Shown: in pieces, positions 1 to 43,997 of the stretch
Layout: each line of letters begins with the position of its first letter
Numbering within the stretch: position 1 is the first letter of the stretch
Source: a virus
Taxonomy: Duplodnaviria; Heunggongvirae; Uroviricota; Caudoviricetes
Reading direction: 5' to 3' (one strand)
Virus record (IMG/VR): IMGVR_UViG_2778261068_000003
Coordinates: 1-43,997 of that record
Length of the DNA stretch: 43,997 bases
Notes under the pieces: generated by a model
What the model was told of the DNA's origin: nothing
What the model saw: the letters and a program-made list of their open reading frames with translations, nothing else
Databases searched by the model: none
Made by a program: the position numbers and the translations under genes

Positions 1-201
1 ATGAATCGTAAAAGAGTGGCTTTGTTGCAAGCCATTGGCTCGGTTATAGCCCTGAGGCCAGCGGTCATTTCAGCAAATGGTATGCCAGCGAATCCAGTTG
101 CCGCTTTGCGTCAGGATGCTGCGGCTATCAGAAGCGATTTCCAAAGAGCAATGATATCCGTTAACGTTGAAAAACTGAACGATGCCAGATCAAAATTCTA
201 A
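1..201 (+). CDS. hypothetical small protein (66 aa); host or prophage-edge cargo
   Basis: Intact ORF with ATG at window position 1, followed by a hairpin plus T-run terminator; no motif recognised. Confidence 0.35.
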   Translation: MNRKRVALLQAIGSVIALRPAVISANGMPANPVAALRQDAAAIRSDFQRAMISVNVEKLNDARSKF

Positions 202-230
202 GCAGGAACCTGATCAAGATTAGTCTCCGA

Positions 231-256
231 ACCCCGGTTGATGCCGGGGTTTTGCA
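231..256 (+). terminator. Rho-independent terminator (possibly bidirectional)
   Basis: CCCCGG-TTGATG-CCGGGG stem-loop followed by TTTTG, between convergent ORFs 1..201 (+) and 261..815 (-). Confidence 0.5.
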
Positions 257-260
257 TTCA

Positions 261-815
261 TTAAAACCGCATCAACCGCTCCACCAGTTGTTCCTTACGG
301 GCAACTATCCAGCCTTGCTGTTCCAGATAAAACTTAAAACGCTCCAGGGTGCACACCATTGCGTCGGCTGGGACTTTTTCTGTGAACTCAATCTGACCGT
401 GGCTATTGAAATGGATCAGCAACGAGCAACCGGCAACTGATGTGGTTTGTGGCGATGCTGGAGGTTGTTTCTTATTGAAATAACAGTCTTCCAGTTTTTC
501 GAACACTTCCCACGCCTGATCGGTTTCCAGCATTTTGGCGTGGCGGGCTGCTCCGCGTTCTGTCCAGAGGATGAGCGAGCGGGTTTTGGGAGATATTTGT
601 GACTCTCTTAAAGATAGTCGCAAATTTTTTAGCTCCTCACCCACAATTTTGAAAAAGTGCTTTCCCTCAACAAAGCGATCCGAGTTGCGTTTGTGATTTT
701 GCTGAATGCGAATTGCTTCTGTACCGTAAAGCTGCGCCAAAAGTTCAGTGGTAATAACAGGGATCTGGTTATGAGTGATCGGGGAGAGAGTTTTAACAGA
801 GATTTGAGTTGTCAT
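261..815 (-). CDS. ORF6N/KilA-N-like DNA-binding domain protein (phage regulatory or antirepressor-like)
   Basis: N-terminal ...IPVITTELLAQLYGTEAIRIQQNHKRNSDRFVEGKHFFKIVGEELKNLR... resembles the ORF6N domain; GAGGG Shine-Dalgarno 6 nt before ATG at 815. Confidence 0.55.
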   Translation of the reverse strand: MTTQISVKTLSPITHNQIPVITTELLAQLYGTEAIRIQQNHKRNSDRFVEGKHFFKIVGEELKNLRLSLRESQISPKTRSLILWTERGAARHAKMLETDQAWEVFEKLEDCYFNKKQPPASPQTTSVAGCSLLIHFNSHGQIEFTEKVPADAMVCTLERFKFYLEQQGWIVARKEQLVERLMRF

Positions 816-1085
816 AATGACGCCCTCTGGTGGTTTCTAAATAACTCACCACCGACGACGCCAATCGTCTGGTGGTGAACTGTGCAGGGTTGGCGTAACC
901 GGGAAACCAACCGGCGCACCTTTCGGTGCCCCCACACAGCCCACCATAATTCAGATGTGCGTGCGCATACGACAATAAAAAACACGCTCGCGGCGTGTGT
1001 CTGTCGCGGTTTCTATCCGGGACGCCAATCCCGACGCCAGATTTTGCTGGCGTGCGCAGACTATAATCCCGGACGGTTATTTTTG

Positions 1086-2204
1086 TCAAATAACCAACTT
1101 AACCCATTCCTGACCACGGGTGTCGTTATAGCGATCGGTGGTTGCCTGGACTTTATGTCCCAGTAATGTTTTTGTATCGATACCCTGTGCCCGGTACAGC
1201 CGTTCTGACAGGGAGCGTTGTTCATGAAATGTTGGTGGTGTTTTTCCTGCTGGTGGAGTTATTCCTGCCAGATCCCGCGCTTTAGCAAAGTAGTCGCTAA
1301 GGTTATCTTTACTCATTGGTTTTGGTTGTTTCTGGTGCCGACTATGAATCAGGTATGGACTCAATATTCTGTCCCTGCATCCATCAATTACTTCCTTTAG
1401 CGATATCCCAATGGCATCACAGCGTAGTGTAAGCGGTAACGCCAGACGCATTCCGGTTTTTCCCTGGGTGATATGCAAGTGTTCGTTCCATACATCTGAA
1501 AAACGCATGTGGCAAATGTCATCGCGGCGCTGACCTGTAACAATCGCAATAAGCATTGCATTGCGGATAAAATGTTTTTCAGGCGTTGCGTTGTAAATTT
1601 TTTGCCAGTCTTCCAGAGTAAGTCTGGCTCTTGTCACTTTAGGGATCGGTTTACGGGTTGCCTCCGGGGGATTCCATCCGGGAGGAACTTCTCCAGCATG
1701 CTGCGCTTCTTTATATATATCAACCCACAATCCACGATTTACTTTTGCTGTACTGACCATGTCTTTATCCAGCCACTCATCCAGTATTAATGCAAAGTCT
1801 CTTACTTCCAGTTCTTTCAATGGGTGGTTTCCCAGACGGGAAACCAGGAATGCAGCCATTCGCGCTTTTTCTTTGTGAGTTGTAGCTGCAATATCTCCAT
1901 TTTTCAGTCGCGCGTCCTGTATTTTCAGATATCGATCAACCCATGCTTTTAATCTGATGCCCCGACGTTTTGTTGCTGACGGACTTTCATCAATTTTGCG
2001 CATGAAATATTCAGCTTCTGCTGCAGCTATTCGCTGATTGGCTGTGGTGGCGATTTTTTCTGCCTTATTTTTGTCTGTTCCGAGTCCGTGAAATTTTCCG
2101 GTTACAGGATTTTTATACTGGTAGTAAACTCTGCCGGTTCTGCGATCAAATTTTTCGTAAAGACCCGCTACATCAGTGCTGTTTTTTCGTGGCCTCGGTG
2201 ACAT
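1086..2204 (-). CDS. int: lambda-family tyrosine integrase
   Basis: 372 aa; N-terminal arm-binding-like region and C-terminal ...LLGHKVQATTDRYNDTRG... catalytic-tyrosine region; overlaps the 3' end of the xis-like gene as in lambdoid phages. Confidence 0.9.
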   Translation of the reverse strand: MSPRPRKNSTDVAGLYEKFDRRTGRVYYQYKNPVTGKFHGLGTDKNKAEKIATTANQRIAAAEAEYFMRKIDESPSATKRRGIRLKAWVDRYLKIQDARLKNGDIAATTHKEKARMAAFLVSRLGNHPLKELEVRDFALILDEWLDKDMVSTAKVNRGLWVDIYKEAQHAGEVPPGWNPPEATRKPIPKVTRARLTLEDWQKIYNATPEKHFIRNAMLIAIVTGQRRDDICHMRFSDVWNEHLHITQGKTGMRLALPLTLRCDAIGISLKEVIDGCRDRILSPYLIHSRHQKQPKPMSKDNLSDYFAKARDLAGITPPAGKTPPTFHEQRSLSERLYRAQGIDTKTLLGHKVQATTDRYNDTRGQEWVKLVI

Positions 2205-2451
2205 GAGTTAAAATCTCCTTTAGCGCGTCATCATCGCCAGTATGAATTTCCGGCGCAATTCCCGTTTCACCAGGTCCAACAAATACAGCCCGGCGATCTA
2301 TCAGCCAACGCCCACGAATTTTTTGTGGTCTTGGAACGATGTATCCCAGTTTTCCGTATTTCACCAGGGTAGTATTCGTTATTGGGAGGCTGAACCGTTT
2401 AGGTTTCCACTCGTCGAGCGTTATCAGGTACTGTTCGCTCATGGCTATCAC
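2173..2451 (-). CDS. xis: excisionase (Xis-like)
   Basis: Small ORF immediately upstream of and overlapping int; ...LITLDEWKPKRF...YIVPRPQKIRGRWLIDRRAV... resembles excisionase DNA-binding proteins; true start may be the Met at 2442. Confidence 0.65.
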   Translation of the reverse strand: MIAMSEQYLITLDEWKPKRFSLPITNTTLVKYGKLGYIVPRPQKIRGRWLIDRRAVFVGPGETGIAPEIHTGDDDALKEILTHVTEATKKQH

Positions 2452-2503
2452 TCCGGAAAGCGCCAGTTACAGAATACCAACCGCAACTGGCGACGGTTGA
2501 ACA

Positions 2504-4963
2504 TTAAAAATCAGCCTGACTCGGGAGCAGTTTTTGCCAGATAGCTGAAACGTATTTTGCCTGGTAACGGGCGTCATCAAGTGCATTGTGGCGCTCGCCT
2601 TCGAATGGAATAGCCGTTCTGGCATCGAAGTCCATGGCTCCTCCCAGTTCAACGATCGTGCGAACATCGCGATCATTGCAGTAGTGCCACGGGCAGGGGA
2701 TTCCCTGTCGTTCGTATGAACGGCGTAAAATTACGTTGTCGAAACTGGTTCCGTTGCTCCAGACCTGAACAAAAAACTCACCAGAGTTTTCGTCGATAAA
2801 TTCCCGTAATTGCAACAGTGCATCATCTAACGGGATTTCATCAGCCAGAATGGCAGACTGCGCTTCGCGCGATTGCTTCAGCCACCACTTAACGGTGTCC
2901 CTGTCAATGACACCGCCAGCAGTATCCAGATCGATGGTCTTACTGAATTCTGGCCCAATATTTCCGGTTTGCGGATCGAAAAATATTGCACCTATTGAGA
3001 TAACTGCAGCATCAGGATTTTTTCCCATGGTTTCCAGGTCGATCATCATATGAGTCCACATTCTGTTACTGGTGGATATGTATTTATGATGACCGTTCGC
3101 CGGAATTAGGGGATTTGCCGTCTCGCCAGTTTCATCACTGCTATTGCCATGCTGAGCGTCACCAGCGCTCTCCTTATGAGAATTCTCAGTGCTTTCCATT
3201 TTCTCCGAATCTTTTTCAGCCAGATTTTCTTCATCGAATGTTTCCTGATATGTTGTGTTACCCATAACAGGCCCGCAGTCCGGACATTTTCCACCGCCAG
3301 CCCGGCTGCAAGTATTGCAGCTTTTTTCAGTCCCCTGTTGTGCTGTTGGCTCTGACTGTTGCACTTCTGGCCCATTTTGTTGCGCATCCGGACTGTTTTG
3401 TTCCGCTTTCTGGTCGTTCTGTTCCGTTTCTTGCTGATTCTGGTACAGAGAATCGCGAGTCTGGATCCCCTCAACCCACTTCGGATCATTCGGGTCGCTA
3501 ATTCCTTCAACAAATTCACCACGTGATGCAGCAAGCACTTTGTCGGCATCAGGCAGATTTTCTGTCTCCATTTTTTTATTTGTTTCGACCGTGTTAACTT
3601 TTACCGGCTCTGGTTGTTCAGAGTTTTGTGCGACACTGGTATTTTGCGGTAAGCCTGTGTATGTGCCATTTTTTCGGGCGACATATTCTTCTTTGGTGAT
3701 TTCAGTAGCCCCGGCAGCCAGCGCCTTATTCAGACCAGACAGTTTGTTTGCGCGACCGTATTTTTCGCCGTCCTTATCGGTAAAGAGGAAGTAGAACGGT
3801 CCTTCACGCTCTACAGATGGTTCAGCTTCCAGTGCGCTTTCATTTTTTTGGGTGCCAGATACTTCTGTTTCCACTGCATCAGTTTGTGTTGCTGACGACC
3901 GGAGAACATCAGCAGGACTCTGATCCGTTTCTTCATCTTCAAACACGCCTTTTGTCGTCAGGTATTCAGTAATGTATTTGTTCAGTGCCACAGGGTCTTT
4001 GTGAATGTCGATCGGACGTTCACGGACAAGGCCAAAAATAGTCTGGCGGCTGTAGCGAAGCGCATCAGGCTGTTTGCGCATTGATGCGGAGATGCGCTTC
4101 CAGTCTTCGCGATCTTTGTCGATAACTTCATTTTTTGCCCAGCGATGGATGCTGCCGTCAATGTTTCCGGCATCAATATCGCCAGGCCAGAGAGCGTAGG
4201 CCAGTTCTTCATCCAGCGTTTTCCATGTCTGCCTGTATTCGCGACGAATGGCGGCAGTGACTGGGTTGATTTTTGCTACTGAGTTTTCAGTGTTCTGCCG
4301 GTTAACTTTGGCGCGGGCGAGATCAACAACAGAAGTATATGCTCCACCTTCTTTGCGCTCCTTTTCCATGCGTTTTTTACGTTCGAGAAAATACGCCTGA
4401 ATGTCGGGCCATTTGGCTGTTGGTTTTAAATCACGTCTGGCATCGTTGATGTACTCAGTCTGACGCTCAGGATACATGGCGTTAATTTCTTTAGTCCTGA
4501 TAATTGCTTCAGTGAGGTGTCCATCAAAAGTCGTCATCTCGTCATCGCCGAGAAGCCCGCTTGCATTGATGACCATATCCACGGTGATGTTTTCATGTGT
4601 ACCGAACCTGACAAGGACAGCAGCCCGCTTGTCTTCAGATAACTGATTAAAGTTAACAGTTTCTGTATCCGGTTCAGGGTCGACCGGAACAAAGGAAGCC
4701 GACTCCTCATTCCAGCGGTTTTCCTGCATATATTCGGAATCCCAGGAATCGAGAGCAGGGCGGGCCATGCCGGGTTTATCCTCGCAGACAAGAAATTTAT
4801 AAGCACAGTCCTGAGCTTCCGGGTATTGTTCCAGAAATAACCAGCTAAATTTGGCTCTTGCCCGGCGTTCGTCGCCTGCTTCAATGGCAGTGGCCACAGG
4901 TCTGGCGCCTTCTGCTGTTGCCTGTTCGTCCGGAATGGCGGCGCAAATAAAGACTTTACTCAT
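2504..4963 (-). CDS. large phage exonuclease-domain protein (C-terminal DnaQ/DEDD-like 3'-5' exonuclease fold)
   Basis: 819 aa; C-terminal MIDLETMG...SNGTSFDNVIL...HNALDDA resembles DEDDh exonuclease motifs; central CxxC...CPDC zinc-ribbon-like motif and a Q/E-rich low-complexity segment; sits at the exo/recombination position. Confidence 0.7.
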   Translation of the reverse strand: MSKVFICAAIPDEQATAEGARPVATAIEAGDERRARAKFSWLFLEQYPEAQDCAYKFLVCEDKPGMARPALDSWDSEYMQENRWNEESASFVPVDPEPDTETVNFNQLSEDKRAAVLVRFGTHENITVDMVINASGLLGDDEMTTFDGHLTEAIIRTKEINAMYPERQTEYINDARRDLKPTAKWPDIQAYFLERKKRMEKERKEGGAYTSVVDLARAKVNRQNTENSVAKINPVTAAIRREYRQTWKTLDEELAYALWPGDIDAGNIDGSIHRWAKNEVIDKDREDWKRISASMRKQPDALRYSRQTIFGLVRERPIDIHKDPVALNKYITEYLTTKGVFEDEETDQSPADVLRSSATQTDAVETEVSGTQKNESALEAEPSVEREGPFYFLFTDKDGEKYGRANKLSGLNKALAAGATEITKEEYVARKNGTYTGLPQNTSVAQNSEQPEPVKVNTVETNKKMETENLPDADKVLAASRGEFVEGISDPNDPKWVEGIQTRDSLYQNQQETEQNDQKAEQNSPDAQQNGPEVQQSEPTAQQGTEKSCNTCSRAGGGKCPDCGPVMGNTTYQETFDEENLAEKDSEKMESTENSHKESAGDAQHGNSSDETGETANPLIPANGHHKYISTSNRMWTHMMIDLETMGKNPDAAVISIGAIFFDPQTGNIGPEFSKTIDLDTAGGVIDRDTVKWWLKQSREAQSAILADEIPLDDALLQLREFIDENSGEFFVQVWSNGTSFDNVILRRSYERQGIPCPWHYCNDRDVRTIVELGGAMDFDARTAIPFEGERHNALDDARYQAKYVSAIWQKLLPSQADF

Positions 4964-5079
4964 TTTGTTTTAACCTCATTACAGATTTAAGGATGAACAA
5001 ATCCCTGCCATTGCTGACATAAATTTATGTTGAATATTTTTATCTGATAAAAATATTGTGTTGATTCAGGCGCTGATAC

Positions 5080-5319
5080 TCACCATGATTCTGCTTTTAC
5101 AGGCAAGCCATCACGACCGAGAAATATTTTGATCATATAATCGCTGATACATTTTTGCTCACCAACACTTCTGATATATAACCTGTGTCTGCATATATCG
5201 TTTGCAGAGGCGATATATGTTTGCCCTTTATGAATAACATAATCGCCGGGGGTGACGCACTGACGTGGTATTTCATCGGTTCCGAAATGGTGTGCGATCA
5301 TAATTATCTCCATTTTCAC
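5080..5319 (-). CDS. hypothetical early-left protein
   Basis: 79-aa ORF on the early-left strand downstream of the exonuclease gene; no motif recognised. Confidence 0.35.
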
Positions 5320-5779
5320 AAATGAATTTTGTCGATGCGGTGCCTGGTGCCTCCAGGTGACGTTAACCAGTTAACAATTAACGCCGGATACAGAGAACCC
5401 ACCCATAAGAACCAATACGGAAGTCAACTGGCCTTTTTAACTGTTCCGCGTGCGCTGAGCCGCATTCACCGCATCACAAAATTCACTTTAAAAAGGGCGG
5501 ACATCAGCCAGCAATGAAACTGATGCCGCCAAAAGGTAATCAACATGGGTTGTTGCAGCGGGGTTGTCACTCAGGCGTATGGTCAACCTGACAACCCGGT
5601 GTCCTCAACAGGGGGAAGGAATAACCCCGCCATACGTACCGCCGTGCGCTTTCGCGTTATGCCCTGACTTTTCAGGGATATATCCTTTCAGTAAACTGTC
5701 AGTGCCGGATTCTTATCCGTGTCCGGCGCACGACCACATGTGGCAGCGTGTTGGTCTCCATTTTTAACCCAGAATCTCA

Positions 5780-5977
5780 ATGGAGAATAAAATGTCAGAC
5801 AAGTTAATTAACCCATTTACCTATCCATCTGTTGCAGCTTTGAACTTAACAGTTGAGTTAATTCGGGCTGGCAAAATGTCATCCCCTTCAGAGGCGGCTA
5901 ATTCAGTTATTACAATTTGCAATATATTAAAAGAAGAAAAACAAGCCGCTATGGAGAAGACTGATAAAGAGCAATAA
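5780..5977 (+). CDS. hypothetical small protein (65 aa)
   Basis: ORF with GGAGAA Shine-Dalgarno 5 nt upstream of ATG; opposite in orientation to the surrounding early-left genes; overlaps a possible 53-aa minus-strand ORF. Confidence 0.35.
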   Translation: MENKMSDKLINPFTYPSVAALNLTVELIRAGKMSSPSEAANSVITICNILKEEKQAAMEKTDKEQ

Positions 5978-6248
5978 AGGCTTCTCTGATTTCTTGAGCC
6001 AGTTTTTTAGCTGGCTCTACCTTTTCTGTCTCCCCGTTCAAAATGAGAGATTTCAGTGTTTCTGCGGCGATTTTCTGAGTGTCTGGAGGTAAATCTTTAA
6101 ATTCCATCTTTAACCCCGTTAGTCGATAGATTTTGTCGAACTGGAAAGCGCCTGTTTAAACTCACTGAAGCTGAGAGCTTCTTCGCCTTCGGCAAGGCCT
6201 TCGAAGTATTCTTCGTAAGCCTTTTTCATGATTGCGTCGAAATCCATA

Positions 6249-6404
6249 TCACTCACCTGAATTTCTTTCCAGCCAGCGACGTGCGCCAGTTTCGGTTTTA
6301 AACGTTTTGCTTTTGGTATACGTCATCGCGGTGAATGTGCCGTCCTGGTTGGGAAACACGCCGTATGCCAGAGATTCGTTGTTGCCAAGATCGATAGTAT
6401 CCAT
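6249..6404 (-). CDS. hypothetical small early protein (51 aa from internal Met)
   Basis: Minus-strand ORF immediately downstream of the leftward operator region; GAGG Shine-Dalgarno 6 nt before ATG at 6404; the ORF track extends it to 6497. Confidence 0.35.
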   Translation of the reverse strand: MDTIDLGNNESLAYGVFPNQDGTFTAMTYTKSKTFKTETGARRWLERNSGE

Positions 6405-6486
6405 GCTGACCTCATCTCCCCTTAACGCTGGGGTAGCGGAACTGTTTGCTGAGAACACCGTGCGGTGTCTTGATGAATGATAATTT

Positions 6487-6534
6487 AGTTTTCTCATGTT
6501 AATTGGTCAAGTGTTTTTGATGAGAAAACTCAAT
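6487..6534. promoter_or_regulatory. operator-like inverted repeats (OL-like) downstream of the repressor gene
   Basis: AGTTTTCTCAT ... ATGAGAAAACTCA inverted repeat in an AT-rich intergenic region; the same TGAGAAAACTCA motif recurs at 7053..7066. Confidence 0.5.
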
Positions 6535-6594
6535 ATTTAATGCAAAATAAAGCCAATACATTGAAATGTAAGGCTTTAAAATTTGTGAATGGGG

Positions 6595-7002
6595 TTATTG
6601 ATGTTTGTTACGTTTGCGAGCTTCTAGTAGCTCGGTGAATAGGCGATTAAAATTCTCAACGCGGGCACGGAGTTCGCTGATTTGTGCTTGCTGCTCTGAT
6701 TTTGGAAGTGCGCGATACAATCGCAACATCTCCAACTCATCTTCCGATAAGTCTAAGGCGCTGTTGAGTGCAACTGGTGGATCTGGTGTTTTATCCTCGT
6801 CACCAAACAGTATCCAAGTTGGTGAACATTGCAATACCTCAGCCAGGCGATGCAAATTTTGCCCACGCGGGGCTGTATGGTCGCTTTCCCATAGTGAAAT
6901 TGATGAGCCAGATACGCCAGCAGCTTTGCTTAAATCGTTTTGACTTAAACCAACCTGTTTGCGTCTTTCTCTAATTCGTTGACCTAAAGTTTTCTCGTTC
7001 AT
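6595..7002 (-). CDS. DicA-like HTH (XRE family) prophage repressor
   Basis: ...LGQRIRERRKQVGLSQNDLSKAAGVSGSSISLWE...LQCSPTWILFGDEDK... closely resembles E. coli DicA; start placed at MNEKTL (7002) because the longer ORF start at 7053 would overlap the operator. Confidence 0.85.
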   Translation of the reverse strand: MNEKTLGQRIRERRKQVGLSQNDLSKAAGVSGSSISLWESDHTAPRGQNLHRLAEVLQCSPTWILFGDEDKTPDPPVALNSALDLSEDELEMLRLYRALPKSEQQAQISELRARVENFNRLFTELLEARKRNKHQ

Positions 7003-7024
7003 ATTTAGATATCTTAATAACCCT

Positions 7025-7066
7025 TGACTTGAGATTCCTTGAGTGATTACCATTGAGAAAACTCAA
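7025..7066. promoter_or_regulatory. divergent promoter/operator region (OR-like) between repressor and cro-like genes
   Basis: TTGACT -35-like hexamer and repeated TTGAG half-sites, including TTGAGAAAACTCAA at 7053..7066, just upstream of the GGAGG Shine-Dalgarno of the cro-like gene. Confidence 0.5.
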
Positions 7067-7079
7067 TTTTGGAGGGGCG

Positions 7080-7307
7080 ATGTTTAAATCAGACGTAATT
7101 AATTTTTATGGGACGAAAGCCAAAGTAGCGAAAGCTGCTGGTGTTGATCCATCTGCTGTTTCTCAATGGGGGGCACTGGTTCCTGAAGGTCGCGCGATGC
7201 GCCTGCAAGAGGCATCCGGCGGGGAACTTCAGTACGACCCCAAAGTTTATGACGAGTATCGTAAGGCAAAGCGGGCGGGGCGGTTGAACAATGAAAATCA
7301 CCCCTGA
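7080..7307 (+). CDS. Cro-like/YdaS-like small HTH regulator
   Basis: 75 aa from the ATG at 7080, with GGAGG at 7071..7075; ...FYGTKAKVAKAAGVDPSAVSQW... HTH; divergent from the repressor as in the Rac racR-ydaS arrangement. Confidence 0.7.
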   Translation: MFKSDVINFYGTKAKVAKAAGVDPSAVSQWGALVPEGRAMRLQEASGGELQYDPKVYDEYRKAKRAGRLNNENHP

Positions 7308-7812
7308 ACAGGTTTGTGAGGCTCTGGATGCCTGGGTATGCCGACCAGGAATGACACAGGAGCAGGCGACAATATTAATCACGGAAGCATTCTGGGCTCT
7401 GAAAGAACGCCCGAACATCGCTGTTCAACGTGTCACGTTTGATGATGGCGCGGTTGATCAACGGGCACTGGGCGTTAACCGGGTAAAGATATTCGAACGC
7501 TGGAAAGCTATCGACACCAGGGATAAGCGTGAAAAATTCACGGCGTTGATTCCGGCAATTATGGAGGCTATCCGGATAAGTGATTTCAGGTTGTATCGTG
7601 AAATTACTGACGCAAAAAGCATTACATACATGATCGCCGGGCTAAACAAAGAATATGGCGACGTGGTGGAGTCAGGTCTGCTTTTTGCAGATCCGGCTGT
7701 TGTGGATCGTGAAACCGACGAACTTATAGAAAAAGCCATTGCTTTCAAGCGTGCGTATCGTCAGCAATATCAACAAAAAGCCGGATGGAATTATGAGTCT
7801 TCTGTTTGCTGA
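7291..7812 (+). CDS. CII-like/YdaT-family regulator
   Basis: 173-aa ORF immediately downstream of the cro-like gene, at the position of lambda cII / Rac ydaT; the family assignment is by position and general resemblance only. Confidence 0.5.
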   Translation: MKITPEQVCEALDAWVCRPGMTQEQATILITEAFWALKERPNIAVQRVTFDDGAVDQRALGVNRVKIFERWKAIDTRDKREKFTALIPAIMEAIRISDFRLYREITDAKSITYMIAGLNKEYGDVVESGLLFADPAVVDRETDELIEKAIAFKRAYRQQYQQKAGWNYESSVC

Positions 7813-8758
7813 ACGCCCACTGGTTATTAACACGCATCTGGCGATGAAAATTGGCCTGAATGAAGCCATTGTGCTGCAGCAGCTGCATTACTGGTTGAGA
7901 GATACCAGTTCCGGTATGGAATGTGGCGGGGTTCGCTGGATTTATAACACAACGGAACAATGGCTGGAACAGTTCCCGTTCTGGTCAGAGTCAACGTTAA
8001 AACGCGCGTTTGCAAGTCTGAAAACGCTGGGGCTTTTGCGTTGCGAAAAGCTCAACAAATCAAAGCGTGATATGACTAATTTTTACACGATTAATTACGA
8101 GAGTGAGCTTTTAGATGGTGGCAAAGTGAGCGAATCCATCAGGTCAAAATGCACCGCTCCATCAGGTCAAAATGACACGATGGAAGAGGTCAAAATGGCA
8201 CGCTCCATTGGTTCAAAACGACCCAATGTCATCGGGTCAAAATGGCCCGATGATCTTACAGAGAATACAACAGAGATTACTACAGAGAATAAAAACACTT
8301 CTCGTCCGGAAGCTTCGCAACCAGACATGCAGACGGCTGAACAGGATTTTTTAACCCGACACCCTGACGCGGTTGTATTCAGTGCGAAAAAACGCCAGTG
8401 GGGCAGCCAGGAAGATTTAGCGTGTGCGCAGTGGATCTGGGGACGAATCGTGAGTCTTTACGAGCAGGCTGCCAGCGATGATGGCGAAATCATGCGACCG
8501 AAAGAACCAAACTGGACCGCGTGGGCCAATGACGTGCGCACAATGCGGATGCTGGATGGCAGAAGCCACAGACAAATTTGCGAAATGTTTGGGCGGGTAC
8601 AGCGGGATCCATTCTGGGTAAAAAACATCATGAGCCCGTCAAAGCTCCGCGAAAAATGGGACGAACTGGTCATCCGCCTGGGGCGTTCACCTGTACAGCG
8701 TTGTGTGAATCATATTTCTGAACCGGACACCGAAATTCCATCGGGGTTCAGGGGGTAA
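7793..8758 (+). CDS. phage replication initiation protein (O-like replisome organiser)
   Basis: Start at MSLLFAERPLVINTHLAMKIG (7793); iterons lie inside the gene as in lambda O; followed directly by the DnaC-like loader. Confidence 0.7.
   Translation: MSLLFAERPLVINTHLAMKIGLNEAIVLQQLHYWLRDTSSGMECGGVRWIYNTTEQWLEQFPFWSESTLKRAFASLKTLGLLRCEKLNKSKRDMTNFYTINYESELLDGGKVSESIRSKCTAPSGQNDTMEEVKMARSIGSKRPNVIGSKWPDDLTENTTEITTENKNTSRPEASQPDMQTAEQDFLTRHPDAVVFSAKKRQWGSQEDLACAQWIWGRIVSLYEQAASDDGEIMRPKEPNWTAWANDVRTMRMLDGRSHRQICEMFGRVQRDPFWVKNIMSPSKLREKWDELVIRLGRSPVQRCVNHISEPDTEIPSGFRG
8137..8247. repeat. replication origin iterons (5 direct repeats, ~23 bp spacing)
   Basis: (C)AGGTCAAAATG(G/A)-like repeats starting near 8143, 8165, 8188, 8211 and 8236, inside the O-like gene. 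Confidence 0.6.
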
Positions 8759-8764
8759 CGAGCT

Positions 8765-9511
8765 GTGAAAAATATTGCGACAGGCGGCGTTCTTGAACGT
8801 ATCCGCAGACTGACCCCGCCACATGTAACCGCTCCATTCAGAACGGTGGCGGAGTGGCGCGAGTGGCAGCTTGCCGAAGGCCAGAAACGTAGCGAGGAGA
8901 TCAACCGCCTGAATCGTCAGTTGCGGGTGGAAAAAATTCTGAATCGCTCAGGCATCCAGCCGTTGCACCGTAAATGCTCGTTTGCGAATTACCAGGTGCA
9001 GAACGACGGCCAGCGATACGCGTTAAGCCAGGCAAAATCCATCGCAGATGAACTGATGACCGGGTGTACAAATTTTGCGTTCAGTGGAAAACCTGGTACC
9101 GGGAAAAACCATCTGGCGGCAGCTATCGGGAACCGACTGCTGAAAGAAGGACAGACAGTGATTGTGGTTACTGTGGCTGATGTCATGAGCGCCCTGCACG
9201 CCAGCTATGACGAAGGACAATCAGGCGAAAAATTTTTGCGGGAACTGTGCGAAGTGGATCTGCTGGTTCTTGATGAAATTGGCATTCAGCGCGAGACGAA
9301 AAATGAGCAGGTGGTGCTGCATCAGATTGTTGATCGCCGGACAGCATCGATGCGCAGCATGGGGATGCTGACAAACCTGAACTATGAGGCCATGAAAACG
9401 TTGCTCGGCGAGCGGATTATGGATCGCATGACCATGAACGGTGGGCGCTGGGTGACGTTTAACTGGGAAAGCTGGCGCCCTAATGTCGTCCAGCCAGGAA
9501 TTACGAAATAA
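8765..9511 (+). CDS. DnaC-like replicative helicase loader (AAA+ ATPase)
   Basis: Co-linear similarity to E. coli DnaC (...NRSGIQPLHRKCSFANYQV...FSGKPGTGKNHLAAAIGN...DLLVLDEIG...MLTNLNYEAM...); GTG start with a G-rich Shine-Dalgarno. Confidence 0.9.
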   Translation: MKNIATGGVLERIRRLTPPHVTAPFRTVAEWREWQLAEGQKRSEEINRLNRQLRVEKILNRSGIQPLHRKCSFANYQVQNDGQRYALSQAKSIADELMTGCTNFAFSGKPGTGKNHLAAAIGNRLLKEGQTVIVVTVADVMSALHASYDEGQSGEKFLRELCEVDLLVLDEIGIQRETKNEQVVLHQIVDRRTASMRSMGMLTNLNYEAMKTLLGERIMDRMTMNGGRWVTFNWESWRPNVVQPGITK

Positions 9512-9532
9512 CTTTACCAGGAGAAAAATTTA

Positions 9533-10294
9533 ATGGAGACCGTTTTTGACGCACTGAAAGCAATGGGAAAAGCCACGTCGGTAGAACTGGCCGCACGACT
9601 TGATGTCAGTCGTGAAGAAGTGCTGAACGAGCTGTGGGAACTGAAAAAGGCTGGCTTCGTTGATAAAAGCGTATACACCTGGCGTGTGGCTGATAACAAC
9701 GTTCAGCAGGAACAGCCAGCGCAGGCGGAACTGCCGGAAGAAACCACCACAGCAACAGTGACGAAAATTTTGGAGAACGATTTAACGGCGATGATTGAAC
9801 AACGCGGACCACAATCGGAGGATGAACTGGCTACGCTGTTCGGTACCACATCCCGCAAAGTGACTTCAACGCTGGCAATGGCAATAAGCAAAGGGCGTCT
9901 GATTCGCGTAAACCAGAGCGGTAAATTCCGTTACTGCCTGCCGGGCGATGATTTACCAGCAGAACCGAAAGCTGCATTGGTAACGAAAAATGATGGTAAA
10001 GCCTTTCCTCAGCCAGCAGGTGTTACGTTACCAGCGTCGGAAGTTGCAATACAGGAAGAAATTAAAACAGAAACTGTGGCGGACATTGTGCAGTCGTTGC
10101 CATCGTTCACCAAAACGCGAGCCGATGGCCTGACTTTACCATCGCTGCATCTGGCAAACCGCGAACTGCGCCGGGCAAAAAACCGTGTCCAGAAGTGGGA
10201 GCGCGTCTGCGCAGCACTGCGGGAGCTGAATAAACACCGGGATATTGTCCGACAGATTGTCGATTCCACCAGTCGCGTTGTATCGGAAAAGTGA
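9533..10294 (+). CDS. hypothetical protein with N-terminal winged-helix-like domain
   Basis: 253 aa; N-terminal ...[29 protein letters not shown]... resembles a wHTH; remainder unassigned. Confidence 0.5.
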
Positions 10295-10301
10295 GGCGTT
10301 T

Positions 10302-10718
10302 ATGGGAAACGTTTTTACACCTGAATACAGGGAACAACTGAAGGCGCGTATTGTGGAACTGGTACGCAGAGACGGGAGGAAAACGCGTAAGCAACTGGAA
10401 GATGAAACCGGAGCTACCAGACACCTGATAGAAGTTCTGGCGAAAGAGCTGGTGGTCAGTGGTGCAGTATATGGTTCGGGGCATGGGATATTTCCTTCGG
10501 AGCAGGCGCGTAAGGACTGGATAAAGGCCTGCAAAAAAATGTCGAAAGGTACAGCGAAAAAGAAGAGCGACCCCGACCTGATTTATTCATTGCCGGATGG
10601 TGAAATACGCCGTTACAACAGGCGACAGAACATAATCTGTCGCGAGTGCCGTCAGAGCGAAGCTATGCAGCGTGTGCTGGCTTTCTGGAGGGGCGATTTT
10701 CAGGAGGTGGTGGCGTGA
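10302..10718 (+). CDS. hypothetical phage protein
   Basis: Start at MGNVF with GAGG Shine-Dalgarno; C-terminal Cys/Arg-rich segment; function unknown. Confidence 0.5.
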   Translation: MGNVFTPEYREQLKARIVELVRRDGRKTRKQLEDETGATRHLIEVLAKELVVSGAVYGSGHGIFPSEQARKDWIKACKKMSKGTAKKKSDPDLIYSLPDGEIRRYNRRQNIICRECRQSEAMQRVLAFWRGDFQEVVA

Positions 10719-11020
10719 GGGTGAGAGTTTATATTGCCGGTCCAATGACCGGGTATAAAAATTTCAACCGTGAGGCGTTCCACAAGGCGGAAGAGGAACT
10801 GAAACGGGAAGGGCATACAGTCTTAAACCCGGCAGTACTTCCTGACGGGCTGACACAGCCACACTACATGGATATTTGCATGGCAATGATTCGTTGTGTG
10901 GATGCGATTTACATGCTGAAAGGCTGGCAGCGGTCAGCAGGCGCTAAGGCAGAACTGGCGCTGGCGGGGAAACTGGGGCATGCAGTTATTTTCCAAGAGG
11001 CAAACAGTGAGCAAGATTGA
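10715..11020 (+). CDS. DUF4406-like (nucleoside 2-deoxyribosyltransferase-like fold) protein
   Basis: VYIAGPMTGYKNFNREAFHKAEEELKREGHTVLNP... is characteristic of the family; GTG start overlapping the upstream stop, with GGAGG 7 nt upstream. Confidence 0.55.
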   Translation: MRVRVYIAGPMTGYKNFNREAFHKAEEELKREGHTVLNPAVLPDGLTQPHYMDICMAMIRCVDAIYMLKGWQRSAGAKAELALAGKLGHAVIFQEANSEQD

Positions 11021-11207
11021 CTACCAGGAATTGATAGCGACACTGTGACGCTTAAGGAGGCGACTGATGCGCTACTGCACTGTGCGGAACAGCTTCGCGC
11101 TCCAGAATAATTAAATTTAGCACTGTAAATAAAATTAAATCCTTAACAGGAGGGATTCCTGCACCCTCAAAACATCAGGAGGCCGCCCGAAAGGGCGGTA
11201 ATAAATA

Positions 11208-12038
11208 ATGCAAGAAATCAAAGAAAATATCAGACAACAGCTTTACGGGTTTTATATTGCTTATGATTTGTGGCTGAGTAATGGGGTGAAACCCGGCGGG
11301 GTGTTTTCTCAAAGTTATGGTTTATGCGCTAATCTTTTTGATTATCTCACACTAATTGGTGCCCCCAGCGAAGCGGTACTGGAACAATTACACACGGATT
11401 TCAGAAGTGCCGGGCTGAATGAGGTGTTGCCATTTAACGAGAGTAAAGGACATTACTATGAAGAAAAAGAGAACAATAAGTGCCATATGAATCCGGCGCG
11501 GGCGGCGTGGGTCAGGGCGCAGATGGTGCAGGCAGTGCCGGACGGACTGGTTAAGGCCGTACGCTTCTATGAACAGGTAAAGTGTGAGAATCCGCCAGCT
11601 GAAACCGGAGCATGGAAAGACGCTGTTGACTGGGTACTCAAAGAGGCCTGCCGCGCTGCCATGCTTCATAGTGCCGAACCTGTAAGCCAGGCTTTAAGTG
11701 GCGAGAAGATGAAAAAGAAAGATCGCGATGCTGATTTGCGCTGGATTCATGGCGTAATAGTTCAGGCTGCGTGGTTTGTAAAAGCATCACTGGAGCAGAC
11801 CGCGCTATCGGGCACTCCTCCGGTAACTCAGGATGGTTGGATAAGCTGTAGTGAGCGAATGCCAAATGATGGTCAGCACGTAATTATTTTATGTGATGGC
11901 GCATTCGTTCTTTATGCGCAATATCGGGACGGTGAGTTTTTTGATATTGTCCGCAATGGTGAGGAGTTCTTCGAAACACAGAGCCGCAATGTAACCCACT
12001 GGATGCCACTACCAGAACCGCCGGAGATGAATCGATGA
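11208..12038 (+). CDS. hypothetical protein with C-terminal DUF551-like domain
   Basis: C-terminal ...WISCSERMPNDGQHVIILCDG...VTHWMPLPEPP resembles DUF551, common in lambdoid ninR regions. Confidence 0.55.
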   Translation: MQEIKENIRQQLYGFYIAYDLWLSNGVKPGGVFSQSYGLCANLFDYLTLIGAPSEAVLEQLHTDFRSAGLNEVLPFNESKGHYYEEKENNKCHMNPARAAWVRAQMVQAVPDGLVKAVRFYEQVKCENPPAETGAWKDAVDWVLKEACRAAMLHSAEPVSQALSGEKMKKKDRDADLRWIHGVIVQAAWFVKASLEQTALSGTPPVTQDGWISCSERMPNDGQHVIILCDGAFVLYAQYRDGEFFDIVRNGEEFFETQSRNVTHWMPLPEPPEMNR

Positions 12039-12118
12039 CCTGGCCTGAGGCATTCGCAACAGTAGGTATTGCACTGGCGGTGGCGCTGGTGGTGTATTCG
12101 ATTTGCCGCTGGGGATAA
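12035..12118 (+). CDS. putative small hydrophobic peptide (27 aa)
   Basis: MTWPEAFATVGIALAVALVVYSICRWG; ATG overlaps the upstream TGA (ATGA coupling); single predicted transmembrane helix; below the ORF-track length cutoff. Confidence 0.3.
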   Translation: MTWPEAFATVGIALAVALVVYSICRWG

Positions 12119-12306
12119 AAACGATTTGCGGGAAAAGGACAGTTAAGTAAAATCGCTGCGGGTGCTTGAGGCTATCTGTCTCAGGCATGAACACCAACGG
12201 CAGATAGATAAAAGCCCCACCCGACTATAAATCGAAGTGAGGCCCCTATATGCTCGACACATATAGATTGCCTCTTACGGACCGAAAGGTCAAGGAGAAG
12301 CAGGCT

Positions 12307-12462
12307 ATGAAGCAGCAAAAGGCGATGTTAATCGCCCTGATCGTCATCTGTATTACCGTCGTAGTGACGGCACTGGTAACGAGGAAAGATCTCTGCGAGG
12401 TACGAATCCGTACCGGACAGACGGAGGTCGCTGTCTTCACAGCTTACGAATCTGAGGAGTAA
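12307..12462 (+). CDS. hok: Hok/Gef-family type I toxin
   Basis: MKQQKAMLIALIVICITVVVTALVTRKDLCEVRIRTGQTEVAVFTAYESEE matches the Hok family pattern; AAGGAG Shine-Dalgarno; an in-frame upstream extension (12250) is mok-like; stem-loop directly after the stop. Confidence 0.85.
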   Translation: MKQQKAMLIALIVICITVVVTALVTRKDLCEVRIRTGQTEVAVFTAYESEE

Positions 12463-12532
12463 GAGACCAGGCGGGAGATTACTCTCCCGCCTCCTCTGAT
12501 GTGTCAGGCATCCTCAACGCGCCCGCACCTAA

Positions 12533-12553
12533 CCCGCTTCGGCGGGTTTTTTG
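12533..12553 (+). terminator. Rho-independent terminator of the hok transcript
   Basis: CCCGCTTCGGCGGG hairpin followed by TTTTTT. Confidence 0.7.
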
Positions 12554-12734
12554 TTGTTTATTTTTAGTGGGTTTGATCTTTTTGATTGCGTCATCACGTT
12601 TGCCTGTAAAGGCATCGCGGATGTATTGAACAGATAATGAGCCAACATAGAATCAAAAATTCTTAAGTAGCGCGCAGGGAGAAGATGGATGGATCCCGAA
12701 GGGGAAGATCTATTTATCTGGAAGGATTCTGAAG

Positions 12735-12995
12735 ATGAAAATCGAAGAATTGCGTGAAATTTTTAGTGAAGATGGCCTCTATACTGTGTGCGTTGAGAAT
12801 GGCTCTATTGTCAGCCACTGCCGTATTAAATGTTTACAGTTTCAACAAAGGAAGAGTGGGGCTGCGTTAATTTACTTTGTGGATGGGCTTGTGACAGATG
12901 GTTTTATTTTGCGTGAAAATGAATTTGTCACATCATTGCAGTCTCTGAAAGAAGCTGGGCTTAAGGCTGGTTTTTCTGCTTTTGAAGATGAGTGA
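12735..12995 (+). CDS. hypothetical protein (86 aa)
   Basis: ORF with GAAGGA Shine-Dalgarno; no motif recognised. Confidence 0.45.
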   Translation: MKIEELREIFSEDGLYTVCVENGSIVSHCRIKCLQFQQRKSGAALIYFVDGLVTDGFILRENEFVTSLQSLKEAGLKAGFSAFEDE

Positions 12996-13061
12996 ATTCA
13001 TCTACAATTCAGCACAGGGCTGAACCCCTGTTGAGTAACACTGTGCCACCGGAGAAAGCCG

Positions 13062-13340
13062 ATGGCGCAAAATCCCAGATCACACAATTCTGATAATTCA
13101 GCCGCCTTTGCCAGCAGGCACGGGCGGCGTTCTCATGCATTCAAATCTGACTGGTTCCAGTACGACCCATGCACTGAAGAACAGGCCGAATGGCTGATTC
13201 AGAACTACCGCAGACGTGGGTATGAGTTTAGGAAAGCCCTCAGCCTCGATTATCGTCACTGGATAATCTACGTCAGGCTCCCTTACTTCGAACGGCCACC
13301 GCGTCCGTCCCGCACATTCCAGCAACGGATTTGGAGGTAA
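13062..13340 (+). CDS. hypothetical protein (92 aa)
   Basis: ORF with GGAGAAA Shine-Dalgarno; stop abuts the start of the downstream DUF968-like gene. Confidence 0.45.
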   Translation: MAQNPRSHNSDNSAAFASRHGRRSHAFKSDWFQYDPCTEEQAEWLIQNYRRRGYEFRKALSLDYRHWIIYVRLPYFERPPRPSRTFQQRIWR

Positions 13341-13341
13341 C

Positions 13342-14391
13342 GTGCGGGTATTACTTCGACCTGTTTTGGTACCGGAGCTCGGGCTGGTGGTCCTTAAGCC
13401 TGGCCGTGAATCCATGCAGGTATTTCATAACCCTCGAGTGTTGGTGGAACCGGAACCAAAAAGCATGCGCGGTCTGCCGTCCGGAGTCATTCCTGCCGTT
13501 CGCCAGCCGCTGGCAGAAGATAAATCATTACTGCCATTTTTCAGCGATGAGCGGGCGATTCGTGCTGCTGGCGGCGCTGGCGCATTGTCTGACTGGCTCC
13601 TGCGTCATGTTAAATCCTGCCAGTGGCCTCATGGTGACTATCACCACAGCGAAACCGTCATACATCGTTACGGTACCGGCGCGATGGTGTTGTGCTGGCA
13701 CTGTGACAACCAGCTGCGCGACCAGACTTCAGAATCACTCGGGCAACTTGCTCAACAAAACCTGACAGCCTGGATGATTGACGTCATCCGCCACGCAATA
13801 AACGGTATACAGGAGCGGGAGTTATCGCTGGCTGAATTATCCTGGTGGGCGGTCTGCAATCAGGTAGCGGACGCGCTACCGGAGGCAGTATTACGTCGTT
13901 CTCTGGGGTTACGTGCGGAAAAAATCCGCTCGGTGTACCGCGAAAGCGACATCATACCGGGAGAGCAGACAGCCACCAGCATACTGAAGCAGCGCACAAA
14001 AAATCTTGCGCCGCTGCCTCATGCCCACCAGCAACAAATCCCGCCACGGGAAAAGACGGTGGTAAGCATTGCCGTTGATCCGGAGTCTCCTGAATCTTTC
14101 ATGAAGCGACCTAAACGTCGCCGTTGGGTAAATGAGAAATACACGCGCTGGGTAAAGACACAGCCGTGCGCGTGTTGTGGTAAGCCAGCCGACGATCCCC
14201 ATCACCTGATTGGTCATGGTCAGGGCGGAATGGGAACAAAATCACACGATATTTTCACGCTACCGTTGTGTCGGGAGCATCACAACGAGCTTCATGCGGA
14301 TCCACTGGCGTTCGAAGAAAAGTATGGTCCCCAGGTTGGTTTAATTTTTCGTTTTCTTGATCACGCCTTTGCAACCGGCGTGCTCGGGTAA
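13342..14391 (+). CDS. DUF968-like protein with C-terminal HNH-like Cys/His motif
   Basis: GTG start 6 nt after GGAGGT; C-terminal ...CACCGKPADDPHHLIGHGQGG...LPLCREHHNELHADP...; sits at the NinG-like position upstream of rusA. Confidence 0.65.
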   Translation: MRVLLRPVLVPELGLVVLKPGRESMQVFHNPRVLVEPEPKSMRGLPSGVIPAVRQPLAEDKSLLPFFSDERAIRAAGGAGALSDWLLRHVKSCQWPHGDYHHSETVIHRYGTGAMVLCWHCDNQLRDQTSESLGQLAQQNLTAWMIDVIRHAINGIQERELSLAELSWWAVCNQVADALPEAVLRRSLGLRAEKIRSVYRESDIIPGEQTATSILKQRTKNLAPLPHAHQQQIPPREKTVVSIAVDPESPESFMKRPKRRRWVNEKYTRWVKTQPCACCGKPADDPHHLIGHGQGGMGTKSHDIFTLPLCREHHNELHADPLAFEEKYGPQVGLIFRFLDHAFATGVLG

Positions 14392-14403
14392 AAGAGGTTA
14401 CTG

Positions 14404-14763
14404 ATGCGTATAGAATTTGTTTTGCCTTACCCGCCGTCGGTGAACACCTACTGGCGCCGTCGTGGTGGCGTATATTTTGTATCAAAAGCCGGTGAGCGTT
14501 ATCGTCGGGATGTGGCGTTTATTGTTCGCCAGCAGCAACTGAAATTAAACCTGTCCGGTAGATTGGCAATCAGGATTATTGCAGAGCCACCGGATAAGCG
14601 CCGTCGTGATCTGGACAATATTCTGAAAGCGTCGCTGGATGCGCTGACGCATGCCGGACTGCTCATAGACGATGAGCAGTTTGATGAAATTAATATTGTG
14701 CGCGGTCAGCCCGTTTCTGGTGGGCGACTGGGGATAAAAATCACACAGCTGGGGTGTGCATGA
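14404..14763 (+). CDS. rusA: RusA-family Holliday junction resolvase
   Basis: MRIEFVLPYPPSVNTYWRRRGG...DLDNILKASLDALTHAGLLIDDEQ... is typical of RusA. Confidence 0.9.
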   Translation: MRIEFVLPYPPSVNTYWRRRGGVYFVSKAGERYRRDVAFIVRQQQLKLNLSGRLAIRIIAEPPDKRRRDLDNILKASLDALTHAGLLIDDEQFDEINIVRGQPVSGGRLGIKITQLGCA

Positions 14764-15449
14764 ATAACCAGTATTTACAGTTTGTTCGTGAGCGGCTCAT
14801 TATCGCCACCGCCAATTTGAGTGGAGCAACAAAAGGTCAGCTTGAGGCCTGGCAGGAGAATGCCATATTTGATACAGGGCGTTACAGGCGTAAAAAAATC
14901 CGGTACCGCGATGAAGTGACCGGAAAAATGATCACGCGGGATAATCCACCAATCCCGGGGAAACAATCGCAGGCGAAGGGTACGTCAGTTCCTCTGGTAA
15001 GTCCGGTTGAGTTTTCGACATCATCATGGCGGCGGGCAGTTCTGTCTCTTGAAGAACACCAGAAAGTGTGGTTGCTGTGGTGTTACAGTGGCAGCATTTG
15101 CTGGGAATATCAGATCGCGATAACTCAGTGGGCGTGGAATGAATTTAATGCTCAATCCGGTACCAGAAAAATTGCAGGGAAAACGCAGGAACGCCTGAAA
15201 AAATTAATCTGGCTGGCGGCGCAGGCAGTAAAAGCAGAACTTTGGGGTGGGGAAGGTTATGAATACCAGGAGCTGGCATTGCTGGCGGGGGTGACAACCA
15301 AAAACTGGTCCAAAACATTTACTCGTCACTGGGTTGCAATGAAACACATTTTTCACCAGTTGGATAGTGAGGCTTTATTGTTTGTGATGAGAACACGTTC
15401 AGAACAAAAGGTGGCATTTTCAAAGCAAAGTATTGCAAAAGTAGATTAA
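14760..15449 (+). CDS. putative late antiterminator (Q-like)
   Basis: ATG overlaps the rusA stop; position immediately upstream of a promoter-plus-terminator pair and the lysis genes corresponds to lambdoid Q; family assignment is mainly positional. Confidence 0.55.
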   Translation: MNNQYLQFVRERLIIATANLSGATKGQLEAWQENAIFDTGRYRRKKIRYRDEVTGKMITRDNPPIPGKQSQAKGTSVPLVSPVEFSTSSWRRAVLSLEEHQKVWLLWCYSGSICWEYQIAITQWAWNEFNAQSGTRKIAGKTQERLKKLIWLAAQAVKAELWGGEGYEYQELALLAGVTTKNWSKTFTRHWVAMKHIFHQLDSEALLFVMRTRSEQKVAFSKQSIAKVD

Positions 15450-15461
15450 AAGACATATATT
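15433..15461 (+). promoter_or_regulatory. putative late promoter (pR'-like)
   Basis: TTGCAA, 17-bp spacer, TATATT, directly after the Q-like gene and ~50 nt before a strong terminator. Confidence 0.45.
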
Positions 15462-15511
15462 TCATGCAAATCTGATATCTTGCCGATTTTGTATGTGATG
15501 GCAAAGTGACC

Positions 15512-15540
15512 AAACCCGCTACTGGCGGGTTTTTTGCGCC
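15512..15540 (+). terminator. tR'-like Rho-independent terminator
   Basis: AAACCCGCTACTGGCGGGTTTTTT hairpin with T-run, a short distance downstream of the putative late promoter. Confidence 0.65.
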
Positions 15541-15632
15541 CGAAAAGTGGCACAGGACGTTAAATGCGCTGGTGGTTGCGAATACTGGTCTTTCAGCTTG
15601 CTGGCCTTTTATCCCTGTGAAAACCGGCGGAT

Positions 15633-15843
15633 ATGTTGCGTCAGATAATAGAGGCCAGCAGCCGTCCGGGTGATTTGGTTGCCGACTTTTTTATGGGGTC
15701 AGGCTCCACGATAAAAGCCGCACTTTCACTGGGGGCGTCGTGCAATTGGTGTTGAGCTTGAGGCCGAACGGTTTGAGCAGACGGTGAGGGAAGTGTGTGA
15801 GGTAAACATTCCTGGCCAGTTAGCAGGATTACTTAATCAATAA
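15633..15843 (+). pseudogene. frameshifted 3' remnant of a DNA methyltransferase
   Basis: ...GDLVADFFMGSGSTIKAALSLG... (DPFxGSGTT-like motif) runs into a stop; the adjacent frame continues ...IGVELEAERFEQTVREV... (the IGxE motif); no 5' part of the gene is present. Confidence 0.5.
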
Positions 15844-15890
15844 ATTATGGTGATAAAATGCGTATCCTTTGTAGTGTGGTAGAGGACTGT

Positions 15891-16394
15891 AAAATGATAC
15901 GTTTTAGCGAGCTTCGGGAAAAATATGTTGAAGTTATTTCCGGTCAGGTAAATCTGCGCAAAGATCTTGCAATGCTGGTGAAGCGATTGAAAGTTTCGCT
16001 GGAAGAATCGCTGTTATTGCCGGAACGGCAGTGGGTGGATCCAGCAACAGGGAAAAAGGAAAATTATCTTCGTGTCCTGGTAGAGCGCAATGGTGACACA
16101 AAAGAGTCTGATGGAACGACTAACTCACTGTATTTTGATGAAGAGTTAGGAGTGCCCTGTTTGTTTGCGCTTACTCTGGACAGATCCCCGACATCTTTTC
16201 CGAAAACAATAATGTCAGTAGCGGTTCGCGTATCCCGTGAGCGTGATGGGTACCGGATTGCTGTTAACGGTGTGAGCGGGAAGTATGAGTCAATGGTGCC
16301 GATTGATTTTAATGATAATGATCTGGGCGAAGCCTGTGAGCTCATAAAACAAGTGATTCTTAGTGAATTAAATAACAGTTTTCCTGCCTGTTAA
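15891..16394 (+). CDS. hypothetical protein (167 aa), moron downstream of the late promoter
   Basis: Start at MIRFSELREKY with GAGGA Shine-Dalgarno; no motif recognised; at the position occupied by cargo such as stx in other lambdoid phages. Confidence 0.5.
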   Translation, partial: KMIRFSELREKYVEVISGQVNLRKDLAMLVKRLKVSLEESLLLPERQWVDPATGKKENYLRVLVERNGDTKESDGTTNSLYFDEELGVPCLFALTLDRSPTSFPKTIMSVAVRVSRERDGYRIAVNGVSGKYESMVPIDFNDNDLGEACELIKQVILSELNNSFPAC

Positions 16395-16526
16395 ATAAAA
16401 AAGGGCTGTATTTGCGGCCTTTTTCATATCTGCGCCACGCCCGGCGCACATCACATCAGATAACACCACACAAAAGGCATCCGACGCGGTGCCTTTGATG
16501 GGGTGTTTTTTTACGGGCCGCTGGTG

Positions 16527-17526
16527 ACCCTTTTTTAGATTGATTGTTATGTCTGCGTGAAATACACGCATACACTCAATTTCATTTTTTAACAACACCA
16601 TTCATTGACGCCGTTCCGATCAGGGTTGATATTTATACCTGTTTGATGACGCATGTTGATTACCACCTGTAGTTATTATTGCGATTCAAACGGTGCTGAC
16701 CGTAAGGAAAGCATCCAGAAAAAACGACTGCACACTTTATGGTATGTGCGCAGATTTTGCGTGAAGATTACAGCCACTCTCCTGGGACATCGTCTTCATT
16801 CTGCAACTGTGGCTGGTTGCAGATTACATACCATTTTTTGAGGTGGCACAGTGATGGCGTATTGTCGGTATGTCATGCCGGATGAGATGAAAGCGCAATT
16901 CATTATCACCTGAGGCGATACGTCATCACTCTGCCTCTTTGACTGAATCTGAGGTGAGCCCGCGAGGGGTGGTATCAGGCGTGGTATCACGCATACTGTT
17001 TTTTAGCGGCCAGTATGCCCCGGAATATATCCGGCACCTCGACCTTACTCTCGCGATTGTCTGCTTTTGATATGGTCTGTTTGTATTACCTTTCCGCCAT
17101 TTATATGGCGGTTTTTTTTATGCCGGATATTTACGTCAGTGAATAAAAAAGGGAGCGGGCTATTGGGGAGCCCGCCGGACAAGGTCCATTTATCGGTTCT
17201 GACATTACTGAGCGTGAACGCTGGACTGAAACGCTCAAATATCAGTGGGTCATTAGGAAAGAACTACCTCCCATTGGAGTTCCGGGAGGTGGCTTTTTAA
17301 TATCATGAGAAACTGGCAAAGTAAACATAACTATATGAAAAATATATAGTTTTTAGCTTTTTGCGAACATTTCTGATGTTATCTTCGCCGACTTATTTCA
17401 AAATTACTGTCCGTGATGGTTATCTTTAGAAGATATTTGTTTTGCATATTTTATATTTTGTTGTTTTTTTGCACGACGACAAAGTAACCAAAACTGCCAT
17501 CGGCGGTTTTTTTATATCTGAAAAGA
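16527..17526. repeat. tandem duplicated noncoding module, copy A (~1 kb)
   Basis: Begins AGATTGATTGTTATG, as does copy B at 17527; co-linear with copy B with substitutions and indels; its 3' ~100 bp resembles the pR'/tR' region after Q. Confidence 0.8.
17095..17120 (+). terminator. Rho-independent terminator inside repeat copy A
   Basis: CCGCCATTTATATGGCGG hairpin followed by TTTTTTTT. Confidence 0.6.
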
Positions 17527-18450
17527 GATTGATTGTTATGTCAGTGTGAAATATACGCATACATTCAATTTCATTTTTTAACAACACCATTCATTGACAC
17601 CGTTCCGAACCGGGTTGATATTTATACCAGTTCGATAACGCATGTTGATTACCATCTGTGGTTACTATTGTTATTCGAACAGTTGCGGACCGTAAGGAAT
17701 GCATCCAGAACGGGGGCATAGTGCCACCTGCTAACAAAAAAGCGACTATACATTTTTATGGTATGTGCGCGTGCTTGCGCGGAGGTTACAACCACAACCA
17801 CCTCTCTTTCCTCCCTCCATTCTGTAATAGTGGTTGATTACAGTTTGCATACCATTTTTTTGAGGAGATACAGTGATGGCGTATTGCTGGTCTGTCATGC
17901 CCGATGAGATAAAGCGCGACTCACAATTACTCCGTGGCAGTACGCCATCACTGTATAGCTTCATGCAGAATTTGAGGTGAGCCCGTGAGGGGTGATGCAG
18001 GGAACAGCATCACGCATGCTGTTTTGAGGCAGCAGTATGTCCCGGGATATATCCGGCACCTCAACCAGGTTCTCGCGATTGTCTGCTTTTGATATGGTCT
18101 GTTTGTATTACCTTTCCGCCATTTATATGGCGGTTTTTTATGCCGGATATTTACGTCAGTGAATAAAAAGGGGAGCGGGCTATTGGGGAGCCCGCCGGAC
18201 AAGGTCCATTTATCGGTTCTGACATTACTGAGCGTGAAAGCTGGACTGAAACGCTCTGAAATGTCATTTCAGGTCATACCAGTAAGTAAAGAACAGTCTC
18301 CCGAGGATAGAGGCGGGAGACTGGCTTTTTAATATCATAAGAAATCGCCATGGTAAATATAACTATATGAAAAATATATGGTTTTTAGCTTTTTGCGAAC
18401 GTTTCTGACGTTATCTTCGCCGACTTATTTCAAAATTCCTGTCCGTGATG
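17527..18450. repeat. tandem duplicated noncoding module, copy B
   Basis: Second copy of the same module; ends in the leader of the holin-like gene. Confidence 0.8.
18116..18139 (+). terminator. Rho-independent terminator inside repeat copy B
   Basis: Identical CCGCCATTTATATGGCGG hairpin followed by TTTTTT. Confidence 0.6.
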
Positions 18451-18491
18451 ACCAGGTTTACGGTCAGCGGCTCTTTTCATCGGATTTAATC

Positions 18492-18887
18492 ATGCACAGT
18501 TCACTGACCATTACTGGTGCGGTTGCCGCAGGCTCCACCGGAGTCACTCTCTCCACTCTTTTTCCTGAAGCAACTCCGGCGGTGGTGATTTGCTCGCTCG
18601 CCGGAACGGCGCTTTATGTTCTTTCATCCCGCCCGCACAGGGTCTGGAGGCAGATTCTGTTTGCCCTGATTTCTTTTATCGGGGGTATACACAGTGCTGA
18701 AACAGTCTCTGAAATTATCGCGGCGGTGATTAATGCCTGGCTGGTAAAAATTGCGCCGGGTGCATCAGTTCATGTCACGCCCGGGATCGGGGCGCTGGTG
18801 GCTTCAACAATCTGCGTCAGTGTTCTGTTGCGTGTTATGGCGAAATACCAGGATGGCAGGCAGACGAAGAAGGGAGAGGAACAATGA
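18492..18887 (+). CDS. putative holin-like membrane protein
   Basis: Several hydrophobic helices; first gene of the lysis cluster; start placed at 18492 because the upstream in-frame extension lies in the repeat and is interrupted by a stop in copy A; weak Shine-Dalgarno. Confidence 0.45.
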   Translation: MHSSLTITGAVAAGSTGVTLSTLFPEATPAVVICSLAGTALYVLSSRPHRVWRQILFALISFIGGIHSAETVSEIIAAVINAWLVKIAPGASVHVTPGIGALVASTICVSVLLRVMAKYQDGRQTKKGEEQ

Positions 18888-19219
18888 ACTGGGAAAAACT
18901 GGTGCTTTCCGCAAATGCTGTTGTTTGCCTGCTGATAGTACTCCGCCTGATGTTCTATCAGAAAAAGGCGGGCAGCTATCGTTTTATGTACTCCCTGCTT
19001 GCGTGGATGGTGATTGTTGCCGCCGGATGGACAGCAGTACGCATTTTTTATGGTGAATATTCCGGGGCAGATCCGGCAGAGCTTTTTCTGAATTTTTCTT
19101 TCTGTCTGGCTGTCTGGGGAGCTGGCGGAAATATTGCAAAAGCCACTCACTGGAGTGTGCAAAACAGAAAAGTAAAAAGAAGGGGGCAGAGTGAAAAAAA
19201 CGAAAGAGATAATTTTTGA
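18884..19219 (+). CDS. putative holin/antiholin-like membrane protein
   Basis: 111 aa with two or three predicted transmembrane helices and a charged C-terminus; ATG overlaps the upstream stop. Confidence 0.5.
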   Translation: MNWEKLVLSANAVVCLLIVLRLMFYQKKAGSYRFMYSLLAWMVIVAAGWTAVRIFYGEYSGADPAELFLNFSFCLAVWGAGGNIAKATHWSVQNRKVKRRGQSEKNERDNF

Positions 19220-19739
19220 TGCCATCCTGGGAAAAGAGGGCGGCTATGTGGATCACCCTGACGACAAGGGAGGTCCAACAAAGTGGGGCGTGACGCAGAC
19301 GACCGCCCGCGCCCACGGATACCGTGGCGATATGCGCGATTTAACCCGCGAACAGGCACTGGAAATTCTTGAGGCTGATTACTGGTACGGACCACGCTTT
19401 GATCAGGTGGCGGCATTATCCCCTGATATTGCGGCGGAGATGTGCGATACGGGCGTCAACATGGGGCCGACTGTGGCGTCCAGAATGCTTCAGCGCTGGC
19501 TGAACGTATTCAATCTGAGCGGGAAGCTGTATCCCGATATGGACACGGACGGACGCACTGGCCCACGCACGATTAACGCATTACGTGCGTATCTGGAAAA
19601 GCGCGGCCGGGAAGGCGAAATGGTGCTGTTAACAGCACTGAACTGTACTCAGGGCGACCGCTATCTGGAGCTGGCAGAGAAACGGGAGGCTAACGAGTCG
19701 TTTGTCTACGGCTGGATGAAAGAGCGTGTGGCTGTATGA
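19191..19739 (+). CDS. endolysin (GH108-like domain plus PG_binding_3-like domain)
   Basis: ...EGGYVDHPDDKGGPTKWGVTQ... (GH108-like motif) and a C-terminal peptidoglycan-binding-like region; GTG start with AGGGGG Shine-Dalgarno. Confidence 0.85.
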   Translation: MKKTKEIIFDAILGKEGGYVDHPDDKGGPTKWGVTQTTARAHGYRGDMRDLTREQALEILEADYWYGPRFDQVAALSPDIAAEMCDTGVNMGPTVASRMLQRWLNVFNLSGKLYPDMDTDGRTGPRTINALRAYLEKRGREGEMVLLTALNCTQGDRYLELAEKREANESFVYGWMKERVAV

Positions 19740-19879
19740 AGCGAAAACACTGGACACACAGAATGCCGCGAACGGCGGCGAAATGGGCACTGGTAGCGAT
19801 ACTGGTGCCTTTTTTATTGCTCAAAAAACGAAAGAACGGAGGTACGTATGTACGCACTGAAAAAAATTACGGTAACTGA
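19736..19879 (+). CDS. putative small membrane protein (47 aa), possible spanin remnant
   Basis: ATG overlaps the endolysin stop (ATGA); basic N-terminus then hydrophobic WALVAILVPFLLL; below the ORF-track cutoff. Confidence 0.25.
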   Translation: MKRKHWTHRMPRTAAKWALVAILVPFLLLKKRKNGGTYVRTEKNYGN

Positions 19880-20129
19880 AGATGGGCGCCAGGTTGAGGA
19901 AGTGCATGTTCTGGGGGATATGTATCGCCTGGAGTTCTATCCGCGTGACACTCATCTTGCTGCAAAAATTGAGTATTGCCGGGACGGGAATACTCCATGT
20001 ATTCCGGTAGAAAAAGAGGATGAGGCTTACATTACCACACTGACCGGAGACACGGTGCGTTGTATCTGTCGCGGTGACAGTAAAGCCCGGGATGAAATCG
20101 CTAAATGCCGCACTCATACCAGTAAATAA
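19848..20129 (+). CDS. hypothetical protein (93 aa, Cys-rich)
   Basis: GGAGG Shine-Dalgarno 5 nt before ATG; several Cys; last gene of the lysis-region operon. Confidence 0.4.
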   Translation: MYALKKITVTEDGRQVEEVHVLGDMYRLEFYPRDTHLAAKIEYCRDGNTPCIPVEKEDEAYITTLTGDTVRCICRGDSKARDEIAKCRTHTSK

Positions 20130-20249
20130 AAACAAAACTCCGACTGCGCGAACAGCCCAAGGGGGCGGTGATCATGCTCGCCTGATTCGTGAGTAACAGT
20201 AGGCATTACAGCAGCCCTTCAGTGAGGGGCTGCGATAATGATGATTATG

Positions 20250-20690
20250 TTAAGAAAGAGCGAGTCCAATTTTGTTGAAGGCCATTTTTACGCCAACAGC
20301 AATTGTTTGCGCTGATAATTTTATAATAGTTTCAGTCGCGCCCGTTTTTATAGCTGCGGCTAACCTGGCCCCTAACGGGAGGTTTTCAGAGTTAATGCTT
20401 TCAGGTATTGCTCTTAAGGCTTCCAGCCCTTTTTCTGTGAGAACAACATTAAAAAAATCAACACCATTTGTGCCTGATGTGGACAGGTAGCCTGTGTTTG
20501 CAAGCCACTGTACAGAATGGAACGCAATTTCAGAATCTGTGCTGATTTCCTGATGTGTAAAATCCAGATAATCAGCACTGGATTCACCAGTAATGCCCTT
20601 GATGCTCAAATCAACAGGTATTGGGAAGGCCTCATACAAAGTGCCGAAGACTTTCCCTGTATATTCATCAAACTTAACGATATTGGACAT
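20250..20690 (-). CDS. hypothetical protein (146 aa), opposite-strand moron at the bor-equivalent locus
   Basis: Minus-strand ORF between lysis genes and cos; no signal peptide or motif recognised; divergent from the small ORF at 20695. Confidence 0.5.
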   Translation of the reverse strand: MSNIVKFDEYTGKVFGTLYEAFPIPVDLSIKGITGESSADYLDFTHQEISTDSEIAFHSVQWLANTGYLSTSGTNGVDFFNVVLTEKGLEALRAIPESINSENLPLGARLAAAIKTGATETIIKLSAQTIAVGVKMAFNKIGLALS

Positions 20691-20694
20691 AAAG

Positions 20695-20910
20695 ATGGAT
20701 AACTCTCTCTATCAAAAAGAAGAAGAAAAAGCCGCTCTGATTAAAGAGCTTCGCAGTGCGATTAAAGCACAATTACGCGGTGATATGGACTGGGTAAGAA
20801 CGCGGGCGTTTTGGGCAGCGCGATTGCCTGGCATACCGAATGAAGTGCTTGCGGAAGCGCTCGCCTCCGCGATCAGTTACGGTGCGGTGATGATGAGGGA
20901 AAGGCGCTGA
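20695..20910 (+). CDS. hypothetical small protein (71 aa)
   Basis: Starts 5 bp from the divergent gene's start; helical, charged; start taken at the internal Met of the 20593 ORF. Confidence 0.4.
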   Translation: MDNSLYQKEEEKAALIKELRSAIKAQLRGDMDWVRTRAFWAARLPGIPNEVLAEALASAISYGAVMMRERR

Positions 20911-20989
20911 GTCGGCGAGTTATGTGTCAGCGGCGCTTTGGTAATGATAATTGCTCCCATTCTCACGGGTCCTTTCCAGAATCTGAAAC

Positions 20990-21175
20990 ACCGAGGGTAC
21001 GTGTACGCGCAAAAACGCGCTATTTATGAAAATTTTCAGGGAAAAACCAGATCCGTTCTTCTTCTGTCTAACCTGTTGTTTAATAGAATTTTCTTGAAAA
21101 AAAGAAAGGATCTGGCAGCGGTGATTTTTCGCTGAAAAAAGCGTTTTGAGATCCTTTCTTCTTTTTGTGAGGAAT
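20990..21175. other. cos site (cosN/cosB-like) of the lambda type
   Basis: GCTATTTATGAAAATTTTC and CCGTTCTTCTTC blocks match the lambda left-end cos region; AAAGAAAGGATCT...AGATCCTTTCTT inverted repeat; ends ~10 bp before the Nu1-like start. Confidence 0.6.
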
Positions 21176-21182
21176 ATGTGCC

Positions 21183-21731
21183 GTGAAGGTTAACAAAAAG
21201 AAACTAGCGGAAATTTTTGAGTGCGATGTCAGAACAATCACTGGCTGGCAAAGTCAGGGGCTGAGAGTTTTGTCGGGGGGAGGCAAAGGTATCGAGGCCA
21301 TGTTCAATACAGCAGAAGCCATTGAGTGGTATGCGCAGCGGGAAAAAGATATCGAAAACGAAAAGCTCCGCAAAGAACTGGAAGATTTGCGTGCGGCTGC
21401 AGAATCAGATTTACAACCCGGCACCATTGACTATGAACGCTACCGGCTCACCAAAGCACAGGCTGACGCACAGGAGCTGAAAAATGCCCGCGAAGAAGGG
21501 CTGGTGCTGGAAACGGAATTGTTTACCTTCATTCTGCAACGTGTGGCACAGGAGATTTCGGGGATACTTGTACGTGTGCCGCTGACATTACAGCGTAAAT
21601 ATCCGGATATTTCACCATCACACCTTGATGTGGTGAAAACTGAAATCGCGAAAGCCTCCAATGTTGCAGCTAAAGCCGGTGAAAACGTGGGCAGGTGGAT
21701 TGATGATTTCAGACGCACAGAAGGCAGCTAA
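21183..21731 (+). CDS. terminase small subunit (lambda Nu1-like)
   Basis: [27 protein letters not shown]...[28 protein letters not shown]... is co-linear with lambda gpNu1; GTG start. Confidence 0.9.
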
Positions 21732-23619
21732 TGCAGCCGGTGCGATAGCTACAGGGCTTTTATCTCTTAATATTCCGGTTCCACTGACGACGGTTCAGTG
21801 GGCTGATCAACATTATTATCTGCCGAAAGAATCTTCATACACTCCCGGACAATGGGAAACCCTGCCGTTTCAGGTTGCCATTATGAACAGCATGGGAAAT
21901 GACCGGATCCGCACCGTTAATCTGATTAAATCGGCGCGCGTTGGTTACACCAAAATGTTGTTGGGGGTGGAGGCTTATTTTATTGAGCATAAATCCCGTA
22001 ACAGTCTGCTTTTTCAGCCAACAGATTCTGCTGCAGAAGATTTCATGAAATCTCATGTTGAGCCAACGATCAGGGATGTCCCTGCATTGCTGGAGCTGGC
22101 TCCATGGTTCGGAAGAAAGCACCGCGATAATACACTCACCCTGAAGCGTTTTTCCTCCGGCGTGGGCTTCTGGTGCCTGGGCGGTGCCGCTGCTAAAAAC
22201 TACCGTGAAAAATCTGTGGATGTGGTCTGCTATGACGAACTCTCCTCGTTTGAGCCGGATGTGGAAAAAGAAGGTTCGCCGACGCTGCTTGGTGATAAAC
22301 GTATCGAAGGCTCGGTATGGCCTAAGTCCATACGCGGCTCAACGCCAAAAATAAAAGGTTCCTGTCAGATTGAGAAAGCCGCGAATGAATCTGCGCATTT
22401 CATGCGGTTTTATGTTCCCTGTCCTCATTGCGGGGAGGCCCAGTATCTGAAGTTTGGCGATGATGCGACGCCGTTTGGTCTGAAATGGGAGAAGGGTAAA
22501 CCCGAAACGGTGTATTACCTGTGTGAACATAATGGCTGTGTGATCCGCCAGTCGGAACTTGACCAGACTGACGGACGCTGGATTTGTGACAATACCGGGA
22601 TGTGGACGCGTGACGGCCTGATATTTTACAGCGCCGGTGATGAGGAGATGCCGCCACCGCGCTCAATCACTTTCCACATCTGGACGGCGTACAGTCCGTT
22701 CACCACATGGATGCAGATTGTCTATGACTGGCTGGATGCACTGAAGGATCCGAACGGCGTCAAGACGTTTATTAACACCACGCTCGGGGAGCCCTATGAA
22801 GAGGCTGTGGCAGAAAAACTGAGCTTTGAGTTGTTGCTGGAAAAAGTCTGTCACTATGGCGCGCAGGTTCCCCTGCGGGTGGTTTACCTGACTGCAGGGA
22901 TCGACTCCCAGAAAGATCGCTATGAAATTTATGTCTGGGGCTGGGCACCCGGCGAAGAAGCCTTTCTGATTGACAAACAAATTATCATGGGGAGACCGGA
23001 AGACGAGGACACACTTAAACGTGTTGATGCGGTGATCCGGAAAAAATATCGCCATGCTGACGGCACTGAAATTTCCATTTCCCGCGTCTGCTGGGATACC
23101 GGTGGTATCGACCAGGATATCGTGTATCAGCGTTCCAGAAAGCACGGCACTTTTTTTGTGCTTCCCATAAAAGGGGCATCGGTGTATGGCAAACCGGTGA
23201 TCACCATGCCCAAAAAGCGAAACCCGCGTGGGGTGTTTTTGTGTGAAGTGGGTTCCGATACCGTCAAGGAAATGCTGTATGCCCGTTTTGCCCTGCCGGT
23301 GGTCCCTGTCAGTGAAGCGGCCCCGTATACTTTCCGCTTTCCGGATAACCCGGACATTTTTTCAGAAGAAGAGGCGCGTCAGATAGTGGCGGAAGAGCTG
23401 GTGGAAAAGGTGGTTAATGGCAGGGTGAAACTGTTGTGGGATAAAAAAGGGCGGCGCAACGAAGCCCTCGACTGTCTGGTGTATGCCTATGCTGCCCTGC
23501 GTATTTCAGTACAGCGATGGCAGCTGGATCTTGAGGCACTGGCGCGGGCAAGAAGAGATGAGCAGGATGAGGATGATATGAGTCTGGAAGAGATTGCGGC
23601 TGCACTGAGTGGAGGGTAA
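21703..23619 (+). CDS. terminase large subunit (lambda gpA-like)
   Basis: Extensive co-linear similarity to lambda gpA (...[12 protein letters not shown]...[14 protein letters not shown]...[13 protein letters not shown]...[11 protein letters not shown]...); start at the internal Met at 21703, overlapping Nu1. Confidence 0.95.
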
Positions 23620-23832
23620 GTGATGATTTATACACATGAGATGCTTTGCGAAGCGCGTCGGGCGCTGCATGAACTGATGATCGGGCGTGCTGTGGTTTCT
23701 GTCAGTAAGAACGGACGACAGGTGCAGTATTCGCGGGCGACAATTAATGAGCTACGGCGATATATTGAAGAAATTGAAAGTGCGCTTGGAATCTCCGGTC
23801 GTCGCCGTGGCCCTGCAGGAGTAAGACTGTGA
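23620..23832 (+). CDS. head-tail joining protein (lambda gpW-like)
   Basis: ...ARRALHELMIGRAVVSVSKNGRQVQYSRATINELRRYIEEIE...RRRGPAG... resembles lambda gpW. Confidence 0.8.
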   Translation: MMIYTHEMLCEARRALHELMIGRAVVSVSKNGRQVQYSRATINELRRYIEEIESALGISGRRRGPAGVRL

Positions 23833-25418
23833 ACGGGGAACTGGTGGATCTTCATGGGCAACCTCTGCGGCAGAGTATGGGATATTCCGGTGGTGGTACC
23901 GGATTTGGCGGGCAGCTTGCGGAATGGCTGCCAGCACCGGAAAGCGCCGATGTGGCGCTGTTACCCTCCATTCAGCTGGGGAACGCTCGCGCGGATGATC
24001 TGGTCCGTAACAACGGTATTGCCGCAAACGCCGTGGAAATCCATAAGGATCATATTGTCGGGCACATGTTTCGCCTGAGTTACCGGCCAAACTGGCGCTG
24101 GCTGGGGATGTCGGAAGCTGATTCGCATGCCTTTATTGAAGATGTGGAGGCGGCATGGATGGAATATTGCGATCCGGTGTTTGGTTCGATGGATGTGGAA
24201 GGGCGTCGCTCGTTTACCGAATTCATTCGTGAAGGGGTAGGAGTCCATACTTTTAACGGTGAAATTTTTGTCCAGCCCGTATGGGATACGGAATCCACGT
24301 CATTATTCCGGACGAAATTCAAGACCATCAGTCCGAAGCGCGTCAGTACACCTGGTTATGGCATCGGCGATCGTTTTATGCGTGCCGGGGTGGAAATTAA
24401 CCGGCACGGGAAAGCACTGGCTTACCATGTTCAGGAAGATGACTGGCCCGGCTATGGTGTCAGCAACTGGACACGGATTGCGGCGACGCTGCCCTCCGGG
24501 CGACCGGGAATGATCCATGTGTTTCAGCCGCAGGAGGACGGACAGACGCGCGGGGCCAACCAGTTTTATTCCGTGATGGAGCGCCTCAAGATGCTCGACA
24601 CACTGCAGGCCACACAACTGCAGTCGGCGGTGGTGCGGGCGATGTATGCCGCGACGATTGAATCCACACTGGATTCGGAAAAAGCTTTTGAATATATCGC
24701 CGGGGTGGGAGATGGCGGTAAAAATCCCCTGAACACCATCATGGCAGGCTATGCGCGTTATTACGCCACTAATACAGTAAAAATGGGAGGTGTACGTATT
24801 CCGCATCTTTATCCGGGGGATTCACTGAATCTGCAGACACCACAGAATGCGGATAATGGTTTCTCTGAACTGGAAAAGGCGCTGTTACGTTACATTGCTG
24901 CCGGACTGGGGGTGTCCTATGAGCAGCTTTCCCGTGATTATTCACAGGTCAGCTATTCCAGTGCCAGGGCATCCGCCAATGAGTCGTGGCGGTATTTTAT
25001 GGGGAAACGAAAATTTGTGGCCAGCCGTCTGGCGTCACAGATGTTTGCCTGCTGGCTGGAGGAAGCGCTTATTCGCGGCGTGGTCCGCCCGCCGAAATCC
25101 CGTTTCTCATTCTGGGAGGCCCGTTCCGGATGGTGTCGTGCCGAGTGGATTGGTGCCGGTCGCATGGCGATTGACGGACTCAAGGAGGTTCAGGAGTCCG
25201 TAATGCGTATTGAATCCGGTCTGAGTACCTACGAGAAAGAGCTGGCGATGATGGGGGATGATTATCAGGAAATTTTCCGGCAACAGGTGAGAGAGTCGGA
25301 AGAGCGCAGAAATGCAGGATTGTCACGACCAGTCTGGATCGCAGATACATATCGCCAACAAATAGAGAAAAGTCGGGAGTCGGGAGAAAACGGGGGGAAT
25401 GCACAACGTGAGACGTAA
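23829..25418 (+). CDS. portal protein (lambda gpB-like)
   Basis: 529 aa at the position and with the general character of lambda gpB; GTG start overlapping the W-like stop. Confidence 0.9.
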   Translation: MNGELVDLHGQPLRQSMGYSGGGTGFGGQLAEWLPAPESADVALLPSIQLGNARADDLVRNNGIAANAVEIHKDHIVGHMFRLSYRPNWRWLGMSEADSHAFIEDVEAAWMEYCDPVFGSMDVEGRRSFTEFIREGVGVHTFNGEIFVQPVWDTESTSLFRTKFKTISPKRVSTPGYGIGDRFMRAGVEINRHGKALAYHVQEDDWPGYGVSNWTRIAATLPSGRPGMIHVFQPQEDGQTRGANQFYSVMERLKMLDTLQATQLQSAVVRAMYAATIESTLDSEKAFEYIAGVGDGGKNPLNTIMAGYARYYATNTVKMGGVRIPHLYPGDSLNLQTPQNADNGFSELEKALLRYIAAGLGVSYEQLSRDYSQVSYSSARASANESWRYFMGKRKFVASRLASQMFACWLEEALIRGVVRPPKSRFSFWEARSGWCRAEWIGAGRMAIDGLKEVQESVMRIESGLSTYEKELAMMGDDYQEIFRQQVRESEERRNAGLSRPVWIADTYRQQIEKSRESGENGGNAQRET

Positions 25419-27024
25419 CCTTTCACATATTGCCGCCATGGCATTTAATGAACCACTTTTACTGGAGCCCGCCTATGCGCGGGTTTTCTTTTGCGCACTG
25501 GGCAAGGAGATGGGAGCAGGCAGCCTTGCTGTTCCGCAGCAGGCTGTTCAGCTTGATGCTGATGGTATGCAACTGGCGGTGACTGACTATATGTCCGGAG
25601 GTCAGCGACCGGCAAAGAGCTACCAGGTGAAGAATGGCATTGCCATTCTTCCGGTGAGCGGCACGCTTGTTCATAAACTGGGTTCCCTGCGACCTTATTC
25701 CGGCATGACTGGCTATGACGGCCTGACTGCCCGTCTTCAGATGGCGGTCGATGATCCGGATGTGCGCGGCATTTTGCTGGATATCGACAGTCCCGGTGGG
25801 CAGGCTGCCGGGGCTTTTGACTGTGCTGACATGATTTACCGCCTGCGTGAACAAAAACCCGTCTGGGCGCTGTGTAATGATATGGCCTGTTCAGCCGCCA
25901 TGTTGCTGGTGGCAGCCTGTACGCGTCGGCTGGTCACGCAGACGGCAAAAATTGGCTCGATTGGTGTGATGATGGCGCATACCAGTTATGAGAAACAACT
26001 GGCGCAGGAAGGCGTGGATATTACGCTGATTTACTCCGGGCAGCATAAGGTTGATGGCAACAGTATTCAGGCGTTACCGGCTGGCGTGCGTGCGGATTTT
26101 CAGCGCCGTATTGATGAGGCCCGCCGGATGTTTGTTGACAAGGTGGCACTTTATACGGGGCTGAGTTCTGAGACGGTGATGAATACCGAAGCCGCCGTTT
26201 ATGACGGTCAGGCAGGCATTGATACAGGCCTGGCTGATCAAATGATTAATGCTGCAGATGCCGTTGATGTGATGGTTTCCGCACTGAATAATTCTGTTAC
26301 AAAGGAGAATGCAATGAGCGTTAAAAATCTTACCGTTGCTGAAGCCGTGGCTCAGGAAAATCAGCGTGTGATGGGGATCCTGAATTGTCAGGAGGCGAAA
26401 GGACGCGAACAACTGGCGCAGATGCTGGCAGGGCAACCGGGAATGTCTGTTGAGCAGGCGAAAACGTTGCTTGCAGCAGCGCCGGTTGCTGGTACTGACA
26501 GCACGGGAGATCAGATTATGGCGCTGCCGGAAGCAAAGGGGCGTGAACAACTGGCGCAGGTGCTGGCAGGTCAGCCGGGAATGACTGTGGAGCAGGCGAA
26601 AGCGTTTCTGGCGGCAGCTCCTGTAGCCAGTGTTGCAGGCACAGGCGATCAGATTATGGCACTGCCGGAAGCAAAAGGGCGTGAACAGTTGGCTCAGGTG
26701 CTGGCAGGCCAGCCGGGAATGACAGTGGAGAAAGCGAAAGTGTTTCTGGCGGCAGCTCCTGTAGCCAGTGTTGCAGGCACGGGCGATCAGATTATGGCGC
26801 TGCCGGAGGCGAAAGGGCGCGAGCAGCTGGCACAGGCGCTGGCAGAACAACCGGGAATGACGGTGGAGCAGGCAAAAACGTTGCTGGCAGCCGCACCGAC
26901 GGCATCACAACCGTCACAGGAAACACTTTTTGATCGCTTTATGGCACAGCATGCAGCAGGTGCGGTTTCCGGTGGCGGAGCAGCCGGACACAGTGAAGAA
27001 AAGCTGCTGCTGAGTATGCCGTAA
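25399..27024 (+). CDS. capsid assembly protease / scaffold (lambda gpC-like, S49 peptidase) with expanded C-terminal repeats
   Basis: N-terminus ...NLSHIAAMAFNEPLLLEPAYARVFFCAL... and protease core co-linear with lambda gpC; C-terminus carries four ~46-aa repeats. Confidence 0.9.
   Translation: MHNVRRNLSHIAAMAFNEPLLLEPAYARVFFCALGKEMGAGSLAVPQQAVQLDADGMQLAVTDYMSGGQRPAKSYQVKNGIAILPVSGTLVHKLGSLRPYSGMTGYDGLTARLQMAVDDPDVRGILLDIDSPGGQAAGAFDCADMIYRLREQKPVWALCNDMACSAAMLLVAACTRRLVTQTAKIGSIGVMMAHTSYEKQLAQEGVDITLIYSGQHKVDGNSIQALPAGVRADFQRRIDEARRMFVDKVALYTGLSSETVMNTEAAVYDGQAGIDTGLADQMINAADAVDVMVSALNNSVTKENAMSVKNLTVAEAVAQENQRVMGILNCQEAKGREQLAQMLAGQPGMSVEQAKTLLAAAPVAGTDSTGDQIMALPEAKGREQLAQVLAGQPGMTVEQAKAFLAAAPVASVAGTGDQIMALPEAKGREQLAQVLAGQPGMTVEKAKVFLAAAPVASVAGTGDQIMALPEAKGREQLAQALAEQPGMTVEQAKTLLAAAPTASQPSQETLFDRFMAQHAAGAVSGGGAAGHSEEKLLLSMP
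26314..27024 (+). CDS. putative nested scaffolding protein (Nu3-like), same frame as gpC
   Basis: In-frame internal ATG at 26314 preceded by AAGGAG at 26302..26307, at the position where lambda Nu3 initiates within C. Confidence 0.45.
   Translation: MSVKNLTVAEAVAQENQRVMGILNCQEAKGREQLAQMLAGQPGMSVEQAKTLLAAAPVAGTDSTGDQIMALPEAKGREQLAQVLAGQPGMTVEQAKAFLAAAPVASVAGTGDQIMALPEAKGREQLAQVLAGQPGMTVEKAKVFLAAAPVASVAGTGDQIMALPEAKGREQLAQALAEQPGMTVEQAKTLLAAAPTASQPSQETLFDRFMAQHAAGAVSGGGAAGHSEEKLLLSMP
26393..26890 (+). repeat. in-frame 138-bp tandem repeats (~3.6 copies) within the gpC/scaffold coding region
   Basis: Near-identical DNA units encoding EAKGREQLAQVLAGQPGMTVEQAKAFLAAAPVASVAGTGDQIMALP. Confidence 0.85.
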
Positions 27025-27063
27025 GCGGTATCCGGTATTCCGATAAATCAGGAGACTGAAAAA

Positions 27064-27399
27064 ATGATTAAAACCATCACGGAAAAGCGCGCAGATGTGC
27101 ACATTTTTGCCGGAAGCGATCCGGCCTATACCGCAATTGCCAGCAGTGGTATCAGTGCCGCCACGCCTGCGCTTACGCCACTGATGCTGGATGATACTAC
27201 CGGAAAACTGGTTGTATGGGATGGTCAGAAAGCCGGAACGGCAGTGGGGGTACTGGCACTGGCTCTTGCCGGGACAGAGCCCACGCTGACGTATTACAAA
27301 AGCGGTACTTTTGCCACTGAATCGCTGGTCTGGCCTGACTCGGTGGATGCGGTGAAAAAAGCCAACGCATTTGTGGGAAGTGCCATCAGCCATGCCTGA
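27064..27399 (+). CDS. head decoration protein (lambda gpD-like)
   Basis: ...SDPAYTAIASSGISAATPALTPLMLDDTTGKLVVWDG...TLTYYKSGTF... is co-linear with lambda gpD. Confidence 0.9.
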   Translation: MIKTITEKRADVHIFAGSDPAYTAIASSGISAATPALTPLMLDDTTGKLVVWDGQKAGTAVGVLALALAGTEPTLTYYKSGTFATESLVWPDSVDAVKKANAFVGSAISHA

Positions 27400-27468
27400 T
27401 GGTGAAGTGATTAACTGAAAAAACGGGTCGCGGTGCGGCCCGTTTGTGTTTCTGAAGGAAAATAAATT

Positions 27469-28497
27469 ATGGGTTTATTTACCACGCGTCAGTTACTCGG
27501 GTACACCGAGCAGAAAGTGAAATTCCGTGCACTGTTTCTTGAGTTGTTCTTTCGTCGCACGATCACTTTCCATACTCAGGAAGTGATGCTGGATAAAATT
27601 ACCGGCAAAACACCGGTTGCGGCGTATGTCTCTCCGGTGGTGTCGGGTAAAGTACTGCGCAGCCGCGGTGGTGAAACCCGCGTGTTACGTCCCGGCTATG
27701 TAAAGCCCAAACACCGCTTTGATTATCAGCAGGCGGTGGAACGTCTTCCGGGGGAAGATCCAGCCCGCCTTAATGACCCGGCTTACCGCCGCCTGCGTAT
27801 TCTGACGGACAATCTGAAACAGGAAGAGCAGGCGATCGTGCAGGTGGAAGAAATGCAGGCAGTCAGCGCCGTTCTGCAGGGTAAATACACCATGAGTGGC
27901 GAGCAGTTTGAGACGGTGGAAGTGGACTTTGGGCGTTCTGCTGCTAATAACATCACTCAGGCGGGGGGTAATGAGTGGTCAAAACAGAATGCTGACACTT
28001 TTGATCCGACTCATGATCTGGATGCGTACTGTGATTTTGCTTCCGGTACCATCGATATTGCGATTATGGATGGTACGGTCTGGCGTATGCTGAACGGTTT
28101 TAAACTGTTCCGTGAAAAACTGGACACCCGCCGTGGTTCCAAATCTGAGCTGGAGACCGCACTGAAAGACCTGGGCTCCGCGGTATCCTTTAAAGGTTAT
28201 TATGGCGATCTGGCTATTGTTGTGGCGAAAACAGCTTATGTCGACGAAAACGGGGATGAACAGCGTTATCTGCCGGAAGGTACACTGATTCTGGGAAATA
28301 CCCAGGCGGAGGGGGTCCGTTGTTATGGGGCCATTCAGGATAACCAGGCGCTGAGTGAGGGGATCACCTCTGCAATTCGTTATCCGAAACACTGGCTGGA
28401 AGTGGGTGATCCTGGTTGCGAATATACCATGACGCAATCTGCGCCGTTGATGGTGTTGCCGGATCCGGATGTATTTGTGGTGGTTCAGGTGAAATAA
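27469..28497 (+). CDS. major capsid protein (lambda gpE-like)
   Basis: ...YVSPVVSGKVLRSRGG...PGYVKPKH...VQVEEMQAVSAVLQGKYTMSGE...KLDTRRGSKSELETALKDLG... is co-linear with lambda gpE. Confidence 0.95.
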   Translation: MGLFTTRQLLGYTEQKVKFRALFLELFFRRTITFHTQEVMLDKITGKTPVAAYVSPVVSGKVLRSRGGETRVLRPGYVKPKHRFDYQQAVERLPGEDPARLNDPAYRRLRILTDNLKQEEQAIVQVEEMQAVSAVLQGKYTMSGEQFETVEVDFGRSAANNITQAGGNEWSKQNADTFDPTHDLDAYCDFASGTIDIAIMDGTVWRMLNGFKLFREKLDTRRGSKSELETALKDLGSAVSFKGYYGDLAIVVAKTAYVDENGDEQRYLPEGTLILGNTQAEGVRCYGAIQDNQALSEGITSAIRYPKHWLEVGDPGCEYTMTQSAPLMVLPDPDVFVVVQVK

Positions 28498-28556
28498 GAG
28501 TGGGCGGGAATATCCCGCCTTTTTCTTTAGCGCACGGGAGAAATGCGATGACAAAA

Positions 28557-28931
28557 GAGCAGATAACTGAACGTTTGCAGGAACTGGCTGCGATTCTGGG
28601 GCGTGAAGCAGATATTTCTGGTTCAAAGGCCGATCTTGAGCAGCGCCTGGCAGAATGGGAAGAGGAGGCCGCCGGATTCGATATGGAGGCGGAATTCGAT
28701 ACAGAGGAGGAAGGAGCGAAGAGTGAATATGGGGAGGTCTCAGATAACAGAGTGCGCTCTGAGCAGGAACTCGTTCGGGTGCGCATGCTTAAAACGGCAC
28801 ATATGCCAGCCCGTGATGCCGTGACGGGAAAAATGTTGATGTTCGCTCCGGCCTCCGGTGTTGTGCTGGTTAATGAAGCCATTGTCTCTGAGTTGATAGC
28901 TGGCGGTCTGGCAGAAAAAGTCCGGGAGTGA
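28557..28931 (+). CDS. DNA packaging protein (lambda FI-like)
   Basis: MTKEQITERLQELAA... with acidic middle region resembles lambda gpFI; GGGAGA Shine-Dalgarno; the longer ORF-track start lies inside gpE. Confidence 0.7.
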   Translation, partial: EQITERLQELAAILGREADISGSKADLEQRLAEWEEEAAGFDMEAEFDTEEEGAKSEYGEVSDNRVRSEQELVRVRMLKTAHMPARDAVTGKMLMFAPASGVVLVNEAIVSELIAGGLAEKVRE

Positions 28932-29335
28932 TGATGTCCGATAATCTGTTCGATCAGGCCATGAGTGATGCGGATGACATTATCCTGGAGACGATGGGGA
29001 CGGAAATCAGCATATATCCGGGGGGCACGGAAAGAAAAATCCGTGCCGTTTTTGATGCCCCGGCAGATAACACCGGGATGAATACCGGCAGCGGTGAAAT
29101 TCGTGATACTGCGCCAGTGTTATTTACCCGGAGCGCATGGGTTGCCGGACTGAAAAAATATGACAGGGTCATGATCCACGGTGAACCCTACCAGGTGGTC
29201 GATCCTGGCTGGGATGAGTCGGGTACTGCTGGGCACGGCGTGATTACCATCACTCTTGCGCGGGGAGAACCCGGAAGAAGTACGCCTGCTGCCCCTGTCC
29301 GACCGAGTAAACGTTATGGCAGTCAGAGAACATGA
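28928..29335 (+). CDS. head completion/connector protein (lambda FII-like)
   Basis: ...DNLFDQAMSDADDII...IRAVFDAP... resembles lambda gpFII; last gene of the lambda-like head module. Confidence 0.7.
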   Translation: MMMSDNLFDQAMSDADDIILETMGTEISIYPGGTERKIRAVFDAPADNTGMNTGSGEIRDTAPVLFTRSAWVAGLKKYDRVMIHGEPYQVVDPGWDESGTAGHGVITITLARGEPGRSTPAAPVRPSKRYGSQRT

Positions 29336-30038
29336 ACGAAGCAGCTCCCGACCGCGACGGCTGGCGCGAAACCTTATCGTCGATATTGATGAAGATGAGG
29401 TGCTGAGTATTATCGCTAAACTGGGTGGTTCAAAAAGTCAGATCCGTAAAGCCTGGGGAGTGGCGCTGAAAAGAGCTTCGTCTGCACTGCGGATGAAGGC
29501 CATGGCTGAGTTTAAAAAACAGGTTGCCCCACGCAGTCAGAAAATGATCAAAAAGCGTGTTCTGCACGATTTTGTCATTCGCCGTAACGGTGATGAGTTT
29601 GATGAGGCAAAGGTGTGGTTCGGTCTGAACGCCATCAAAGTGCGTGACCTGCGCGGACGTATTACCGGCGGAAGGCGTGGCGAACGCCATCAGTTACGCG
29701 ATGAGAGAGGGCGTTTTGCACCGGCTTCCAGCCGCAGGAAAGCGCCGGAGATTCGTTTTAAACCTGCCGGGGAGGCAATACCGGTCACTACCTGGTCAGG
29801 TGAAGAGGCTTTCATTAATGAATTTGAGTCTGAAAACCGGCGCGGACGCATTTCACAACGTAAGACGATACTGGTCCGGCAGGCATCCGGACGACGAAGG
29901 GTGCGCGAAGCAGAAATTGATATTTACGAAGCCATGCTGAACCGTATCGAGGATTCTGTTTTTCCGGATGCGGAAGCACTGATCCTGAAAAATTTTGAGC
30001 ATGAACTGAAATTCCGGGTATTTAAGGGGATGGAGTGA
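29316..30038 (+). CDS. putative head-tail adaptor / tail completion protein
   Basis: Basic 240-aa protein between the head completion gene and the baseplate genes; positional call only. Confidence 0.35.
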   Translation: MAVREHERSSSRPRRLARNLIVDIDEDEVLSIIAKLGGSKSQIRKAWGVALKRASSALRMKAMAEFKKQVAPRSQKMIKKRVLHDFVIRRNGDEFDEAKVWFGLNAIKVRDLRGRITGGRRGERHQLRDERGRFAPASSRRKAPEIRFKPAGEAIPVTTWSGEEAFINEFESENRRGRISQRKTILVRQASGRRRVREAEIDIYEAMLNRIEDSVFPDAEALILKNFEHELKFRVFKGME

Positions 30039-30601
30039 TGGAGCCATTGATGATGGGAACCTGGCATCAGGCCGTGATTGACAGCCTGAAGCAACTTCCC
30101 TGGGTGGAGGATGCAGATGAGTATCCGGAAAAAGTGACGCAACTGGTGACGCCTGCCGTGTTTGTGGATGTGCCCGGCTGGGACAAGGCTCAGTTTGCCG
30201 ACGGGCAGACGCGGGTCACGCTGAAATGCGATTTATTTGTGGTGACAGACCGGGCCGGGAAGACGGAGAACGTGTCAAAACCTCAGATTTTTGCCCGCTG
30301 TCTGGCGATGGATTTGTCTGACTGGATTGAGGGGGCCACGTTCGGGCTGGATAACGTTGATCCGGCTGTTTTTATTGATGCAGAGGTGGACACCTTCGAC
30401 CGGCTTCTGGACGATTACATCGTTTTCCGCGTTTCTTTCGAACAGGATATTCCTGTCGGGGAAGCGCTGTTTGCGGCTCCGGCAGGCGCACCGTTACAGG
30501 AGGTCTGGCTGGGGAAAGTACCGGAAACCGGCAAAAAACACGTTCAGGATTATCGTCTTATCTGGAAAGCAGAGGGGGACAGCGATGAGTCTGGCGGATG
30601 A
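30035..30601 (+). CDS. putative tail completion / virion morphogenesis protein
   Basis: 188-aa ORF translationally coupled to its neighbours; positional call only. Confidence 0.35.
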   Translation: MMEPLMMGTWHQAVIDSLKQLPWVEDADEYPEKVTQLVTPAVFVDVPGWDKAQFADGQTRVTLKCDLFVVTDRAGKTENVSKPQIFARCLAMDLSDWIEGATFGLDNVDPAVFIDAEVDTFDRLLDDYIVFRVSFEQDIPVGEALFAAPAGAPLQEVWLGKVPETGKKHVQDYRLIWKAEGDSDESGG

Positions 30602-31208
30602 AGTGGCGGAGTTGCGTCGCAGGGTGGCGAATATGGTCCGTCGCGGCGTGGTGGAAGAGGTGATCCCGGGTAGCCCGGTGAGGGTCCGGGTGGATATCGG
30701 GGATGTGATTTCGCCACCGCTGCCCTGGATCCAGGTGCAGTCCGGCCATTATATGCAGGCCAGTAATTATCCTGCTCCCGGAGATGCGGCCACGGTGATA
30801 TCGGAGGCGGGCGATCTGTGTAACGGTCAGGTATATCCGGGGGTAAATATTGACGCCATTCCTGTACCGGCGGGCAGCGAACACGAACATATTATTTTGT
30901 TTGATACCGGAACGGAGATCCGTTACGACCGTCAGGCCAATGCCCTGTTCATCACGCTGGCAGAAGGCGGCAGCTATAAAATCACCGGCAAAGGAACACT
31001 GGACGGTCCGGTGGAAATCACAGACACCCTGACCGTACAGGGCAAAACAACCCTGAATGCTGATGCCGTGGTTAAGGCAAATCTGAGTGTCGGCGGTGAG
31101 GTTTCTGATCATCGCGGAACGATGAGTCAGATCCGGCTTGTTTATAACGGTCACACCCACCGTGGTGACAGCGGCGGCACTACCGGGCAGCCGGGCCAGC
31201 AAATGTAA
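30585..31208 (+). CDS. baseplate assembly protein V (P2 gpV-like spike)
   Basis: Start at MSLADEV with AGGGGG Shine-Dalgarno; ...VRVRVDIGDVISPPLPWIQ... resembles gpV-family baseplate spike proteins. Confidence 0.75.
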   Translation: MSLADEVAELRRRVANMVRRGVVEEVIPGSPVRVRVDIGDVISPPLPWIQVQSGHYMQASNYPAPGDAATVISEAGDLCNGQVYPGVNIDAIPVPAGSEHEHIILFDTGTEIRYDRQANALFITLAEGGSYKITGKGTLDGPVEITDTLTVQGKTTLNADAVVKANLSVGGEVSDHRGTMSQIRLVYNGHTHRGDSGGTTGQPGQQM

Positions 31209-31242
31209 TCCCCTTTTCAGTTTTTCTTCCGGAATAAACAAC

Positions 31243-31599
31243 ATGACTGGTATTGATTCAGCCACGGGCAAACCCCTCGCCGGGAATGCACATCTGCGTC
31301 AGTCGGTTGCCGATATTCTGTCAACACCGGTCGGCAGCCGGGTACTTCTCAGGGAATACGGCAGCAGACTGTTCAGCCTGCTTGATAATCCGCAGGATGA
31401 TTTTACACGCGTCAGGATTGTGCGGGAGACGGTGACCGCGCTTGAGCGCTGGGAGCCGAGACTGACTGTTCTGCGTGTGGAAGTTGACTGGCGGGAGGAG
31501 GGCTGTTTCTGGCTGACGCTGATCGGAAAAAATAACGAATCTCAGGAAATGACCCGTCTGGAGGAGATAAAAATTGGCCGCATCTCAGGCGATAATTGA
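31243..31599 (+). CDS. baseplate protein W (GPW/gp25-like)
   Basis: ...NAHLRQSVADILSTPVGSRVLLREYGSRL... is typical of the GPW/gp25 family. Confidence 0.75.
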   Translation: MTGIDSATGKPLAGNAHLRQSVADILSTPVGSRVLLREYGSRLFSLLDNPQDDFTRVRIVRETVTALERWEPRLTVLRVEVDWREEGCFWLTLIGKNNESQEMTRLEEIKIGRISGDN

Positions 31600-32488
31600 T
31601 CTTTCCACGATACCGGTTCCGGATATTGTTGATATTCCGGATACAGAATCGCTGGTCAGTCAGATAGTGGAGAAATACACCGAGCTTGACAGCCTGTTCT
31701 CTGCGCTTGTGGAGTCAGATCCCGCGTATAAATGGGCAGAGGCACTGGCTTTTCGTGTGGCACTGGTACGCCAGCAGATAAATGATGCTGTCAGGGCTGT
31801 ACTGCTTGCCAGTGCCTGTGGTGCCGATCTTGATCAGATCGGGGCAAATTTTCAGGTGCAACGTATGATGATTACGCCGCCGGATGACAGCACCGTGCCT
31901 CCGTCGCCTGCCGTGTATGAGGATGATGATGCATTTCGTGAACGCACCCAGTTGTCATGGGCGAGGCTCAGCACTGCTGGCGCGAAAAACGCATATCACT
32001 ATTTTGCACAGAGTGCCGATCCTGATGTGCTGGATGTGAAAGCCTACGGGCCGGAAACGCATGCACAGGAGGGACGGGTTTTTCTTTATGTGTTATCCCG
32101 TACCGGAGATGGTACGGCACCTCAGCCACTGCTGGATAAAGTGGCGGAGGCCGTGAACGATGATGAGATCCGTCCCCTGACGGATTTTGTCAGCGTCCGT
32201 TCAGCAGAGATCGTGGCTTATGATGTGGTGGCTGATATCCATATTCCTTATGGGCTGGATGGTGAACTGGTGATGGAGAGCGCCCGTCAGGCACTGCAGA
32301 AATATACAGACAGCGTTCACCGTATAGGCTCAGTGGCTGCCCGTTCGGGGATTGACGGCGCCCTGCATCAGAGTGGTGTGATCACCGTGGTCCTTCATTC
32401 CCCACCGGCAGATATTGTTCCGCAGATGGGACAGGCGCCGTGGTGTCGCTCAGTCACACTGAACAAGGTGGAGACAACCGATGAATGA
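31574..32488 (+). CDS. baseplate assembly protein J (P2 gpJ-like)
   Basis: Co-linear with P2 gpJ from ...IIDL onward; only TTG at 31574 is available as a start, with GAGGAG 7 nt upstream. Confidence 0.85.
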   Translation: MAASQAIIDLSTIPVPDIVDIPDTESLVSQIVEKYTELDSLFSALVESDPAYKWAEALAFRVALVRQQINDAVRAVLLASACGADLDQIGANFQVQRMMITPPDDSTVPPSPAVYEDDDAFRERTQLSWARLSTAGAKNAYHYFAQSADPDVLDVKAYGPETHAQEGRVFLYVLSRTGDGTAPQPLLDKVAEAVNDDEIRPLTDFVSVRSAEIVAYDVVADIHIPYGLDGELVMESARQALQKYTDSVHRIGSVAARSGIDGALHQSGVITVVLHSPPADIVPQMGQAPWCRSVTLNKVETTDE

Positions 32489-41527: not shown

Positions 41528-42612
41528 ATGAATACTGTCCTGATTTCAGTCTGTCAGCAGAAGGTGAAGACATTACGCAGGTAATAAAACGGGGGCTTGC
41601 AGAACTGCATTACACGGATAATGGTGCAGCAACAAAACAGGCGGATGAGCTGGTGATAACGCTGTTCAGCGAAACCCTGTCATTACCTCCCAAAGGGGCG
41701 CTGCTGCGTCTGGGACTGGGTTTTAACGGAAAACTGGTAAATAAAGGGACGTTCACCGTCTGCCAGGTGGCAAGCAGTGGTCCACCCCGCAGAATCACTG
41801 TCTCAGCCACATCGGCCCCCATGAATGCATCAAAACATGGTGCGGATGTGACCGCGCTTAAAAACCGTGCTTTCAGCGATATTACGCTGGGGGACCTGGT
41901 GAAAACAATCGCCACTGAAAATAATCTGGTGGCGCGGGTCTCACCGGCGCTGGCGAAAATCCGTATTCCGTGGGTGATGCAGTCATCAGAATCTGATGCG
42001 TCGCTGTTATCGCGGCTTGCAGCCATGTACGGGGCCACCAGTAAACCGACGAACGGTTACTGGTTGTTCCTGGAGTATGGCGCCTCACAGAGTCCGTCCG
42101 GCAGGGATGCACCAGCTCTGACCATTACACCGGATATGGTTTCGGGCTGGAGTTATACAGAGGGAGAGCGCGGAGGGGCATCCGGCGTGAGTGGTGAAAA
42201 AAAAGGTAAGGTTGGGGTCAGATATTTTGAACAGAGTACGGGACGGACGCGTGAGCATACCGTTGATGTGGAGTCCACAGATAAGCGTCATCCGTTTACC
42301 CAGGCAGATAAAGGTGCGGCAGAGCACAGCGCACAGGCAAAGGTCAGGCGGGTACAGAAATCCGGACGCCGGATGACAATAACACTGCCCTGCAGGCCAG
42401 CGCTGCTGAAAGCGGGGGCGGAAATGCGTTTTATCACGCAGGGATTTGGGGTACGTGAGGATCATAACTGGCAGGCAGAGTCGGTGGAGTTCTCACTGGT
42501 ACCAGGCCAGGGATTTACACTGAATCTGTCGCTGTCCACAGATATTTCCGCGAAAGGACAGGAGTCAGGGAAGAAAAAAGCCGATAAAAAAGGGGTGAAT
42601 TATTATGGATAA
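41518..42612 (+). CDS. tail protein D (P2 gpD-like late control/tail protein)
   Basis: 364-aa last gene of the tail operon, at the gpD position. Confidence 0.8.
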   Translation: MELNEYCPDFSLSAEGEDITQVIKRGLAELHYTDNGAATKQADELVITLFSETLSLPPKGALLRLGLGFNGKLVNKGTFTVCQVASSGPPRRITVSATSAPMNASKHGADVTALKNRAFSDITLGDLVKTIATENNLVARVSPALAKIRIPWVMQSSESDASLLSRLAAMYGATSKPTNGYWLFLEYGASQSPSGRDAPALTITPDMVSGWSYTEGERGGASGVSGEKKGKVGVRYFEQSTGRTREHTVDVESTDKRHPFTQADKGAAEHSAQAKVRRVQKSGRRMTITLPCRPALLKAGAEMRFITQGFGVREDHNWQAESVEFSLVPGQGFTLNLSLSTDISAKGQESGKKKADKKGVNYYG

Positions 42613-42816
42613 AAAACGTGCCCGGCAGAGATTTATTCTGTTGCAGGGCACGTTCTTAAAACTATTCTGGCTATTGAGTAGTCAGGGTGGAAGCATCGGG
42701 ATTATGCGCAATTCCCGAAAAAATCTTTCTCCAAAACCAGAACGCAATTGATTGATTTTGACAGGATTTATAATACCGTTACTTTAAAAAGCAAAACCCC
42801 CTCAAAACAAACATAA

Positions 42817-43098
42817 TACATTGAATATAAAGGATTAATCATCTATTTCGCTAACCTTCATATCTGTAAGGCGAAAGTCAGAATTGCCGATCGCACGTTT
42901 ACCACGTTTGGCTCGCGCGGCGGAGTGGTGTTTGTGATCAGCGGGACGTGGCAACTGGGTGATAAACTGTTGACCTCCGACCAGGGCGCGTGCTGGTACG
43001 ATGGCAAGCACACCCTGCGGCTTTTGCAATCGCAAGGTCAATTGCTGTTCAGTGAAATTAGCTGGCGTCCTGGTCATTCGCCGGAGTTCGTTCAGTAA
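42817..43098 (+). pseudogene. start-less 3' fragment of a host ORF at the prophage right junction
   Basis: Frame is open from the stop at 42814..42816 to TAA at 43096..43098 with no ATG before a late GTG; encodes ...[76 protein letters not shown] (beta-rich). Confidence 0.4.
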
Positions 43099-43125
43099 TT
43101 TTTTCCTAAAAGATAAAAGGGGATG

Positions 43126-43161
43126 CTGTGTCCGATAATATTGGCATTATCAGACACAGCT
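43126..43161. terminator. bidirectional hairpin terminator downstream of nadE
   Basis: Near-perfect inverted repeat GCTGTGTCCGATAATATTGGCATTATCAGACACAGC between the convergent nadE and the host ORF fragment. Confidence 0.5.
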
Positions 43162-43169
43162 ATGGGGCG

Positions 43170-43997
43170 TTATTTCTTCCAGAAATTATCAAAAACCGTA
43201 ATCGGCGGGCGGCGTTTGTGTTCGGTTTTCAGATACCAGTTTTCAATCGTTCTGGCGACCTGTTCCGGTACGCTTTTCCCTTCCAGGTAGTCATCGATAT
43301 TTTCATAGGTCACGCCAAGCGCGACTTCATCCGGCAGTGACGGGCGGTCATCTTCGAGATCTGCCGTTGGTGCTTTCTTATAGAGATGTTCCGGGCAACC
43401 TAATGCTGCCAGCAGCTGTTTACCCTGACGTTTGTTCAGACGATACAGCGGATTAATGTCCGTACCGCCATCGCCATATTTAGTGAAGAATCCGGTAATG
43501 GCTTCTGCTGCATGATCGGTGCCGACCACGACGCCATTGGTCATGCCTGCAATGCTGTATTGTGCTTTCATCCGCTCGCGCGCTTTTTCGTTGCCGCGAA
43601 CAAAATCACTTAATTCAATGCCAGCTTCGCGTAGCGCCTGTTCGCTGGCCAATACCGCACCTTTGATATTAACGGTTAACACACGATCTGGCTGAATAAA
43701 GGCAATCGCATCCTGGCAATCTTGCTCATCGGCCTGAACACCGTAAGGAAGGCGTACGGCAATAAATTGCAGTGATTCGTTGCCGCTCTCCTGACGCAGT
43801 TCATTAATCGCCATCTGGCACAGTTTTCCAGCAAGGGTGGAGTCCTGACCGCCGCTAATACCAAGAACCAGTGATTTAATGAACGGGTAAGTTTGCAGAT
43901 AGCTTTTTAGAAAATCGACGCTGCGGCGAATTTCTTCTTCAGCATTAATCTGTGGTTTTGCGCCCAGCGCCTTTATTATTTGTTGCTGTAATGTCAT
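43170..43997 (-). CDS. nadE: NH3-dependent NAD+ synthetase
   Basis: Complete 275-aa ORF with the PP-loop motif (...[18 protein letters not shown]...) and overall NadE character; start codon at the window end. Confidence 0.95.

Follow-up and report, generated by a model that had tools for sequence, protein, structure and literature searches.

The region at positions 6482-7307 of the window (the whole 43,997-nt stretch of DNA analyzed here) is very probably the immunity region of a lambdoid Escherichia coli prophage of the Qin (dicA-dicC-dicBp) type, with putative repressor-binding sites on both sides of the repressor gene (Table 1). This layout, a short DicA-family repressor with putative sites either side of its gene, is common and already understood, and the Qin type in turn derives from that of P22 immC. 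Judged from sequence, the operator half-site of this switch is distinct within Qin/P22-type immunity. At this locus, a divergent dicC (P22_Cro family) gene lies on one side of the repressor gene and the promoter of a ydfA...dicF operon lies downstream of it. The sequence features, homologies, positional correspondence with known systems and conservation were observed directly. The synteny of the repressor, P22_Cro and YdaT genes is retained in five further loci.

The same immunity type was present, at a coverage of at least 80%, in 756 of 5,426 complete E. coli genomes. It also occurs in two isolated phages, HannyBb and mEp460_ev081; a literature search for operator studies of mEp460 or HannyBb returned nothing specific. 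A comparison of the first 1.3 kb with the last 14 kb of the window for attL/attR yielded only 12-nt chance repeats, and we infer the left prophage end from E. coli A8, where the isrK/C4-ORF6N module abuts potC.

Table 1. Features of the immunity region and of the candidate antirepressor genes. Coordinates are positions in the window.
Feature	Coordinates	Strand	Basis
DicA-family immunity repressor, 135 aa	6595..7002	-	Pfam HTH_3 1.2e-16; 56% identity to K-12 DicA
Cro-like regulator, DicC homologue (P22_Cro family), 75 aa	7080..7307	+	Pfam P22_Cro 3.6e-17; Shine-Dalgarno GGAGGGG upstream
YdaT-family CII-like regulator, 173 aa	7291..7812	+	Pfam YdaT_toxin 25.1 bits vs 21-bit cut-off; PHROG 163
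OR1-like operator (putative)	7053..7066	.	TTGAGAAAACTCAA, perfect palindrome
OR2-like weak site (putative)	7029..7042	.	TTGAGATTCCTTGA, one good half-site
OR3-like site (putative)	7004..7017	.	TTTAGATATCTTAA; repressor-sense strand TTAAG-ATAT-CTAAA
Rightward PR/dicCp-like promoter	7024..7053	+	-35 TTGACT (7024-7029), 18-nt spacer, -10 TACCAT (7048-7053); consensus scan
OL2-like operator (putative)	6520..6533	.	ATGAGAAAACTCAA, ~10 nt upstream of leftward-promoter -35
OL1-like operator (putative)	6484..6497	.	TTTAGTTTTCTCAT, minus strand ATGAGAAAACTAAA
Leftward PL/dicBp-like promoter	6482..6510	-	-35 TTGACC (6510-6505), 17-nt spacer, -10 TAAATT (6487-6482); consensus scan
YdfA homologue, DUF1391, 51 aa, first gene of leftward operon	6249..6404	-	tblastn 96% to YdfA; Pfam DUF1391
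YdfB homologue, after YdfA homologue	6128..6247 (aligned)	-	tblastn 92.5% to YdfB
DicF-like sRNA, after YdfB homologue	5495..5545	-	DicF 34.1 bits, E 3.9e-5, under gathering score
Rem homologue, 86 aa, candidate antirepressor	12735..12995	+	74% identity to K-12 Rem
ORF6N anti-repressor-family gene (AnrP-like)	261..815	-	PHROG 2379 'anti-repressor' 1.5e-87
isrK/C4-RNA - small ORF - ORF6N module	261..1066	-	Rfam and PHROG
Rfam RNA matches in ORF6N module	c4-a1b1 1014-1066; isrK 977-1053; C4 868-951	-	All three above gathering scores
Small ORF of ORF6N module	812..985	-	ATGA overlap with ORF6N start

The repressor and its start codon

The repressor consists of a P22 c2-like five-helix HTH domain (residues 6-66), a linker and C-terminal helices at residues 87-98 and 101-134. 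Its identity to K-12 DicA spans residues 5-132, so that the homology is full length and includes the conserved C-terminal helical region. In the PDB, the N-terminal domain matched the P22 C2 N-terminal domain with an E value of 2e-23 and 48% identity. An AF2 model of the repressor (pLDDT 85) has an all-helical C-terminus in which residues 87-134 form two helices, and its best Foldseek matches were 3jxb/2r1j; for the N-terminal domain, the TM score was 0.95 and the rmsd 0.8-1.1 A to c2-operator complexes.

Pfam gave no Peptidase_S24 match in the repressor at E<=0.01, and the protein has neither an S24 autoprotease domain nor an Ala-Gly cleavage site. In these respects it differs from SOS-cleavable repressors of the P22 c2/lambda cI type, with 135 aa vs 216 aa for c2 and a helical C-terminus in place of S24. 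DicA has likewise been described as lacking an S24 autoprotease domain (PMC10448788). The earlier note had described the repressor as non-cleavable and DicA-like, and the HTH-only composition, the missing S24 domain and the identity to K-12 DicA bear this out. RecA-stimulated self-cleavage is excluded as an induction route because the repressor has no S24 domain.

Alignment of 24 sequences revealed invariant C-terminal columns (LP-SEQ ... RARV-NFN-LF-ELL-ARKR), and most homologues are 135 aa long. All 24 homologues begin at the same Met, and the upstream extension is stopped within 2-3 codons in three loci of the same type (L017, L019 and L020), in agreement with the shorter start at 7002 that had been favored before. 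For annotation, this settles the repressor start at 135 aa. The annotation of phage HannyBb uses a 152-aa ORF for the repressor.

Neighboring genes and the Rac-type reading

The Cro-like protein shares 71% identity with K-12 DicC, and the two diverge mostly in the N-terminal HTH. The gene that directly follows it encodes a protein that scores above the Pfam YdaT_toxin gathering threshold and matches PHROG 163, 'CII-like transcriptional activator' (7e-41). K-12 YdfX corresponds to the N-terminal 93 aa of this YdaT-family protein at 90% identity. A PDB sequence search with the YdaT-like protein gave no match, and the CP-933P YdaT site TTGATT-N6-AATCAA had 0 matches in the window.

The switch had been labeled Rac-type, that is, a RacR-like repressor acting over YdaS/YdaT-type toxic genes as in K-12 Rac. 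The order of genes (repressor, divergent small HTH gene, YdaT-family gene, replication genes) is indeed the same, and the Cro-like protein and the third gene product are weakly similar to YdaS (E 4e-5) and YdaT (E 8e-7; Pfam YdaT_toxin), respectively. However, the repressor has no detectable similarity to RacR (BLASTP best E 3.5), which refutes family membership, and the Cro-like protein scores 62.3 bits against P22_Cro (cut-off 30.2) vs 20.9 bits against YdaS_toxin, below the Pfam gathering score of 30. The neighbors ydfA, ydfB, dicF-like, rem and hokD are Qin genes, and the regulatory DNA is alignable to P22 and Qin. We consider a Rac-type switch very improbable. The RacR label falls with it; the arrangement of a divergent Cro-like gene followed by a CII/YdaT-like gene stands, with P22_Cro replacing YdaS as the family of the first. 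The practical value of these results is chiefly for annotation, including replacement of the Rac-type label with a Qin/P22 immC-type one.

A palindrome repeated on both sides of the repressor gene

The motif TGAGAAAACTCA occurs exactly at 6521-6532 (+) and 7054-7065 (+), and an inverted copy with one mismatch, TGAGAAAACTAA, is located at 6485-6496 (-). The earlier note had reported the same core on both flanks, with an inverted pair downstream of the repressor gene; the repeats are real, but the left arm departs from identity at one base, and the positions were off by 1-3 nt. Allowing at most one mismatch, TGAGAAAACTCA has 4 matches in the window compared with 0.295 expected and a maximum of 3 in 200 first-order Markov simulations, and a 581-bp stretch contains three of the four. 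These repeats are real and beyond chance. The fourth match (36436-36447), which is consistent with chance, lies in frame (V-R-K-L-K) within the late ORF 36096..36638.

TGAGAAAACTCA forms the central part of the 14-bp palindrome TTGAG-N4-CTCAA, the putative operator consensus for this immunity type. With up to two mismatches, the palindrome has 17 matches in 44 kb, five of them inside 6484-7066; these five copies near the immunity genes are the OL- and OR-like sites of Table 1, the OR2- and OR3-like copies being weaker. We found no other repeated motif common to both flanks of the repressor gene.

The repeat could also be left over from duplicated gene 5' ends. An ORF finder lists ORFs 6249..6497 and 7053..7307, both of which start M-R-K-L-N, their first five residues being identical. 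YdfA homology, however, begins only at 6404 and DicC homology at 7080, behind GGAGGGG; the third copy (6520-6533) starts no ORF, and the motif is palindromic and lies on promoter elements. A duplication origin is scarcely credible, and we removed the two spurious ORF starts (6497 and 7053), at which putative operators had been read as codons.

Right-hand sites and rightward promoter

We compared the window with P22 (AY121863), in which a scan for TTAAG-N4-CTTAA located six operator-like sites. The scan sites are named OR1-3 and OL1-2 after the P22 operators to which they presumably correspond. The OR and OL regions of the window align with P22 immC, each of the five window sites falls on one of the six operator-like sites of P22, and the -35 elements TTGACT and TTGACC are common to both. 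In keeping with the P22 immC layout of three sites between the divergent genes and two or more at PL, the window has three sites between its divergent genes, two of them degenerate, and two at the PL-like promoter.

The OR1-like site lies directly downstream of the -10 of the rightward promoter, with a 1-nt overlap, and aligns to the position of P22 OR1 and to K-12 Oc. The OR2-like site falls within the spacer of the same promoter, adjoining the -35, and aligns to the P22 OR2 position (P22 CTAAAGGAATCTTTAGTCAAG vs window CTCAAGGAATCTCAAGTCAAG). In the consensus scan the -10 TACCAT of this promoter is weak; relatives, P22 and K-12 keep the -35 unchanged and have a TAnnAT-like -10 at the matching place.

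The OR3-like site aligns to the P22 OR3 position, adjoins the repressor ATG and overlaps a -10-like hexamer, TAAGAT (7011-7016, minus strand), which we infer to be the -10 for a near-leaderless repressor mRNA. Its sequence is conserved even between DicA immunity types and, for this reason, is not diagnostic of specificity. A function as promoter or 5' end would account for this conservation no less well than one as operator. In K-12, where Oc and Om are the counterparts of the OR1-like and OR2-like sites, DicA was bound in vivo at Oc only, with Om and Oa unbound (PMC3441716). It may therefore be that the repressor does not use the OR2-like and OR3-like sites, and its binding at the OR2-like site is putative.

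Left-hand sites, leftward promoter and operon

On the left, the OL2-like site aligns to the P22 OL2 position. The OL1-like site aligns to that of P22 OL1 and is located within the spacer of the leftward promoter, overlapping its -10. The mismatch in the OL1-like core, CTAAA in place of CTCAA, is conserved, and it falls on the -10 TAAATT. The CACTTGACC of this promoter is identical in P22 and K-12 dicBp, and a promoter scan placed both operator sets over sigma-70-like promoters. One related locus, L017, carries an extra upstream site. The window also carries a homologue of hokD, a Qin gene.

The left-hand pair (6483-6534) could instead form an RNA hairpin that terminates or stabilizes the repressor transcript at its 3' end, and not be DNA operators. 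Its 15-nt arms are 93% complementary and lie ~60 nt downstream of the repressor stop codon, and in L020 both arms carry a matching T-to-C/A-to-G change. The predicted fold, however, is no better than that of shuffled sequences (z = -1.09; 31 of 200 shuffles as good), no U-tract follows the pair, and a terminator scan was empty there. The central bases of the arms are non-complementary in L021, the L020 pair lies ~290 bp farther from the repressor gene and is still around the promoter, and the motif recurs as a single palindrome at the OR1-like site. A hairpin is most unlikely as the explanation, and we retain the reading of the pair as putative operators.

Conservation of the sites and specificity

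We examined nine loci of the same type from several enterobacterial genera (Escherichia-like, Buttiauxella, Citrobacter, Scandinavium, Salmonella, Klebsiella and Yokenella). The flanks of the strong sites have drifted but the sites themselves have not changed, producing a phylogenetic footprint: the OR1-like site is invariant at 13 of 13 positions, the OL2-like site is invariant, the OL1-like site is conserved, and the OR2-like site is nearly invariant across same-type loci. In L020, an insertion displaced the left promoter by ~290 bp, and both left sites moved along with it.

Other immunity types (P22, K-12 Qin, L008, L009 and L012-L015) have other recognition helices, together with other motifs shared between the upstream and downstream sides of the gene at the same positions. 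Among other DicA types, a different recognition helix goes with a different motif. The aligned series of P22, the window type, K-12 Qin and L008-L009 may offer a natural data set for HTH-operator specificity.

It is improbable that the Cro-like (DicC) protein or some other factor is the main binder of the motifs and that the repressor recognizes something else. The DicC-like HTH also varies between immunity types, co-varying with the operator type, but repressor and Cro act on the same operators in switches of the P22 and lambda type. In K-12, ChIP-seq of DicC detected sites on both sides of dicA with the palindrome TT(A/C/T)G...C(G/A/T)AA (PMC11430063), whereas K-12 DicA binds Oc, the counterpart of the OR1-like site, represses dicC and dicBp and activates dicA (PMC3441716, PMC10448788). 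The repressor N-terminal domain has its match in the P22 c2 domain, crystallized on a site of the same 5-4-5 layout, and the flanks have no second common motif to serve as its target. The P22 repressor binds 18-bp sites with four non-contacted central bp that favor A/T tracts (PMC4267663). Collectively, the positional correspondence with P22, the nine-locus footprints and the K-12 DicA and DicC experiments (PMC3441716, PMC11430063) uphold the proposal that the repeats occupy OR-like and OL-like positions.

Candidate antirepressors

The Rem homologue co-occurs with DicA-type immunity in four of the four loci having enough flank, and it is also found in PEC422 (91%) and phage HannyBb (76%), both of the window's immunity type. 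In K-12, Rem derepresses dicBp 165-fold, and mitomycin C and recA are without effect (PMC10448788). The Rem homologue is therefore the leading and best-precedented candidate antirepressor, its action on the window repressor being predicted from these relationships.

The earlier note had nominated the ORF6N gene and overlooked the Rem homologue. The family and the isrK/C4 context of the gene are in line with that nomination: RNAs lie upstream of a coupled small ORF and the anti-repressor-family gene, and Gifsy-1 isrK-orf45-anrP has the same type of small-ORF/antirepressor overlap (PMC4825925). The module is not linked to the immunity type of the window; in E. coli A8 it is paired with a different immunity region. 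The ORF6N protein is a plausible second candidate that may be under antisense or sRNA translational control. Rem, besides ORF6N, is now indicated as a likely induction factor. There was no convincing LexA box near the Rem homologue or the ORF6N module, and the sole exact CTGT-N8-ACAG in the window, at 42526, has a GC-rich center.

Proposed mechanism

In the model that we propose, binding, stoichiometry, the promoter controlled by each site, leaderless translation and the identity of the antirepressor are all predictions. A repressor dimer would most likely bind the 14-bp TTGAG-N4-CTCAA sites, with their A-tract center, through its P22 c2-like HTH. The strong OR1-like site would cover the -10/+1 edge of the promoter that serves both the dicC homologue and the YdaT/CII-like gene, with the weaker OR2-like site in the spacer of that promoter. 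The OR3-like site would overlap the promoter of the repressor gene itself, which would be weak, near-leaderless and probably activator-dependent. The two left-hand sites flank the -35 and extend over the -10 of the promoter for the ydfA-ydfB-dicF-like early-left operon. Occupancy by the repressor would shut both lytic promoters, and the DicC-like Cro, binding the same regions, would turn the repressor off, giving a bistable switch.

Most likely, induction would be brought about by a small antirepressor, by the switch flipping spontaneously or under stress, or by a combination of these. The Rem homologue would be the leading antirepressor and the isrK/C4-gated ORF6N protein a possible second. 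We tentatively suggest, as a doubtful extension, that two independent antirepressor inputs (Rem-like and isrK/C4-gated AnrP-like ORF6N) act on one non-cleavable repressor, probably via its two-helix C-terminus as in SinI-SinR, and, separately, that the operators represent a natural one-base-pair switch (TTAAG to TTGAG) of the P22 c2 HTH via N32G, V33S and Q37L relative to c2.

Comparison with known systems

The locus shares with K-12 Qin a 135-aa repressor (56%) without a cleavage domain, DicC (71%), ydfA/ydfB, a DicF-like sRNA, rem and hokD homologues, and operator-like sites at the same positions, one set beside dicC and the other about the -35 of the promoter that lies downstream of the repressor. 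The two differ in the operator, TTGAG-N4-CTCAA in the window vs TTGTTAG-N6-CTAACAA (Oc) in K-12 Qin, and in the recognition helix, VSGSSISLWES vs ISHVSVSQWER. Because the recognition helices differ, a separate immunity specificity is predicted. The YdaT-like gene is full length in the window and truncated (ydfX) in K-12 Qin, whereas dicB is present in K-12 Qin and had no homologue detectable in the window by tblastn with Qin genes. The immunity type of the window also occurs in isolated phages, while K-12 Qin is a cryptic remnant.

Rac racR-ydaS-ydaT resembles the locus in its analogous gene order, non-cleavable repressor and YdaT-family third gene. In contrast, RacR is unrelated, the Cro-like protein of the window belongs to P22_Cro and not to the YdaS family, and the neighbors are Qin-like. 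Antirepressor-induced prophages (Gifsy, including Gifsy-1 isrK-orf45-anrP, and P1/P7 immI c4-icd-ant) likewise combine a non-cleavable repressor with candidate antirepressor genes, and, as in Gifsy-1 and P1/P7, the module at 261-1066 has isrK, C4 and a1b1 RNAs and a small ORF coupled by ATGA (PMC4825925). Unlike in those systems, no LexA box lies near the candidates and the module is unlinked to the immunity type.

P22 immC has a homologous repressor N-terminal domain (48% identity, rmsd about 1 A) and the same 5-4-5 site core with an A/T-rich center, which is non-contacted in P22 (PMC4267663). OL3 is present in P22 immC, and our comparison with P22 found no counterpart in the window. The C-terminus is an S24 autoprotease/oligomerization domain in P22 c2 (216 aa) and a two-helix domain in the window repressor (135 aa), and the half-site at the three strong sites is TTGAG in the window vs TTAAG in P22. 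The underlying design has been understood ever since P22 and Qin were studied.

A palindromic motif flanks the repressor gene

A motif search of the window found exact copies of the 12-mer TGAGAAAACTCA at 6521-6532 (+) and 7054-7065 (+), and a one-mismatch copy, TGAGAAAACTAA, at 6485-6496 (-). The repeat finder also picked these copies up, listing them as one 17-nt direct repeat and as inverted repeats of 15 nt. The motif search thus confirmed the repeated motif described in the earlier note, although the coordinates shifted slightly and the left arm is not identical. Matches with at most one mismatch numbered four, against 0.295 expected (maximum of 3 in 200 Markov simulations), and three of these fall within 581 bp. 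The fourth, an exact copy of TGAGAAAACTCA at 36436..36447 (+), in frame (V-R-K-L-K) within a late ORF (36096..36638), is compatible with a chance match, since about 0.3 near-matches are expected per window. The 12-mer is the core of a 14-bp palindrome, TTGAG-N4-CTCAA, and the strong sites have AAAA/TTTT centers. With up to two mismatches, the palindrome has 17 matches in 44 kb, five of them between 6484 and 7066, and the scan adds two degenerate sites.

A promoter consensus scan over 6200-7400 found two promoters. Site 7053-66 begins on the last base of the rightward -10, and site 7029-42 lies within, and fills, the rightward spacer. On the other side of the repressor gene, the leftward promoter has site 6484-97 overlapping its spacer and -10, and site 6520-33 about 10 nt upstream of its -35. 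The repressor would bind these sites and control both promoters. The inverted pair could instead act as an RNA hairpin, but this is not supported: its fold gave z = -1.09, a terminator scan found no terminator-like site there, and in comparison locus L021 the centers of the two arms are not complementary.

Two ORFs that start with MRKLN, 6249..6497 (-) and 7053..7307 (+), were rejected as true starts. Homology puts the starts at 6404 (YdfA) and 7080 (DicC-like); the MRKLN beginnings are operator sequence read as codons.

Features of the immunity region and antirepressor candidates. Names of P22 sites are those we presume from knowledge of P22 and analogy with lambda; the tools give site positions only.
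Feature	Position	Strand	Basis or P22 counterpart
ORF6N gene	261..815	-	PHROG 2379 'anti-repressor' 1.5e-87
Strong site	6484-97		OL1 position (alignment)
Leftward promoter	TTGACC 6510-05, 17 nt, TAAATT 6487-82	-	Consensus scan
Strong site	6520-33		OL2 position (alignment)
Repressor	6595..7002	-	HTH-only; Pfam HTH_3 1.2e-16
Degenerate site	7004-17		OR3 position; adjoins repressor ATG in P22 and window
Rightward promoter	TTGACT 7024-29, 18 nt, TACCAT 7048-53	+	Consensus scan
Degenerate site	7029-42		OR2 position; P22 CTAAAGGAATCTTTAGTCAAG vs window CTCAAGGAATCTCAAGTCAAG
Strong site	7053-66		OR1 position (alignment)
DicC-like gene	7080..7307	+	71% identity to DicC; above Pfam P22_Cro cut-off, below YdaS cut-off
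YdaT-family / CII-like gene	7291..7812	+	Family matches
Rem homologue, 86 aa	12735..12995	+	74% identity to K-12 Rem

The sites correspond in position to those of P22 and K-12

We scanned the P22 immC segment (AY121863) for TTAAG-N4-CTTAA and found six sites, three between c2 and cro and three downstream of c2, the latter around a TTGACC...TAAATT promoter. Both regulatory regions of the window align with the P22 regions. In contrast to the TTGAG half-site at the three strong window sites, P22 has TTAAG at those positions. The P22 repressor uses 18-bp symmetric sites in which the four central bp are not contacted and A/T tracts favor binding (PMC4267663).

At matching positions, K-12 carries TTGTTAGTCATAACTAACAA adjoining dicC and two related sequences, one on each side of the dicBp -35. 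The sequence next to dicC is Oc, which is bound by DicA in vivo and loses binding upon one A-to-C change; from this site DicA represses dicC while activating dicA, and Om and Oa are not bound (PMC3441716). Repression of dicBp by DicA is 22-fold (PMC10448788), and DicC ChIP-seq detected sites on both sides of dicA with the palindrome TT(A/C/T)G...C(G/A/T)AA (PMC11430063).

Motif and recognition helix differ together across loci

Twelve loci came from genome contigs and five from exact-protein look-ups. Nine loci sharing the recognition helix SxSS[IV]SLWE (the window, L004, L006, L007, and L017-L021) formed the same-type set, whose record or source names include Buttiauxella, Citrobacter koseri, Scandinavium, Salmonella, Klebsiella michiganensis, and Yokenella. 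All nine have TGAGTTTTCTCAA 62-64 nt upstream of the repressor ATG and a site pair bracketing the leftward -35; the positions within these sites are invariant while the flanks diverge. Where an inserted gene displaces the leftward promoter by about 290 bp (L020), both sites moved along. Loci with other recognition helices (K-12, L008, L009, L012-L015, and P22) have a different motif, common to both flanks, at the same offsets, and the HTH of the DicC-like protein also varies among immunity types. Such joint variation is expected if the repressor and the DicC-like protein read these operators. Conservation of the OR3-like sequence TTAAGATATCTAAA, by contrast, extends even across immunity types, and it may be as much a promoter or 5' end as an operator. 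The core proposal, a repressor gene with operator-like motifs on both sides, holds, given the positional alignment with P22, the footprint in nine loci, and the K-12 experiments.

On L020, a Klebsiella michiganensis contig, about 350-400 nt past the repressor stop, an additional 67-aa gene in the opposite orientation separates the repressor gene from the leftward promoter. The operator pair of L020 carries the same central change in both members, GAGCTTTCTC and the complement GAGAAAGCTA.

The repressor is a 135-aa protein without an autoprotease domain

The repressor is 56% identical to K-12 DicA over nearly its full length, and in a PDB search its family profile matched the DNA-binding domain of P22 c2 (E 2e-23). 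In the AlphaFold model (pLDDT 85), residues 6-66 form a five-helix HTH, which a linker joins to two C-terminal helices (87-98 and 101-134). Foldseek aligned the N-terminal domain with P22 c2 in its operator complexes 3jxb and 2r1j (TM 0.95, rmsd about 1 Å, 48% identity). A Pfam search found no S24 domain and the model has no beta-rich S24 fold, which confirms that the autoprotease domain is lacking, as the earlier note had claimed.

That note had also favored the start at 7002, and the homologues agree. The start Met is common to all 24 aligned homologues, most database entries are 135 aa, and the upstream in-frame extension meets a stop within 2-3 codons in same-type loci L017, L019, and L020 and has no start codon in L006. 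The HannyBb phage record annotates a 152-aa ORF, a form that these sequences exclude as the conserved product. The ATG at 7002 lacks a Shine-Dalgarno sequence, and a TAAGAT hexamer 8 nt upstream of it suggests a near-leaderless mRNA.

Beyond P22 c2, the modeled layout of HTH plus C-terminal helical pair resembles, by Foldseek, SinR and phi106/SPbeta-type repressors. Small antirepressor proteins (SinI, AimX) inactivate those repressors, which offers a possible model for the action of a Rem-like protein.

The locus is Qin-type

The label 'Rac-type' was not borne out: sequence comparison detected no similarity between the repressor and RacR, and the Cro-like protein passes the P22_Cro cut-off and not that of YdaS. 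The predicted order of a divergent Cro-like gene followed by a CII/YdaT-like gene was correct. Homologues of YdfA and YdfB and a DicF-like sRNA lie left of the repressor, and hokD/sok and a Rem homologue lie further right. Because of these neighbors, the DicA/DicC homology, and the lack of RacR similarity, the locus is Qin-type. The same region is annotated with DicC, YdaT family, and DUF1391 in E. coli genomes and phage records.

The DicF-like sRNA (5495..5545, -) is divergent and belongs to the leftward operon; its Rfam score of 34.1 bits (E 3.9e-5) is below the gathering score of 48. No DicB homologue was found anywhere in the window by tblastn. K-12 YdfX (locus L001, 3347..3637) matches the N-terminal 93 residues of the 173-aa YdaT-like protein, at 90% identity, so ydfX looks like what remains of a truncated gene for a CII-like regulator. 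An 819-aa early-left protein (2504..4963, -) occupies the position of RecE in the early-left operon of Rac; the one domain recognized in it, near the C-terminus at residues 637-809, has an Rv2179c-like 3'-5' exoribonuclease fold, and no family matches the long N-terminal part.

Two antirepressor candidates and their precedents

The earlier note proposed the ORF6N gene as antirepressor. Rfam matches that exceed their gathering scores, to c4-a1b1 (1014-1066), isrK (977-1053), and C4 antisense RNA (868-951), lie directly upstream of it on the same strand, and between them and ORF6N is a small ORF (812..985) whose TGA overlaps the ORF6N ATG (ATGA). This immI-like module (261..1066, -) is flanked by the integrase gene (1086..2204) and the prophage left end. 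Its layout matches isrK-orf45-anrP of Gifsy-1, in which AnrP, an antirepressor-like protein, is unlocked for translation by IsrK (PMC4825925), and this makes ORF6N credible as an RNA-gated antirepressor. Its module, however, is not linked to this immunity type: it adjoins potC in E. coli A8, within a prophage that has a different immunity region, and is absent from PEC422 and HannyBb, which share the type of the window.

The proposal was also incomplete, having missed the Rem homologue, which is present in PEC422 (91%) and HannyBb (76%) and, as in Qin, lies directly downstream of a hokD/sok pair (12160..12447). K-12 Rem, the demonstrated antirepressor of DicA, gives 165-fold derepression of dicBp; neither mitomycin C nor recA has an effect there, and spontaneous, DicC-dependent switching occurs in about 1% of cells (PMC10448788). 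A search of the window found no LexA box near either gene. Given the K-12 precedent and its presence with this immunity type, the Rem homologue is the better-precedented candidate, its action on this repressor being presumed.

Of 5,426 complete E. coli genomes, 756 carry the immunity type at ≥80% coverage, and it is also present in phages HannyBb and mEp460_ev081. The region is well supported as a lambdoid immunity region of ordinary design, of the Qin/P22 immC kind, whose operator half-site is distinct.

Follow-up and report, generated by a model that had tools for sequence, protein, structure and literature searches.

Gene order of the region compared with Qin and lambda

In the cryptic prophage Qin of E. 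coli K-12, hokD is followed by rem, an unannotated 92-aa reading frame (orf92), ydfU and ydfT (Q). The same genes were found in the same order and orientation in the window, that is, the whole 43,997-nt stretch of DNA analysed here. Rem, YdfU and the DicA-type repressor of the two are 74%, 87% and 56% identical, respectively, and the orf92 homologue and hok/sok are also present. Related Rac, PPompW and Stx prophages were grouped with Qin as closest to the window. In the window, unlike in Qin, rusA remains between ydfU and Q, and DUF977, DUF4406 and DUF551 genes lie upstream of hok, where Qin has relBE. The nin region of lambda (ren, ninB/orf ... ninG/rap ... Q) occupies the same position, from the replication genes to Q. 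As in the window, its first gene is Ren-like, it has an internal terminator, and a nuclease of the structure-specific or HNH type is encoded near Q; hok/sok, Rem and DUF4406 are absent from lambda. The original prediction had described six ORFs in a nin-like region; all six were confirmed on the + strand at the positions given below, and the block does lie between the replication genes and Q. The features are as follows.

10302..10718, + strand: DUF977 winged-helix protein, Ren-like (Pfam, PHROG, similarity to the Ren C-terminus)
10715..11020, + strand: DUF4406 protein, 101 aa (Pfam DUF4406, 2.6e-37)
11208..12038, + strand: mosaic 276-aa protein with C-terminal DUF551 (Pfam DUF551, residues 210-273, 3.4e-21)
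12035..12118, + strand: 27-aa hydrophobic small ORF, MTWPEAFATVGIALAVALVVYSICRWG (read from the sequence)
12160..12309, + strand: hok/sok regulatory RNA region (Rfam RF01794 (sok), 105 bits, E 6e-23)
12250..12462, + strand: mok/hok type I toxin reading frames (Pfam HOK_GEF, 2.3e-23)
12531..12557, + strand: intrinsic terminator after hok (7-bp stem with 5 GC pairs, then TTTTTGTTGTT)
12735..12995, + strand: rem, 86 aa (74% identity to E. coli K-12 Rem, E 6e-44)
13062..13340, + strand: orf92, conserved 92-aa protein (PHROG 1212, 2e-36, residues 27-92)
13342..14391, + strand: ydfU, DUF968 protein with a C-terminal HNH (His-Me finger) nuclease domain (Pfam DUF968, E 5e-76)
14404..14763, + strand: rusA Holliday junction resolvase (Pfam RusA, 8.6e-16; PHROG 34, 1.4e-53)

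Close relatives of this early-gene block were found in thousands of E. coli genomes, and the gene order is common to E. coli prophages, PPompW and Stx phages and K-12 Qin. Rather than a new cargo block, this is the early accessory gene set that Rac/Qin-type lambdoid prophages usually carry. None of the complete E. coli genomes covered at least 80% of the 4.6-kb query in one place, indicating that the region is mosaic. The block was rejected as a single unit; it consists of a conserved backbone cassette (hok-rem-orf92-ydfU-rusA-Q) and a variable slot between DUF977 and hok. The Ren-like DUF977 gene also belongs to the backbone, and the layout suggests rightward transcription from the replication genes to Q. 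In the alignments, variable columns gathered at third codon positions, as coding sequence should show (positions 1/2/3: DUF977, 61/48/108; DUF4406, 22/18/70; Rem, 20/16/42; YdfU, 67/46/189), and the six ORFs evolve as coding sequence. For orf92, residues 27-92 gave 14/20/48 and the first 26 codons gave 11/9/11, without codon-position bias; constraint is limited to the C-terminal 66 aa.

Regulatory and nuclease genes of the backbone

The first ORF, left unassigned in the original prediction, matched DUF977 (Pfam, E 1.7e-27), to which a winged-helix fold has been assigned (PMC2686095). It also matched PHROG 142, 'Ren-like exclusion protein' (5e-39), and its C-terminus was 39% identical to that of lambda Ren over 38 aa (E 2e-7). 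The gene lies directly after the replication genes, just as ren does in lambda. Ren counteracts exclusion by Rex, and the DUF977 protein may have a Ren-like function, with a similarity to Ren that spans 38 residues only.

At the hok locus, annotated as hokD in related E. coli genomes, hok proper was read from the sequence at 12307-12462 (51 aa). The terminator at 12531..12557 may serve as a nin-type terminator preceding the genes from rem to Q. The Pfam search returned no family for the 86-aa and 92-aa ORFs. The 86-aa ORF, one of those said to have no assigned function, matched PHROG 340 (8e-23) and is in fact Rem, a published antirepressor of DicA that derepresses dicBp 165-fold (PMC10448788). 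The DicA-like repressor encoded at 6595-7005 on the - strand, 56% identical to K-12 DicA, is probably the cognate target of the Rem of the window. By inactivating this short, non-cleavable repressor, Rem would help lytic expression of the prophage. Since Rem is an antirepressor of a DicA-type prophage repressor, it is part of the lysis/lysogeny switch.

The GTG start of ydfU is located 1 nt past the orf92 stop, and its GGAGG lies inside the last codons of orf92; the two genes are apparently translationally coupled. YdfU (349 aa) gave a weak HNHc_6 match besides DUF968 and is much larger than P1 Ref, other HNH nucleases and E. coli YbcO (PDB 3g27, DUF1364); relative to these, a conserved Cys/His domain is added at its N-terminus, and this domain belongs to no Pfam family. 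Its gene is just upstream of rusA, and a literature proposal, not based on experiment, places the family in recombination and repair. YdfU, as an HNH-type metal-dependent nuclease, would most likely process recombination or replication intermediates of phage DNA, like lambda NinG/Rap and P1 Ref; no sequence similarity between YdfU and lambda NinG or NinB was detectable.

The variable slot and the defence reading

In this phage the slot between DUF977 and hok holds the DUF4406 protein and the DUF551-tailed mosaic protein, and in relatives the same slot holds Doc toxins, ORF6N proteins and an adhesin. DUF551 has been described as a portable domain (PMC10834534). The N-terminal part of the mosaic protein matched several PHROGs of unknown function, and the protein was seen in only 1 of 80 closely related loci. 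The small ORF at 12035..12118 begins with an ATG that overlaps the stop of the DUF551 gene (ATGA). It was matched by tblastn in about half of the 80 related loci, even with a different upstream gene; its variable columns by codon position were 10/10/20, and a PHROG search returned no match for it.

The variability of this slot and the PHROG 142 label of the DUF977 protein would suit an island for defence or superinfection exclusion that the prophage expresses and that protects its lysogen; links to exclusion have been described for hok/sok loci and for Ren-like proteins. However, none of the six proteins matched a PADLOC defence model, and all the genes run in the direction of the early lytic operon, from the replication genes to Q. 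The role of Rem is regulatory and that of YdfU and RusA is in DNA processing, and an autonomous promoter-gene-terminator unit was evident for hok only. We therefore consider it highly improbable that the whole block is such an island. Of the defence or counter-defence role first suggested for the block, the resemblance of the first ORF to lambda Ren stands; against it are the PADLOC result, the antirepressor identity of Rem, the HNH nuclease YdfU and the absence of a conserved defence-related neighbour of DUF4406 in 80 species-level loci. Homology pointing to housekeeping roles was found for two or three of the six genes, but not for the DUF4406 protein, the DUF551 protein or orf92. The joint explanation, in which a nin-equivalent early-right accessory region carries a DUF4406 deoxynucleoside monophosphate (dNMP) N-glycosidase together with the antirepressor Rem and the nuclease YdfU, appears reasonably probable.

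Fold and predicted activity of the DUF4406 protein

Human and rat DNPH1 (Rcl), Streptomyces MilB and Clostridium BcmB are (deoxy)nucleoside 5'-monophosphate N-glycosidases that have their fold in common with DUF4406. Pfam confirmed the DUF4406-, DUF551- and DUF968-like assignments of the original prediction, and the DUF4406 protein contains the motif RVRVYIAGPMTG. The GTG start of its gene overlaps the DUF977 stop (GTGA), with AGGAGG 8 nt upstream, as read from the sequence, which suggests translational coupling. The AlphaFold2 model had a pLDDT of 91.9. In the Foldseek search against the PDB, the top matches were all nucleoside deoxyribosyltransferase (NDT), MilB, BcmB or DNPH1 structures (TM about 0.73), with E values down to 2e-5 and T. 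brucei NDT in first place. This confident model indicates that DUF4406 is a minimal member of the NDT/DNPH1 fold. Y6, S74, G76 and E80 were invariant in the DUF4406 alignment, and Y6, S74 and E80 aligned with DNPH1 Y24/S98/E104 and with NDT catalytic residues; the Tyr and Ser-x-Gly-x-x-x-Glu residues are common to DUF4406 and the DNPH1/MilB/BcmB group. The NDT-like fold claimed at the outset was borne out together with the catalytic residues, which makes action on nucleotides plausible. At the sequence level, DUF4406 had no match to DNPH1, MilB or BcmB, and profile searches linked it to no solved NDT or DNPH1 structure. Actinophage homologues matched Pfam Nuc_deoxyrib_tr at about 2e-6, just below the Pfam cut-off.

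Because DUF4406 keeps Tyr6, Ser74 and Glu80, we predict that it is a minimal 2'-deoxynucleoside 5'-monophosphate N-glycosidase. The roles of DNPH1 Y24, S98 and E104 and of MilB Phe17 have been described (PMC10603095). By comparison, Tyr6 would select 2'-deoxyribose, as does the equivalent Tyr of DNPH1 in place of the Phe of MilB; Ser74 would bind the 5'-phosphate, like DNPH1 Ser98, where nucleoside transferases have Asp; and Glu80, in the S-x-G-x-x-x-E motif, would be the covalent nucleophile. The enzyme would cleave the N-glycosidic bond of a dNMP through a Glu80-deoxyribose-5-phosphate intermediate and release the base. The general-acid Asp was not cleanly aligned, D53 being two columns off DNPH1 D80. 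DUF4406 is also about 45 residues shorter than the DNPH1 group and lacks the C-terminal helical extension, present in NDT and DNPH1, which in DNPH1 gives Ser128' to the active site of the partner subunit; phosphate binding, and even catalysis, may therefore differ.

A true nucleoside 2-deoxyribosyltransferase, swapping bases between deoxynucleosides for salvage, would fit the name carried by PHROG 355 (matched at E 2e-47) and by many phage annotations, the best Foldseek match and the transferase activity known for some phage NDTs. The C-terminal segment of NDTs completes the neighbouring active site. This segment is absent from DUF4406, the invariant residue at position 74 is Ser, which the nucleotide hydrolase DNPH1 also has, instead of the Asp of nucleoside transferases, and the protein of the window has no Pfam Nuc_deoxyrib_tr match, so that this activity is unlikely.

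DUF4406 is a very large family, carried mostly by phages (527 phage records; 18,365 cluster representatives), and the gene usually comes after phage replication genes. Scans of ±2 ORFs across 80 species-level loci found no conserved partner gene; the neighbours were replication genes, methyltransferases and nucleases, with no known anti-defence genes. No substrate can be deduced for DUF4406, and no partner gene anchors a pathway. Phage early variable accessory slots often carry anti-defence genes, and the position of DUF4406 in such a slot, the size and phage bias of the family and the relation of the NDT fold to TIR domains (weaker Foldseek matches, ranks 41-42) are consistent with a counter-defence enzyme. 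With its TIR/NDT-like site it would destroy or sequester an immune signal or substrate derived from nucleotides, such as Thoeris signals made from ADP-ribose, cyclic nucleotides or NAD-related molecules, or it would counteract defences that sense or deplete nucleotides. We regard this as quite unlikely: the conserved Tyr and Ser suit a simple 2'-deoxy 5'-monophosphate, not NAD or cyclic signals, the neighbours are those listed above, the literature search turned up no paper tying DUF4406 to defence, and there was no PADLOC match, although PADLOC models cover defence rather than anti-defence.

The methyltransferases bear on a further alternative, sanitation of 5-methyl-dCMP or N6-methyl-dAMP from degraded methylated DNA alongside phage DNA methyltransferases. 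The scans gave a raw total of 11 DNA methyltransferase matches. N15 gp57 (DUF4406) overlaps the cytosine methyltransferase gp58, and in the Pseudomonas phages phi297 and Baskent_P6 a dATP/dGTP pyrophosphohydrolase lies directly upstream of DUF4406 and a methyltransferase two genes upstream; DNPH1 and MilB prefer 5-modified pyrimidine nucleotides (PMC10603095). However, the early regions of phages commonly carry methyltransferases in any case, most of the 80 loci have none nearby, and close to the block of the window only one methyltransferase trace was noticed, a broken fragment at 15506-15755, making this role very unlikely.

For the predicted dNMP N-glycosidase, there is a phage precedent in DmtZ (about 145 aa), an NDT-superfamily dAMP hydrolase and deoxyribose-5-phosphate transferase to which DUF4406 is likened by description (PMC12884076). 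Its gene lies next to dutZ/purZ in 2-aminoadenine (Z)-genome phages, whereas the window showed no sign of a modified-base pathway. If the prediction is true, the DUF4406 protein would edit or sanitise the dNMP pool while the phage replicates.

Identity and layout of the block

All six ORFs named in the original prediction were found on the + strand of 10302-14391 with exact coordinates, and coding-type variation supported them. In alignments of homologous DNA, the variable columns concentrated at third codon positions in every ORF, with the exception of the first 26 codons of orf92. The block additionally contained a hok/sok locus and a 27-aa hydrophobic ORF on the same strand.

Features of the block (E-values of Pfam matches in parentheses)
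10302-10718, + strand, DUF977 protein (DUF977, 1.7e-27)
10715-11020, + strand, DUF4406 protein (DUF4406, 2.6e-37)
11208-12038, + strand, DUF551 protein (DUF551 at the C-terminus, 3.4e-21)
12035-12118, + strand, 27-aa hydrophobic ORF (MTWPEAFATVGIALAVALVVYSICRWG), its ATG overlapping the stop of the DUF551 gene
12160-12309, sok element (Rfam)
12250-12462, + strand, Hok/Gef ORF (HOK_GEF, 2.3e-23)
12531-12557, intrinsic terminator 3' of hok, inside the nin-like region
12735-12995, + strand, Rem
13062-13340, + strand, orf92
13342-14391, + strand, YdfU (DUF968, 5e-76), followed by RusA and antiterminator Q

In annotated relatives, a fixed backbone ran from the YdaT-like, YdaU-like and DnaC-like replication genes through DUF1627 to DUF977 and, after a variable slot, continued with hokD, rem, the 92-aa ORF, ydfU (DUF968), rusA and Q. 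The hokD-rem-...-ydfU-Q segment is also present in E. coli K-12 Qin, and, like the nin region of lambda, the block lies between the replication genes and Q. Its position and backbone therefore mark it as the lambda nin equivalent. Parts of the block had Megablast matches in 347 phage records and in most complete E. coli genomes (5,151 of 5,426). No genome covered at least 80% of it in one place, indicating that the block is mosaic. It is an ordinary and already known prophage segment: prophages of this very common type carry it as their standard set of early accessory genes.

The block had been framed in terms of defence or counter-defence, but direct support for this framing was not found, and for DUF4406 it stays a reading of low probability. 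None of the six proteins matched a defence model in PADLOC-DB 2.0 (E <= 0.01). NCBIfam likewise yielded no match for the six proteins. The claim that all six ORFs lacked an assigned function was wrong for Rem, which is a published antirepressor, and went too far where YdfU and the Ren-like protein are concerned. Two "unknown" genes of the block are already named, with a demonstrated function for Rem, and the region as such matters little.

The DUF977 protein matched PHROG 142, "Ren-like exclusion protein" (5e-39), and the C-terminus of lambda Ren was 39% identical to it over the C-terminal 38 residues (E 2e-7). Its gene lies at the position of lambda ren, directly 3' of the replication genes, and we classed the protein as Ren-like; Ren is lambda's means of escape from Rex exclusion. 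Searches of PDB sequences with either the DUF977 or the DUF551 protein returned no useful match. A winged-helix fold has been assigned to DUF977 (PMC2686095).

The slot between DUF977 and hok held Ea22-like proteins, a Doc toxin, the Paa/AdfO adhesin or other DUF551 proteins in relatives, and the DUF551-protein gene of the window occupied it in only 1 of 80 close relatives. This protein was a mosaic of PHROG modules without known function, with DUF551 at the end. In the literature, DUF551 is described as a portable domain, with occurrences on Ea22 variants, in YfdS and on a dATP/dGTP pyrophosphohydrolase (PMC10834534). Between the DUF4406 and DUF551 genes, we observed a 188-bp spacer (11020-11207, + strand) in which a strong TAAGGAGG site precedes a mini-ORF of 15 codons (MRYCTVRNSFALQNN), followed by an AT-rich stretch and then a GC hairpin (GCCGCCCGAAAGGGCGGT) immediately 5' of the DUF551 gene. 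This spacer resembles a scar left by recombination at a junction of the mosaic.

The Hok/Gef ORF and the sok RNA (Rfam, 105 bits) identified the hok/sok locus as a type I toxin-antitoxin system. Among 80 related loci, about half had a tblastn match to the 27-aa ORF upstream, including loci with a different upstream gene, and the variable columns of the ORF were distributed over codon positions as 10/10/20, the third being highest. No PHROG matched it. As a small annotation point, this ORF 5' of hok is conserved and encodes a membrane peptide.

Two further observations were made elsewhere in the window. Immediately 3' of Q (15506-15755, + strand), there were two short overlapping ORFs carrying fragments of an N4/N6 DNA methyltransferase (...DFFMGSGST... 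motif), which look like a broken methylase gene. At 2504-4963 (- strand), an 819-aa ORF carried a C-terminal Rv2179c-like 3'-5' exoribonuclease/DEDD domain (7.5e-65), and its N-terminal part was long, acidic and of low complexity.

Rem, orf92 and YdfU

The 86-aa Rem ORF matched PHROG 340 and no Pfam family. It was 74% identical to K-12 Rem (E 6e-44), with the same gene order hokD-rem-ydfU. Expression of K-12 Rem has been reported to derepress the DicA-controlled dicB promoter 165-fold (PMC10448788), and because of this derepression, Rem acts as an antirepressor of a short, non-cleavable DicA-type repressor. In the window, a 136-aa DicA-like repressor (6595-7005, - strand) was 56% identical to K-12 DicA (135 aa; E 2e-51), which placed a cognate short repressor without an autocleavage domain in the same element as rem. 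Given the identity to K-12 Rem, for which alone derepression has been demonstrated, and the DicA-like repressor, we infer that the 86-aa ORF is part of the lysis/lysogeny switch.

At 868-1066 (- strand), Rfam matched isrK and a C4 antisense RNA together with its a1/b1 targets. We take this set to be a P1/P7-type RNA module controlling an antirepressor operon; therefore, the prophage may contain a second antirepressor circuit beside Rem. The intergenic region between rem and orf92 (12996-13061, + strand) was 92% conserved among five prophages. A candidate LexA box within it (CTGTTGAGTAACACTG, 13028-13043) had a mismatch at a core position, and near-matches were frequent in the window. Since the box is not conserved in K-12 Qin, a LexA site is unlikely here, and we rejected the candidate.

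The orf92 protein matched no Pfam family and no useful PDB sequence, and PHROG 1212 matched it over residues 27-92. Coding-type constraint was confined to the same residues, and the first 26 codons look unconstrained. An intact but unannotated homologue of 92 aa was found in the Qin prophage of K-12 MG1655 between rem and ydfU (locus L010, 6307-6585, - strand). The gene stood directly 5' of ydfU in the annotated relatives and in every related locus that extended far enough. The GTG start of ydfU is well supported, being one base past the orf92 stop with its GGAGG within orf92, and these overlapping signals suggest translational coupling; perhaps the two products form a complex. The results indicated that orf92 is a conserved partner of ydfU that is absent from the K-12 annotation.

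YdfU was 87% identical to its K-12 counterpart. Its Pfam DUF968 match and beta-beta-alpha-metal fold placed it in group 7 of the His-Me finger (HNH) nucleases. Previous studies have grouped DUF968 with YbcO (PDB 3g27) in this superfamily and proposed a role in recombination or repair from its neighbours RusA and Q and from fusions to Erf, Rad52 and RusA (PMC5714182, PMC4118853). In an alignment of 41 sequences from Escherichia, Yersinia, Vibrio and others, H287, H288, H314 and H318 of the C-terminal domain were invariant. A second conserved Cys/His cluster (C93, Q94, C118, W119, H120, D122 and N140) was located in the N-terminal domain (window 13342-13900; residues 90-140). This domain was well predicted (pLDDT 75-94) and belonged to no Pfam family, and the cluster resembles a second motif of zinc-binding or degenerate HNH-like type. 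The AlphaFold2 model as a whole was of moderate quality (pLDDT 71). Foldseek returned no significant match for it, and the YdfU sequence showed no similarity to NinG or NinB of lambda. On the best reading, YdfU would be an HNH nuclease acting with RusA on phage DNA intermediates. The second conserved Cys/His domain, of unrecognised fold, beside the HNH domain is a modest point of interest.

Fold and predicted activity of the DUF4406 protein

The DUF4406 protein matched Pfam PF14359 with 127.5 bits (cut-off 22) over profile positions 2-91 of 91. Its GTG start, which overlaps the DUF977 stop (GTGA) and has AGGAGG 8 nt upstream, is likewise well supported. The AlphaFold2 model, built on a 40-sequence alignment, was confident (pLDDT 91.9), and the 26 best Foldseek matches in the PDB all belonged to one flavodoxin-like alpha/beta family, including nucleoside 2-deoxyribosyltransferase (NDT), the CMP/hmCMP N-glycosidases MilB and BcmB, human DNPH1 and the APC5043 structure. 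These best matches had E-values of 2e-5 to 1e-2 and query TM-scores of 0.69-0.76, about 0.73. The NDT-like fold originally proposed for this protein was thus borne out by modelling.

Among 40 homologues, Y6, S74, G76 and E80 were invariant. In a MAFFT alignment, Y6/S74/E80 corresponded to Y24/S98/E104 of DNPH1 and to Y7/D92/E98 of L. leichmannii NDT. The protein has the [D/S]-x-G-x-x-x-E motif with the nucleophilic Glu and the N-terminal Tyr of the N-deoxyribosyltransferase superfamily. In DNPH1, Y24/D80/E104 constitute the catalytic triad, E104 forms a covalent deoxyribose-phosphate intermediate, and the phosphate is held by S98 and S128'; in MilB, Phe replaces Tyr and ribose is accepted (PMC10603095). 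Tyr6, together with Ser instead of Asp at position 74, points to a 2'-deoxynucleoside 5'-monophosphate as the probable substrate. DmtZ, a phage enzyme of the same superfamily, hydrolyses dAMP (PMC12884076).

For the general-acid Asp (D80 in DNPH1, D72 in NDT), the nearly invariant D53 of DUF4406 was two alignment columns off D80, and homologues from Pseudomonas phages and actinophages had an Asp exactly in the D80 column. DNPH1 and NDT are about 45-60 residues longer at the C-terminus than the DUF4406 protein, which ends at residue 101 after the last strand and has no counterpart of the segment with DNPH1 S128' or the C-terminal Tyr of NDT. As it stops about 45 residues short, it is without the segment that completes the active site of the partner subunit. 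This truncation and the imperfect alignment of the general-acid Asp speak against plain membership of the superfamily, as does the failure of sequence profiles to reach a solved relative.

PDB sequence searches with the single DUF4406 sequence and with its profile gave chance matches only, and hhalign of the DUF4406 alignment against the single DNPH1 sequence gave nothing meaningful. Distant actinophage homologues scored about 2e-6 against Pfam Nuc_deoxyrib_tr, just under its cut-off. Since sequence profiles reach no solved relative, the link to NDT and DNPH1 therefore rests on the fold, the motifs and these bridging actinophage homologues. We predict that the DUF4406 protein is a minimal DNPH1-like dNMP N-glycosidase that uses Glu80, and we regard this prediction as the most useful output of the analysis.

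Genomic context and spread of DUF4406

Both DUF977 and DUF4406 were detected by tblastn in 55 of the 80 close relatives from IMG/VR, with DUF4406 directly 3' of DUF977 in 54 of the 55. The gene 3' of DUF4406 varied among these relatives; the listing of next ORFs includes spurious short ORFs and was used solely for this variation. At the species level, two ORFs on each side of DUF4406 were scanned with Pfam in 80 loci from different species. Most upstream neighbours were proteins of phage replication (DnaB, O, P and DnaC-like), DNA methyltransferase matches totalled 11, and DUF968 occurred downstream in 2 loci; no fixed partner gene was found within this range.

Individual phages showed various arrangements. 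Gene 57 of phage N15 encodes a DUF4406 protein and overlaps the cytosine methyltransferase gene 58 (L007, 3001-4309). A dATP/dGTP pyrophosphohydrolase gene lay directly upstream of DUF4406 in two related Pseudomonas phages, and in Vibrio phage pVa-8 (L091, 2489-3780), a YdfU-like DUF968 gene was directly downstream and overlapping.

PHROG labels and phage annotations raised the idea of a recurrent fusion with MazG/pyrophosphohydrolase, which was rejected. Mufasa gp55 carried no second Pfam domain, and no recurrent fused domain was found in 50 long DUF4406 members. What is left of the idea is the adjacent dATP/dGTP pyrophosphohydrolase gene in the two Pseudomonas phages. Arthrobacter phage Reedo gp27 (L006, 2504-2872) is annotated as "MazG-like pyrophosphatase", yet it contains the DUF4406 domain alone, and this annotation and the matching label of PHROG 12019 are probably wrong.

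DUF4406 matches were present in 527 of 50,697 phage records (tblastn), and the family comprised 18,365 cluster representatives (E <= 1e-3). Judged from titles and from one or two brief mentions in each, the papers found to name DUF4406 included no functional study. A bolder reading is that DUF4406 is a widespread, minimal and phage-specific nucleotide N-glycosidase with a job in host-phage conflict, such as the destruction of an immune signal derived from nucleotides or of a (modified) dNMP relevant to defence; we consider this improbable. If true, an anti-defence family of more than 18,000 sequence clusters would have gone unrecognised in the early operons of temperate phages, N15 and Rac-type prophages among them. 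The DUF4406 family is phage-borne and very large, and its DNPH1-type catalytic residues are intact; a single enzyme assay could provide the annotation for thousands of phage genes, that of N15 gp57 included.

What the first reader, a model, noticed from the sequence alone, without database searches (positions are those of the whole stretch)
12035..12553. Hok-family type I toxin locus with an in-frame mok-like extension and an adjacent coupled hydrophobic mini-ORF
The 51-aa Hok-like toxin (12307..12462) is preceded by an in-frame upstream reading frame from 12250, whereas the classical mok overlaps hok out of frame. It is followed immediately by a perfect 8-bp stem-loop (12471..12490) and a canonical terminator. 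An antisense Sok-like RNA would be expected opposite 12230..12300 but cannot be confirmed from sequence alone. Just upstream, a 27-aa single-helix peptide ORF (12035..12118) is translationally coupled to the DUF551-like gene by an ATGA overlap and could be a second small membrane peptide.
Basis: partly seen in the sequence, partly recalled or inferred. Interest (0 to 1): 0.45.

Follow-up and report, generated by a model that had tools for sequence, protein, structure and literature searches.

The report
Ordinary prophage hok/sok toxin-antitoxin locus
This is a standard, already described Hok/Sok/Mok toxin-antitoxin cassette in a lambda-like prophage (the intact form of E. coli hokD/hokW); the 27-codon gene beside it is a separate, conserved but uncharacterised phage membrane-peptide gene, not part of the toxin system.

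Summary
[quoted passage not shown] Hok matches Pfam HOK_GEF (E 9e-24) and is 94% identical to K-12 HokD. The mRNA leader matches Rfam RF01794 at 105 bits. The gene order hok - rem-like - DUF968 copies the K-12 Qin prophage.

The in-frame 19-codon mok extension is not unusual. It is annotated that way for mokW/hokW of phage 933W and mokC/hokC of K-12, and 124 of 146 related loci have it. Close relatives also carry mok in the other two frames through 1-nt indels, so the frame itself is not constrained.

Sok can be placed by homology on the minus strand at 12258 to about 12204: a 9-nt free 5' tail, a hairpin and a U-run. Its promoter is TTGACC-17-CAATCT, with a weak -10.

The 27-aa ORF looks like a real gene. 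It is intact in most relatives, has pN/pS 0.26 in frame and over 1 out of frame, and starts with ATGA behind unrelated upstream genes. DNA similar to it occurs in 28% of complete E. coli genomes. It occurs without hok and hok occurs without it, so it is phage backbone lying just before a slot where cassettes are swapped. Its function is unknown and it is rarely annotated.

Low interest overall.

The parts
11208..12038 (+). DUF551-domain gene (276 aa), last large gene before the cassette. It is phage backbone, not part of the TA.
   Evidence: Pfam PF04448, E 3.4e-21; ORF listed.
12035..12118 (+). 27-aa single-helix peptide gene (MTWPEAFATVGIALAVALVVYSICRWG). It has an SD-like GGAG at 12023-12026 and an ATGA start/stop overlap with the upstream gene. 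It is a separate conserved phage microprotein gene.
   Evidence: About 133 of 142 homologues keep a full-length ORF (129 of 27 aa, 2 of 25 aa with in-frame deletions, 2 with C-terminal extensions). pN/pS is 0.26 in frame, against 1.24 and 1.65 out of frame. Distant pairs give syn 12/21 vs nonsyn 7/57, Fisher p 1e-4. ATGA overlap follows at least two unrelated upstream gene ends. Similar DNA occurs in 1539 of 5426 E. coli genomes.
12126..12153 (+). Putative hok promoter: -35 TTGCGG (12126-12131), 16-nt spacer, -10 TAAAAT (12148-12153). The inferred start is near 12160.
   Evidence: Read from the sequence. It aligns with the same region of 933W (TAGAAT) and K-12 hokC (TATAAT). The Rfam model starts at 12160. 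It was not picked up by the strict consensus scan.
12160..12553 (+). Full-length hok mRNA (mok-hok bicistron with structured 5' and 3' UTRs).
   Evidence: Rfam RF01794 matches 12160-12309 at 105 bits. MFE -162.9 kcal/mol, z -7.1, with the 5' end paired to the 3' end.
12160..12218 (+). 5' leader hairpin (tac/ucb-type element) at the very 5' end of the hok mRNA.
   Evidence: Inverted repeat I3, 12161-12178 / 12201-12218. It is the first helix of the Rfam model alignment.
12250..12462 (+). mok reading frame, 70 aa. It is in frame with hok (19 extra N-terminal codons) and has an SD-like GAGG at 12239-12242.
   Evidence: Same geometry as annotated mokW and mokC. Alignment.
12307..12462 (+). hok toxin gene, 51 aa, with SD AAGGAG at 12292-12297.
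   Evidence: PF01848, E 9.3e-24. PHROG 251 'MokW-like host killing', E 4.6e-32. 94% identical to K-12 HokD.
12204..12258 (-). Sok antisense RNA, inferred by homology. The 5' end lies at 12258, opposite mok codons 1-3. It has a 9-nt single-stranded tail, a hairpin and a UUUU tail.
   Evidence: Mapped from annotated sokW and sokC. Fold -21.4 kcal/mol, z -4.25. The same tail-hairpin-U-run architecture appears in all but two of 19 distinct relatives, in two length classes.
12265..12293 (-). Putative Sok promoter: -35 TTGACC (reverse complement of 12288-12293), 17-nt spacer, -10 CAATCT (reverse complement of 12265-12270).
   Evidence: It is positionally homologous to the sokW promoter TTGCCT-17-TAACCT. 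The window's variant is shared by 12 of 146 loci, all with intact hok and mok. It was not detected by the consensus scan.
12470..12491 (+). Perfect 9-bp stem-loop just after the hok stop codon, a conserved 3' UTR hairpin of hok mRNAs.
   Evidence: (I1). It is conserved in 933W, hokD and hokC.
12500..12527 (+). fbi-type 3' element that pairs with the 5' end of the mRNA (12160-12183) to hold the full-length mRNA closed.
   Evidence: Inverted repeats I2 and I8. The pairing is present in the MFE and centroid folds. The sequence is conserved in hokD and hokW.
12531..12554 (+). Intrinsic terminator of the hok mRNA.
   Evidence: Terminator scan: 7-bp stem, 5 G-C pairs, loop 4, T-run.

Best explanation
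The region is a complete hok/sok/mok type I toxin-antitoxin cassette of the prophage hokD/hokW type. It is inserted as a moron in the nin region of a lambda-like prophage, between the replication genes and the Q antiterminator.

Inferred mechanism, from the R1 and hokW paradigms:
1. A weak promoter (-10 at 12148-12153) makes a roughly 394-nt mRNA.
2. The 5' end of that mRNA pairs with the 3' fbi element, so neither ribosomes nor Sok can bind.
3. Slow 3' trimming opens the mRNA.
4. Ribosomes then start at mok (12250) and read through the hok ribosome-binding site. In this subfamily that happens in frame, so Mok is simply Hok with 19 extra N-terminal residues. This reading allows hok (12307) to be translated.
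5. The short-lived Sok RNA (12258 to about 12204, minus strand) pairs through its free 9-nt 5' tail with the mok start, blocks mok translation and triggers RNase III cleavage.
6. When Sok synthesis stops or is outpaced (prophage induction, loss of the element, or host shut-off by another phage), Hok is made, inserts in the inner membrane and depolarises or kills the cell.

The in-frame mok is the usual state of this subfamily and has no special meaning.

The 27-aa ORF upstream is an independent, conserved phage gene for a single-pass membrane peptide (probably N-out, C-in). It is translated by coupling to whatever gene precedes it, as the last cistron before a slot where cassettes are swapped. 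It is not a component of the TA system.

Shown here: family membership, the anatomy of the locus, conservation, and the independence of the two genes. Inferred: expression, toxicity, and any role in the phage life cycle.
For: Identity of the locus:
- Pfam HOK_GEF, E 9e-24. PHROG 251 'MokW-like host killing', E 5e-32.
- Rfam RF01794, 105 bits against a gathering score of 59, over 12160-12309.
- 85-94% DNA identity to loci annotated hokD in E. coli, and to hokW/mokW/sokW in phage 933W.
- Hok is 94% identical to K-12 HokD and 86% to MokC/HokC.

Context:
- The downstream gene is 74% identical to Rem of Qin, followed by DUF968 (YdfU-like), RusA and Q. This is the same order as K-12 Qin.
- K-12 hokD has lost everything upstream of its SD to relBE, whereas the window keeps it.

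mok:
- In-frame mok is annotated in 933W and K-12.
- 124 of 146 loci have the 57-nt in-frame form. 18 have a 56-nt form in which a 19-aa Mok ends in an ATGA overlap with the hok start. 4 have the 58-nt out-of-frame form, as in R1.

Sok and mRNA structure:
- Sok was mapped from annotated sokW and sokC. It folds as tail + hairpin + U-run with z -4.25, as do nearly all 19 distinct relatives.
- 5'-3' pairing is seen; the terminator.

Function of the closest characterised homologue:
- HokW is toxic. sokW from its own promoter neutralises it, with help from RNase III and Hfq. The locus speeds lysis and doubles phage release after mitomycin C (PMC8621323).

Mini-ORF:
-.
Against: - The strict sigma-70 consensus scan finds no minus-strand promoter here.
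- The inferred Sok -10 hexamer is CAATCT, only 2 of 6 matches to TATAAT (A at position 2 and T at position 6). It has lost the first T present in the validated sokW promoter (TAACCT), although the -35 is better (TTGACC) and the spacer is 17 nt.
- Chromosomal hok loci of E. coli have been reported unable to mediate post-segregational killing (preprint 10.1101/2025.08.07.668861).
- Nothing here shows transcription, processing or toxicity.
- For the mini-ORF there is no expression evidence and no match in Pfam, PHROGs or NCBIfam. It was not found in two small-ORF catalogues.
- The codon-position test on closely related alleles alone is only marginal (chi-square p 0.056).
Confidence: 0.9

Rival explanations
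1. The locus is a structurally intact but functionally silent hok relic. Either Sok is no longer transcribed because the -10 box lost its first T, or hok mRNA is not activated, as reported for several chromosomal hok loci. It would then have no role in the prophage.
For: The Sok -10 is CAATCT, and the consensus scan finds nothing on the minus strand. Chromosomal hokA, hokB and hokC did not mediate killing in earlier work (quoted). K-12 hokD is a truncated relic.
Against: - If Sok alone were dead, an intact hok with its own promoter should be lethal, or would quickly acquire mutations.
- Instead, all 12 loci with the CAATCT variant keep a 51-aa Hok, the mok ATG and the promoter geometry.
- The hok ORF, both SDs, the 5'-3' pairing and the terminator are all intact.
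- The 1-nt deletion restores a 17-nt spacer next to a near-consensus -35.
- The close homologue hokW/sokW is active (PMC8621323).
Confidence: 0.15
2. The 27-codon ORF is not translated. Its conservation would reflect a DNA-level role: either a conserved boundary or linker sequence used for homologous exchange of modules between lambdoid phages, or upstream sequence of the hok promoter.
For: - It sits exactly at a mosaic joint. Homology to loci carrying other cassettes stops at 12119, and for many records it starts at about 12023-12033.
- It is almost never annotated.
- There is no family hit.
- The codon-position chi-square is only p 0.056.
Against: - pN/pS is 0.26 in frame, against 1.24 and 1.65 in the other frames.
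- Distant homologues differ mostly at synonymous sites (12/21 syn vs 7/57 nonsyn, p 1e-4), and even change the stop codon while keeping 27 codons.
- The few indels seen in otherwise full-length copies are in frame (the 25-aa variants).
- An SD and an ATGA overlap are kept behind unrelated upstream genes.
- It is conserved where no hok promoter follows.
Confidence: 0.15
3. The 27-aa peptide is a functional partner of Hok. It would be either a second membrane toxin or a protein-level modulator or immunity factor of Hok, so that the two form one two-peptide system.
For: They are adjacent: 125 nt separates the ORF start from the hok mRNA start in 68 of 107 co-occurring loci. Both are small single-helix hydrophobic peptides.
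Against: - 82 of 189 hok loci with enough flank have no mini-ORF upstream.
- 30 of 127 mini-ORFs have no hok within 3 kb downstream.
- The mini-ORF also precedes an opposite-strand type II TA (ArgO145), xis/int (VT1-Sakai) or p92/DUF968 directly.
- The spacing to hok varies from 119 to 1521 nt.
- No antisense promoter, terminator or known RNA family lies over the mini-ORF.
Confidence: 0.05

Closest known systems
hokW / mokW / sokW of Shiga-toxin phage 933W and Sakai prophage Sp5
   Same: - 51-aa Hok.
- 70-aa in-frame Mok starting 57 nt upstream.
- Sok starting 9 nt inside mok on the opposite strand.
- The same 5' leader, 3' stem-loop and fbi sequence.
- The same 27-aa ORF directly upstream, overlapping the preceding gene by ATGA.
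- Experimentally shown to be a type I TA that helps lysis and phage release (PMC8621323).
   Different: - About 85% DNA identity.
- The window's Sok hairpin is 21 nt shorter: 53-55 nt against 71-75 nt.
- Two compensating 1-nt indels change Mok residues 8-14 and turn the Sok promoter from TTGCCT-17-TAACCT into TTGACC-17-CAATCT.
- 933W carries the cassette at the integrase-proximal end of the early-left region, whereas the window carries it in the nin region.
hokD (relF) of the E. coli K-12 Qin cryptic prophage
   Same: - 94% identical Hok.
- Same downstream neighbours: rem (74% identity) and DUF968/ydfU.
- Same 3' UTR, including the fbi sequence.
- PGAP names the relatives of this locus HokD.
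   Different: K-12 hokD lacks the promoter, 5' leader, mok and sok, which were replaced by relBE upstream of the hok SD. The window has the complete regulatory region.
hokC (gef) / mokC / sokC of E. coli K-12
   Same: In-frame Mok (69 aa) containing Hok (50 aa). sokC starts 9 nt inside mokC. The Mok leader peptide is very similar (MLNTCRVPLTDRKVKEKRA against MLDTYRLPLTDRKVKEKQA).
   Different: It is a chromosomal, non-prophage location. In K-12 the 3' end is disrupted by IS186. The Sok hairpin sequence is different.
hok / sok / mok (parB) of plasmid R1
   Same: The same overall design: structured mRNA with 5'-3' fold-back, a mok leader frame covering the hok SD, an antisense Sok over the mok start, and a Hok/Gef-family toxin.
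   Different: - The R1 mok ATG lies 58 nt upstream of the hok ATG, so it is out of frame (deduced from the mutation numbering quoted).
- HokW is only 44% identical to R1 Hok, and the window's Hok is a close HokW relative.
- R1 hok/sok is a plasmid maintenance locus rather than a prophage moron.
Bacterial and phage single-pass membrane microproteins in general (for the 27-aa ORF)
   Same: Size, a single hydrophobic helix, a charged residue on each side of the helix, and the habit of being missed by annotation.
   Different: There is no detectable sequence relationship to any curated family. The best hit is KdpF at E 0.053, below cut-off; the best PHROG hit has E above 0.1. Function is unknown.

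Membership tests
[quoted passage not shown] | Toxin is a roughly 50-aa Hok/Gef-family membrane peptide. | tested here: met
   PF01848, E 9.3e-24, 83 bits against a cut-off of 22. PHROG 251, E 4.6e-32. 94% identity to HokD. The NCBIfam Hok models match (E 1e-13) but below their strict equivalog/subfamily cut-offs.
[quoted passage not shown] | Conserved structured hok mRNA leader (5' hairpin, Sok target hairpin, mok and hok ribosome-binding-site hairpins). | tested here: met
   Rfam RF01794, full-length match 1-157 at 12160-12309, 105 bits against a gathering score of 59.
[quoted passage not shown] | Leader reading frame (mok) with its own SD that starts upstream of hok and is translated across the hok ribosome-binding site. 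| tested here: met
   ATG at 12250, preceded by GAGG, open through the hok start. It aligns with annotated mokW and mokC. The frame relative to hok varies among relatives.
[quoted passage not shown] | Cis-encoded antisense RNA (Sok) over the mok start, with a free 5' tail and a terminator hairpin. | tested here: met
   Homology mapping gives 12258-12204 on the minus strand. The predicted fold is a 9-nt tail + hairpin + UUUU, z -4.25. The same architecture is seen in relatives. This covers sequence and structure only; the transcript was not observed.
[quoted passage not shown] | Active constitutive Sok promoter inside the mok/hok overlap region. | tested here: inconclusive
   TTGACC-17-CAATCT lies at the homologous position. 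The -35 matches 5 of 6, the -10 only 2 of 6. It was not found by the consensus scan. The variant recurs in 12 loci, all with intact hok.
[quoted passage not shown] | Long-range pairing of the mRNA 5' end with a 3' fbi element, followed by a terminator. | tested here: met
   Inverted repeats 12166-12183/12500-12517 and 12157-12165/12519-12527. The pairing is present in the MFE and centroid folds. Terminator at 12531-12548.
[quoted passage not shown] | Hok expression is toxic, and is repressed by Sok through RNase III-dependent decay after 3' processing of the mRNA. | not testable with these tools
   Shown only for the homologue hokW/sokW (PMC8621323) and for R1 (PMC9841398).
Type I toxin (as proposed for the 27-aa ORF) | Small hydrophobic peptide whose mRNA has a long structured leader and a dedicated antisense RNA gene. 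| tested here: not met
   The ORF starts by ATGA overlap with the upstream gene and has an SD 8 nt upstream, so it has no leader of its own. No minus-strand promoter or terminator lies over it, and no Rfam family matches it.
Protein-coding gene (the 27-aa ORF) | Reading frame kept open, and an excess of synonymous over non-synonymous change across homologues. | tested here: met
   About 133 of 142 copies keep a full-length ORF, and the indels in the 25-aa variants are in frame. pN/pS is 0.26 in frame against 1.24 and 1.65 out of frame. Distant pairs give p 1e-4 and 6e-5. Caveat: the sequences are related and were partly retrieved with a pattern that fixes the first 21 nt.

The most novel reading that the evidence does not exclude
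The 27-codon ORF (12035..12118) encodes a genuine, widespread single-pass membrane microprotein of Escherichia/Shigella lambdoid phages, consensus M[TSN]WPEAF..VG..[ML]AVA.VVYSICRWG, which RefSeq almost never annotates. Similar DNA is present in about 28% of complete E. coli genomes, with up to 7 copies per genome. It is always the last, translationally coupled cistron before a slot where accessory cassettes are exchanged (hok/sok, an opposite-strand type II TA, or xis/int). It would act on a host inner-membrane target during lytic development. Its function is entirely open.
Probability: 0.65. Interest if true: 0.35.

Novelty: already known. Interest (0 to 1): 0.15.

Why it matters
The Hok part matters little. 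It confirms that this prophage carries a complete hokD/hokW-type type I toxin-antitoxin cassette. This kind of cassette is annotated in thousands of E. coli genomes and has been tested experimentally in phage Sp5.

Two by-products may be of modest use:
- Within one closely related prophage subfamily, mok occurs in all three frames relative to hok: a 57-nt in-frame form, a 56-nt form ending in an ATGA overlap with the hok start, and a 58-nt out-of-frame form as in R1. This supports the long-held view that only the act of translating mok across the hok ribosome-binding site matters, not the Mok product.
- The neighbouring 27-codon ORF is a conserved, mostly unannotated phage microprotein gene. 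It marks a cassette-exchange point and could be added to small-protein catalogues and tested.

Tried and rejected
Searching with a natural 45-aa N-extended form (P0018) gave only 3 short hits and no long fusion proteins.
- The exact-sequence look-up found the peptide occasionally deposited as 'hypothetical' or 'prophage protein'. However, it was placed in 90% clusters whose DUF551 representatives do not contain it. I treated this as a clustering artefact, not as evidence for a DUF551-peptide fusion.
- Pfam, PHROGs and NCBIfam gave no significant family for the peptide.
- A full-text search for 'MTWPEAF', and searches of the supplements of two small-ORF papers for 'WPEAF', found nothing.
- The genome contigs pattern scan returned only 6 species representatives: E. 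coli, Shigella flexneri, Escherichia sp., one chance match in a MAG, and two tiny contigs in Xanthomonas and Acinetobacter assemblies that are probably contamination. It says little beyond 'Escherichia/Shigella phages'.
- The consensus promoter scan did not find the hok or Sok promoters, so both were placed by homology instead.
- I considered that the mini-ORF is part of the hok cassette. I rejected this on co-occurrence and on the exact homology breakpoint at 12119.
- I considered that the in-frame mok is a new variant. I rejected this on the 933W and K-12 annotations.
- I did not identify the source organism. The best E. coli matches to the region are 92-94% identical.
Full report
**Observation.**
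- A 51-aa ORF lies at 12307..12462.
- An in-frame ATG at 12250 gives a 70-aa ORF that ends at the same TAA.
- An intrinsic terminator follows, with stem 12531-12548 and a T-run.
- A 27-aa ORF lies at 12035..12118. Its ATG overlaps the TGA of the 276-aa DUF551 gene 11208..12038 in the sequence ATGA.

**What the main feature is.**
- The 51-aa product matches Pfam HOK_GEF (E 9.3e-24) and PHROG 251 'MokW-like host killing' (E 4.6e-32).
- The 150 nt upstream of and into hok (12160-12309, + strand) match Rfam RF01794 end to end, at 105 bits against a gathering score of 59. That family is named 'sok', but the model lies on the hok mRNA strand and ends at the hok AUG. The hit therefore identifies the hok mRNA leader.
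- The 601-bp region has homologues in 4938 of 5426 complete E. coli genomes. The best are 92-94% identical and are annotated 'type I toxin-antitoxin system toxin HokD'.
- It also has homologues in 84 phage records, including 933W, where mokW, hokW and the SokW antisense RNA are all annotated.

**Genomic context.** The window is a lambda-like prophage. It carries:
- a lambda-type integrase (1086-2204, minus strand);
- an HTH repressor (6595-7053, minus strand);
- a DnaC/IstB-like replication protein (8765-9511);
- DUF1627, DUF4406 and DUF551 genes;
- then the locus under study;
- then a Rem-like gene, a 92-aa gene, DUF968, RusA (14404-14763) and antiterminator Q (14754-15449).

The order hok - rem - DUF968 - Q is that of the K-12 Qin prophage. 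The 86-aa downstream product is 74% identical to Rem, and Hok is 94% identical to HokD. Alignment shows that K-12 hokD has lost everything upstream of its Shine-Dalgarno sequence to relBE, whereas the window keeps the promoter, leader, mok and sok. The window therefore holds the intact form of the hokD locus.

**The in-frame mok.**
In PMC9841398, Mok codon 16 ends at nt 163, codon 18 ends at nt 169, and G176 is the last base of the hok start codon. This places the R1 mok ATG 58 nt upstream of the hok ATG, in another frame.
- The in-frame arrangement is nevertheless not new. mokW (213 nt) and hokW (156 nt) of 933W share one stop codon. So do mokC (16751-16960) and hokC (16751-16903) of K-12.
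- Among 146 related loci (145 IMG/VR loci plus the window), 124 have the 57-nt in-frame form. Another 18 have a 56-nt form in which a 19-aa Mok ends in an ATGA overlap with the hok start. The remaining 4 have the 58-nt form with a 68-aa out-of-frame Mok, as in R1.
- The differences are single-base indels inside the Sok promoter region. Two of them compensate each other between the window and 933W, and they rewrite Mok residues 8-14.
- The frame is therefore free to vary, which fits the established view that translation of mok matters rather than its product. These loci are not independent samples, so the counts describe the collection, not evolutionary events.

**Sok.**
- Annotated sokW (71 nt) and sokC (59 nt) both begin 9 nt inside mok on the opposite strand. 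Transferred through the alignment, they place the window's Sok at 12258 down to 12204-12210.
- That RNA is predicted to have a 9-nt unpaired 5' tail complementary to mok codons 1-3, then a long hairpin and UUUU (-21.4 kcal/mol, z -4.25).
- All but two of 19 distinct relatives give the same architecture, in two length classes. The window belongs to the short class of 53-55 nt, which lacks 21 nt of the hairpin.
- The promoter at the homologous position reads TTGACC-17-CAATCT (reverse complement of 12288-12293 and of 12265-12270). In 933W-type loci it reads TTGCCT-17-TAACCT, and in a third class TTGACC-18-TAATCT.
- The window's -10 keeps only the A at position 2 and the T at position 6, and the consensus scan did not call it. 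This is the one real doubt about activity.
- Against that doubt, the variant recurs in 12 loci, all with an intact 51-aa Hok and an intact mok.

**Other RNA elements.**
- The 5' end (12160-12183) pairs with 12500-12527, an fbi-type fold-back. This pairing closes the minimum-energy and centroid folds of the 394-nt mRNA (z -7.1).
- The 5' hairpin 12161-12178/12201-12218 is the first helix of the Rfam model.
- A plausible hok promoter (TTGCGG-16-TAAAAT, 12126-12153) sits 6-7 nt before the model's first base. It aligns with TAGAAT in 933W and TATAAT in hokC.

**How it most likely works.** By analogy with R1 and hokW, the sequence of events is as follows.
1. The full-length mRNA is closed by the 5'-3' pairing.
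2. 3' trimming opens it.
3. mok translation exposes the hok start.
4. Sok blocks mok and triggers RNase III cleavage.
5. Sok decays faster than the mRNA, so any stop in transcription releases Hok.

For hokW/sokW it was shown that HokW is toxic and that sokW from its own promoter neutralises it, with help from RNase III and Hfq. After mitomycin C, sokW falls and HokW rises in a RecA-dependent way, which advances lysis and doubles phage release (PMC8621323).

In the window, hok points the same way as the early-right operon, and no terminator is predicted between the DUF551 gene and hok. Read-through after induction could therefore both add hok transcript and interfere with the convergent Sok promoter. 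This is my inference and was not tested. Prophage stabilisation and exclusion of other phages are the other established roles of the family, and they cannot be ranked from sequence alone.

**The 27-aa ORF.** It behaves as a gene of its own.
- Of 142 homologous copies in IMG/VR loci, about 133 keep a full-length ORF: 129 of 27 aa, two of 25 aa with in-frame deletions, and two with C-terminal extensions. All begin with ATGA behind at least two unrelated upstream gene ends (GGAGGTGAATCAATGA and GGATATTTTACGATGA).
- pN/pS is 0.26 in the ORF frame, against 1.24 and 1.65 in the other two.
- Distant homologues keep 27 codons with mainly synonymous change. In VT1-Sakai the peptide is MNWPEAFTAVGVAIAVAFILYSLFRWG; in phage TH18 it is MTWPEAFTTVGVVMAVAFAVYSVCRWG, with a TGA stop. 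The window against TH18 gives 12 of 21 synonymous against 7 of 57 non-synonymous sites changed, Fisher p 1e-4.
- Similar DNA occurs in 1539 of 5426 complete E. coli genomes, with up to 7 copies.

It is not tied to hok.
- 82 of 189 hok loci lack it, and 30 of 127 copies have no hok within 3 kb downstream. The spacing to hok ranges from 119 to 1521 nt.
- It is followed by xis/int in VT1-Sakai, by an opposite-strand type II TA in ArgO145, or directly by the 92-aa/DUF968 genes.
- Homology between the window and loci without hok ends at 12119, one base after its stop codon, and resumes at 12661 or 13041.

The ORF is therefore the last backbone cistron before a slot where cassettes are exchanged.

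It is essentially unannotated in RefSeq and in the phage records I inspected. It is called only when mutation lengthens it, or occasionally as 'hypothetical' or 'prophage protein' in GenBank. It has no Pfam, PHROG or NCBIfam family, and it was not found in the papers or supplements I searched.

The peptide has an acidic N-terminus (E5), a hydrophobic core from about A8 to I23, and R25 near the C-terminus. This suggests an N-out, C-in single-pass membrane peptide (topology is my inference). It has none of the regulatory features of a type I toxin. What it does is unknown.

**Verdict.** The main feature is already known. The only loose end of some interest is the unannotated microprotein family.

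Noticed in passing
window 868-1066 (minus strand) and 261-815 (minus strand): Rfam finds a C4 antisense RNA (868-951, 72.5 bits), isrK (977-1053, 78.9 bits) and the c4 a1/b1 target (1014-1066). They sit next to an ORF6N-domain (antirepressor-like) gene and just beside the integrase. This looks like a P1/P7 immI-type or Gifsy isrK-type antirepressor control module inside a lambdoid prophage.
   Followed up: partly
window 12445-12447 (Hok codon 47, TAC) in the context 12444-12450 TTACGAA: The Tyr codon sits in a UACG / anticodon-loop-like motif. A 2026 preprint states that hokC, hokD and hokE mRNAs undergo TadA A-to-I editing that recodes this Tyr to Cys, as in hokB. The window's hok keeps the motif, so it may be edited too.
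   Followed up: no
window 12119 (left joint) and about 12577-12661 or 13041 (right joint); loci L165, L206, L152, L187, L133, L234: The position right after the mini-ORF stop is a cassette-exchange point. It holds hok/sok here and an opposite-strand type II toxin-antitoxin pair in ArgO145-like prophages. In the latter, a short stretch after the terminator (…TACGAATCCGCCAGTAAGAGAGGGGGCGG…) resembles the 3' end of hok, as if it were a relic of a replaced hok.
   Followed up: partly
IMG/VR loci L003-L229, region homologous to window 12250-12309: Within this one prophage hok subfamily, mok occurs in all three frames relative to hok. The forms are 57 nt in frame; 56 nt, giving a 19-aa Mok that ends in an ATGA overlap with the hok start; and 58 nt out of frame, as in R1. 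They arise by 1-nt indels that also alter the Sok -35 and -10 boxes.
   Followed up: yes
Sok 5' tails in relatives (homologous to window 12250-12258): The 9-nt single-stranded 5' tail of Sok differs between lineages (GUUCAGCAU, GUAGAGCAU, GACGAGCAU, GUCUAGCAU, GCAAAGCAU; window GUCGAGCAU), while the hairpin is conserved. This could keep the several hok/sok copies in one genome from cross-reacting.
   Followed up: no
window 12626-12653 (+ strand): The only sigma-70-like consensus hit in the region (TTGAAC-16-TAGAAT) lies after the hok terminator and about 80 nt before the rem-like gene (12735-12995). It may be a promoter for that gene.
   Followed up: no
protein clusters of the 27-aa peptide (P0001-P0034): In the 90%-identity protein collection, the 27-aa peptide is filed in clusters whose representatives are 121- or 185-aa DUF551 proteins that do not contain its sequence. 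This probably arises through partial gene calls such as GGESMTWPEAF…. It hides the peptide from representative-based searches.
   Followed up: partly
L238 (Xanthomonas pisi contig, 431 bp) and L241 (Acinetobacter idrijaensis contig, 369 bp): Tiny contigs in non-enterobacterial assemblies carry the E. coli-phage mini-ORF; L238 also has the start of the hok promoter region. They look like contamination by E. coli prophage DNA.
   Followed up: no

Follow-up and report, generated by a model that had tools for sequence, protein, structure and literature searches.

What fills the interval that separates Q, the late-gene activator of this prophage, from its lysis genes, and could it give rise to RNAs of its own? 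The window, i.e., the whole stretch of 43,997 nucleotides that was analysed, is an Escherichia albertii lambdoid prophage. On its plus strand, the antiterminator gene Q (PF06323, domain match E = 6e-89) lies at 14754..15449 and the lysis genes occupy 18492..19739, with a PF16931 holin (18492-18887), a PF05449 holin (18884-19219) and a GH108 endolysin carrying a PG_binding_3 domain (19191-19739). The interval holds a spacer with terminator-like hairpins (16416..16536, plus strand, outside the repeated unit), followed by two copies of a protein-free unit of about 0.9 kb each, copy A at 16537..17420 and copy B at 17526..18450, the latter continuing unbroken into the holin leader (18451-18491) and the holin start at 18492. 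We think it fairly probable that this pair of cassettes is a protein-free moron with convergent small-RNA genes, situated between tR′ and the holin gene and stacked by recombination between late regions.

That the interval contains two co-linear copies with a period of about 1 kb had been proposed in an earlier note made from the sequence alone, and the alignment agrees with this: the start-to-start distance is 989-1032 bp, and the copies are 80.5% identical over approximately 935 columns with many indels. Both contain the conserved 5′ block AGATTGATTG...TTCATTGAC, and an AT-rich conserved block at 16537-16604 precedes the promoter-like site of copy A. Tandem Repeats Finder reported no repeat for the duplication, because its period exceeds the program's 500-nt limit. 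A core of 187 nt is 98% identical between A and B, which may reflect gene conversion instead of selection, and this common core breaks short-read assemblies at the locus. In a further version, L015, the loop region of copy A has been swapped, such that the region appears mosaic in a manner resembling gene conversion.

The copies are separated by a 105-nt tR′-like terminator remnant (17421..17525, plus strand; stem 17490-17510 plus a T-run). The suggestion that the 3′ end of copy A carries a second, degenerate version of the pR′/tR′-like region thus holds with respect to a tR′-like remnant at this position, whose similarity to 16416-16536 amounts to only 16 nt at 81%. A single-copy version occurs in another E. 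albertii prophage (L035:5075-5959, here called C), lying between tR′ and the same holin. There, a tR′-like terminator is followed by GAAAAG|AGATTGATTG, and the remnant between our copies likewise ends in GAAAAG and forms the identical junction with copy B. Relative C is 89.8% identical to copy A and 82% to copy B; the right end of copy A is shorter than that of B and C. Duplication by recombination between late regions, as had been surmised, is consistent with all of this: the copies are only about 80% identical to each other, A is nearer (90%) to the single copy of another prophage than to its neighbour B, a tR′-like remnant with the L035 junction lies between them, and E. coli relatives carry no cassette. 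The sequence comparison therefore supports a scenario in which two different late regions, each with its own cassette allele, were joined by recombination to give the tandem.

The distribution of the cassette is narrow. E. albertii strains that carry the locus include those of GCA_012304025.1 and GCA_009932275.1, and the single-copy form belongs to the strain of GCA_023830615.1. Four further E. albertii assemblies or contigs contain copy B at 100% identity, and a right-half homologue of 69% identity resides on the E. albertii plasmid pEA7_2, where only the half comprising terminator T2 and the minus-strand RNA described below is present, abutting an IS21-truncated ycgJ-family gene; the element was not found on other ycgJ plasmids. 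Searches of 5,426 complete E. coli genomes with megablast and blastn did not find the cassette and matched the flanking spacer alone, and the same programs found no cassette in INPHARED phages or PLSDB except on the one E. albertii plasmid. Exact-pattern scans of IMG/VR with four conserved 22-25-mers gave no match, and two JGI metagenome scans did not find it either. Nine IMG/VR matches to a 19-mer were discarded as chance, since there was no flanking similarity, and the sole match from a scan of GTDB species representatives with a pseudo-protein translation of the core, in Riflebacteria, was spurious.

At the same position in close relatives, the cassette is missing. The spacer at 16416-16536 is 91-93% identical to a segment present in 95 E. 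coli genomes, and in E. coli C7 a spacer like 16416-16537 is followed directly by a PF16931-type holin gene, the cassette being absent. E. coli prophages with the flanking spacer, Q and holin family in common lack it, as do Q and endolysin relatives in E. coli, and no diverged cassette was seen in Citrobacter braakii or a Logan contig, whose holins are relatives at 79% identity, or in other holin relatives.

Does the cassette encode protein? No ORF longer than 84 aa exists within 16527-18450, and no coding-sequence similarity was found in the E. coli genomes, phages and plasmids searched. Substitutions between versions lack a 3-nt periodicity, and most indels are not multiples of three (1, 2 and 28 nt were seen). 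The small ORFs differ in length and frame among A, B, C and the plasmid and have no Pfam or NCBIfam match, and a coding reading of them was rejected. The earlier note's claim that no ORF is conserved in both copies needs amendment: similar ORFs in the same frame do occur at 17015-17146 (43 aa) and 18037-18162 (41 aa), but none is kept across all versions. This shared ORF is unlikely to be a gene, because it crosses terminator T2, is shortened in L035 (23 codons only) and is interrupted in the plasmid homologue. Nor does the region resemble an insertion element with its own transposase, since we found no transposase, no terminal inverted repeats and no match to IS elements in the databases searched.

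Among known RNAs, no relative emerged. That this is not the tRNA cluster otherwise expected at such a locus was confirmed by ARAGORN, which reported 0 tRNA or tmRNA genes in the whole window, and by the lack of a tRNA match in Rfam. A cmscan of 16300-18550 at E<=10 found no STnc100, AgvB, AsxR, Esr41, IsrK, C4 or sok; the best Rfam match there was Phe_leader, with 26.7 bits as against a gathering score of 55. Elsewhere in the window, outside the cassette region, there are a hok/sok locus and Rfam matches to IsrK, C4 and sok.

The proposal that the copies carry structured small RNAs was borne out in silico, in that comparative folding supports three predicted elements per unit, two on the plus strand (RNA1 and an extension, RNA2) and one on the minus strand (RNA-M). 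The first of these, RNA1, would begin shortly downstream of a promoter-like site on the plus strand, which in copy A lies at 16605..16633 (TTGACG, 17-nt spacer, GATATT; a consensus match only) and in copy B at 17594..17622 (TTGACA, 17-nt spacer, GATATT; 10/12 consensus matches). These hexamers are kept in all versions aligned, as TTGACG or TTGACA together with GATATT. With its start placed according to this site, RNA1-A would span approximately 200 nt (16640..16839) and RNA1-B 17629..17861, the latter with a 28-nt insertion in the linker and ending in U7. The predicted parts of RNA1-A are a hairpin domain at the 5′ end, a GUAA-tetraloop hairpin, an A-rich linker and a 3′ four-way junction closed by AUGGUAUGU/ACAUACCAU and followed by U6, which together would constitute terminator T1. 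T1 is branched, which is unusual for an intrinsic terminator. The 9-bp closing stem ATGGTATGT/ACATACCAT with its T-run is indeed found in both copies, as had been noted, but the approximately 80 nt that it encloses do not differ completely, contrary to what was stated: the sequences align, the sub-helices are kept via compensatory changes, and only some 25 nt in the middle are unalignable. Two hairpin loops of the junction have a 7-nt complementarity that covaries (CAGCCAC/GUGGCUG in A and C, CAACCAC/GUGGUUG in B). In the consensus fold of A, B and C, RNA1 has 56 pairs that are 96.4% paired across versions, and 8 have changed on both sides; controls with slid partners were 26-44% paired, with 0-3 such pairs. 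As a single sequence, RNA1-A folds with z = -3.4 and the copy B counterpart with z = -0.9, which is not exceptional. A minus-strand terminator-like site at 16749-16730 was dropped, as copy B has no counterpart.

Transcripts that pass T1 would include RNA2, a predicted structured extension of about 280 nt in copy A (16840..17119, plus strand) that ends at terminator T2, with its counterpart RNA2-B at 17862..18139. It would consist, in order, of a 25-bp helix (16840-16940 in copy A), a multibranch domain closed by GAGGUG/CACCUC, and T2. The helix corresponds to the inverted repeat that had been recognised earlier, and it proved to be longer, with arms of 27 nt and 85% complementarity in copy B (17861-17887 and 17937-17963); the 3′ arm of copy A (TACGTCATCACTC) is not a perfect match but still pairs by way of a G.U pair. 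In RNA2-A, the helix buries a GAGG motif and GUG/AUG codons. Also confirmed is the identical terminator CCGCCATTTATATGGCGG plus T-run in both copies (17094-17119 and 18116-18139): T2, CCGCCAT...ATGGCGG on the plus strand, has its stem at 17094-17111 and T-run at 17112-17119 in A, and at 18116-18133 and 18134-18139 in B. The consensus fold from A, B and C has 84 pairs, 97.2% paired, with 6 changed on both sides.

The best-supported RNA, however, is on the opposite strand, where the earlier note overlooked a minus-strand terminator in each copy together with a candidate RNA gene ending there. The small-RNA candidate RNA-M-A, of about 190 nt with its start likewise only predicted, occupies 17145..17335 on the minus strand (terminator stem 17176-17154, U-run 17150-17145), and RNA-M-B occupies 18165..18367 (terminator stem 18196-18174, U-run 18169-18165). 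A promoter-like site for RNA-M-A was read from the alignment at 17339..17367, minus strand, with TTCGCA (17367-17362), a 17-nt spacer and TATTTT (17344-17339); that of RNA-M-B is at ~18371-18399, minus strand. The hexamers of the RNA-M site are invariant in 5/5 versions, among them the plasmid copy of 69% identity, in which a 16-nt spacer separates them. An alternative promoter, TTTACT, 17-nt spacer, TGnTATTAA (~17330-17302), was rejected, as a 6-nt deletion in the plasmid copy destroys its spacing. The end of RNA-M-B lies 327 nt, and its predicted start about 125 nt, upstream of the start codon of the holin gene, and the convergent RNA-M and plus-strand terminators are 26 nt apart without overlap.

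The predicted order of RNA-M-A is a 5′ hairpin, the complement of hairpin T3, the unpaired stretch GUUCUUUCCU, a long hairpin, the invariant AACCGAUAAAUGGAC and the intrinsic terminator. T3 is a terminator-like hairpin of the plus strand, located at 17264..17298 in copy A (CTACCTCCC...GGGAGGTGG, then C and T5) and at 18294..18330 in copy B (CAGTCTCCCG...CGGGAGACTG, then GC and T5), whose complement forms the hairpin inside RNA-M. Its stem covaries, reading CCTCCC/GGGAGG in A, GTCTCCCG/CGGGAGAC in B and CGCTCG/CGAGGG on the plasmid, and in the plasmid copy the T-run is missing. Over five sequences including the plasmid homologue, the fold of RNA-M has 43 pairs that are 94.9% paired, with 7 changed on both sides, and slid controls were 35-53% paired. 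Of its 215 cells, 28 hold a G.U pair that would turn into A.C if read on the plus strand. A covariance model of RNA-M (R1) found exactly two copies in the window, both on the minus strand (17141-17299 and 18161-18330).

Taken together, these folds keep 95-97% of their pairs with 6-8 both-side changes per element, well above slid controls: all three elements add up to 21 pairs changed on both sides, as compared to 0-3 in the controls, which were 26-53% paired. Compensatory substitutions on one strand, as in structured non-coding RNAs generally, were thus found, over 3-5 sequences only. The strand of each element was chosen from the share of G.U pairs among the cells (RNA1 13%, RNA2 11%, RNA-M 13%) and from the drop in pairing to ~83-88% that the opposite strand would entail. 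In shuffles, the number of both-side changes was reached in 2/500 cases for RNA1, in 1/500 for RNA-M and in a borderline 28/500 for RNA2, for which reason the support for RNA2 is weaker; these statistics are weak altogether, because there are few independent versions (three for RNA1 and RNA2, four to five for RNA-M), and they are also inflated by relatedness. Promoter-like sites are not enriched in the region, with 5 found versus 6.0 expected from shuffled sequence; promoter-like and terminator-like sites lie at equivalent positions in both copies.

How might such a cassette work? We infer transcription, the RNA ends and a regulatory role from the arrangement of these elements, as follows. On the strand of the late genes, a highly structured RNA would be made from a sigma-70-like promoter and would either stop at the branched T1 (RNA1, ~200 nt) or continue to T2 (RNA1 plus RNA2, ~480 nt), while a second promoter on the opposite strand would give rise to the ~190 nt RNA-M, ending at its own terminator. 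In the lysogen, these RNAs would be made without Q and might act as regulatory RNAs; the conserved unpaired stretches of RNA-M, the C/U-rich GUUCUUUCCU and AACCGAUAAAUGGAC, are of the kind used by base-pairing small RNAs. With respect to possible targets, RNAduplex comparisons of the candidate RNAs with all translation-initiation regions in the window returned only meaningless long-loop duplexes, and searches for seed complements gave nothing convincing, with one 8-bp match upstream of the ORF at 19848. After induction, the Q-modified polymerase would have to traverse the whole cassette, and RNA-M would then be a perfect antisense partner of the lysis mRNA leader. The 25-bp helix would be a plausible RNase III site, and either the antisense RNA or this helix could tune the expression of the lysis genes or damp leaky read-through.

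A rival view would be that the cassettes contain no independent small-RNA genes but form a cis-acting leader of the late operon, in which T1, T2 and T3 would be successive terminators alongside RNase III or stability elements that matter solely in the Q-antiterminated transcript. The cassette does run in the direction of the late operon and stays entirely within the stretch from tR′ to the holin gene, three terminator-like hairpins per copy lie on the plus strand, the 25-bp helix looks like a substrate for RNase III, and the promoter calls are consensus matches only. However, a plus-strand leader would have no use for a terminator on the minus strand or for the strand-specific G.U pairing of RNA-M, the RNA-M half is conserved on a plasmid without a late operon, with the T-run of T3 lost there, and no version has lost the -35 or the -10 hexamer. 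We therefore hold this view to be improbable, though it deserves to be kept in mind.

It is also quite unlikely that the region is decaying junk, i.e., remnants of former moron genes or untranslated regions, in which terminators and close relatedness would account for what looks like conserved structure. This would fit the restriction to a few E. albertii prophages and one plasmid, the mosaic, gene-conversion-like character of the region with its swapped loop in L015, the position of the plasmid copy next to a truncated ycgJ-family gene, and the small number of independent sequences. It is difficult to reconcile with the excess of both-side-changed pairs over slid controls, with hairpins kept between versions of only 69% identity, with the lack of coding-sequence similarity in E. 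coli genomes, phages and plasmids, and with other ycgJ plasmids that do not carry the element.

A bolder interpretation, which must count as a long shot, is that the ~480 nt of RNA1 plus RNA2 represent a new class of large structured RNA with a tertiary architecture, perhaps a switch that senses a ligand or protein, or an element akin to a ribozyme, which would choose between termination at T1 and read-through to the lysis genes. It is suggested by the conserved GUAA tetraloop, by the four-way junction whose closing stem doubles as a terminator, and by the covarying 7-nt loop-loop complementarity.

Finally, it is very improbable that the cassettes are type I toxin-antitoxin systems, in which the long helix would bury the ribosome-binding site of a toxic plus-strand peptide and so silence it, with RNA-M as the antitoxin. 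That helix does hide a GAGG motif and GUG/AUG codons, an ORF of 41-43 aa with a hydrophobic tail is common to A and B, a hok/sok locus exists elsewhere in the window and tandem duplication is common among type I systems. However, the buried start is followed by a peptide of 17-35 aa that is variable in length and not hydrophobic, the 43-aa ORF has the defects described above, no toxin family is matched and the ORFs vary instead of including a conserved small hydrophobic one, the two convergent RNAs are free of overlap, with no long complementary stretches found between them, and the inverted repeats of each unit are only the arms of intramolecular helices.

If the reading as convergent small-RNA genes is correct, the cassette would represent two or three candidate RNA families that current libraries do not detect. 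E. albertii is an emerging pathogen, and its accessory RNA repertoire is, to our knowledge, essentially unexplored. In pathogenic E. coli, prophage small RNAs beside lysis cassettes (Pas, AgvB, AsxR, StxS) link phage carriage to virulence and metabolism. The allele series described here, comprising a single-copy form, two stacked alleles and a plasmid form with the minus-strand gene only, offers a system for studying RNA evolution by recombination, and it also lends itself to asking whether an antisense small RNA to the late leader modulates lysis.

In this context, the closest parallel is provided by the Hfq-dependent small RNAs PasA and PasC, which adjoin the holin-lysozyme operon, in EPEC on the opposite strand (PMC8550237; bioRxiv 10.64898/2026.05.13.724894). 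Like these RNAs of EPEC/EHEC (EcOnc51/52), the cassette occupies a lambdoid-prophage site adjoining the lysis genes, and the layout proposed for RNA-M is that of PasA in E2348/69 (NC_011601.1 743499-743415), which is encoded opposite the esterase and holin genes that flank it and has its own promoter and intrinsic terminator. Variants of both have spread via recombination between prophages. However, PasA and PasC measure 79-85 nt as compared to ~190 nt for RNA-M, and Pas copies are never in tandem, whereas here two cassette alleles are adjacent. At the sequence level, blastn with a word size of 7 against E2348/69 Pas sequence matched the Q gene only, and the RNA-M covariance model found nothing at the pasA, pasC and pasD1 loci (best E = 1.3).

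The interval from Q to the lysis genes of Stx-like prophages also harbors PasD/STnc100, AgvB, AsxR and Esr41, small RNAs of 70-240 nt on either strand, among which PasD, of ~172 nt, is co-oriented with the late genes, as RNA1 would be; unlike these, the cassette region gives no Rfam match to them even at E<=10. The occupation of the same niche by candidate RNAs unrelated in sequence suggests that it has been colonised repeatedly by regulatory RNAs. StxS is a short pR′-tR′ transcript of Stx phages (PMC7547250). It shares with the proposed RNAs its origin as a lysogen small RNA from the late region that is terminated upstream of lysis or toxin genes, and our window keeps a tR′-like remnant between the copies; StxS, however, is a product of pR′, whereas the RNAs proposed here would lie downstream of tR′ with promoter-like sites of their own, and the sequence comparison consists of Rfam and BLAST negatives. 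With respect to mechanism, lambda OOP and the PaQ anti-Q RNA are short antisense RNAs that pair with the operon mRNA and cause its RNase III-dependent down-regulation. The same mechanism is conceivable for RNA-M acting on the late leader, even though OOP and PaQ are positioned at the cII and Q genes and have no homology to it. The proposed organisation of the cassette is reminiscent of a moron, which is said, following Hendrix and colleagues, to be an autonomous promoter-gene-terminator unit inserted between late genes and missing from close relatives. Classical morons encode proteins, whereas the cassette apparently encodes RNAs only and is present as two stacked alleles.

The window is a lambdoid prophage, and Escherichia albertii can be assigned as its host, because the exact holin sequence carries that species' name and the same locus is present in E. 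albertii assemblies (GCA_012304025.1, where it is identical to the window, GCA_009932275.1, GCA_027567455.1, GCA_039693505.1 and several SRA assemblies). The genes for RusA (14404-14763) and the antiterminator Q (14754-15449, PF06323) are followed 3' of Q by short overlapping ORFs representing a broken DNA methyltransferase gene (15506-15755), which is intact behind Q in E. coli C5 (hit H42), and by an ORF of 166-178 aa (15858/15894-16394). About 2.1 kb without a credible gene then separates this ORF from two holin genes (18492-18887, PF16931; 18884-19219, PF05449) and a GH108 endolysin gene with a PG_binding_3 domain (19191-19739). Near the start of the window, Rfam matches on the minus strand at 868-1066 (C4 antisense RNA 868-951, a1/b1 target 1014-1066, IsrK 977-1053) represent an RNA-controlled antirepressor/immunity module of the P1/P7 or Gifsy-1 type within a lambdoid prophage. 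Its early region has a full-length sok antitoxin RNA (12160-12309, plus strand, 105 bits) where a Hok/Gef gene is called in the identical locus L011, i.e., a type I toxin-antitoxin system.

The space before the holins is occupied by two copies of a cassette, A (16537-17420) and B (17526-18450). The two co-linear copies of about 1 kb described in an earlier note are real, with minor corrections: a repeat finder returned 10 co-linear direct-repeat families in the window at spacings of 989-1032 bp, and pairwise alignment gave ~80-85% identity, with numerous indels of 1, 2, 3, 8 and 28 nt and a 187-nt core (17050-17236 in A, 18072-18256 in B) that is ~98% identical. Most of the structural details of that note were found in both copies, and its terminators are as listed, except that a minus-strand terminator in each copy had been overlooked. 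The sequence enclosed by the 9-bp stem, thought to differ completely, is homologous between the copies, and the piece between them is more like a tR' terminator remnant than a repeat of 16416-16536. The 166-aa ORF (15894-16394), which has no match in Pfam or NCBIfam, accompanies copy A in every case among the E. albertii contigs.

The cassette is rare. Megablast and blastn searches of complete E. coli genomes (5,426) and phage records (50,697) recovered only the flanking spacer 16416-16537, and no true match to the cassette was found in IMG/VR, JGI metagenomes or GTDB species representatives. A single-copy unit was found in a different E. albertii prophage (locus L035, GCA_023830615.1), which has a DUF1133-type Q-like gene. 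This single copy, C (5075-6000), is flanked by a pR'/tR'-like stretch and an identical holin; it shares 89.8% identity with copy A and 81.6% with copy B. On the E. albertii plasmid pEA7_2 (NZ_CP117564.1, L038 4001-4345), only the right half has a homologue (69% identity to window 17024-17381), which adjoins the 3' end of a ycgJ-family gene (L038 4385-4740) whose 5' part was removed by an ISEc12 (IS21-like) insertion; the RNA-M-type element described below was absent from the other ycgJ plasmids examined. Its opposite flank on pEA7_2 carries a RelE/ParE-Phd toxin-antitoxin pair. The spacer 16416-16537, with its terminator-like hairpins, recurs at 91-93% identity in 95 complete E. coli genomes. 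In E. coli C7 (L001 4001-4118) it directly precedes a PF16931 holin gene, with the cassette absent, and the spacer could itself be a conserved leader or terminator element. In a Citrobacter braakii prophage with a 79%-identical holin (CP077405.1, L042 3031-5001), ~2 kb separate a DUF1133 Q-like gene from the holin; this stretch, with one called ORF of 72 aa, is unrelated to the cassette.

An insertion element or tRNA cluster finds no footing here, as no transposase, terminal repeats or, in agreement with the earlier note, tRNA were found in the region, and known RNA families could likewise be set aside, with no Rfam match at E<=10. Nor does 16527-18450 give any sign of coding: it contains no ORF above 84 aa, no small ORF is preserved in both frame and length in all of A, B, C and the plasmid copy, none matches Pfam or NCBIfam, and no ungapped block has an excess of third-position substitutions. 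The claim that no ORF is found in both copies fails for one ORF of 41-43 aa common to A and B; it is unlikely as a gene, crossing the terminator and being shortened in relatives.

The alignments and consensus folds show each cassette as two convergent, terminator-bounded units, predicted to be structured and noncoding, between tR' and the holin. In these folding models the best-supported element is RNA-M, a candidate sRNA on the minus strand (~17335 to 17145 in A, ~18367 to 18165 in B), because the plasmid copy contributes real divergence. Its promoter-like hexamers TTCGCA and TATTTT are invariant in 5/5 versions (spacer 16-17 nt). The fold includes a 5' hairpin in which a pair switches from G-C to A-U, and the complement of the plus-strand T3 hairpin, which occurs in three compensated versions. 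It further contains a long hairpin and a terminator (GGCGGGC...GCCCGCU followed by CCC and U6, or, in the plasmid, GCGGGUC...GACCUGC followed by A and U6). Two stretches outside the helices, GUUCUUUCCU and AACCGAUAAAUGGAC, vary little or not at all. Over five versions, 94.9% of cells at its 43 pairs are paired (35-53% in slid controls), and 7 pairs are changed on both sides, as in 1/500 shuffles. G.U accounts for 28/215 cells, and plus-strand pairing would be ~84%. The plasmid retains the T3 hairpin and has lost the plus-strand T-run after it, which argues for a role of the hairpin in the minus-strand RNA. In a covariance-model search, RNA-M was recovered exactly twice in the window and nowhere else. 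A plus-strand promoter-like site (17322-17350; TAAACA and TATAGT, 17 nt apart) overlaps the RNA-M promoter region and sits in the near-palindrome AACTATATGAAAAATATATAGTT (17330-17352). This arrangement, shortly before the holin leader, may represent two promoters that diverge or overlap, or else a site bound by a regulator.

On the plus strand, candidate RNA1 (16640-16839 in A, 17629-17861 in B) follows a highly conserved AT-rich block and a promoter-like site of constant position in all versions (TTGACG or TTGACA, 17-nt spacer, GATATT). Its consensus fold of 56 pairs, built on A, B and C only, starts with a hairpin domain at the 5' side and a C-C[GUAA]G-G hairpin; an A-rich linker, longer by a 28-nt insertion in copy B, leads to a four-way junction whose closing stem AUGGUAUGU/ACAUACCAU is followed by U6-7. 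Here 96.4% of cells are paired and 8 pairs are changed on both sides (equalled by 2/500 shuffles); sliding the partners by 1-3 columns left 26-44% paired and 0-3 such pairs. With G.U in 22/168 cells and no unpaired A.C cell, the fold is assigned to the plus strand. The hairpin UCUGCAAC/GUUGCAGA occurs in three distinct compensated versions, and its loop GUGGCUG complements the loop CAGCCAC of the neighbouring arm; both are altered in step in copy B (GUGGUUG/CAACCAC), only a hint of loop-loop contact or alternative pairing, because a single position covaries. Candidate RNA2 (16840-17119 in A, 17862-18139 in B) begins with a 25-bp helix (16840-16940) that sequesters a GAGG motif together with GUG/AUG codons; next come a multibranch domain, whose closing stem is GAGGUG/CACCUC, and a canonical terminator. 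It has 84 pairs, 97.2% paired, with 6 changed on both sides, and its support is weaker because 28/500 shuffles do equally well. By its length, we take the helix to be a plausible RNase III substrate. The large, junction-rich plus-strand RNA might instead be a switch or another tertiary-structured RNA, a more novel reading that we consider improbable.

These folds, drawn from very few independent sequences, together with the allele relationships, support the interpretation as structured RNAs and recombination offered earlier. Four observations point to recombination as the source of the tandem arrangement. Copy A is nearer to the L035 allele than to its neighbour B; the 105-nt inter-copy spacer ends 3' in a tR'-type terminator and a 'GAAAAG|AGATTGATTG' junction that also precedes the L035 single copy; copy A stops short at its right end compared with B, C and the plasmid, whose homology runs on to ...AAACCTGGT; and in the L015 version of copy A the loop-and-hairpin segment has been swapped for one identical to that of L035. 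On the simplest reading, illegitimate or unequal recombination would have brought together two late regions, each with its own allele, and gene conversion would then have acted in patches. Short-read contigs of several runs stop inside the near-identical core, as expected of a collapsed repeat. Contig ends fall within the cassette, mostly in or near the 98% core, in L013, L014, L016, L018-L020, L024-L030, L033, L034 and L037. Since tandem copies break assemblies, cassette copy number is uncertain in draft genomes.

As to function, we infer that in the lysogen the cassette RNAs would be transcribed from promoters of their own, in the manner of a moron, and serve as regulatory RNAs. Once the prophage is induced, polymerase modified by Q would pass the plus-strand terminators or terminator-like hairpins T1, T2 and T3, and RNA-M would then be fully antisense to the leader of the lysis mRNA, where it could reduce lysis-gene expression, set its timing, or suppress leaky read-through. 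Lambda OOP and anti-Q RNA provide a comparable antisense configuration. No target was predicted from the available sequence. AACGAAAGAAC (19827-19837), just 5' of the start of a 93-aa ORF at 19848, can form 8 contiguous base pairs with the conserved RNA-M stretch GUUCUUUC, probably by chance.

We regard the tandem as moderately interesting, as it would add new candidate RNA families from an understudied pathogen in a niche already known for such RNAs. The closest precedent is the Pas family, of which PasA, PasC and PasD1 usually lie right beside the holin/lysozyme operon (PMC8550237; bioRxiv 10.64898/2026.05.13.724894). In EPEC E2348/69, this operon and the PasA and PasC genes occupy opposite strands, and the PP2 prophage has the same Q family as the window. 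However, Pas and the cassette have no similarity by sequence or covariance model, and Pas copies reportedly never occur in tandem, whereas the cassette alleles are adjacent; the Rfam families STnc100, AgvB, AsxR and Esr41 also gave no match to the cassette region. For these reasons the cassette belongs to no described family, while resembling the known prophage sRNA loci in its position and presumed working.

Follow-up and report, generated by a model that had tools for sequence, protein, structure and literature searches.

Truncation of a phiP27-type lipoprotein gene in the lysis cassette of an Escherichia albertii prophage

The lysis region analyzed here is very probably a phiP27-type cassette whose fourth (lipoprotein) gene was cut by a deletion, with loss of the function of the spanin slot, which would represent ordinary decay rather than a novel spanin type. 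An apparently spanin-less cassette with two odd open reading frames (ORFs) can in this way be read as a cassette of known type that bears the scar of a deletion. What each gene encodes, where the lipoprotein gene breaks off and how its stump is joined were established from the DNA, as was the lack of any spanin-like gene. The window (the whole stretch of 43,997 nucleotides that was analyzed, or 44 kb) holds a prophage, from its integrase gene through to those of the tail, and extends into host DNA at the right end. The prophage is lambdoid, belongs to Escherichia albertii and looks otherwise intact; the head genes are of the lambda type and the tail is contractile, and its packaging, head and tail genes, including terminase and portal, are all full length. 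No tRNA genes were found upstream of the holins, where E. coli relatives have them. The features of the lysis region are as follows:

18492..18887, + strand: holin-family membrane protein, 131 aa, with multiple transmembrane (TM) segments (PF16931 Phage_holin_8, E = 4.3e-11; PHROG 198 holin, E = 3e-29)
18884..19219, + strand: second holin-family protein, 3-TM type, 111 aa (PF05449 Phage_holin_3_7, E = 1.3e-17; PHROG 217 holin)
19191..19739, + strand: GH108 muramidase endolysin, soluble, 182 aa (PF05838 Glyco_hydro_108, E = 8e-27; PF09374 PG_binding_3, E = 5e-25; PHROG 315 endolysin)
19736..19879, + strand: 47-aa chimeric ORF, a pseudogene remnant (28 native codons and 19 out-of-frame codons)
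19736..19819, + strand: 28 retained 5′ codons of a phiP27-type small lipoprotein gene, which encode the n- and h-regions of its signal peptide (PHROG 7528 residues 1–28 of 60, E = 1.8e-12)
19785..19818, + strand: terminator-like hairpin and T-run inside the remnant (consensus scan only, 11-pair stem)
19807..19819, + strand: deletion or recombination junction with the 13-nt microhomology GCCTTTTTTATTG (sequence alignment)
19848..20129, + strand: 93-aa soluble protein of PHROG 33497 (E = 6e-53)

All ORFs of the original prediction were recovered, and its assignment of two holin-type membrane proteins and a GH108-type endolysin was confirmed by the Pfam and PHROG matches listed above. The first holin has an alternative upstream start at 18378, which would give 169 aa, and the sister contigs carry the 131-aa call. 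The 111-aa protein, which has an exact match titled 'phage holin family protein [Escherichia albertii]', is predicted to be a holin or an antiholin partner. The endolysin contains the catalytic PF05838 domain and the C-terminal peptidoglycan-binding PF09374 domain, both above the Pfam gathering thresholds, and its hydrophilic N-terminus carries neither a signal nor a SAR sequence.

The statement that no typical Rz/Rz1 pair follows the endolysin holds for the whole window, since the scans for lipoboxes and for i-spanin-type proteins were both empty. An all-frame lipobox scan of the 44-kb window, in which an embedded or overlapped Rz1-like lipoprotein ORF was also sought, yielded no credible match in any frame; in control loci, the same script recovered o-spanins, the phiP27-type lipoprotein and Iss/Bor. 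Among all window ORFs of at least 45 aa, a hydrophobicity scan picked up only the holins, a toxin resembling Hok and some spurious ORFs; none in the window was i-spanin-like with its TM segment at the N-terminus. Moreover, no window ORF combined an N-terminal lipoprotein signal with a C-terminal TM domain (TMD) in one polypeptide, as a unimolecular spanin would, and the prophage thus harbors neither an Rz/Rz1 pair nor a unimolecular spanin elsewhere.

Judged from its sequence, the 47-aa ORF is what remains of the 5′ end of a gene for a phiP27-type lipoprotein, and it is best treated as a pseudogene in annotation. It begins inside the lysis cassette at 19736, where its ATG and the stop codon of the endolysin gene share an ATGA, and its 5′ end shows 95–99% nucleotide identity with intact genes (95% with phiP27 and 97–99% with E. 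coli prophage copies). The remnant retains the basic n-region and the h-region typical of the family (M-x-R-K-H-W-T-H-R-x-P-R...ALVAILVPFLL); the protein is identical to family members through ...VPFLL, with the homology ending right before VGC, and the alignment to intact Citrobacter and Logan cassettes is continuous from the endolysin to 19818/19819. Past the junction, the lipobox is replaced by LKKRK, the mature peptide (approximately 30 aa) with its two further conserved Cys residues is deleted, and the last 19 codons are read out of frame, through the leader into the beginning of the 93-aa gene. The product has no Cys, and it was not predicted by gene callers in any sister contig and is not on record as a called gene. 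The prophage yielded no complete copy of the lipoprotein gene, with a lipobox or otherwise. The original prediction of a 47-aa ORF with one TM helix overlapping the endolysin stop was therefore right about the single hydrophobic stretch and the ATGA overlap, but the stretch forms the h-region within the signal peptide of a lipoprotein and is not a TM anchor. A novel membrane protein was also considered and rejected for this ORF, whose first 28 codons encode the PHROG 7528 signal peptide. The hairpin at 19785..19818 belongs to the original coding sequence of the signal peptide. Selection on the nucleotides of the retained 5′ segment (as a hairpin or terminator) was rejected, since third-position diversity over 38 distinct lipoprotein gene sequences was similar in the signal-peptide part (0.21) and the mature part (0.24).

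The break falls just before the lipobox Cys and fuses the remnant to the leader of the 93-aa gene. The sequence GCCTTTTTTATTG is common to codons 24–28 of the lipoprotein gene and to the T-tract of a terminator upstream of the 93-aa gene. In L009, the only sequence found to be collinear with the window arrangement, GCCTTTTTT occurs at 1409 and 1839, 430 bp apart, as the only direct repeat of at least 9 nt there, and a 430-bp deletion in an L009-like parent recreates the right-hand junction. A direct parent, i.e. a single genome in which the lipoprotein gene both abuts the endolysin and lies upstream of the 93-aa gene, was not found. Two-piece matches in E. coli looked collinear at first and were rejected as a collinear parent, the pieces being in the opposite order. 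By exact look-ups of the 93-aa and endolysin proteins, we located the identical junction in at least eight other contigs, one of which has a different small terminase, and all copies are 100% identical. None of 5,426 complete E. coli genomes contained the junction, and the exact junction pattern had no match in species-representative genomes or IMG/VR.

We considered whether the chimera might have gained a disruptin-like role, as a cationic membrane-active peptide that attacks the outer membrane from within like phiKT gp28. The product is 47 aa long with a net charge of +11 and a pI of 11.5, it is translationally coupled to the endolysin, and it lies within the screening cut-off of Holt et al. 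(bioRxiv 10.1101/515445; < 80 aa, charge ≥ +4); furthermore, the allele is unchanged in the at least eight contigs. However, the ORF is a deletion by-product that no gene caller predicts and whose last 19 residues are read out of frame from a leader, the complete identity of its copies gives no evidence of selection, and its hydrophobic core resembles a signal peptide, in contrast to the hydrophilic amphipathic profile described for gp28. We consider this role very unlikely. Nor is a spanin function of the 47-aa ORF supported, because it is a deletion chimera of the lipoprotein stump and the 93-aa gene leader.

The 93-aa ORF adjoins the lysis genes, is preceded by a strong ribosome-binding site (GGAGG, 19838–19842) and contains five Cys residues in the window copy, features that would suit an unusual spanin or another outer-membrane disruptor. 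However, a signal peptide, a lipobox and a TM segment are all absent from it, and its family, which is confined to Enterobacterales, has no invariant Cys; the description of a Cys-rich ORF without a lipoprotein signal is accordingly correct for this copy, but Cys-richness is no family trait. The confident AF2 model (pLDDT 88.7) is a compact beta protein of seven strands with a C-terminal helix, and in relatives the gene is found before the lipoprotein gene, after it or not at all. The model had no Foldseek match with E < 0.1 in the PDB or BFVD, and the protein had no match in Pfam or NCBIfam. Because the family cysteines are not conserved, the ORF is not a spanin; the protein is soluble and beta-rich, and a role in outer-membrane disruption is extremely improbable. 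As regards the alternatives originally proposed, in which the spanin function is either provided by an unusual protein or missing or degenerate, the former is not supported for either ORF, and the latter is supported by a lipoprotein stump that has lost the lipobox Cys and the whole mature domain and by the lack of a spanin elsewhere.

Intact members of PHROG 7528 indicate what was lost. The intact gene lies downstream of the endolysin in Citrobacter, E. coli, Salmonella and Lelliottia cassettes, often with the ATGA overlap, which is the same in L018–L022 and 12 IMG/VR loci. The four-gene order of holin, holin, GH108 endolysin and 60-aa lipoprotein (ATGA) was observed in a Logan contig and in Citrobacter prophages. 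In C. braakii, Lelliottia, Salmonella, phiP27 and an Actinobacillus phage record, the endolysin that precedes the lipoprotein is of the M15 or GH108 type. Members are 44–111 aa long without a C-terminal TMD and have the lipobox L-[VA]-G-C, with a nearly invariant V29 (A in some members) before the invariant G and C, followed by a mature peptide of approximately 30 aa (C-x16-C-x8-C). No Pfam or NCBIfam match was found for the intact lipoprotein, and its AF2 model is a single long helix of low confidence (pLDDT 67). The intact gene is under purifying selection, because the lipobox G and C and the two further Cys residues are invariant despite synonymous changes. We also surveyed the slot downstream of the endolysin in 80 IMG/VR loci, chosen by an endolysin 84–88% identical to that of the window and including many near-duplicates; the lipoprotein occupied 57, a canonical i-spanin/o-spanin pair 19 and both none, a split that partly reflects lineage (P2-like versus lambdoid cassettes with different holins).

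Kongari et al. (2018; PMC6139136, supplementary file 5) predicted the phiP27 gene at 20706–20861 (NC_003356) to be an o-spanin of a singleton family. The published phiP27 i-spanin is a TTG ORF that has no PHROG family and lies antisense to a conserved PHROG 36812 gene, and this call looks spurious. Moreover, no credible i-spanin partner was found in any of the intact lipoprotein cassettes compared. One reading of these observations is that intact relatives have a third filling of the spanin slot among temperate phages of enterobacteria, a stand-alone outer-membrane lipoprotein of approximately 30 residues that might breach or destabilize the outer membrane with no inner-membrane partner; we propose this tentatively and regard it as unlikely. 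Such a partner-less lipoprotein can be likened to the bacteriocin-release or entericidin-type lytic lipoproteins. If this were true, the lipoprotein would not be a periplasm-spanning fusogen, and the E. albertii allele would be its natural knockout.

The phiP27-type lipoprotein might instead be a moron that serves, for example, in lysogenic conversion or superinfection exclusion, in which case the cassettes would be naturally spanin-less, the truncation harmless to lysis, and the outer membrane ruptured passively or by an unrecognized factor. The missing and apparently spurious partners are consistent with this possibility, as are the mature peptide, which is only 30 aa, acidic, helical and Pro-free and thus unlike Rz1, and the clustering of the morons iss/bor, Ivy, LT-II and Stx2e at the same position in relatives. 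In addition, other broken copies exist (P0197, P0200, P0202, P0207 and P0208), and the truncated allele persists in several isolates. However, in many cassettes an ATGA overlap couples translation of the lipoprotein to the endolysin stop codon, the gene is always downstream of the endolysin whatever the endolysin type, canonical spanins never co-occur with the lipoprotein in the slot, and the lipobox and Cys residues are conserved by purifying selection. We regard a moron as a real but rather unlikely possibility.

Under our preferred explanation, decay of a phiP27-type cassette, the ancestral cassette would have comprised two holin-family genes, a soluble GH108 endolysin gene and a gene for an outer-membrane lipoprotein of approximately 60 aa starting on the endolysin stop. 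A microhomology-mediated deletion or illegitimate recombination at GCCTTTTTTATTG then probably removed the lipoprotein gene from codon 29 onward, with the lipobox Cys and the 30-aa mature peptide, and joined the stump to the leader of the 93-aa gene. Because KKRK now directly follows the hydrophobic core, the positive-inside rule suggests that export would be blocked and the product kept from the outer membrane. Upon induction, Q-dependent late transcription would supply holin and endolysin, the holin would open the inner membrane and the muramidase would destroy the wall, and no phage protein would actively break the outer membrane. Release would then require that cells be ruptured by osmotic stress or shear, as happens with lambda mutants null for Rz/Rz1, and we infer an Rz-null-like phenotype for the truncated cassette, with spherical cells stabilized by millimolar Mg2+. 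This prediction depends on the assumption that the intact lipoprotein is an outer-membrane disruptor; since there is no credible i-spanin partner, loss of the lipoprotein may have no lysis phenotype.

Other observations speak against this explanation. The mature lipoprotein of 30 aa is too short to span the periplasm. The truncated allele has also been recombined onto another packaging module and is maintained in several isolates, which fits dispensability.

These results show that E. albertii prophages carry a natural and recurring allele in which the phiP27-type lipoprotein is knocked out. They also indicate that the only published spanin assignment for phiP27-type cassettes rests on an i-spanin call that fails, and that widespread prophage cassettes associated with Stx2e, LT-II and other toxins are left with nothing but a lipoprotein of 30 residues where a spanin would be expected.

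Among known systems, the o-spanin predicted for phiP27, a gene that is itself a bioinformatic prediction only, is homologous over its first 28 residues and has the same position at the cassette end and the same holin pair upstream, but it possesses the LLVGC lipobox and the 30-aa mature C-x16-C-x8-C peptide, both of which the window copy lacks. Two-component spanins of the lambda Rz/Rz1 and P2 LysB/LysC type occupy the same slot after a near-identical GH108 endolysin in Yersinia phage vB_YpM_41 and Citrobacter phage Shae_phiSM, where the spanin start also overlaps the endolysin stop; in contrast, the window contains no type-II inner-membrane coiled-coil protein and no embedded or overlapped lipoprotein ORF. 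The unimolecular spanin T1 gp11 shares with the intact relatives a single gene in the slot and a lipoprotein signal, whereas the PHROG 7528 family has no C-terminal TMD and the window copy also has no lipobox. The phiKT gp28 disruptin resembles the 47-aa ORF in size, very basic charge and adjacency to the endolysin, but there is no homology, and the ORF arose as a deletion chimera whose hydrophobic core is that of a signal peptide. Finally, the Salmonella TtsA and ChiP type 10 secretion systems (T10SSs), like the window cassette, consist of a holin and a muramidase without a functional spanin; such Salmonella systems are holin and peptidoglycan hydrolase modules that lack spanins (PMC13284979), and Stx2e or LT-II toxin genes lie inside or beside the cassette in relatives, which raises the highly improbable alternative that the cassette is a domesticated, non-lytic T10SS. 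However, no secreted-cargo gene adjoins the window cassette, which is part of a complete prophage late operon and lies between the Q antiterminator gene and genes for terminase, portal, head and tail that are all of full length, and its missing fourth gene is explained by a recent deletion with a visible scar.

We determined that the window contains an entire prophage, from the integrase gene (1086-2204) on the left to head and tail genes, and every ORF that the original prediction assigned to its lysis cassette was present:
18492-18887, Phage_holin_8 / PHROG 198 protein (profile matches)
18884-19219, Phage_holin_3_7 / PHROG 217 protein (profile matches)
19191-19739, GH108 muramidase with a PG_binding_3 domain (profile matches) and a hydrophilic N-terminus
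19736-19879, 47-aa ORF, whose ATG overlaps the endolysin TGA (ATGA)
19848-20129, 93-aa ORF, with a GGAGG ribosome-binding site 5' of its start
These matches confirmed the two holin-like membrane proteins and the GH108 endolysin, and the hydrophilic N-terminus of the latter marks it as a soluble, holin-dependent enzyme. The Q antiterminator is located 5' of the cassette, the proteins of which have exact copies in deposits labelled Escherichia albertii, and the right flank is host DNA (cho/nadE/ves, 89.6% identity to E. coli). Domestication of the cassette as a T10SS-like system is unlikely; the lambda-type Nu1/A/portal/protease/major-head module and the contractile-tail genes are every one full length.

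Several other features were observed in the window. A tandem duplication of approximately 1 kb (16537-17420 and 17526-18450; blocks 78-98% identical, spacing 989-1032 bp), with terminator-like hairpins in both copies, occupies a 2-kb ORF-poor gap from the Q region to the holin genes, where the window contains no tRNA genes, whereas E. coli relatives carry them there. The early/nin region carries a type I toxin-antitoxin module of the hok/sok type (12160-12462): Rfam sok scores 105 bits over 12160-12309, and the product of a 70-aa ORF (12250-12462) terminates in the Hok/Gef-like sequence MKQQKAMLIALIVICITVVVTALVTRKDLCEVRIRTGQTEVAVFTAYESEE. At the left end, just outside the integrase gene, Rfam matches to isrK, C4 antisense RNA and a1/b1 targets (868-1066, minus strand) lie directly 5' of an ORF6N/antirepressor-like gene (ORF 261-815, minus strand), and together these constitute a P1/P7-style c4-ant immunity module.

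We scanned every ORF of the window in six frames, with all start codons, and found no credible lipoprotein signal; likewise, scanning for hydrophobicity revealed no protein in which one N-terminal TM segment precedes a long soluble domain. The claim that the cassette lacks a typical spanin was accordingly upheld, and these scans found none elsewhere in the prophage. On control loci, the lipobox script recovered Iss/Bor, the phiP27-type lipoprotein and two o-spanins, an unannotated one in Yersinia phage vB_YpM_41 and one of LysC type in Citrobacter phage Shae_phiSM. The Yersinia phage (OR545054) shares the holin pair and also has a GH108 endolysin, after which comes an overlapped two-component spanin (92-aa i-spanin, 2510-2788; 69-aa o-spanin, 2703-2912, lipobox LIASC), of which just the i-spanin is annotated, as 'hypothetical'.

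The 93-aa ORF belongs to PHROG 33497, a family confined to Enterobacterales. It was described as Cys-rich and devoid of a lipoprotein signal; the signal is indeed absent, as is any TM segment, but the family shares no conserved cysteine. The gene lies 5' or 3' of the lipoprotein gene in relatives, or is absent, and AF2 confidently models a small, compact beta protein with a C-terminal helix, for which no informative fold match was found. A spanin role for this protein is therefore unlikely and was rejected, leaving the proposal of an unusual spanin without support.

The alternative proposal, a degenerate spanin gene, was borne out by the 47-aa ORF, residues 1-28 of which match PHROG 7528 solely at profile positions 1-28 of 60. 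Full-length homologues (51-62 aa) in phiP27 and E. coli prophages read ...AKWALVAILVPF[FL]LVGC/VSLDKARQLFDTASQVCEIVDGVRQCMQN, which is a textbook lipoprotein signal with a mature peptide of 30 residues behind it. This family (160 clusters at 90% identity, 21 at 50%) occurs in Escherichia, Salmonella, Citrobacter, Cronobacter, Yersinia and Lelliottia, and the lipobox Gly-Cys and two more Cys are invariant despite codon variation. An unannotated copy, with a 5' end 95% identical to enterobacterial copies, was also seen at about 1801-1980 of a locus from Actinobacillus phage vB_Apl-pPE4 (PP818812), a record assigned to Actinobacillus pleuropneumoniae with a phiP27-type cassette (holin, holin, M15 endopeptidase, KilA-N). 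The 47-aa ORF is the same as the family through ...VPFLL and thereafter reads LKKRKNGGTYVRTEKNYGN. Export of this stump would be expected to fail, with KKRK right behind the hydrophobic core. The chimera has a net charge of +11, and action as a cationic, disruptin-like agent is unlikely.

In the DNA alignment the sequence changes over cleanly at GCCTTTTTTATTG (window 19807-19819), from the lipoprotein gene on the left to the 93-aa gene leader on the right; this leader is the same in relatives, where it succeeds a hairpin-plus-T-tract terminator. In contig L009, a collinear relative, both parts stand in the order seen in the window, the L009 sequence running lipoprotein gene, 68-aa ORF, terminator, 93-aa gene; L009 also has a small TM gene between the endolysin and lipoprotein genes that the window lacks. 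GCCTTTTTT occurs in L009 at two sites 430 bp apart, the sole direct repeat of at least 9 nt in this stretch, and removing the sequence between them reproduces the right-hand junction of the window. The left side, with the lipoprotein start on the endolysin stop, is a natural arrangement. Citrobacter prophages and one Logan contig share this ATGA overlap, and there the 60-aa lipoprotein gene is intact; these cassettes align with the window without interruption from the endolysin as far as 19818/19819, where the alignment ends.

The 144-nt remnant was 100% identical in at least eight further contigs, one of which carries a DUF1441 small terminase instead of Nu1; this combination points to a single truncation, later inherited and recombined. 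The junction was not found in 5,426 complete E. coli genomes, GTDB species representatives or IMG/VR. E. albertii contigs with the junction show 41 differences across 18492-20129, of which 38 fall within a 160-bp endolysin patch (19493-19655), and this clustering indicates a recombination tract, not point mutation.

We classified 80 IMG/VR loci with endolysins 84-88% identical to that of the window. A phiP27-type lipoprotein was found 3' of the endolysin in 57/80, a canonical i-spanin with an overlapped o-spanin in 19/80, both in 0/80, and neither (or the contig was too short) in 4/80. This split fits the lipoprotein as the spanin-slot occupant, although it is confounded by P2-like versus lambdoid lineage and locus redundancy. 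The lipoprotein gene directly abuts the endolysin in 12 of the 57 loci, and in 45 it is immediately preceded by a gene of PHROG 4493/1115. Copies of this gene upstream of the lipoprotein gene were located at:
L003 (comparison locus), 2699-2872
L002 (comparison locus), 3441-3656
L009, 1163-1336
The encoded protein is conserved (37-57 aa) and finishes in RWW at the end of a C-terminal TM segment, and its gene often shows stop-start coupling to the lipoprotein gene; neither the window nor the abutting cassettes contain this gene. Toxin genes lie within or adjoining this cassette type in E. coli prophages and phiP27 (L005, L006, L001 and L092): LT-II A/B follows the GH108 endolysin or separates the holins from the M15 endolysin, and Stx2e sits immediately 5' of the holins.

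If the phiP27-type lipoprotein is no lysis protein, the truncation would be neutral and these cassettes naturally spanin-less; no experimental work on it was found in the literature. We conclude that the missing spanin-slot gene of the window reflects ordinary gene decay, leaving a holin-endolysin cassette with a stump as its fourth gene. Lacking a spanin or equivalent, induced cells would be expected to resemble lambda Rz/Rz1 nulls. For phiP27, Kongari et al. proposed a separated two-component spanin, the pair with the shortest periplasmic span in their data set, comprising a 64-aa i-spanin (20348-20542) and an o-spanin at 20706-20861 (PMC6139136). The latter is the PHROG 7528 lipoprotein gene. 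The i-spanin call (L001 2171-2365 = NC_003356 20348-20542) is probably spurious: the 64-aa ORF starts with TTG, falls into no PHROG family and runs antisense to a 90-aa ORF of PHROG 36812; no counterpart was found in other intact cassettes. The interest for follow-up lies in the partner-less small lipoprotein family that occupies the spanin position in cassettes of the phiP27 type.

What the first reader, a model, noticed from the sequence alone, without database searches (positions are those of the whole stretch)
20250..20910. Divergent two-gene module at the bor-equivalent position between lysis genes and cos
A 146-aa minus-strand gene and a 71-aa plus-strand gene have start codons 5 bp apart, in the slot between the lysis cassette and cos where lambda carries the opposite-strand moron bor. 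Neither protein shows a signal peptide or known motif, so this is not a bor-like lipoprotein. The divergent small-plus-larger layout would fit a regulator/effector or toxin/antitoxin-like pair, or a small defence or lysogenic-conversion module with its own promoters, independent of late transcription.
Basis: inference. Interest (0 to 1): 0.6.

Follow-up and report, generated by a model that had tools for sequence, protein, structure and literature searches.

The report
Portable head-to-head two-gene prophage cassette
The two genes are real and form a 704-bp accessory cassette, conserved and carried between unrelated temperate phages in their cargo hotspots, with start codons 4 bp apart on opposite strands; what it does is still unknown and no known defence, toxin or virulence family matches it.

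Summary
The minus-strand gene is 20250..20690 (146 aa). The plus-strand gene is 20695..20910 (71 aa). Four bases separate the start codons, and cosN lies about 85 bp further on. Both genes are under purifying selection.

Comparison with related prophages delimits a discrete 704-bp cassette, 20241..20944. The same head-to-head pair occurs in three places: between Q and the holin in Yersinia prophages, between lysis and cos in Escherichia/Citrobacter prophages, and in the gpA-portal (old/tin) hotspot of P2-like phages. In the P2-like hotspot it sits next to a retron, a GmrSD enzyme or an AriA/NsnB-like ATPase.

The large protein belongs to phrog_2266, an uncharacterised family of at least 1,270 clusters. 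It has a winged-helix fold but is acidic, so it is unlikely to bind DNA, and it ends in basic amphipathic helices. The small protein is a three-helix bundle. Neither matches Pfam, NCBIfam or PADLOC.

Each gene's ribosome-binding site lies in the other's first codons, so the two mRNAs must overlap at their 5' ends. My best guess, at low confidence, is a phage-conflict cargo module with mutually exclusive, antisense-coupled expression. No promoter was found, and the function is not established.

The parts
20250..20690 (-). Large gene, 146 aa. An acidic winged-helix protein with a basic amphipathic C-terminal helical pair; member of phrog_2266.
20695..20910 (+). Small gene, 71 aa. A three-helix-bundle protein with the invariant motif G[ED]MDWVRTRAFW, co-oriented with the late operon.
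   Evidence: ORF and start codon. 21 homologues at 68-99% identity in Escherichia, Citrobacter, Enterobacter, Serratia and Yersinia. AF2 pLDDT 88, three helices. No informative fold match. dN/dS 0.04-0.17.
20676..20712 (.). Head-to-head junction: CAT-aaag-ATG. Each gene's Shine-Dalgarno-like purine run lies in the first codons of the other: GGA in Ser2 (TCC) of the large gene, and GAGAG opposite Ser4-Leu5 of the small gene.
   Evidence: Read directly from the sequence. The junction 'ATATTGGACATnnnnATG' is invariant in all lambdoid-type loci. P2-like loci have overlapping CATG in 55 of 55. The depositors of phage Midge annotated the RBS of each gene inside the other.
20241..20944 (.). Extent of the mobile cassette (704 bp). 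TAATGAT occurs at both edges (20236-20242 and 20942-20948).
   Evidence: An E. coli prophage lacking the pair (L001) matches the window up to 20240 and again from 20945. Prophages carrying the pair in other lysis/terminase contexts share 20191-21043 (L110), 20175-21500 (L109) and 19500-21041 (L107). The repeat was read.
20211..20236 (.). G+C-rich hairpin (gcagccc...gggctgc) just outside the cassette, 13 nt beyond the large gene's stop. It has no T-run on either strand.
   Evidence: Sequence. The covering stretch 20201-20239 is 100% identical in Salmonella phage Fels-1. The hairpin is also present in E. coli prophages without the cassette. It was not flagged as an intrinsic terminator.
20996..21007 (.). 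cosN (context only). It marks the right end of the virion chromosome, about 85 bp after the small gene.
   Evidence: Alignment with lambda bases 1-210.

Best explanation
This is a self-contained 704-bp accessory ('moron') cassette that temperate phages exchange between their cargo hotspots. It encodes two small non-enzymatic binding proteins.

Shown:
- The cassette is discrete and portable.
- Both genes are under purifying selection.
- The large protein is an acidic winged-helix protein with basic amphipathic C-terminal helices.
- The small protein is a three-helix bundle.
- The start codons abut (CATnnnnATG) or overlap (CATG) in every lambdoid, P2-like and island locus examined.

Inferred from that geometry: each ribosome-binding site lies inside the other gene, so the two mRNAs must be complementary over both translation-initiation regions. 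Expression should therefore be mutually antagonistic, through transcriptional interference and/or antisense pairing, like a minimal excludon or the face-to-face C/Cox switch of P2. In this window, Q-dependent late transcription runs antisense through the large gene and sense through the small gene. That predicts the large gene is on in the lysogen, and that the small gene is on and the large gene off during lytic growth.

Inferred function (weakest step): the large protein is the payload. It would act by binding a protein of the host or of a competing phage, giving superinfection exclusion or defence-type cargo. The small protein would be its partner or antagonist.

My confidence by step is about 0.9 for a real portable module, about 0.5 for antisense-coupled expression, and about 0.3 for a conflict payload with the small protein as antagonist.
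For: Portability and unity:
- The same pair lies between Q/pR'-tR' and the holin in Yersinia ruckeri prophages.
- It lies between lysis and cos/terS here and in E. coli, E. albertii and Citrobacter.
- It lies in the gpA-portal hotspot of P2/186-like prophages of Salmonella, Klebsiella, Serratia and E. coli.
- It lies in chromosomal islands.
- Cassette edges were mapped at 20241 and 20944.

Junction: it is invariant while the large protein diverges to 23% identity.

Counts among fetched loci:
- 86 have an intact large gene plus a small gene.
- 20 have the small gene with the large gene deleted or truncated, at three independent breakpoints: 39 codons left (L005-7), about 5 codons (L012/19) and 19 codons (L087-97).
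- None have the large gene without a head-to-head partner in lambdoid or P2-like prophages.

Rates: the large protein diversifies (about 40% identity between clades) while the small one stays at 70-85%. The distances are uncorrelated (rho 0.23), so the halves are shuffled.

Neighbourhood: the gpA-portal site is the known P2 defence hotspot (PMC13586616; bioRxiv 10.1101/2024.10.15.618418). Neighbours there hit PADLOC models: RT_VI retron 5e-104, GmrSD/Orf5 2e-118, NsnB/AriA-like ATPase 2.5e-54. An Ivy lysozyme inhibitor sits in the same lambdoid slot.

Distribution is patchy: parts of the cassette occur in only 2 of 5,426 complete E. coli genomes.

The excludon principle is described in PMC12288877.
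Against: - No PADLOC, Pfam or NCBIfam family matches either protein.
- No enzymatic or transmembrane feature is present.
- No promoter for either gene is better than chance, so lysogenic expression of the large gene is unproven.
- In P2-like phages the orientation relative to late (P-Q) transcription is the opposite of that here. 'Small gene = late-expressed' is therefore not general.
- The small partner is not one family. The lambdoid and P2 types show no detectable homology. It shrinks to 44 aa or 20-21 aa beside an intact large gene, which argues against an obligatory protein antidote.
- In Mu-like prophages the large family follows mor on the same strand. That suggests lytic-cycle expression and a role in phage development.
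- Most lambdoid loci were retrieved through the small protein, which biases the co-occurrence counts for that clade.
Confidence: 0.33

Rival explanations
1. It is an anti-defence or host-takeover pair used by the phage itself. The acidic winged-helix protein would sequester a host protein such as a nucleoid, restriction or recombination factor. The cassette sits at the chromosome end that I recall (not checked here) enters the cell first.
For: The family is acidic, pI about 4.8-5.0. The fold resembles protein-binding winged helices such as RPA32 wH and the cullin WHB domain. In Mu-like prophages the gene is co-transcribed after mor, so it is expressed in the lytic cycle. Here and in P2-like phage Midge the module lies at the right end of the virion DNA. 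The Midge depositors noted an HHpred similarity to T7 gp5.5, an H-NS inhibitor.
Against: The gp5.5 similarity was not reproduced by profile comparison, probability below 1%. In the Yersinia prophages the pair is not near a chromosome end. Anti-defence genes are rare in P2 hotspots: 28 of 1,511 P2-like elements (PMC13586616). Here the large gene opposes every lytic transcript.
Confidence: 0.2
2. It is a small genetic switch that regulates neighbouring hotspot cargo or late genes. The two proteins and their overlapping transcripts would set expression of the genes downstream of each arm.
For: In P2-like loci, recognised defence genes lie directly downstream on the same strand. GmrSD follows the large gene with a 35-nt gap. 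An AAA_15/NsnB-like ATPase or a YobI ATPase follows the small gene. The head-to-head architecture resembles the P2 C/Cox and 186 CI/Apl switches (my own knowledge). The large protein has a winged-helix fold.
Against: The large protein is acidic with a net-negative 'recognition' helix, and the small protein has no HTH signature. In many loci nothing lies downstream on either arm. The small gene is followed by terminator-like hairpins in P2-like phages or by cos here. The cassette moves without any cargo.
Confidence: 0.15
3. It is a toxin/antitoxin-like addiction pair. The large protein would be toxic, for example through its amphipathic C-terminal helices, and the small protein or its antisense transcript would neutralise it.
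For: Orphan small genes are common, and an orphan large gene was never seen in lambdoid or P2-like prophages. The mutual 5' antisense layout recalls divergently encoded type I systems such as tisB/istR (my own knowledge). The C-terminal helices are hydrophobic and basic.
Against: No toxin or antitoxin domain is present. The genes are not an operon. The large gene is intact beside 20- to 44-aa remnants of the small gene, and it stands alone after mor in Mu-like prophages. The maximum hydropathy is below the transmembrane threshold.
Confidence: 0.12
4. The two genes have unrelated functions. The small gene would be an accessory late gene, for example linked to packaging, and the large gene an independent moron that happens to insert against it.
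For: The small gene occurs alone in the lysis-to-terS slot as a plain late-operon gene. Amino-acid distances of the two genes are uncorrelated. The small-protein types differ between phage groups.
Against: The exact junction geometry is conserved in 86 loci, in three kinds of genomic site and in several phage types. The pair relocates as a unit with tight edges. In the Yersinia phages the small gene is far from cos and the terminase genes.
Confidence: 0.1

Closest known systems
Lambda bor (and other morons between Rz and cos, or between Q and S)
   Same: The slot is the same: between the lysis genes and cos. The larger gene lies on the strand opposite to late transcription. The unit is small, discrete and patchily distributed.
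   Different: The proteins are not lipoproteins: no signal peptide, lipobox or Bor Pfam hit. There are two genes instead of one. No flanking promoter or terminator of its own was found.
Cargo of the P2 old/tin hotspot (gpA-portal)
   Same: Homologous pairs occupy exactly this hotspot in P2/186-like prophages, beside a type VI retron, GmrSD or an AriA/NsnB-like ATPase (PMC13586616).
   Different: Neither protein matches any PADLOC model. No enzymatic domain is present. No phenotype is known.
Excludons and face-to-face promoter switches (Listeria excludons; P2 C/Cox; 186 pR/pL)
   Same: These are divergent genes whose transcripts must overlap at their 5' ends, which predicts mutually exclusive expression (geometry; concept from PMC12288877).
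   Different: The overlap here is extreme: start codons are 4 bp apart or overlap by 2 nt, and each RBS lies inside the other ORF. Transcripts have not been mapped. No repressor-like DNA-binding protein is evident.
Winged-helix proteins such as B. subtilis YjcQ (PDB 2hgc), the RPA32 wH domain and the cullin WHB domain
   Different: The sequence match is not significant (E=0.083). The N-terminal helix and the C-terminal helical pair have no counterpart. The domain is acidic, unlike DNA-binding MarR/Rrf2/GntR winged helices.
Type II toxin-antitoxin and effector-immunity pairs
   Same: It is a two-gene small-protein module on mobile elements. The asymmetry fits: the small gene persists alone, and the large gene is not seen alone in lambdoid or P2-like prophages.
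   Different: The genes are divergent rather than an operon. No known toxin or antitoxin domain is present. The large gene is intact beside decayed small ORFs.

Membership tests
phrog_2266 (uncharacterised phage protein family) | Full-length match to the family profile | tested here: met
   E=1.7e-33, residues 1-138 aligned to profile positions 2-143 of 144. An exhaustive profile search finds 1,270 clusters at E<=1e-3.
Bor-like lipoprotein (lambda bor) | Signal peptide with lipobox; Bor family domain | tested here: not met
   The N-termini MSNIVKFDEY and MDNSLYQKEE are polar. Maximum hydropathy is 1.08 and 1.03. There is no Pfam hit.
Known anti-phage defence systems (PADLOC-DB v2) | Protein matches a defence-system HMM | tested here: not met
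   No families at E<=1 for either protein.
Known anti-phage defence systems (PADLOC-DB v2) | Residence in recognised defence hotspots next to defence genes | tested here: met
   The pair lies in the P2 gpA-portal hotspot beside an RT_VI retron, GmrSD/Orf5 and an NsnB/AriA-like ATPase (PMC13586616).
Known anti-phage defence systems (PADLOC-DB v2) | Protects cells against phage infection | not testable with these tools
   This needs plaque or efficiency-of-plating assays with the cloned cassette.
Type II toxin-antitoxin module | Co-transcribed bicistronic operon with a recognisable toxin or antitoxin domain | tested here: not met
   The genes are divergent. No toxin or antitoxin family is found in Pfam, NCBIfam or PADLOC.
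Type II toxin-antitoxin module | Toxicity of one product, neutralised by the other | not testable with these tools
   Only indirect evidence is available. Orphan small genes are tolerated (20 loci), and no orphan large gene occurs in lambdoid or P2-like prophages. However, the large gene is intact beside 20- to 44-aa small ORFs.
Winged-helix DNA-binding transcription factor (MarR/PadR/Rrf2-like) | Winged-helix fold | tested here: met
Winged-helix DNA-binding transcription factor (MarR/PadR/Rrf2-like) | Basic recognition helix and wing; family-level sequence match | tested here: not met
   The recognition-helix segment is net -2 and the family median pI is 4.8-5.0. No HTH Pfam family passes threshold.
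Excludon / face-to-face promoter switch | Divergent neighbouring genes whose transcripts overlap | tested here: inconclusive
   The geometry forces an overlap of the translation-initiation regions. Transcription start sites are unknown, and no promoter scores above chance.
T7 gp5.5-like (DUF2675) H-NS inhibitor | Profile similarity to gp5.5 | tested here: not met
   hhalign of the family alignments against T7 gp5.5 gives probability 0.2% and 0.1%. gp5.5 is not among the PDB sequence hits.

The most novel reading that the evidence does not exclude
The conserved element is the head-to-head junction itself. On this reading it is a minimal, portable, antisense-coupled bistable switch that phages use to express an acidic winged-helix binding protein in only one of the two life-cycle states. 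That protein would be the founding member of a new family of at least 1,270 clusters of non-enzymatic anti-phage, or anti-defence, effectors that act by sequestering a target protein.
Probability: 0.15. Interest if true: 0.7.

Novelty: new member of a known kind. Interest (0 to 1): 0.45.

Why it matters
Prophage cargo hotspots are the main hunting ground for new immune and counter-immune systems. This cassette is a compact 704 bp and easy to clone. It is widespread as a family but wholly uncharacterised, and it keeps company with retrons, GmrSD enzymes and AriA-like ATPases.

Its obligatory 5' mRNA overlap also offers a clean natural model for how two genes can be made mutually exclusive without any intergenic control region.

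If the large protein proves to be a defence or anti-defence effector, it would assign a function to more than a thousand protein clusters found in lambdoid, P2-like and Mu-like prophages.

Tried and rejected
- **Family searches.** Pfam, NCBIfam and PADLOC scans of both proteins, and of every member of the family alignments, gave nothing above threshold. The most frequent weak hit was RecJ_C, in 22 of 55 members with best E 0.004.
- **PDB sequence search.** The profile search gave only a non-significant YjcQ hit, E=0.083.
- **T7 gp5.5 lead.** The similarity noted in the Midge annotation was not reproduced.
- **Homology between small-protein types.** None was detected between the lambdoid and P2 types.
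- **Promoter hunting.** The consensus scan and my own PWM with shuffles found no site better than chance. A candidate leftward promoter, TTCAGA-17-GAGAAT at 20959-20987, is matched or beaten by 22% of shuffles, so I reject it as evidence.
- **Embedded nucleotide constraint.** No suppression of synonymous variation was seen along the small gene apart from the junction.
- **Rfam.** The region has no RNA family.
- **Collection scans.** The genome-contig scan returned 1 locus and the metagenome-contig scan 3. The broad alignments were too diverse to seed a scan.
- **Transmembrane or tail-anchor reading of the C-terminus.** Hydropathy is below threshold in the window protein.

Full report
**1. Observation**

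The window is a lambdoid prophage. Around the finding lie:
- two holins, at 18378-18887 and 18884-19219;
- a GH108/PG_binding_3 endolysin, at 19191-19739;
- a 93-aa ORF of phrog_33497, at 19848-20129;
- the two genes in question;
- Nu1, at 21183-21731, and the large terminase subunit.

The minus-strand ORF is 20250..20690 (146 aa). The plus-strand gene starts at ATG 20695 and ends at 20910 (71 aa). Four bases (aaag) separate CAT from ATG. Aligning 20960-21200 with lambda bases 1-210 puts the cohesive end (cosN) at about 20996, followed by a cosB-like region. The pair therefore occupies the slot where lambda has bor on the opposite strand.

**2. Both genes are real**

- The small protein has 21 close homologues (68-99% identity) in Escherichia, Citrobacter, Enterobacter, Serratia and Yersinia. 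All begin at the same methionine and share an invariant G[ED]MDWVRTRAFW core.
- The large protein has few close relatives, but it is a full-length member of phrog_2266 (E=1.7e-33).
- An exhaustive profile search finds 1,270 clusters at E<=1e-3 and 533 at E<=1e-10, nearly all 130-150 aa.
- Pairwise dN/dS is 0.04-0.17 for the small gene and 0.05-0.45 for the large gene wherever dS is not saturated.

**3. The pair is a discrete, portable unit**

Edges:
- An E. coli prophage without the pair (L001) matches the window up to 20240 and again from 20945.
- Prophages carrying the pair with a different lysis cassette or a different small terminase share only the stretch around it.
- The cassette is therefore 20241..20944. 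It ends 9 bp and 34 bp beyond the two stop codons, and TAATGAT occurs at both edges.

Other locations of the same pair:
- In Yersinia ruckeri prophages it sits between the Q antiterminator with its pR'/tR'-like signals and the holin, the position of stx in Stx phages.
- In P2/186-like prophages and phages (Salmonella, Klebsiella, Serratia, E. coli phage Midge), a 23-25%-identical large protein sits head to head with a 63-aa gene in the gpA-portal hotspot.
- It also occurs in chromosomal islands.

In complete E. coli genomes it is very rare. Two of 5,426 genomes have any part of it: one carries a pair and one an orphan small gene.

**4. The junction is the most conserved feature**

- All lambdoid-type loci read ATATTGGA-CAT-nnnn-ATG.
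- All 55 P2-like loci from one scan, plus L036, L099, L103, L112 and L118-120, have overlapping CATG.
- The purine runs that can serve as Shine-Dalgarno sequences lie in the partner's first codons. These are TCC (Ser2) of the large gene and TCN-CTN (Ser4-Leu5) of the small gene.
- This explains why two small-protein types with no detectable homology both start M-x-N-S-L. The Midge depositors annotated the RBSs in the same way.
- It follows that the two mRNAs must be complementary across both initiation regions. This is an inference from geometry, not a measurement.

**5. Co-occurrence**

Among the fetched loci:
- 86 have an intact large gene with a head-to-head small gene (32 lambdoid type, 54 P2 type).
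- 20 keep the small gene while the large gene is deleted or truncated.
- The truncations have three independent breakpoints: 39 codons left in E. albertii, about 5 in Citrobacter, and 19 in eleven P2-like contigs.
- The large gene without such a partner occurs only in Mu-like prophages, where it directly follows mor on the same strand.
- The partner can also be very short: 44 aa or 20-21 aa.

The lambdoid loci were mostly fetched through the small protein, so only the P2-like counts (44 of 44) are free of that bias. Small and large amino-acid distances are uncorrelated (rho 0.23). The large protein falls into clades about 40% identical to each other, while the small protein stays at 70-85%.

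**6. The proteins**

Large protein:
- The AF2 model (pLDDT 84) has an N-terminal helix, a winged-helix core with the conserved W-L..GY and LTEKGLE.L motifs, and two C-terminal helices.
- The best PDB sequence hit is YjcQ at E=0.083. The viral structure library gives nothing at E<=0.001.
- The family is acidic (median pI 4.8-5.0). The would-be recognition helix is net negative, and the C-terminal helices are net +4.
- No segment reaches a transmembrane hydropathy threshold in the window protein.
- I therefore read it as a protein-binding module rather than a DNA-binding regulator.
- The gp5.5 similarity noted by the Midge annotators was not reproduced.

Small protein:
- It is a three-helix bundle (pLDDT 88) with no informative fold match.

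**7. Neighbourhood**

The gpA-portal site is the classical old/tin defence hotspot of P2 (PMC13586616; bioRxiv 10.1101/2024.10.15.618418). Neighbours of the pair there match PADLOC models:
- RT_VI retron, 5e-104;
- GmrSD/Orf5, 2e-118;
- NsnB/AriA-like ATPase, 2.5e-54.

A YobI ATPase is a further neighbour. In a lambdoid relative an Ivy lysozyme inhibitor shares the slot. This is guilt by association only.

**8. Expression**

- No sigma-70-like promoter scores above chance for either gene, either inside the partner gene or just beyond it.
- There is no Rfam family in the region.
- In this window the small gene is co-oriented with the late operon, and it persists as a plain late gene when the large gene is lost.
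- The large gene is antisense to late transcription.
- In P2-like phages the orientation relative to the P-Q late operon is reversed. There the small gene is followed by terminator-like hairpins.
- How the large gene is transcribed is unexplained.

**9. Interpretation**

The best-supported reading is a portable cargo cassette whose two products are expressed in a mutually antagonistic way because their 5' mRNA regions overlap. This is like a minimal excludon (PMC12288877) or the P2 C/Cox layout, which I cite from my own knowledge.

I propose, with low confidence, that the large protein is a non-enzymatic payload active in phage-host or phage-phage conflict, and that the small protein is its partner or antagonist.

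The rivals cannot be excluded: an anti-defence or host-takeover function, a cargo-regulating switch, a TA-like addiction module, or two unrelated genes. The Mu-like context and the decayed small ORFs speak against a strict toxin-antidote relation.

**10. Novelty and score**

This is an uncharacterised member of a known kind, prophage hotspot cargo, with an unusual and strongly conserved head-to-head architecture. It is worth a bench test, but nothing here shows a new mechanism. Interest: 0.45.

Noticed in passing
window 12160-12309 (+): Rfam match to the sok antitoxin RNA (105 bits, E=6e-23). This indicates a hok/sok-type type I toxin-antitoxin locus inside the prophage.
   Followed up: no
window 868-1066 (-): Rfam matches to C4 antisense RNA (868-951), isrK (977-1053) and the c4 a1/b1 target (1014-1066), next to the integrase end. 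This looks like a P1/P7-type C4/antirepressor (IsrK-like) control element in a lambdoid prophage.
   Followed up: no
window 16400-18378: About 2 kb between the last long ORF before the lysis genes (15858-16394) and the first holin contains no ORF of 110 aa or more, and no tRNA. This is the slot where Stx phages carry stx, and where the Yersinia prophages carry the cassette studied here.
   Followed up: no
window 20211-20236: A G+C-rich hairpin without a T-run lies just outside the cassette. The covering stretch 20201-20239 is 100% identical in Salmonella phage Fels-1, and the hairpin is present in phiP27 and in E. coli prophages that lack the cassette. Its role is unknown.
   Followed up: partly
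window 20236-20242 and 20942-20948: The heptamer TAATGAT occurs at both edges of the 704-bp cassette. It could be a short-homology recombination joint or a coincidence.
   Followed up: no
window 19736-19879: After the endolysin there is only a 47-aa ORF with a hydrophobic stretch. No obvious Rz/Rz1 spanin pair was seen.
   Followed up: no
L087-L097 (P2-like viral contigs), about 5001-5060: Eleven contigs keep the 63-aa small gene plus exactly the first 19 codons of the large gene, followed by a stop and unrelated DNA. This is one shared deletion joint.
   Followed up: yes
L118-L120 (metagenome contigs), about 2930-3000: A 34-35%-identical large gene has, head to head with CATG overlap, only a 20-21-aa ORF (MSQNS[DE]KKALNVQ...). 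That ORF resembles the first helix of the 71-aa small protein.
   Followed up: partly
L100-L102, L113, L004 (Mu-like prophages): Members of the large-protein family lie immediately downstream of mor on the same strand, overlapping it by 8 nt in L101/L102. As I recall (not checked here), phage Mu has its C gene at that position.
   Followed up: partly
L117 1344-1772 and L012 5220-5648: An Ivy-family lysozyme inhibitor (annotated in L117) occupies the same lysis-to-cos slot next to the cassette or next to the orphan small gene. The L012 protein was not checked against Ivy; it shows only a signal-peptide-like N-terminus.
   Followed up: no

Follow-up and report, generated by a model that had tools for sequence, protein, structure and literature searches.

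Four old, conserved tandem modules in the scaffolding part of a lambda-like prophage head protease gene

In the viral DNA analysed here (IMGVR_UViG_2778261068_000003:1-43997, a stretch of 43,997 nucleotides referred to below as the window), a 138-bp tandem array lies in a lambda-like prophage, within a head protease-scaffold gene of the lambda gpC/Nu3 type, in the part that encodes the C-terminal scaffold. The array is an ordinary four-copy variant of a repeat class that is annotated in phage 21 and is common among enterobacterial prophages, and it does not look like a repeat that expanded recently and is prone to slippage. The explanation that we favour, with a probability of roughly 0.6, is that the four units are old, conserved modules that would provide multivalent docking in both the protease and a nested scaffold protein, with a copy number that would change by occasional recombination.

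The gene, its neighbourhood and the nested start

The features on which the argument depends are given below by position in the window; E423 is an Escherichia coli homologue that is 89-90% identical to the window gene.

25399..27024, plus strand: gpC-like prohead protease/scaffold gene, 541 aa from the ATG at 25399 (ORF listing)
25843..26277, plus strand: S49 (SppA-type) peptidase domain, residues 149-293 (Pfam)
26302..26307, plus strand: Shine-Dalgarno sequence AAGGAG, 6 nt 5' of the nested ATG (sequence)
26314..27024, plus strand: in-frame ORF nested in the gene, a putative Nu3-like scaffold of 236 aa that starts at Met306
26335..26391, plus strand: predicted long first helix of module 1 (..AEAVAQENQRVMGILNCQ) (AlphaFold2 and unit alignments)
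26392..26529, plus strand: repeat unit 1 (EAKGREQLAQMLAGQPGMSVEQAKTLLAAAP plus the linker VAGTDSTGDQIMALP), 91% DNA identity to E423 unit 1
26530..26667, plus strand: repeat unit 2, 91% identical to E423 unit 2
26668..26805, plus strand: repeat unit 3, 92% identical to unit 2 of the same gene and 78% to E423 unit 3
26806..26898, plus strand: repeat unit 4, 31-aa core only (EAKGRE...LLAAAP), 94% identical to E423 unit 4
26926..27021, plus strand: conserved scaffold C-terminal tail (LFDRFMAQH ... LLLSMP) (alignment)
26074..26850, minus strand: antisense ORF of 258 aa, judged non-coding (ORF listing)

The Pfam model Peptidase_S49 (PF01343) matches the gene with E=1.1e-31 and 110 bits, against a cut-off of 24.9, and the NCBIfam SppA models match it below their own cut-offs. 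Homologues are annotated from a GTG at 25408, which gives a product of 538 aa. Ser165 (in CSAA) and Lys217 (in HKVDGN) are invariant in an alignment of 34 sequences, where they align with NCSAG and SHKVDGN of lambda, and we take the two residues to be the catalytic dyad expected of S49 peptidases and of lambda gpC. The gene is preceded by a lambda-family portal gene (Phage_portal_2, 23829-25418) and followed by genes for a gpD-type decoration protein (HDPD, 27064-27399) and a gpE-type major capsid protein (Phage_cap_E, 27469-28497). A first-pass annotation of this DNA had called the gene a gpC homologue, which the peptidase domain and the flanking head genes bear out, and had placed the array in its C-terminal scaffold part, where it does lie. 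In the PHROGs families, the N-terminal 305 residues match PHROG 53 ('head maturation protease'), and the C-terminal 236 residues match head maturation protease, PHROG 8399 ('head scaffolding protein') and PHROG 8940 ('capsid assembly protein'), each of these C-terminal families being matched in four separate stretches.

The closest protein in the databases is an S49 peptidase of Escherichia albertii (P0003), of 538 aa and 99% identical, which likewise has four units; relatives in E. coli share only 83-90% DNA identity with the window gene. When phage genomes were searched by megablast, the repeat region was covered by no phage record, and the best match was phage 21, at 74% and in the protease part. 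A scan of genome contigs returned only five loci, none of them close.

The internal start at 26314 that the first-pass annotation had proposed holds up as a putative Nu3-like start. It has a canonical Shine-Dalgarno sequence, Met306 is kept in the homologues that were inspected, and the site corresponds to the annotated start and ribosome-binding site of gene 6 of phage 21, the Nu3 homologue of that phage. The homologous Met309 of lambda follows an AGGAGG; the lambda nu3 gene in RefSeq starts instead at codon 239, with only a distant GGGAG, and at the corresponding position the window has an isoleucine codon and no start. The array would accordingly be carried by two products, the full-length protease and the nested 236-aa Nu3-like scaffold.

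The opposite strand does hold an ORF of 258 aa, as had been noted, but the suggestion that the repeats created it did not stand. The codon-aligned antisense frame is free of stops for 241 codons in lambda C, which has a single copy of the unit, and for only 191 in E423, so that the open frame lacks conservation, has no particular tie to the repeats and is a by-product of a codon composition rich in Ala, Gln, Gly and Leu. It was therefore rejected as a coding sequence.

Divergence, copy number and stability of the units

Tandem Repeats Finder, applied to positions 25000-28000, reported a single array (26391..26888; period 138, 3.6 copies, 85% matches, 0% indels, score 658) that is in frame within the 541-aa ORF. 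The extent, period and approximate copy number first assigned to the array were thus right, and the 46-aa peptide quoted for it is exactly unit 2. The 46-aa units begin at 26392, 26530, 26668 and 26806, and the first three close with ...GDQIMALP; in unit 4 the linker is replaced, and the core runs on into unique C-terminal sequence. The units had also been described as nearly identical, and this description fails at the DNA level: compared in register, units 1 and 2 are 80% identical, units 1 and 3 78%, and units 2 and 3 92%, while identity to unit 4 is 59-64%. These values correspond to 27, 31 and 11 differing positions per 138, and to 50-56 against unit 4, the differences falling mostly at third codon positions.

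Synonymous drift has erased most of the DNA identity among the four copies. By the Nei-Gojobori method, dS is 0.30 between units 2 and 3 and 0.73-1.25 for the remaining pairs, with dN/dS of 0.06-0.12, values that indicate old duplications, each held by purifying selection. Units 1, 2 and 4 each have their orthologue at the same position in E423, and unit 3 is paralogous to unit 2; since unit 3 is nearest to unit 2 of its own gene and not to unit 3 of E423, unit 2 was later duplicated, or converted into the third position, in this lineage.

A C-terminal region of the window type is present in 105 of 5,426 complete E. coli genomes (about 2%). Among the 60 of 107 E. coli records that were inspected, nearly all rows match the 861-bp query from end to end without a gap, which corresponds to four copies, and this constancy of length suggests that changes in copy number are occasional and not frequent. 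The four-copy allele already stands in these complete genomes, under the bare name 'S49 family peptidase'. Units would then be gained or lost now and again by gene conversion or unequal homologous recombination among them, and not by frequent slippage. Chi sites were considered as drivers of repeat recombination and rejected, as there is one Chi about 480 bp upstream in gene C and none inside the array.

Alignment with gpC/Nu3 homologues gives one to five copies, always as whole units, and two to five is the range among enterobacterial relatives. A profile of the unit applied to the 120 listed homologues counted three copies in 75 of them and four in 39, while 1 protein had a single copy, 2 had two and 3 had five; three of these counts came from aberrant, rearranged proteins (P0044, P0051, P0120). 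The three-copy group is mainly from Salmonella, with some members from E. coli and Cronobacter; the four-copy group comes from E. coli, E. albertii, E. marmotae, Citrobacter and Salmonella. Clean one-unit insertions or deletions, always of whole in-frame units, separate proteins that are otherwise 89-97% identical. A single 46-aa gap aside, P0031 (four units, 470 member sequences) matches P0038 (three units, 196 members) at 97.2% identity; P0015 and P0001 are a 40-aa insertion apart, and P0047 and P0118 differ by a 49-aa gap. The units of P0041 and P0039 are almost identical to one another, which indicates that duplication or homogenisation is ongoing in the family. In lambda the segment is present once, as first noted, and gpC is 439 aa long against 541 aa in the window. 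The earlier idea that copy number can vary therefore survives in part: relatives do differ, from one to five, by whole in-frame units, but the units here are not the near-identical, slippage-prone DNA that had been supposed.

A change of capsid size with unit number had been suggested as well, and the neighbouring capsid genes speak against it. The 342-aa major capsid protein of a three-unit locus (L009) is 97.4% identical to that of the window and 97.7% to that of E423, both of which are paired with four-unit scaffolds, and portals are 93-97% identical among three- and four-unit loci. The window and E423, and not P0031, served as the four-unit side of this comparison; in the P0031 locus the gene after D is not of the gpE capsid type (25% identity), and the locus ends soon after. 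In phage 21, three diverged units go with a capsid protein whose sequenced portion shares 85% identity with that of the window, and lambda gpE (341 aa, 59% identical) is paired with one. With nearly the same shell protein beside three modules or four, capsid-size tuning is without support.

The first-pass annotation had viewed the array as a recent and unstable repeat, in which near-identical units would be gained and lost by slipped-strand or RecA-mediated events, giving mixed scaffold lengths that tune stoichiometry or capsid size. The range of one to five copies across relatives, the one-unit indels between 97%-identical proteins, the 39-bp exact stretch common to units 2 and 3, and the nearly identical units of P0041 and P0039, from which recent duplication or homogenisation in the family can be read, would all be expected of such a repeat. 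The window array itself points the other way, as its first three units share no more than 78-92% of their DNA sequence, with dS of 0.3-1.25 among the copies, the longest exact in-register match is 11-21 bp in the other five of the six pairs, the inspected E. coli records are nearly all gap-free over the 861 bp, and the 97.4-97.7% identity of the 342-aa capsid proteins of three- and four-unit loci argues that capsid size is not tuned. We consider this explanation unlikely, and slippage in particular is not supported, given the divergence of the units and the four-copy length kept in nearly all of the inspected E. coli genomes. That the source assembly expanded or collapsed the repeat, which had been named as the finding that would undo the observation, is very improbable indeed. 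A few homologues (P0044, P0051, P0120, P0043) do look rearranged or misassembled, and beyond these no support for an artefact was found; with 11-31 differences per 138 among units 1-3 and 50-56 against unit 4, the units can be placed uniquely, the E. albertii protein that is 99% identical over 538 aa has the same four units, and the region occurs in some 105 complete E. coli genomes, where the gap-free matches of equal length in nearly all inspected rows exclude an assembly origin for the four-unit length.

The module and its counterparts in other phages

Each unit consists of a module of about 38 aa and a variable linker of about 8 aa rich in Ala, Gly, Ser and Thr, and an alignment of diverse units gives the module consensus ..[DE]xI[ML]xLxEAKGRExLAxxLAxxPGMTVExAKxxLAAAP. 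A search of 1.84 billion cluster representatives (clusters at 50% identity) with a profile of the unit found 936 proteins at E<=1e-3. Among the best 150 of these 936 representatives the module is typically single-copy (136 with one, 10 with two and 3 with three), and it occurs together with an S49 domain in at least 65; the other matches among the best 150 are short, being fragments, chimeras or calls of the nested ORF, along with a few distant proteins in which two modules stand alone. Neither Pfam nor NCBIfam has a model that covers the module, and a sequence search of the PDB with the 236-aa scaffold part gave nothing below E=0.9.

Each module is predicted to fold independently as a small three-helix bundle. 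An AlphaFold2 model of unit 1 (residues 311-366), made with a 78-sequence alignment of units, reached a pLDDT of 91.3 and a pTM of 0.72, and shows a long helix that is followed, after a short turn at EAK, by two more. The first helix of module 1 spans residues 313-328 in the full-length AlphaFold2 model and 3-18 in the unit model; the internal units retain only its last turns (DQIMALP). The full-length model has a pLDDT of 49.8, with 70-80 in the units and below 50 in the linkers, and was judged too poor to use and kept out of the fold search; its tail helices, at 508-518 and 532-538, are of low confidence. As the modules are confidently modelled and the linkers are not, the array may resemble beads on a string, a picture drawn from weak linker confidence within a poor full-length model. 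Medina et al. are said to have described lambda Nu3 in 2011 as largely disordered, which would count against an explanation in terms of folded modules.

The closest precedent is phage 21, whose GenBank record (M81255) annotates a 'Tri1 box', a 'Tri box' and a 'Tri3 box' as repeat_regions in gene 6, with the function given as 'unknown; putative'. These boxes translate to the same module (EAKGREQLATMLAGQQGMSVEQARAILAAA, EANGREQLAATLAAMPEMTVEKARPILAAS and EAKGAEAQAEQLAACPGMTVESARAVLAAG), and so the repetition of the module in Nu3 homologues was already on record; a search of the full-text literature found nothing on the Tri boxes and nothing on Nu3 domain mapping. In phage 21 as in the window, the module (EAKGREQLAxxLAxxxGM[ST]VExAR..LAA) is repeated in tandem and in frame, 3' of the nested start, and the two share the DQIMAL-[DP]-EAKG junction and the homologous nested-start Met. 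They differ in the regularity of the array: phage 21 has three units at irregular spacing (about 141-150 bp) with 59-67% core DNA identity to one another, whereas the window, which aligns with the Tri boxes, has four at an exact period of 138 bp with 76-90% core identity. Lambda gpC is about 61% identical in its S49 part, over the first 300 residues, and shares with the window the gene order portal, C/Nu3, D, E, the same module, a similar C-terminal tail and a strong Shine-Dalgarno sequence before the homologous internal Met (Met309 in lambda); it differs in having one module, which is preceded by a low-complexity linker of about 50 residues, and in its shorter product (439 aa against 541).

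Scaffolds of the P22, 80-alpha and phi29 type carry a C-terminal helix-turn-helix domain that binds the coat protein, and the scaffold is removed from the procapsid. The module may be analogous to this domain in being a small helical element near the scaffold C-terminus. No match in sequence or fold was found between the module and the P22-type coat-binding hairpin, which is moreover a two-helix element, whereas the module of the window, present in several copies joined to a protease, is predicted to be a three-helix bundle. The closest systems also include the binding modules of Gram-positive surface proteins (protein A domains, Embp/Ebh and GA modules), which are three-helix bundles in tandem.

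Possible roles of the modules in head assembly

In the explanation that we favour, each module would dock inside the assembling procapsid, where it could bind the gpE-type shell, the portal or further scaffold molecules. With four modules, scaffold and protease would be multivalent, and multivalency would increase avidity or allow a single molecule to connect several subunits, with the geometry of the capsid unchanged. A more specific version, in which the module is an independently folding three-helix domain by which lambda-type scaffolds and prohead proteases actually dock, the alleles of one to five copies forming a valency series, is possible but tentative, and we lean against it. If it were true, the copy series would set the number of scaffold molecules per T=7 procapsid or the strength with which scaffold and protease are held.

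Two observations can be set against docking by the modules. The invariance of certain module residues (I, EAxGR, L, A, A, L) could have a structural basis and no other. Docking to the capsid could in truth fall to the conserved tail LFDRFM...SMP, four residues of which (Phe511, Phe514, Met515 and Pro541) do not vary across the 34 aligned sequences, just as C-terminal ends serve this purpose in other prohead proteases and scaffolds.

Two further accounts of the modules have to be weighed against docking. The extra copies might act not by binding the shell but as units of self-association or portal recruitment, strengthening oligomerisation or an initiator made of portal, protease and scaffold. 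Lambda Nu3 does self-associate and is needed for portal incorporation (PMC3224144), at least 65 of the best 150 representatives combine the module with the S49 protease, and the portal is 93-97% conserved among three- and four-unit loci, all of which such a role would accommodate. Yet neither activity has been mapped to the module. The interactions reported for lambda Nu3 include Nu3-B, Nu3-C, Nu3-Nu3 and Nu3-E, none of them mapped to the module segment, and the Nu3-E interaction, which counts against this account, comes from a two-hybrid assay with whole proteins (PMC3224144). As head genes are inherited together, the co-occurrence of module and protease cannot separate one partner from another, and we regard this account as improbable. 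It could also be argued that the scaffold is degraded after assembly, and that additional modules are tolerated filler, selectively neutral variation in length that has no function. The persistence of one to five copies beside very similar capsid proteins, and the sufficiency of a single copy in lambda, would be compatible with this; but dN/dS of 0.06-0.12 together with near-saturated synonymous divergence implies that the copies have long been kept at the protein level, and the indels are always of whole in-frame units. Neutral filler is therefore quite unlikely, and docking by old, conserved modules is the explanation that we retain.

What remains of interest is a small domain that is widespread and uncharacterised. 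As no existing entry covers the module, it would merit a domain-family entry of its own. If the modules dock, the natural alleles would offer a simple genetic way into a step of lambda head assembly that is poorly understood. The allele series runs from lambda with one module, through phage 21 and Salmonella prophages with three and the window type with four, to a rare form with five, and it would let one probe the contact of Nu3/gpC with shell or portal, and set valency against scaffold copy number. Otherwise, the array would be a case of ordinary domain-repeat evolution in a well-known phage gene.

Start sites of the gpC-like gene

The conserved nested start among gpC/Nu3 homologues appears, on sequence comparison, to be of the type represented by the Met309 codon of lambda C, and not that annotated for lambda nu3 in RefSeq (locus L008, NC_001416, 833-1438), where the start is placed at codon 239 of C. 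Upstream of codon 239 there is only a distant GGGAG, and the equivalent codon in the window encodes Ile. The Met309 codon is preceded by a strong AGGAGG, and its position is homologous both to the start of phage 21 gene 6 and to ATG 26314 of the window (Met306 of the gpC-like protein); taken together, these observations point to the Met309-type start.

The 5' start of the window gene is itself ambiguous between 25399 and 25408. The open reading frame opens with ATG 25399, which immediately follows a run of G residues, and the annotated start of the 538-aa homologues and of phage 21 gene 5 is a GTG equivalent to 25408 (VRRNLSH...). Whichever start is used, the 5' end of the gene lies within the portal gene, which ends at 25418.

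Chi sites and small RNA elements of the prophage

Chi (GCTGGTGG) occurs ten times in the window, whereas shuffled sequences give an expectation of 1.67 and none of 100 shuffles reached ten. Eight of the ten are on the plus strand, and one lies within gene C, some 480 bp upstream of the repeat array. On this count the element would belong to the Chi-rich lambdoid prophages treated in PMC12315714. Four small RNA elements were also matched in Rfam, all above the gathering score.

Chi sites and Rfam matches in the window
1249, 10448, 12085, 13383, 13973, 14025, 15568, 18794, 23397, 25905; 8/10 on +; Chi sites
12160-12309, +, sok antitoxin RNA (105 bits)
868-951, -, C4 antisense RNA (72.5 bits)
977-1053, -, isrK Hfq-binding sRNA (78.9 bits)
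1014-1066, -, c4 a1/b1 target element (51.9 bits)

These matches suggest that the prophage carries a hok/sok-type module, as well as a C4/isrK-type immunity or antirepressor region.

Aberrant and stand-alone relatives

Four homologues, P0044 (657 aa), P0051 (743 aa), P0120 (551 aa) and P0043 (610 aa), have aberrant architectures that inflate naive module copy counts. The aberrations consist either of partial internal duplications, which restart partway through a unit or within the protease domain, or of a fusion whose source name is 'phage baseplate assembly protein V'; they resemble the outcome of rearrangement or misassembly, not the clean gain of a unit.

In the related prophage of E. coli E423 (NZ_CM173464.1) an ISApl1-family IS30-like transposase gene (locus coordinates 5014-5988) separates the D (decoration) and E (major capsid) genes, and this prophage copy is therefore probably defective; in the locus of the four-unit homologue P0031, the gene after D is likewise not a gpE-type capsid gene.

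Three distant, stand-alone proteins, P0139 (198 aa), P0192 (194 aa) and P0220 (223 aa), are without the S49 domain, and each contains two module copies 20-60 residues apart, an arrangement which suggests that the module has been duplicated independently outside the enterobacterial gpC/Nu3 lineage.
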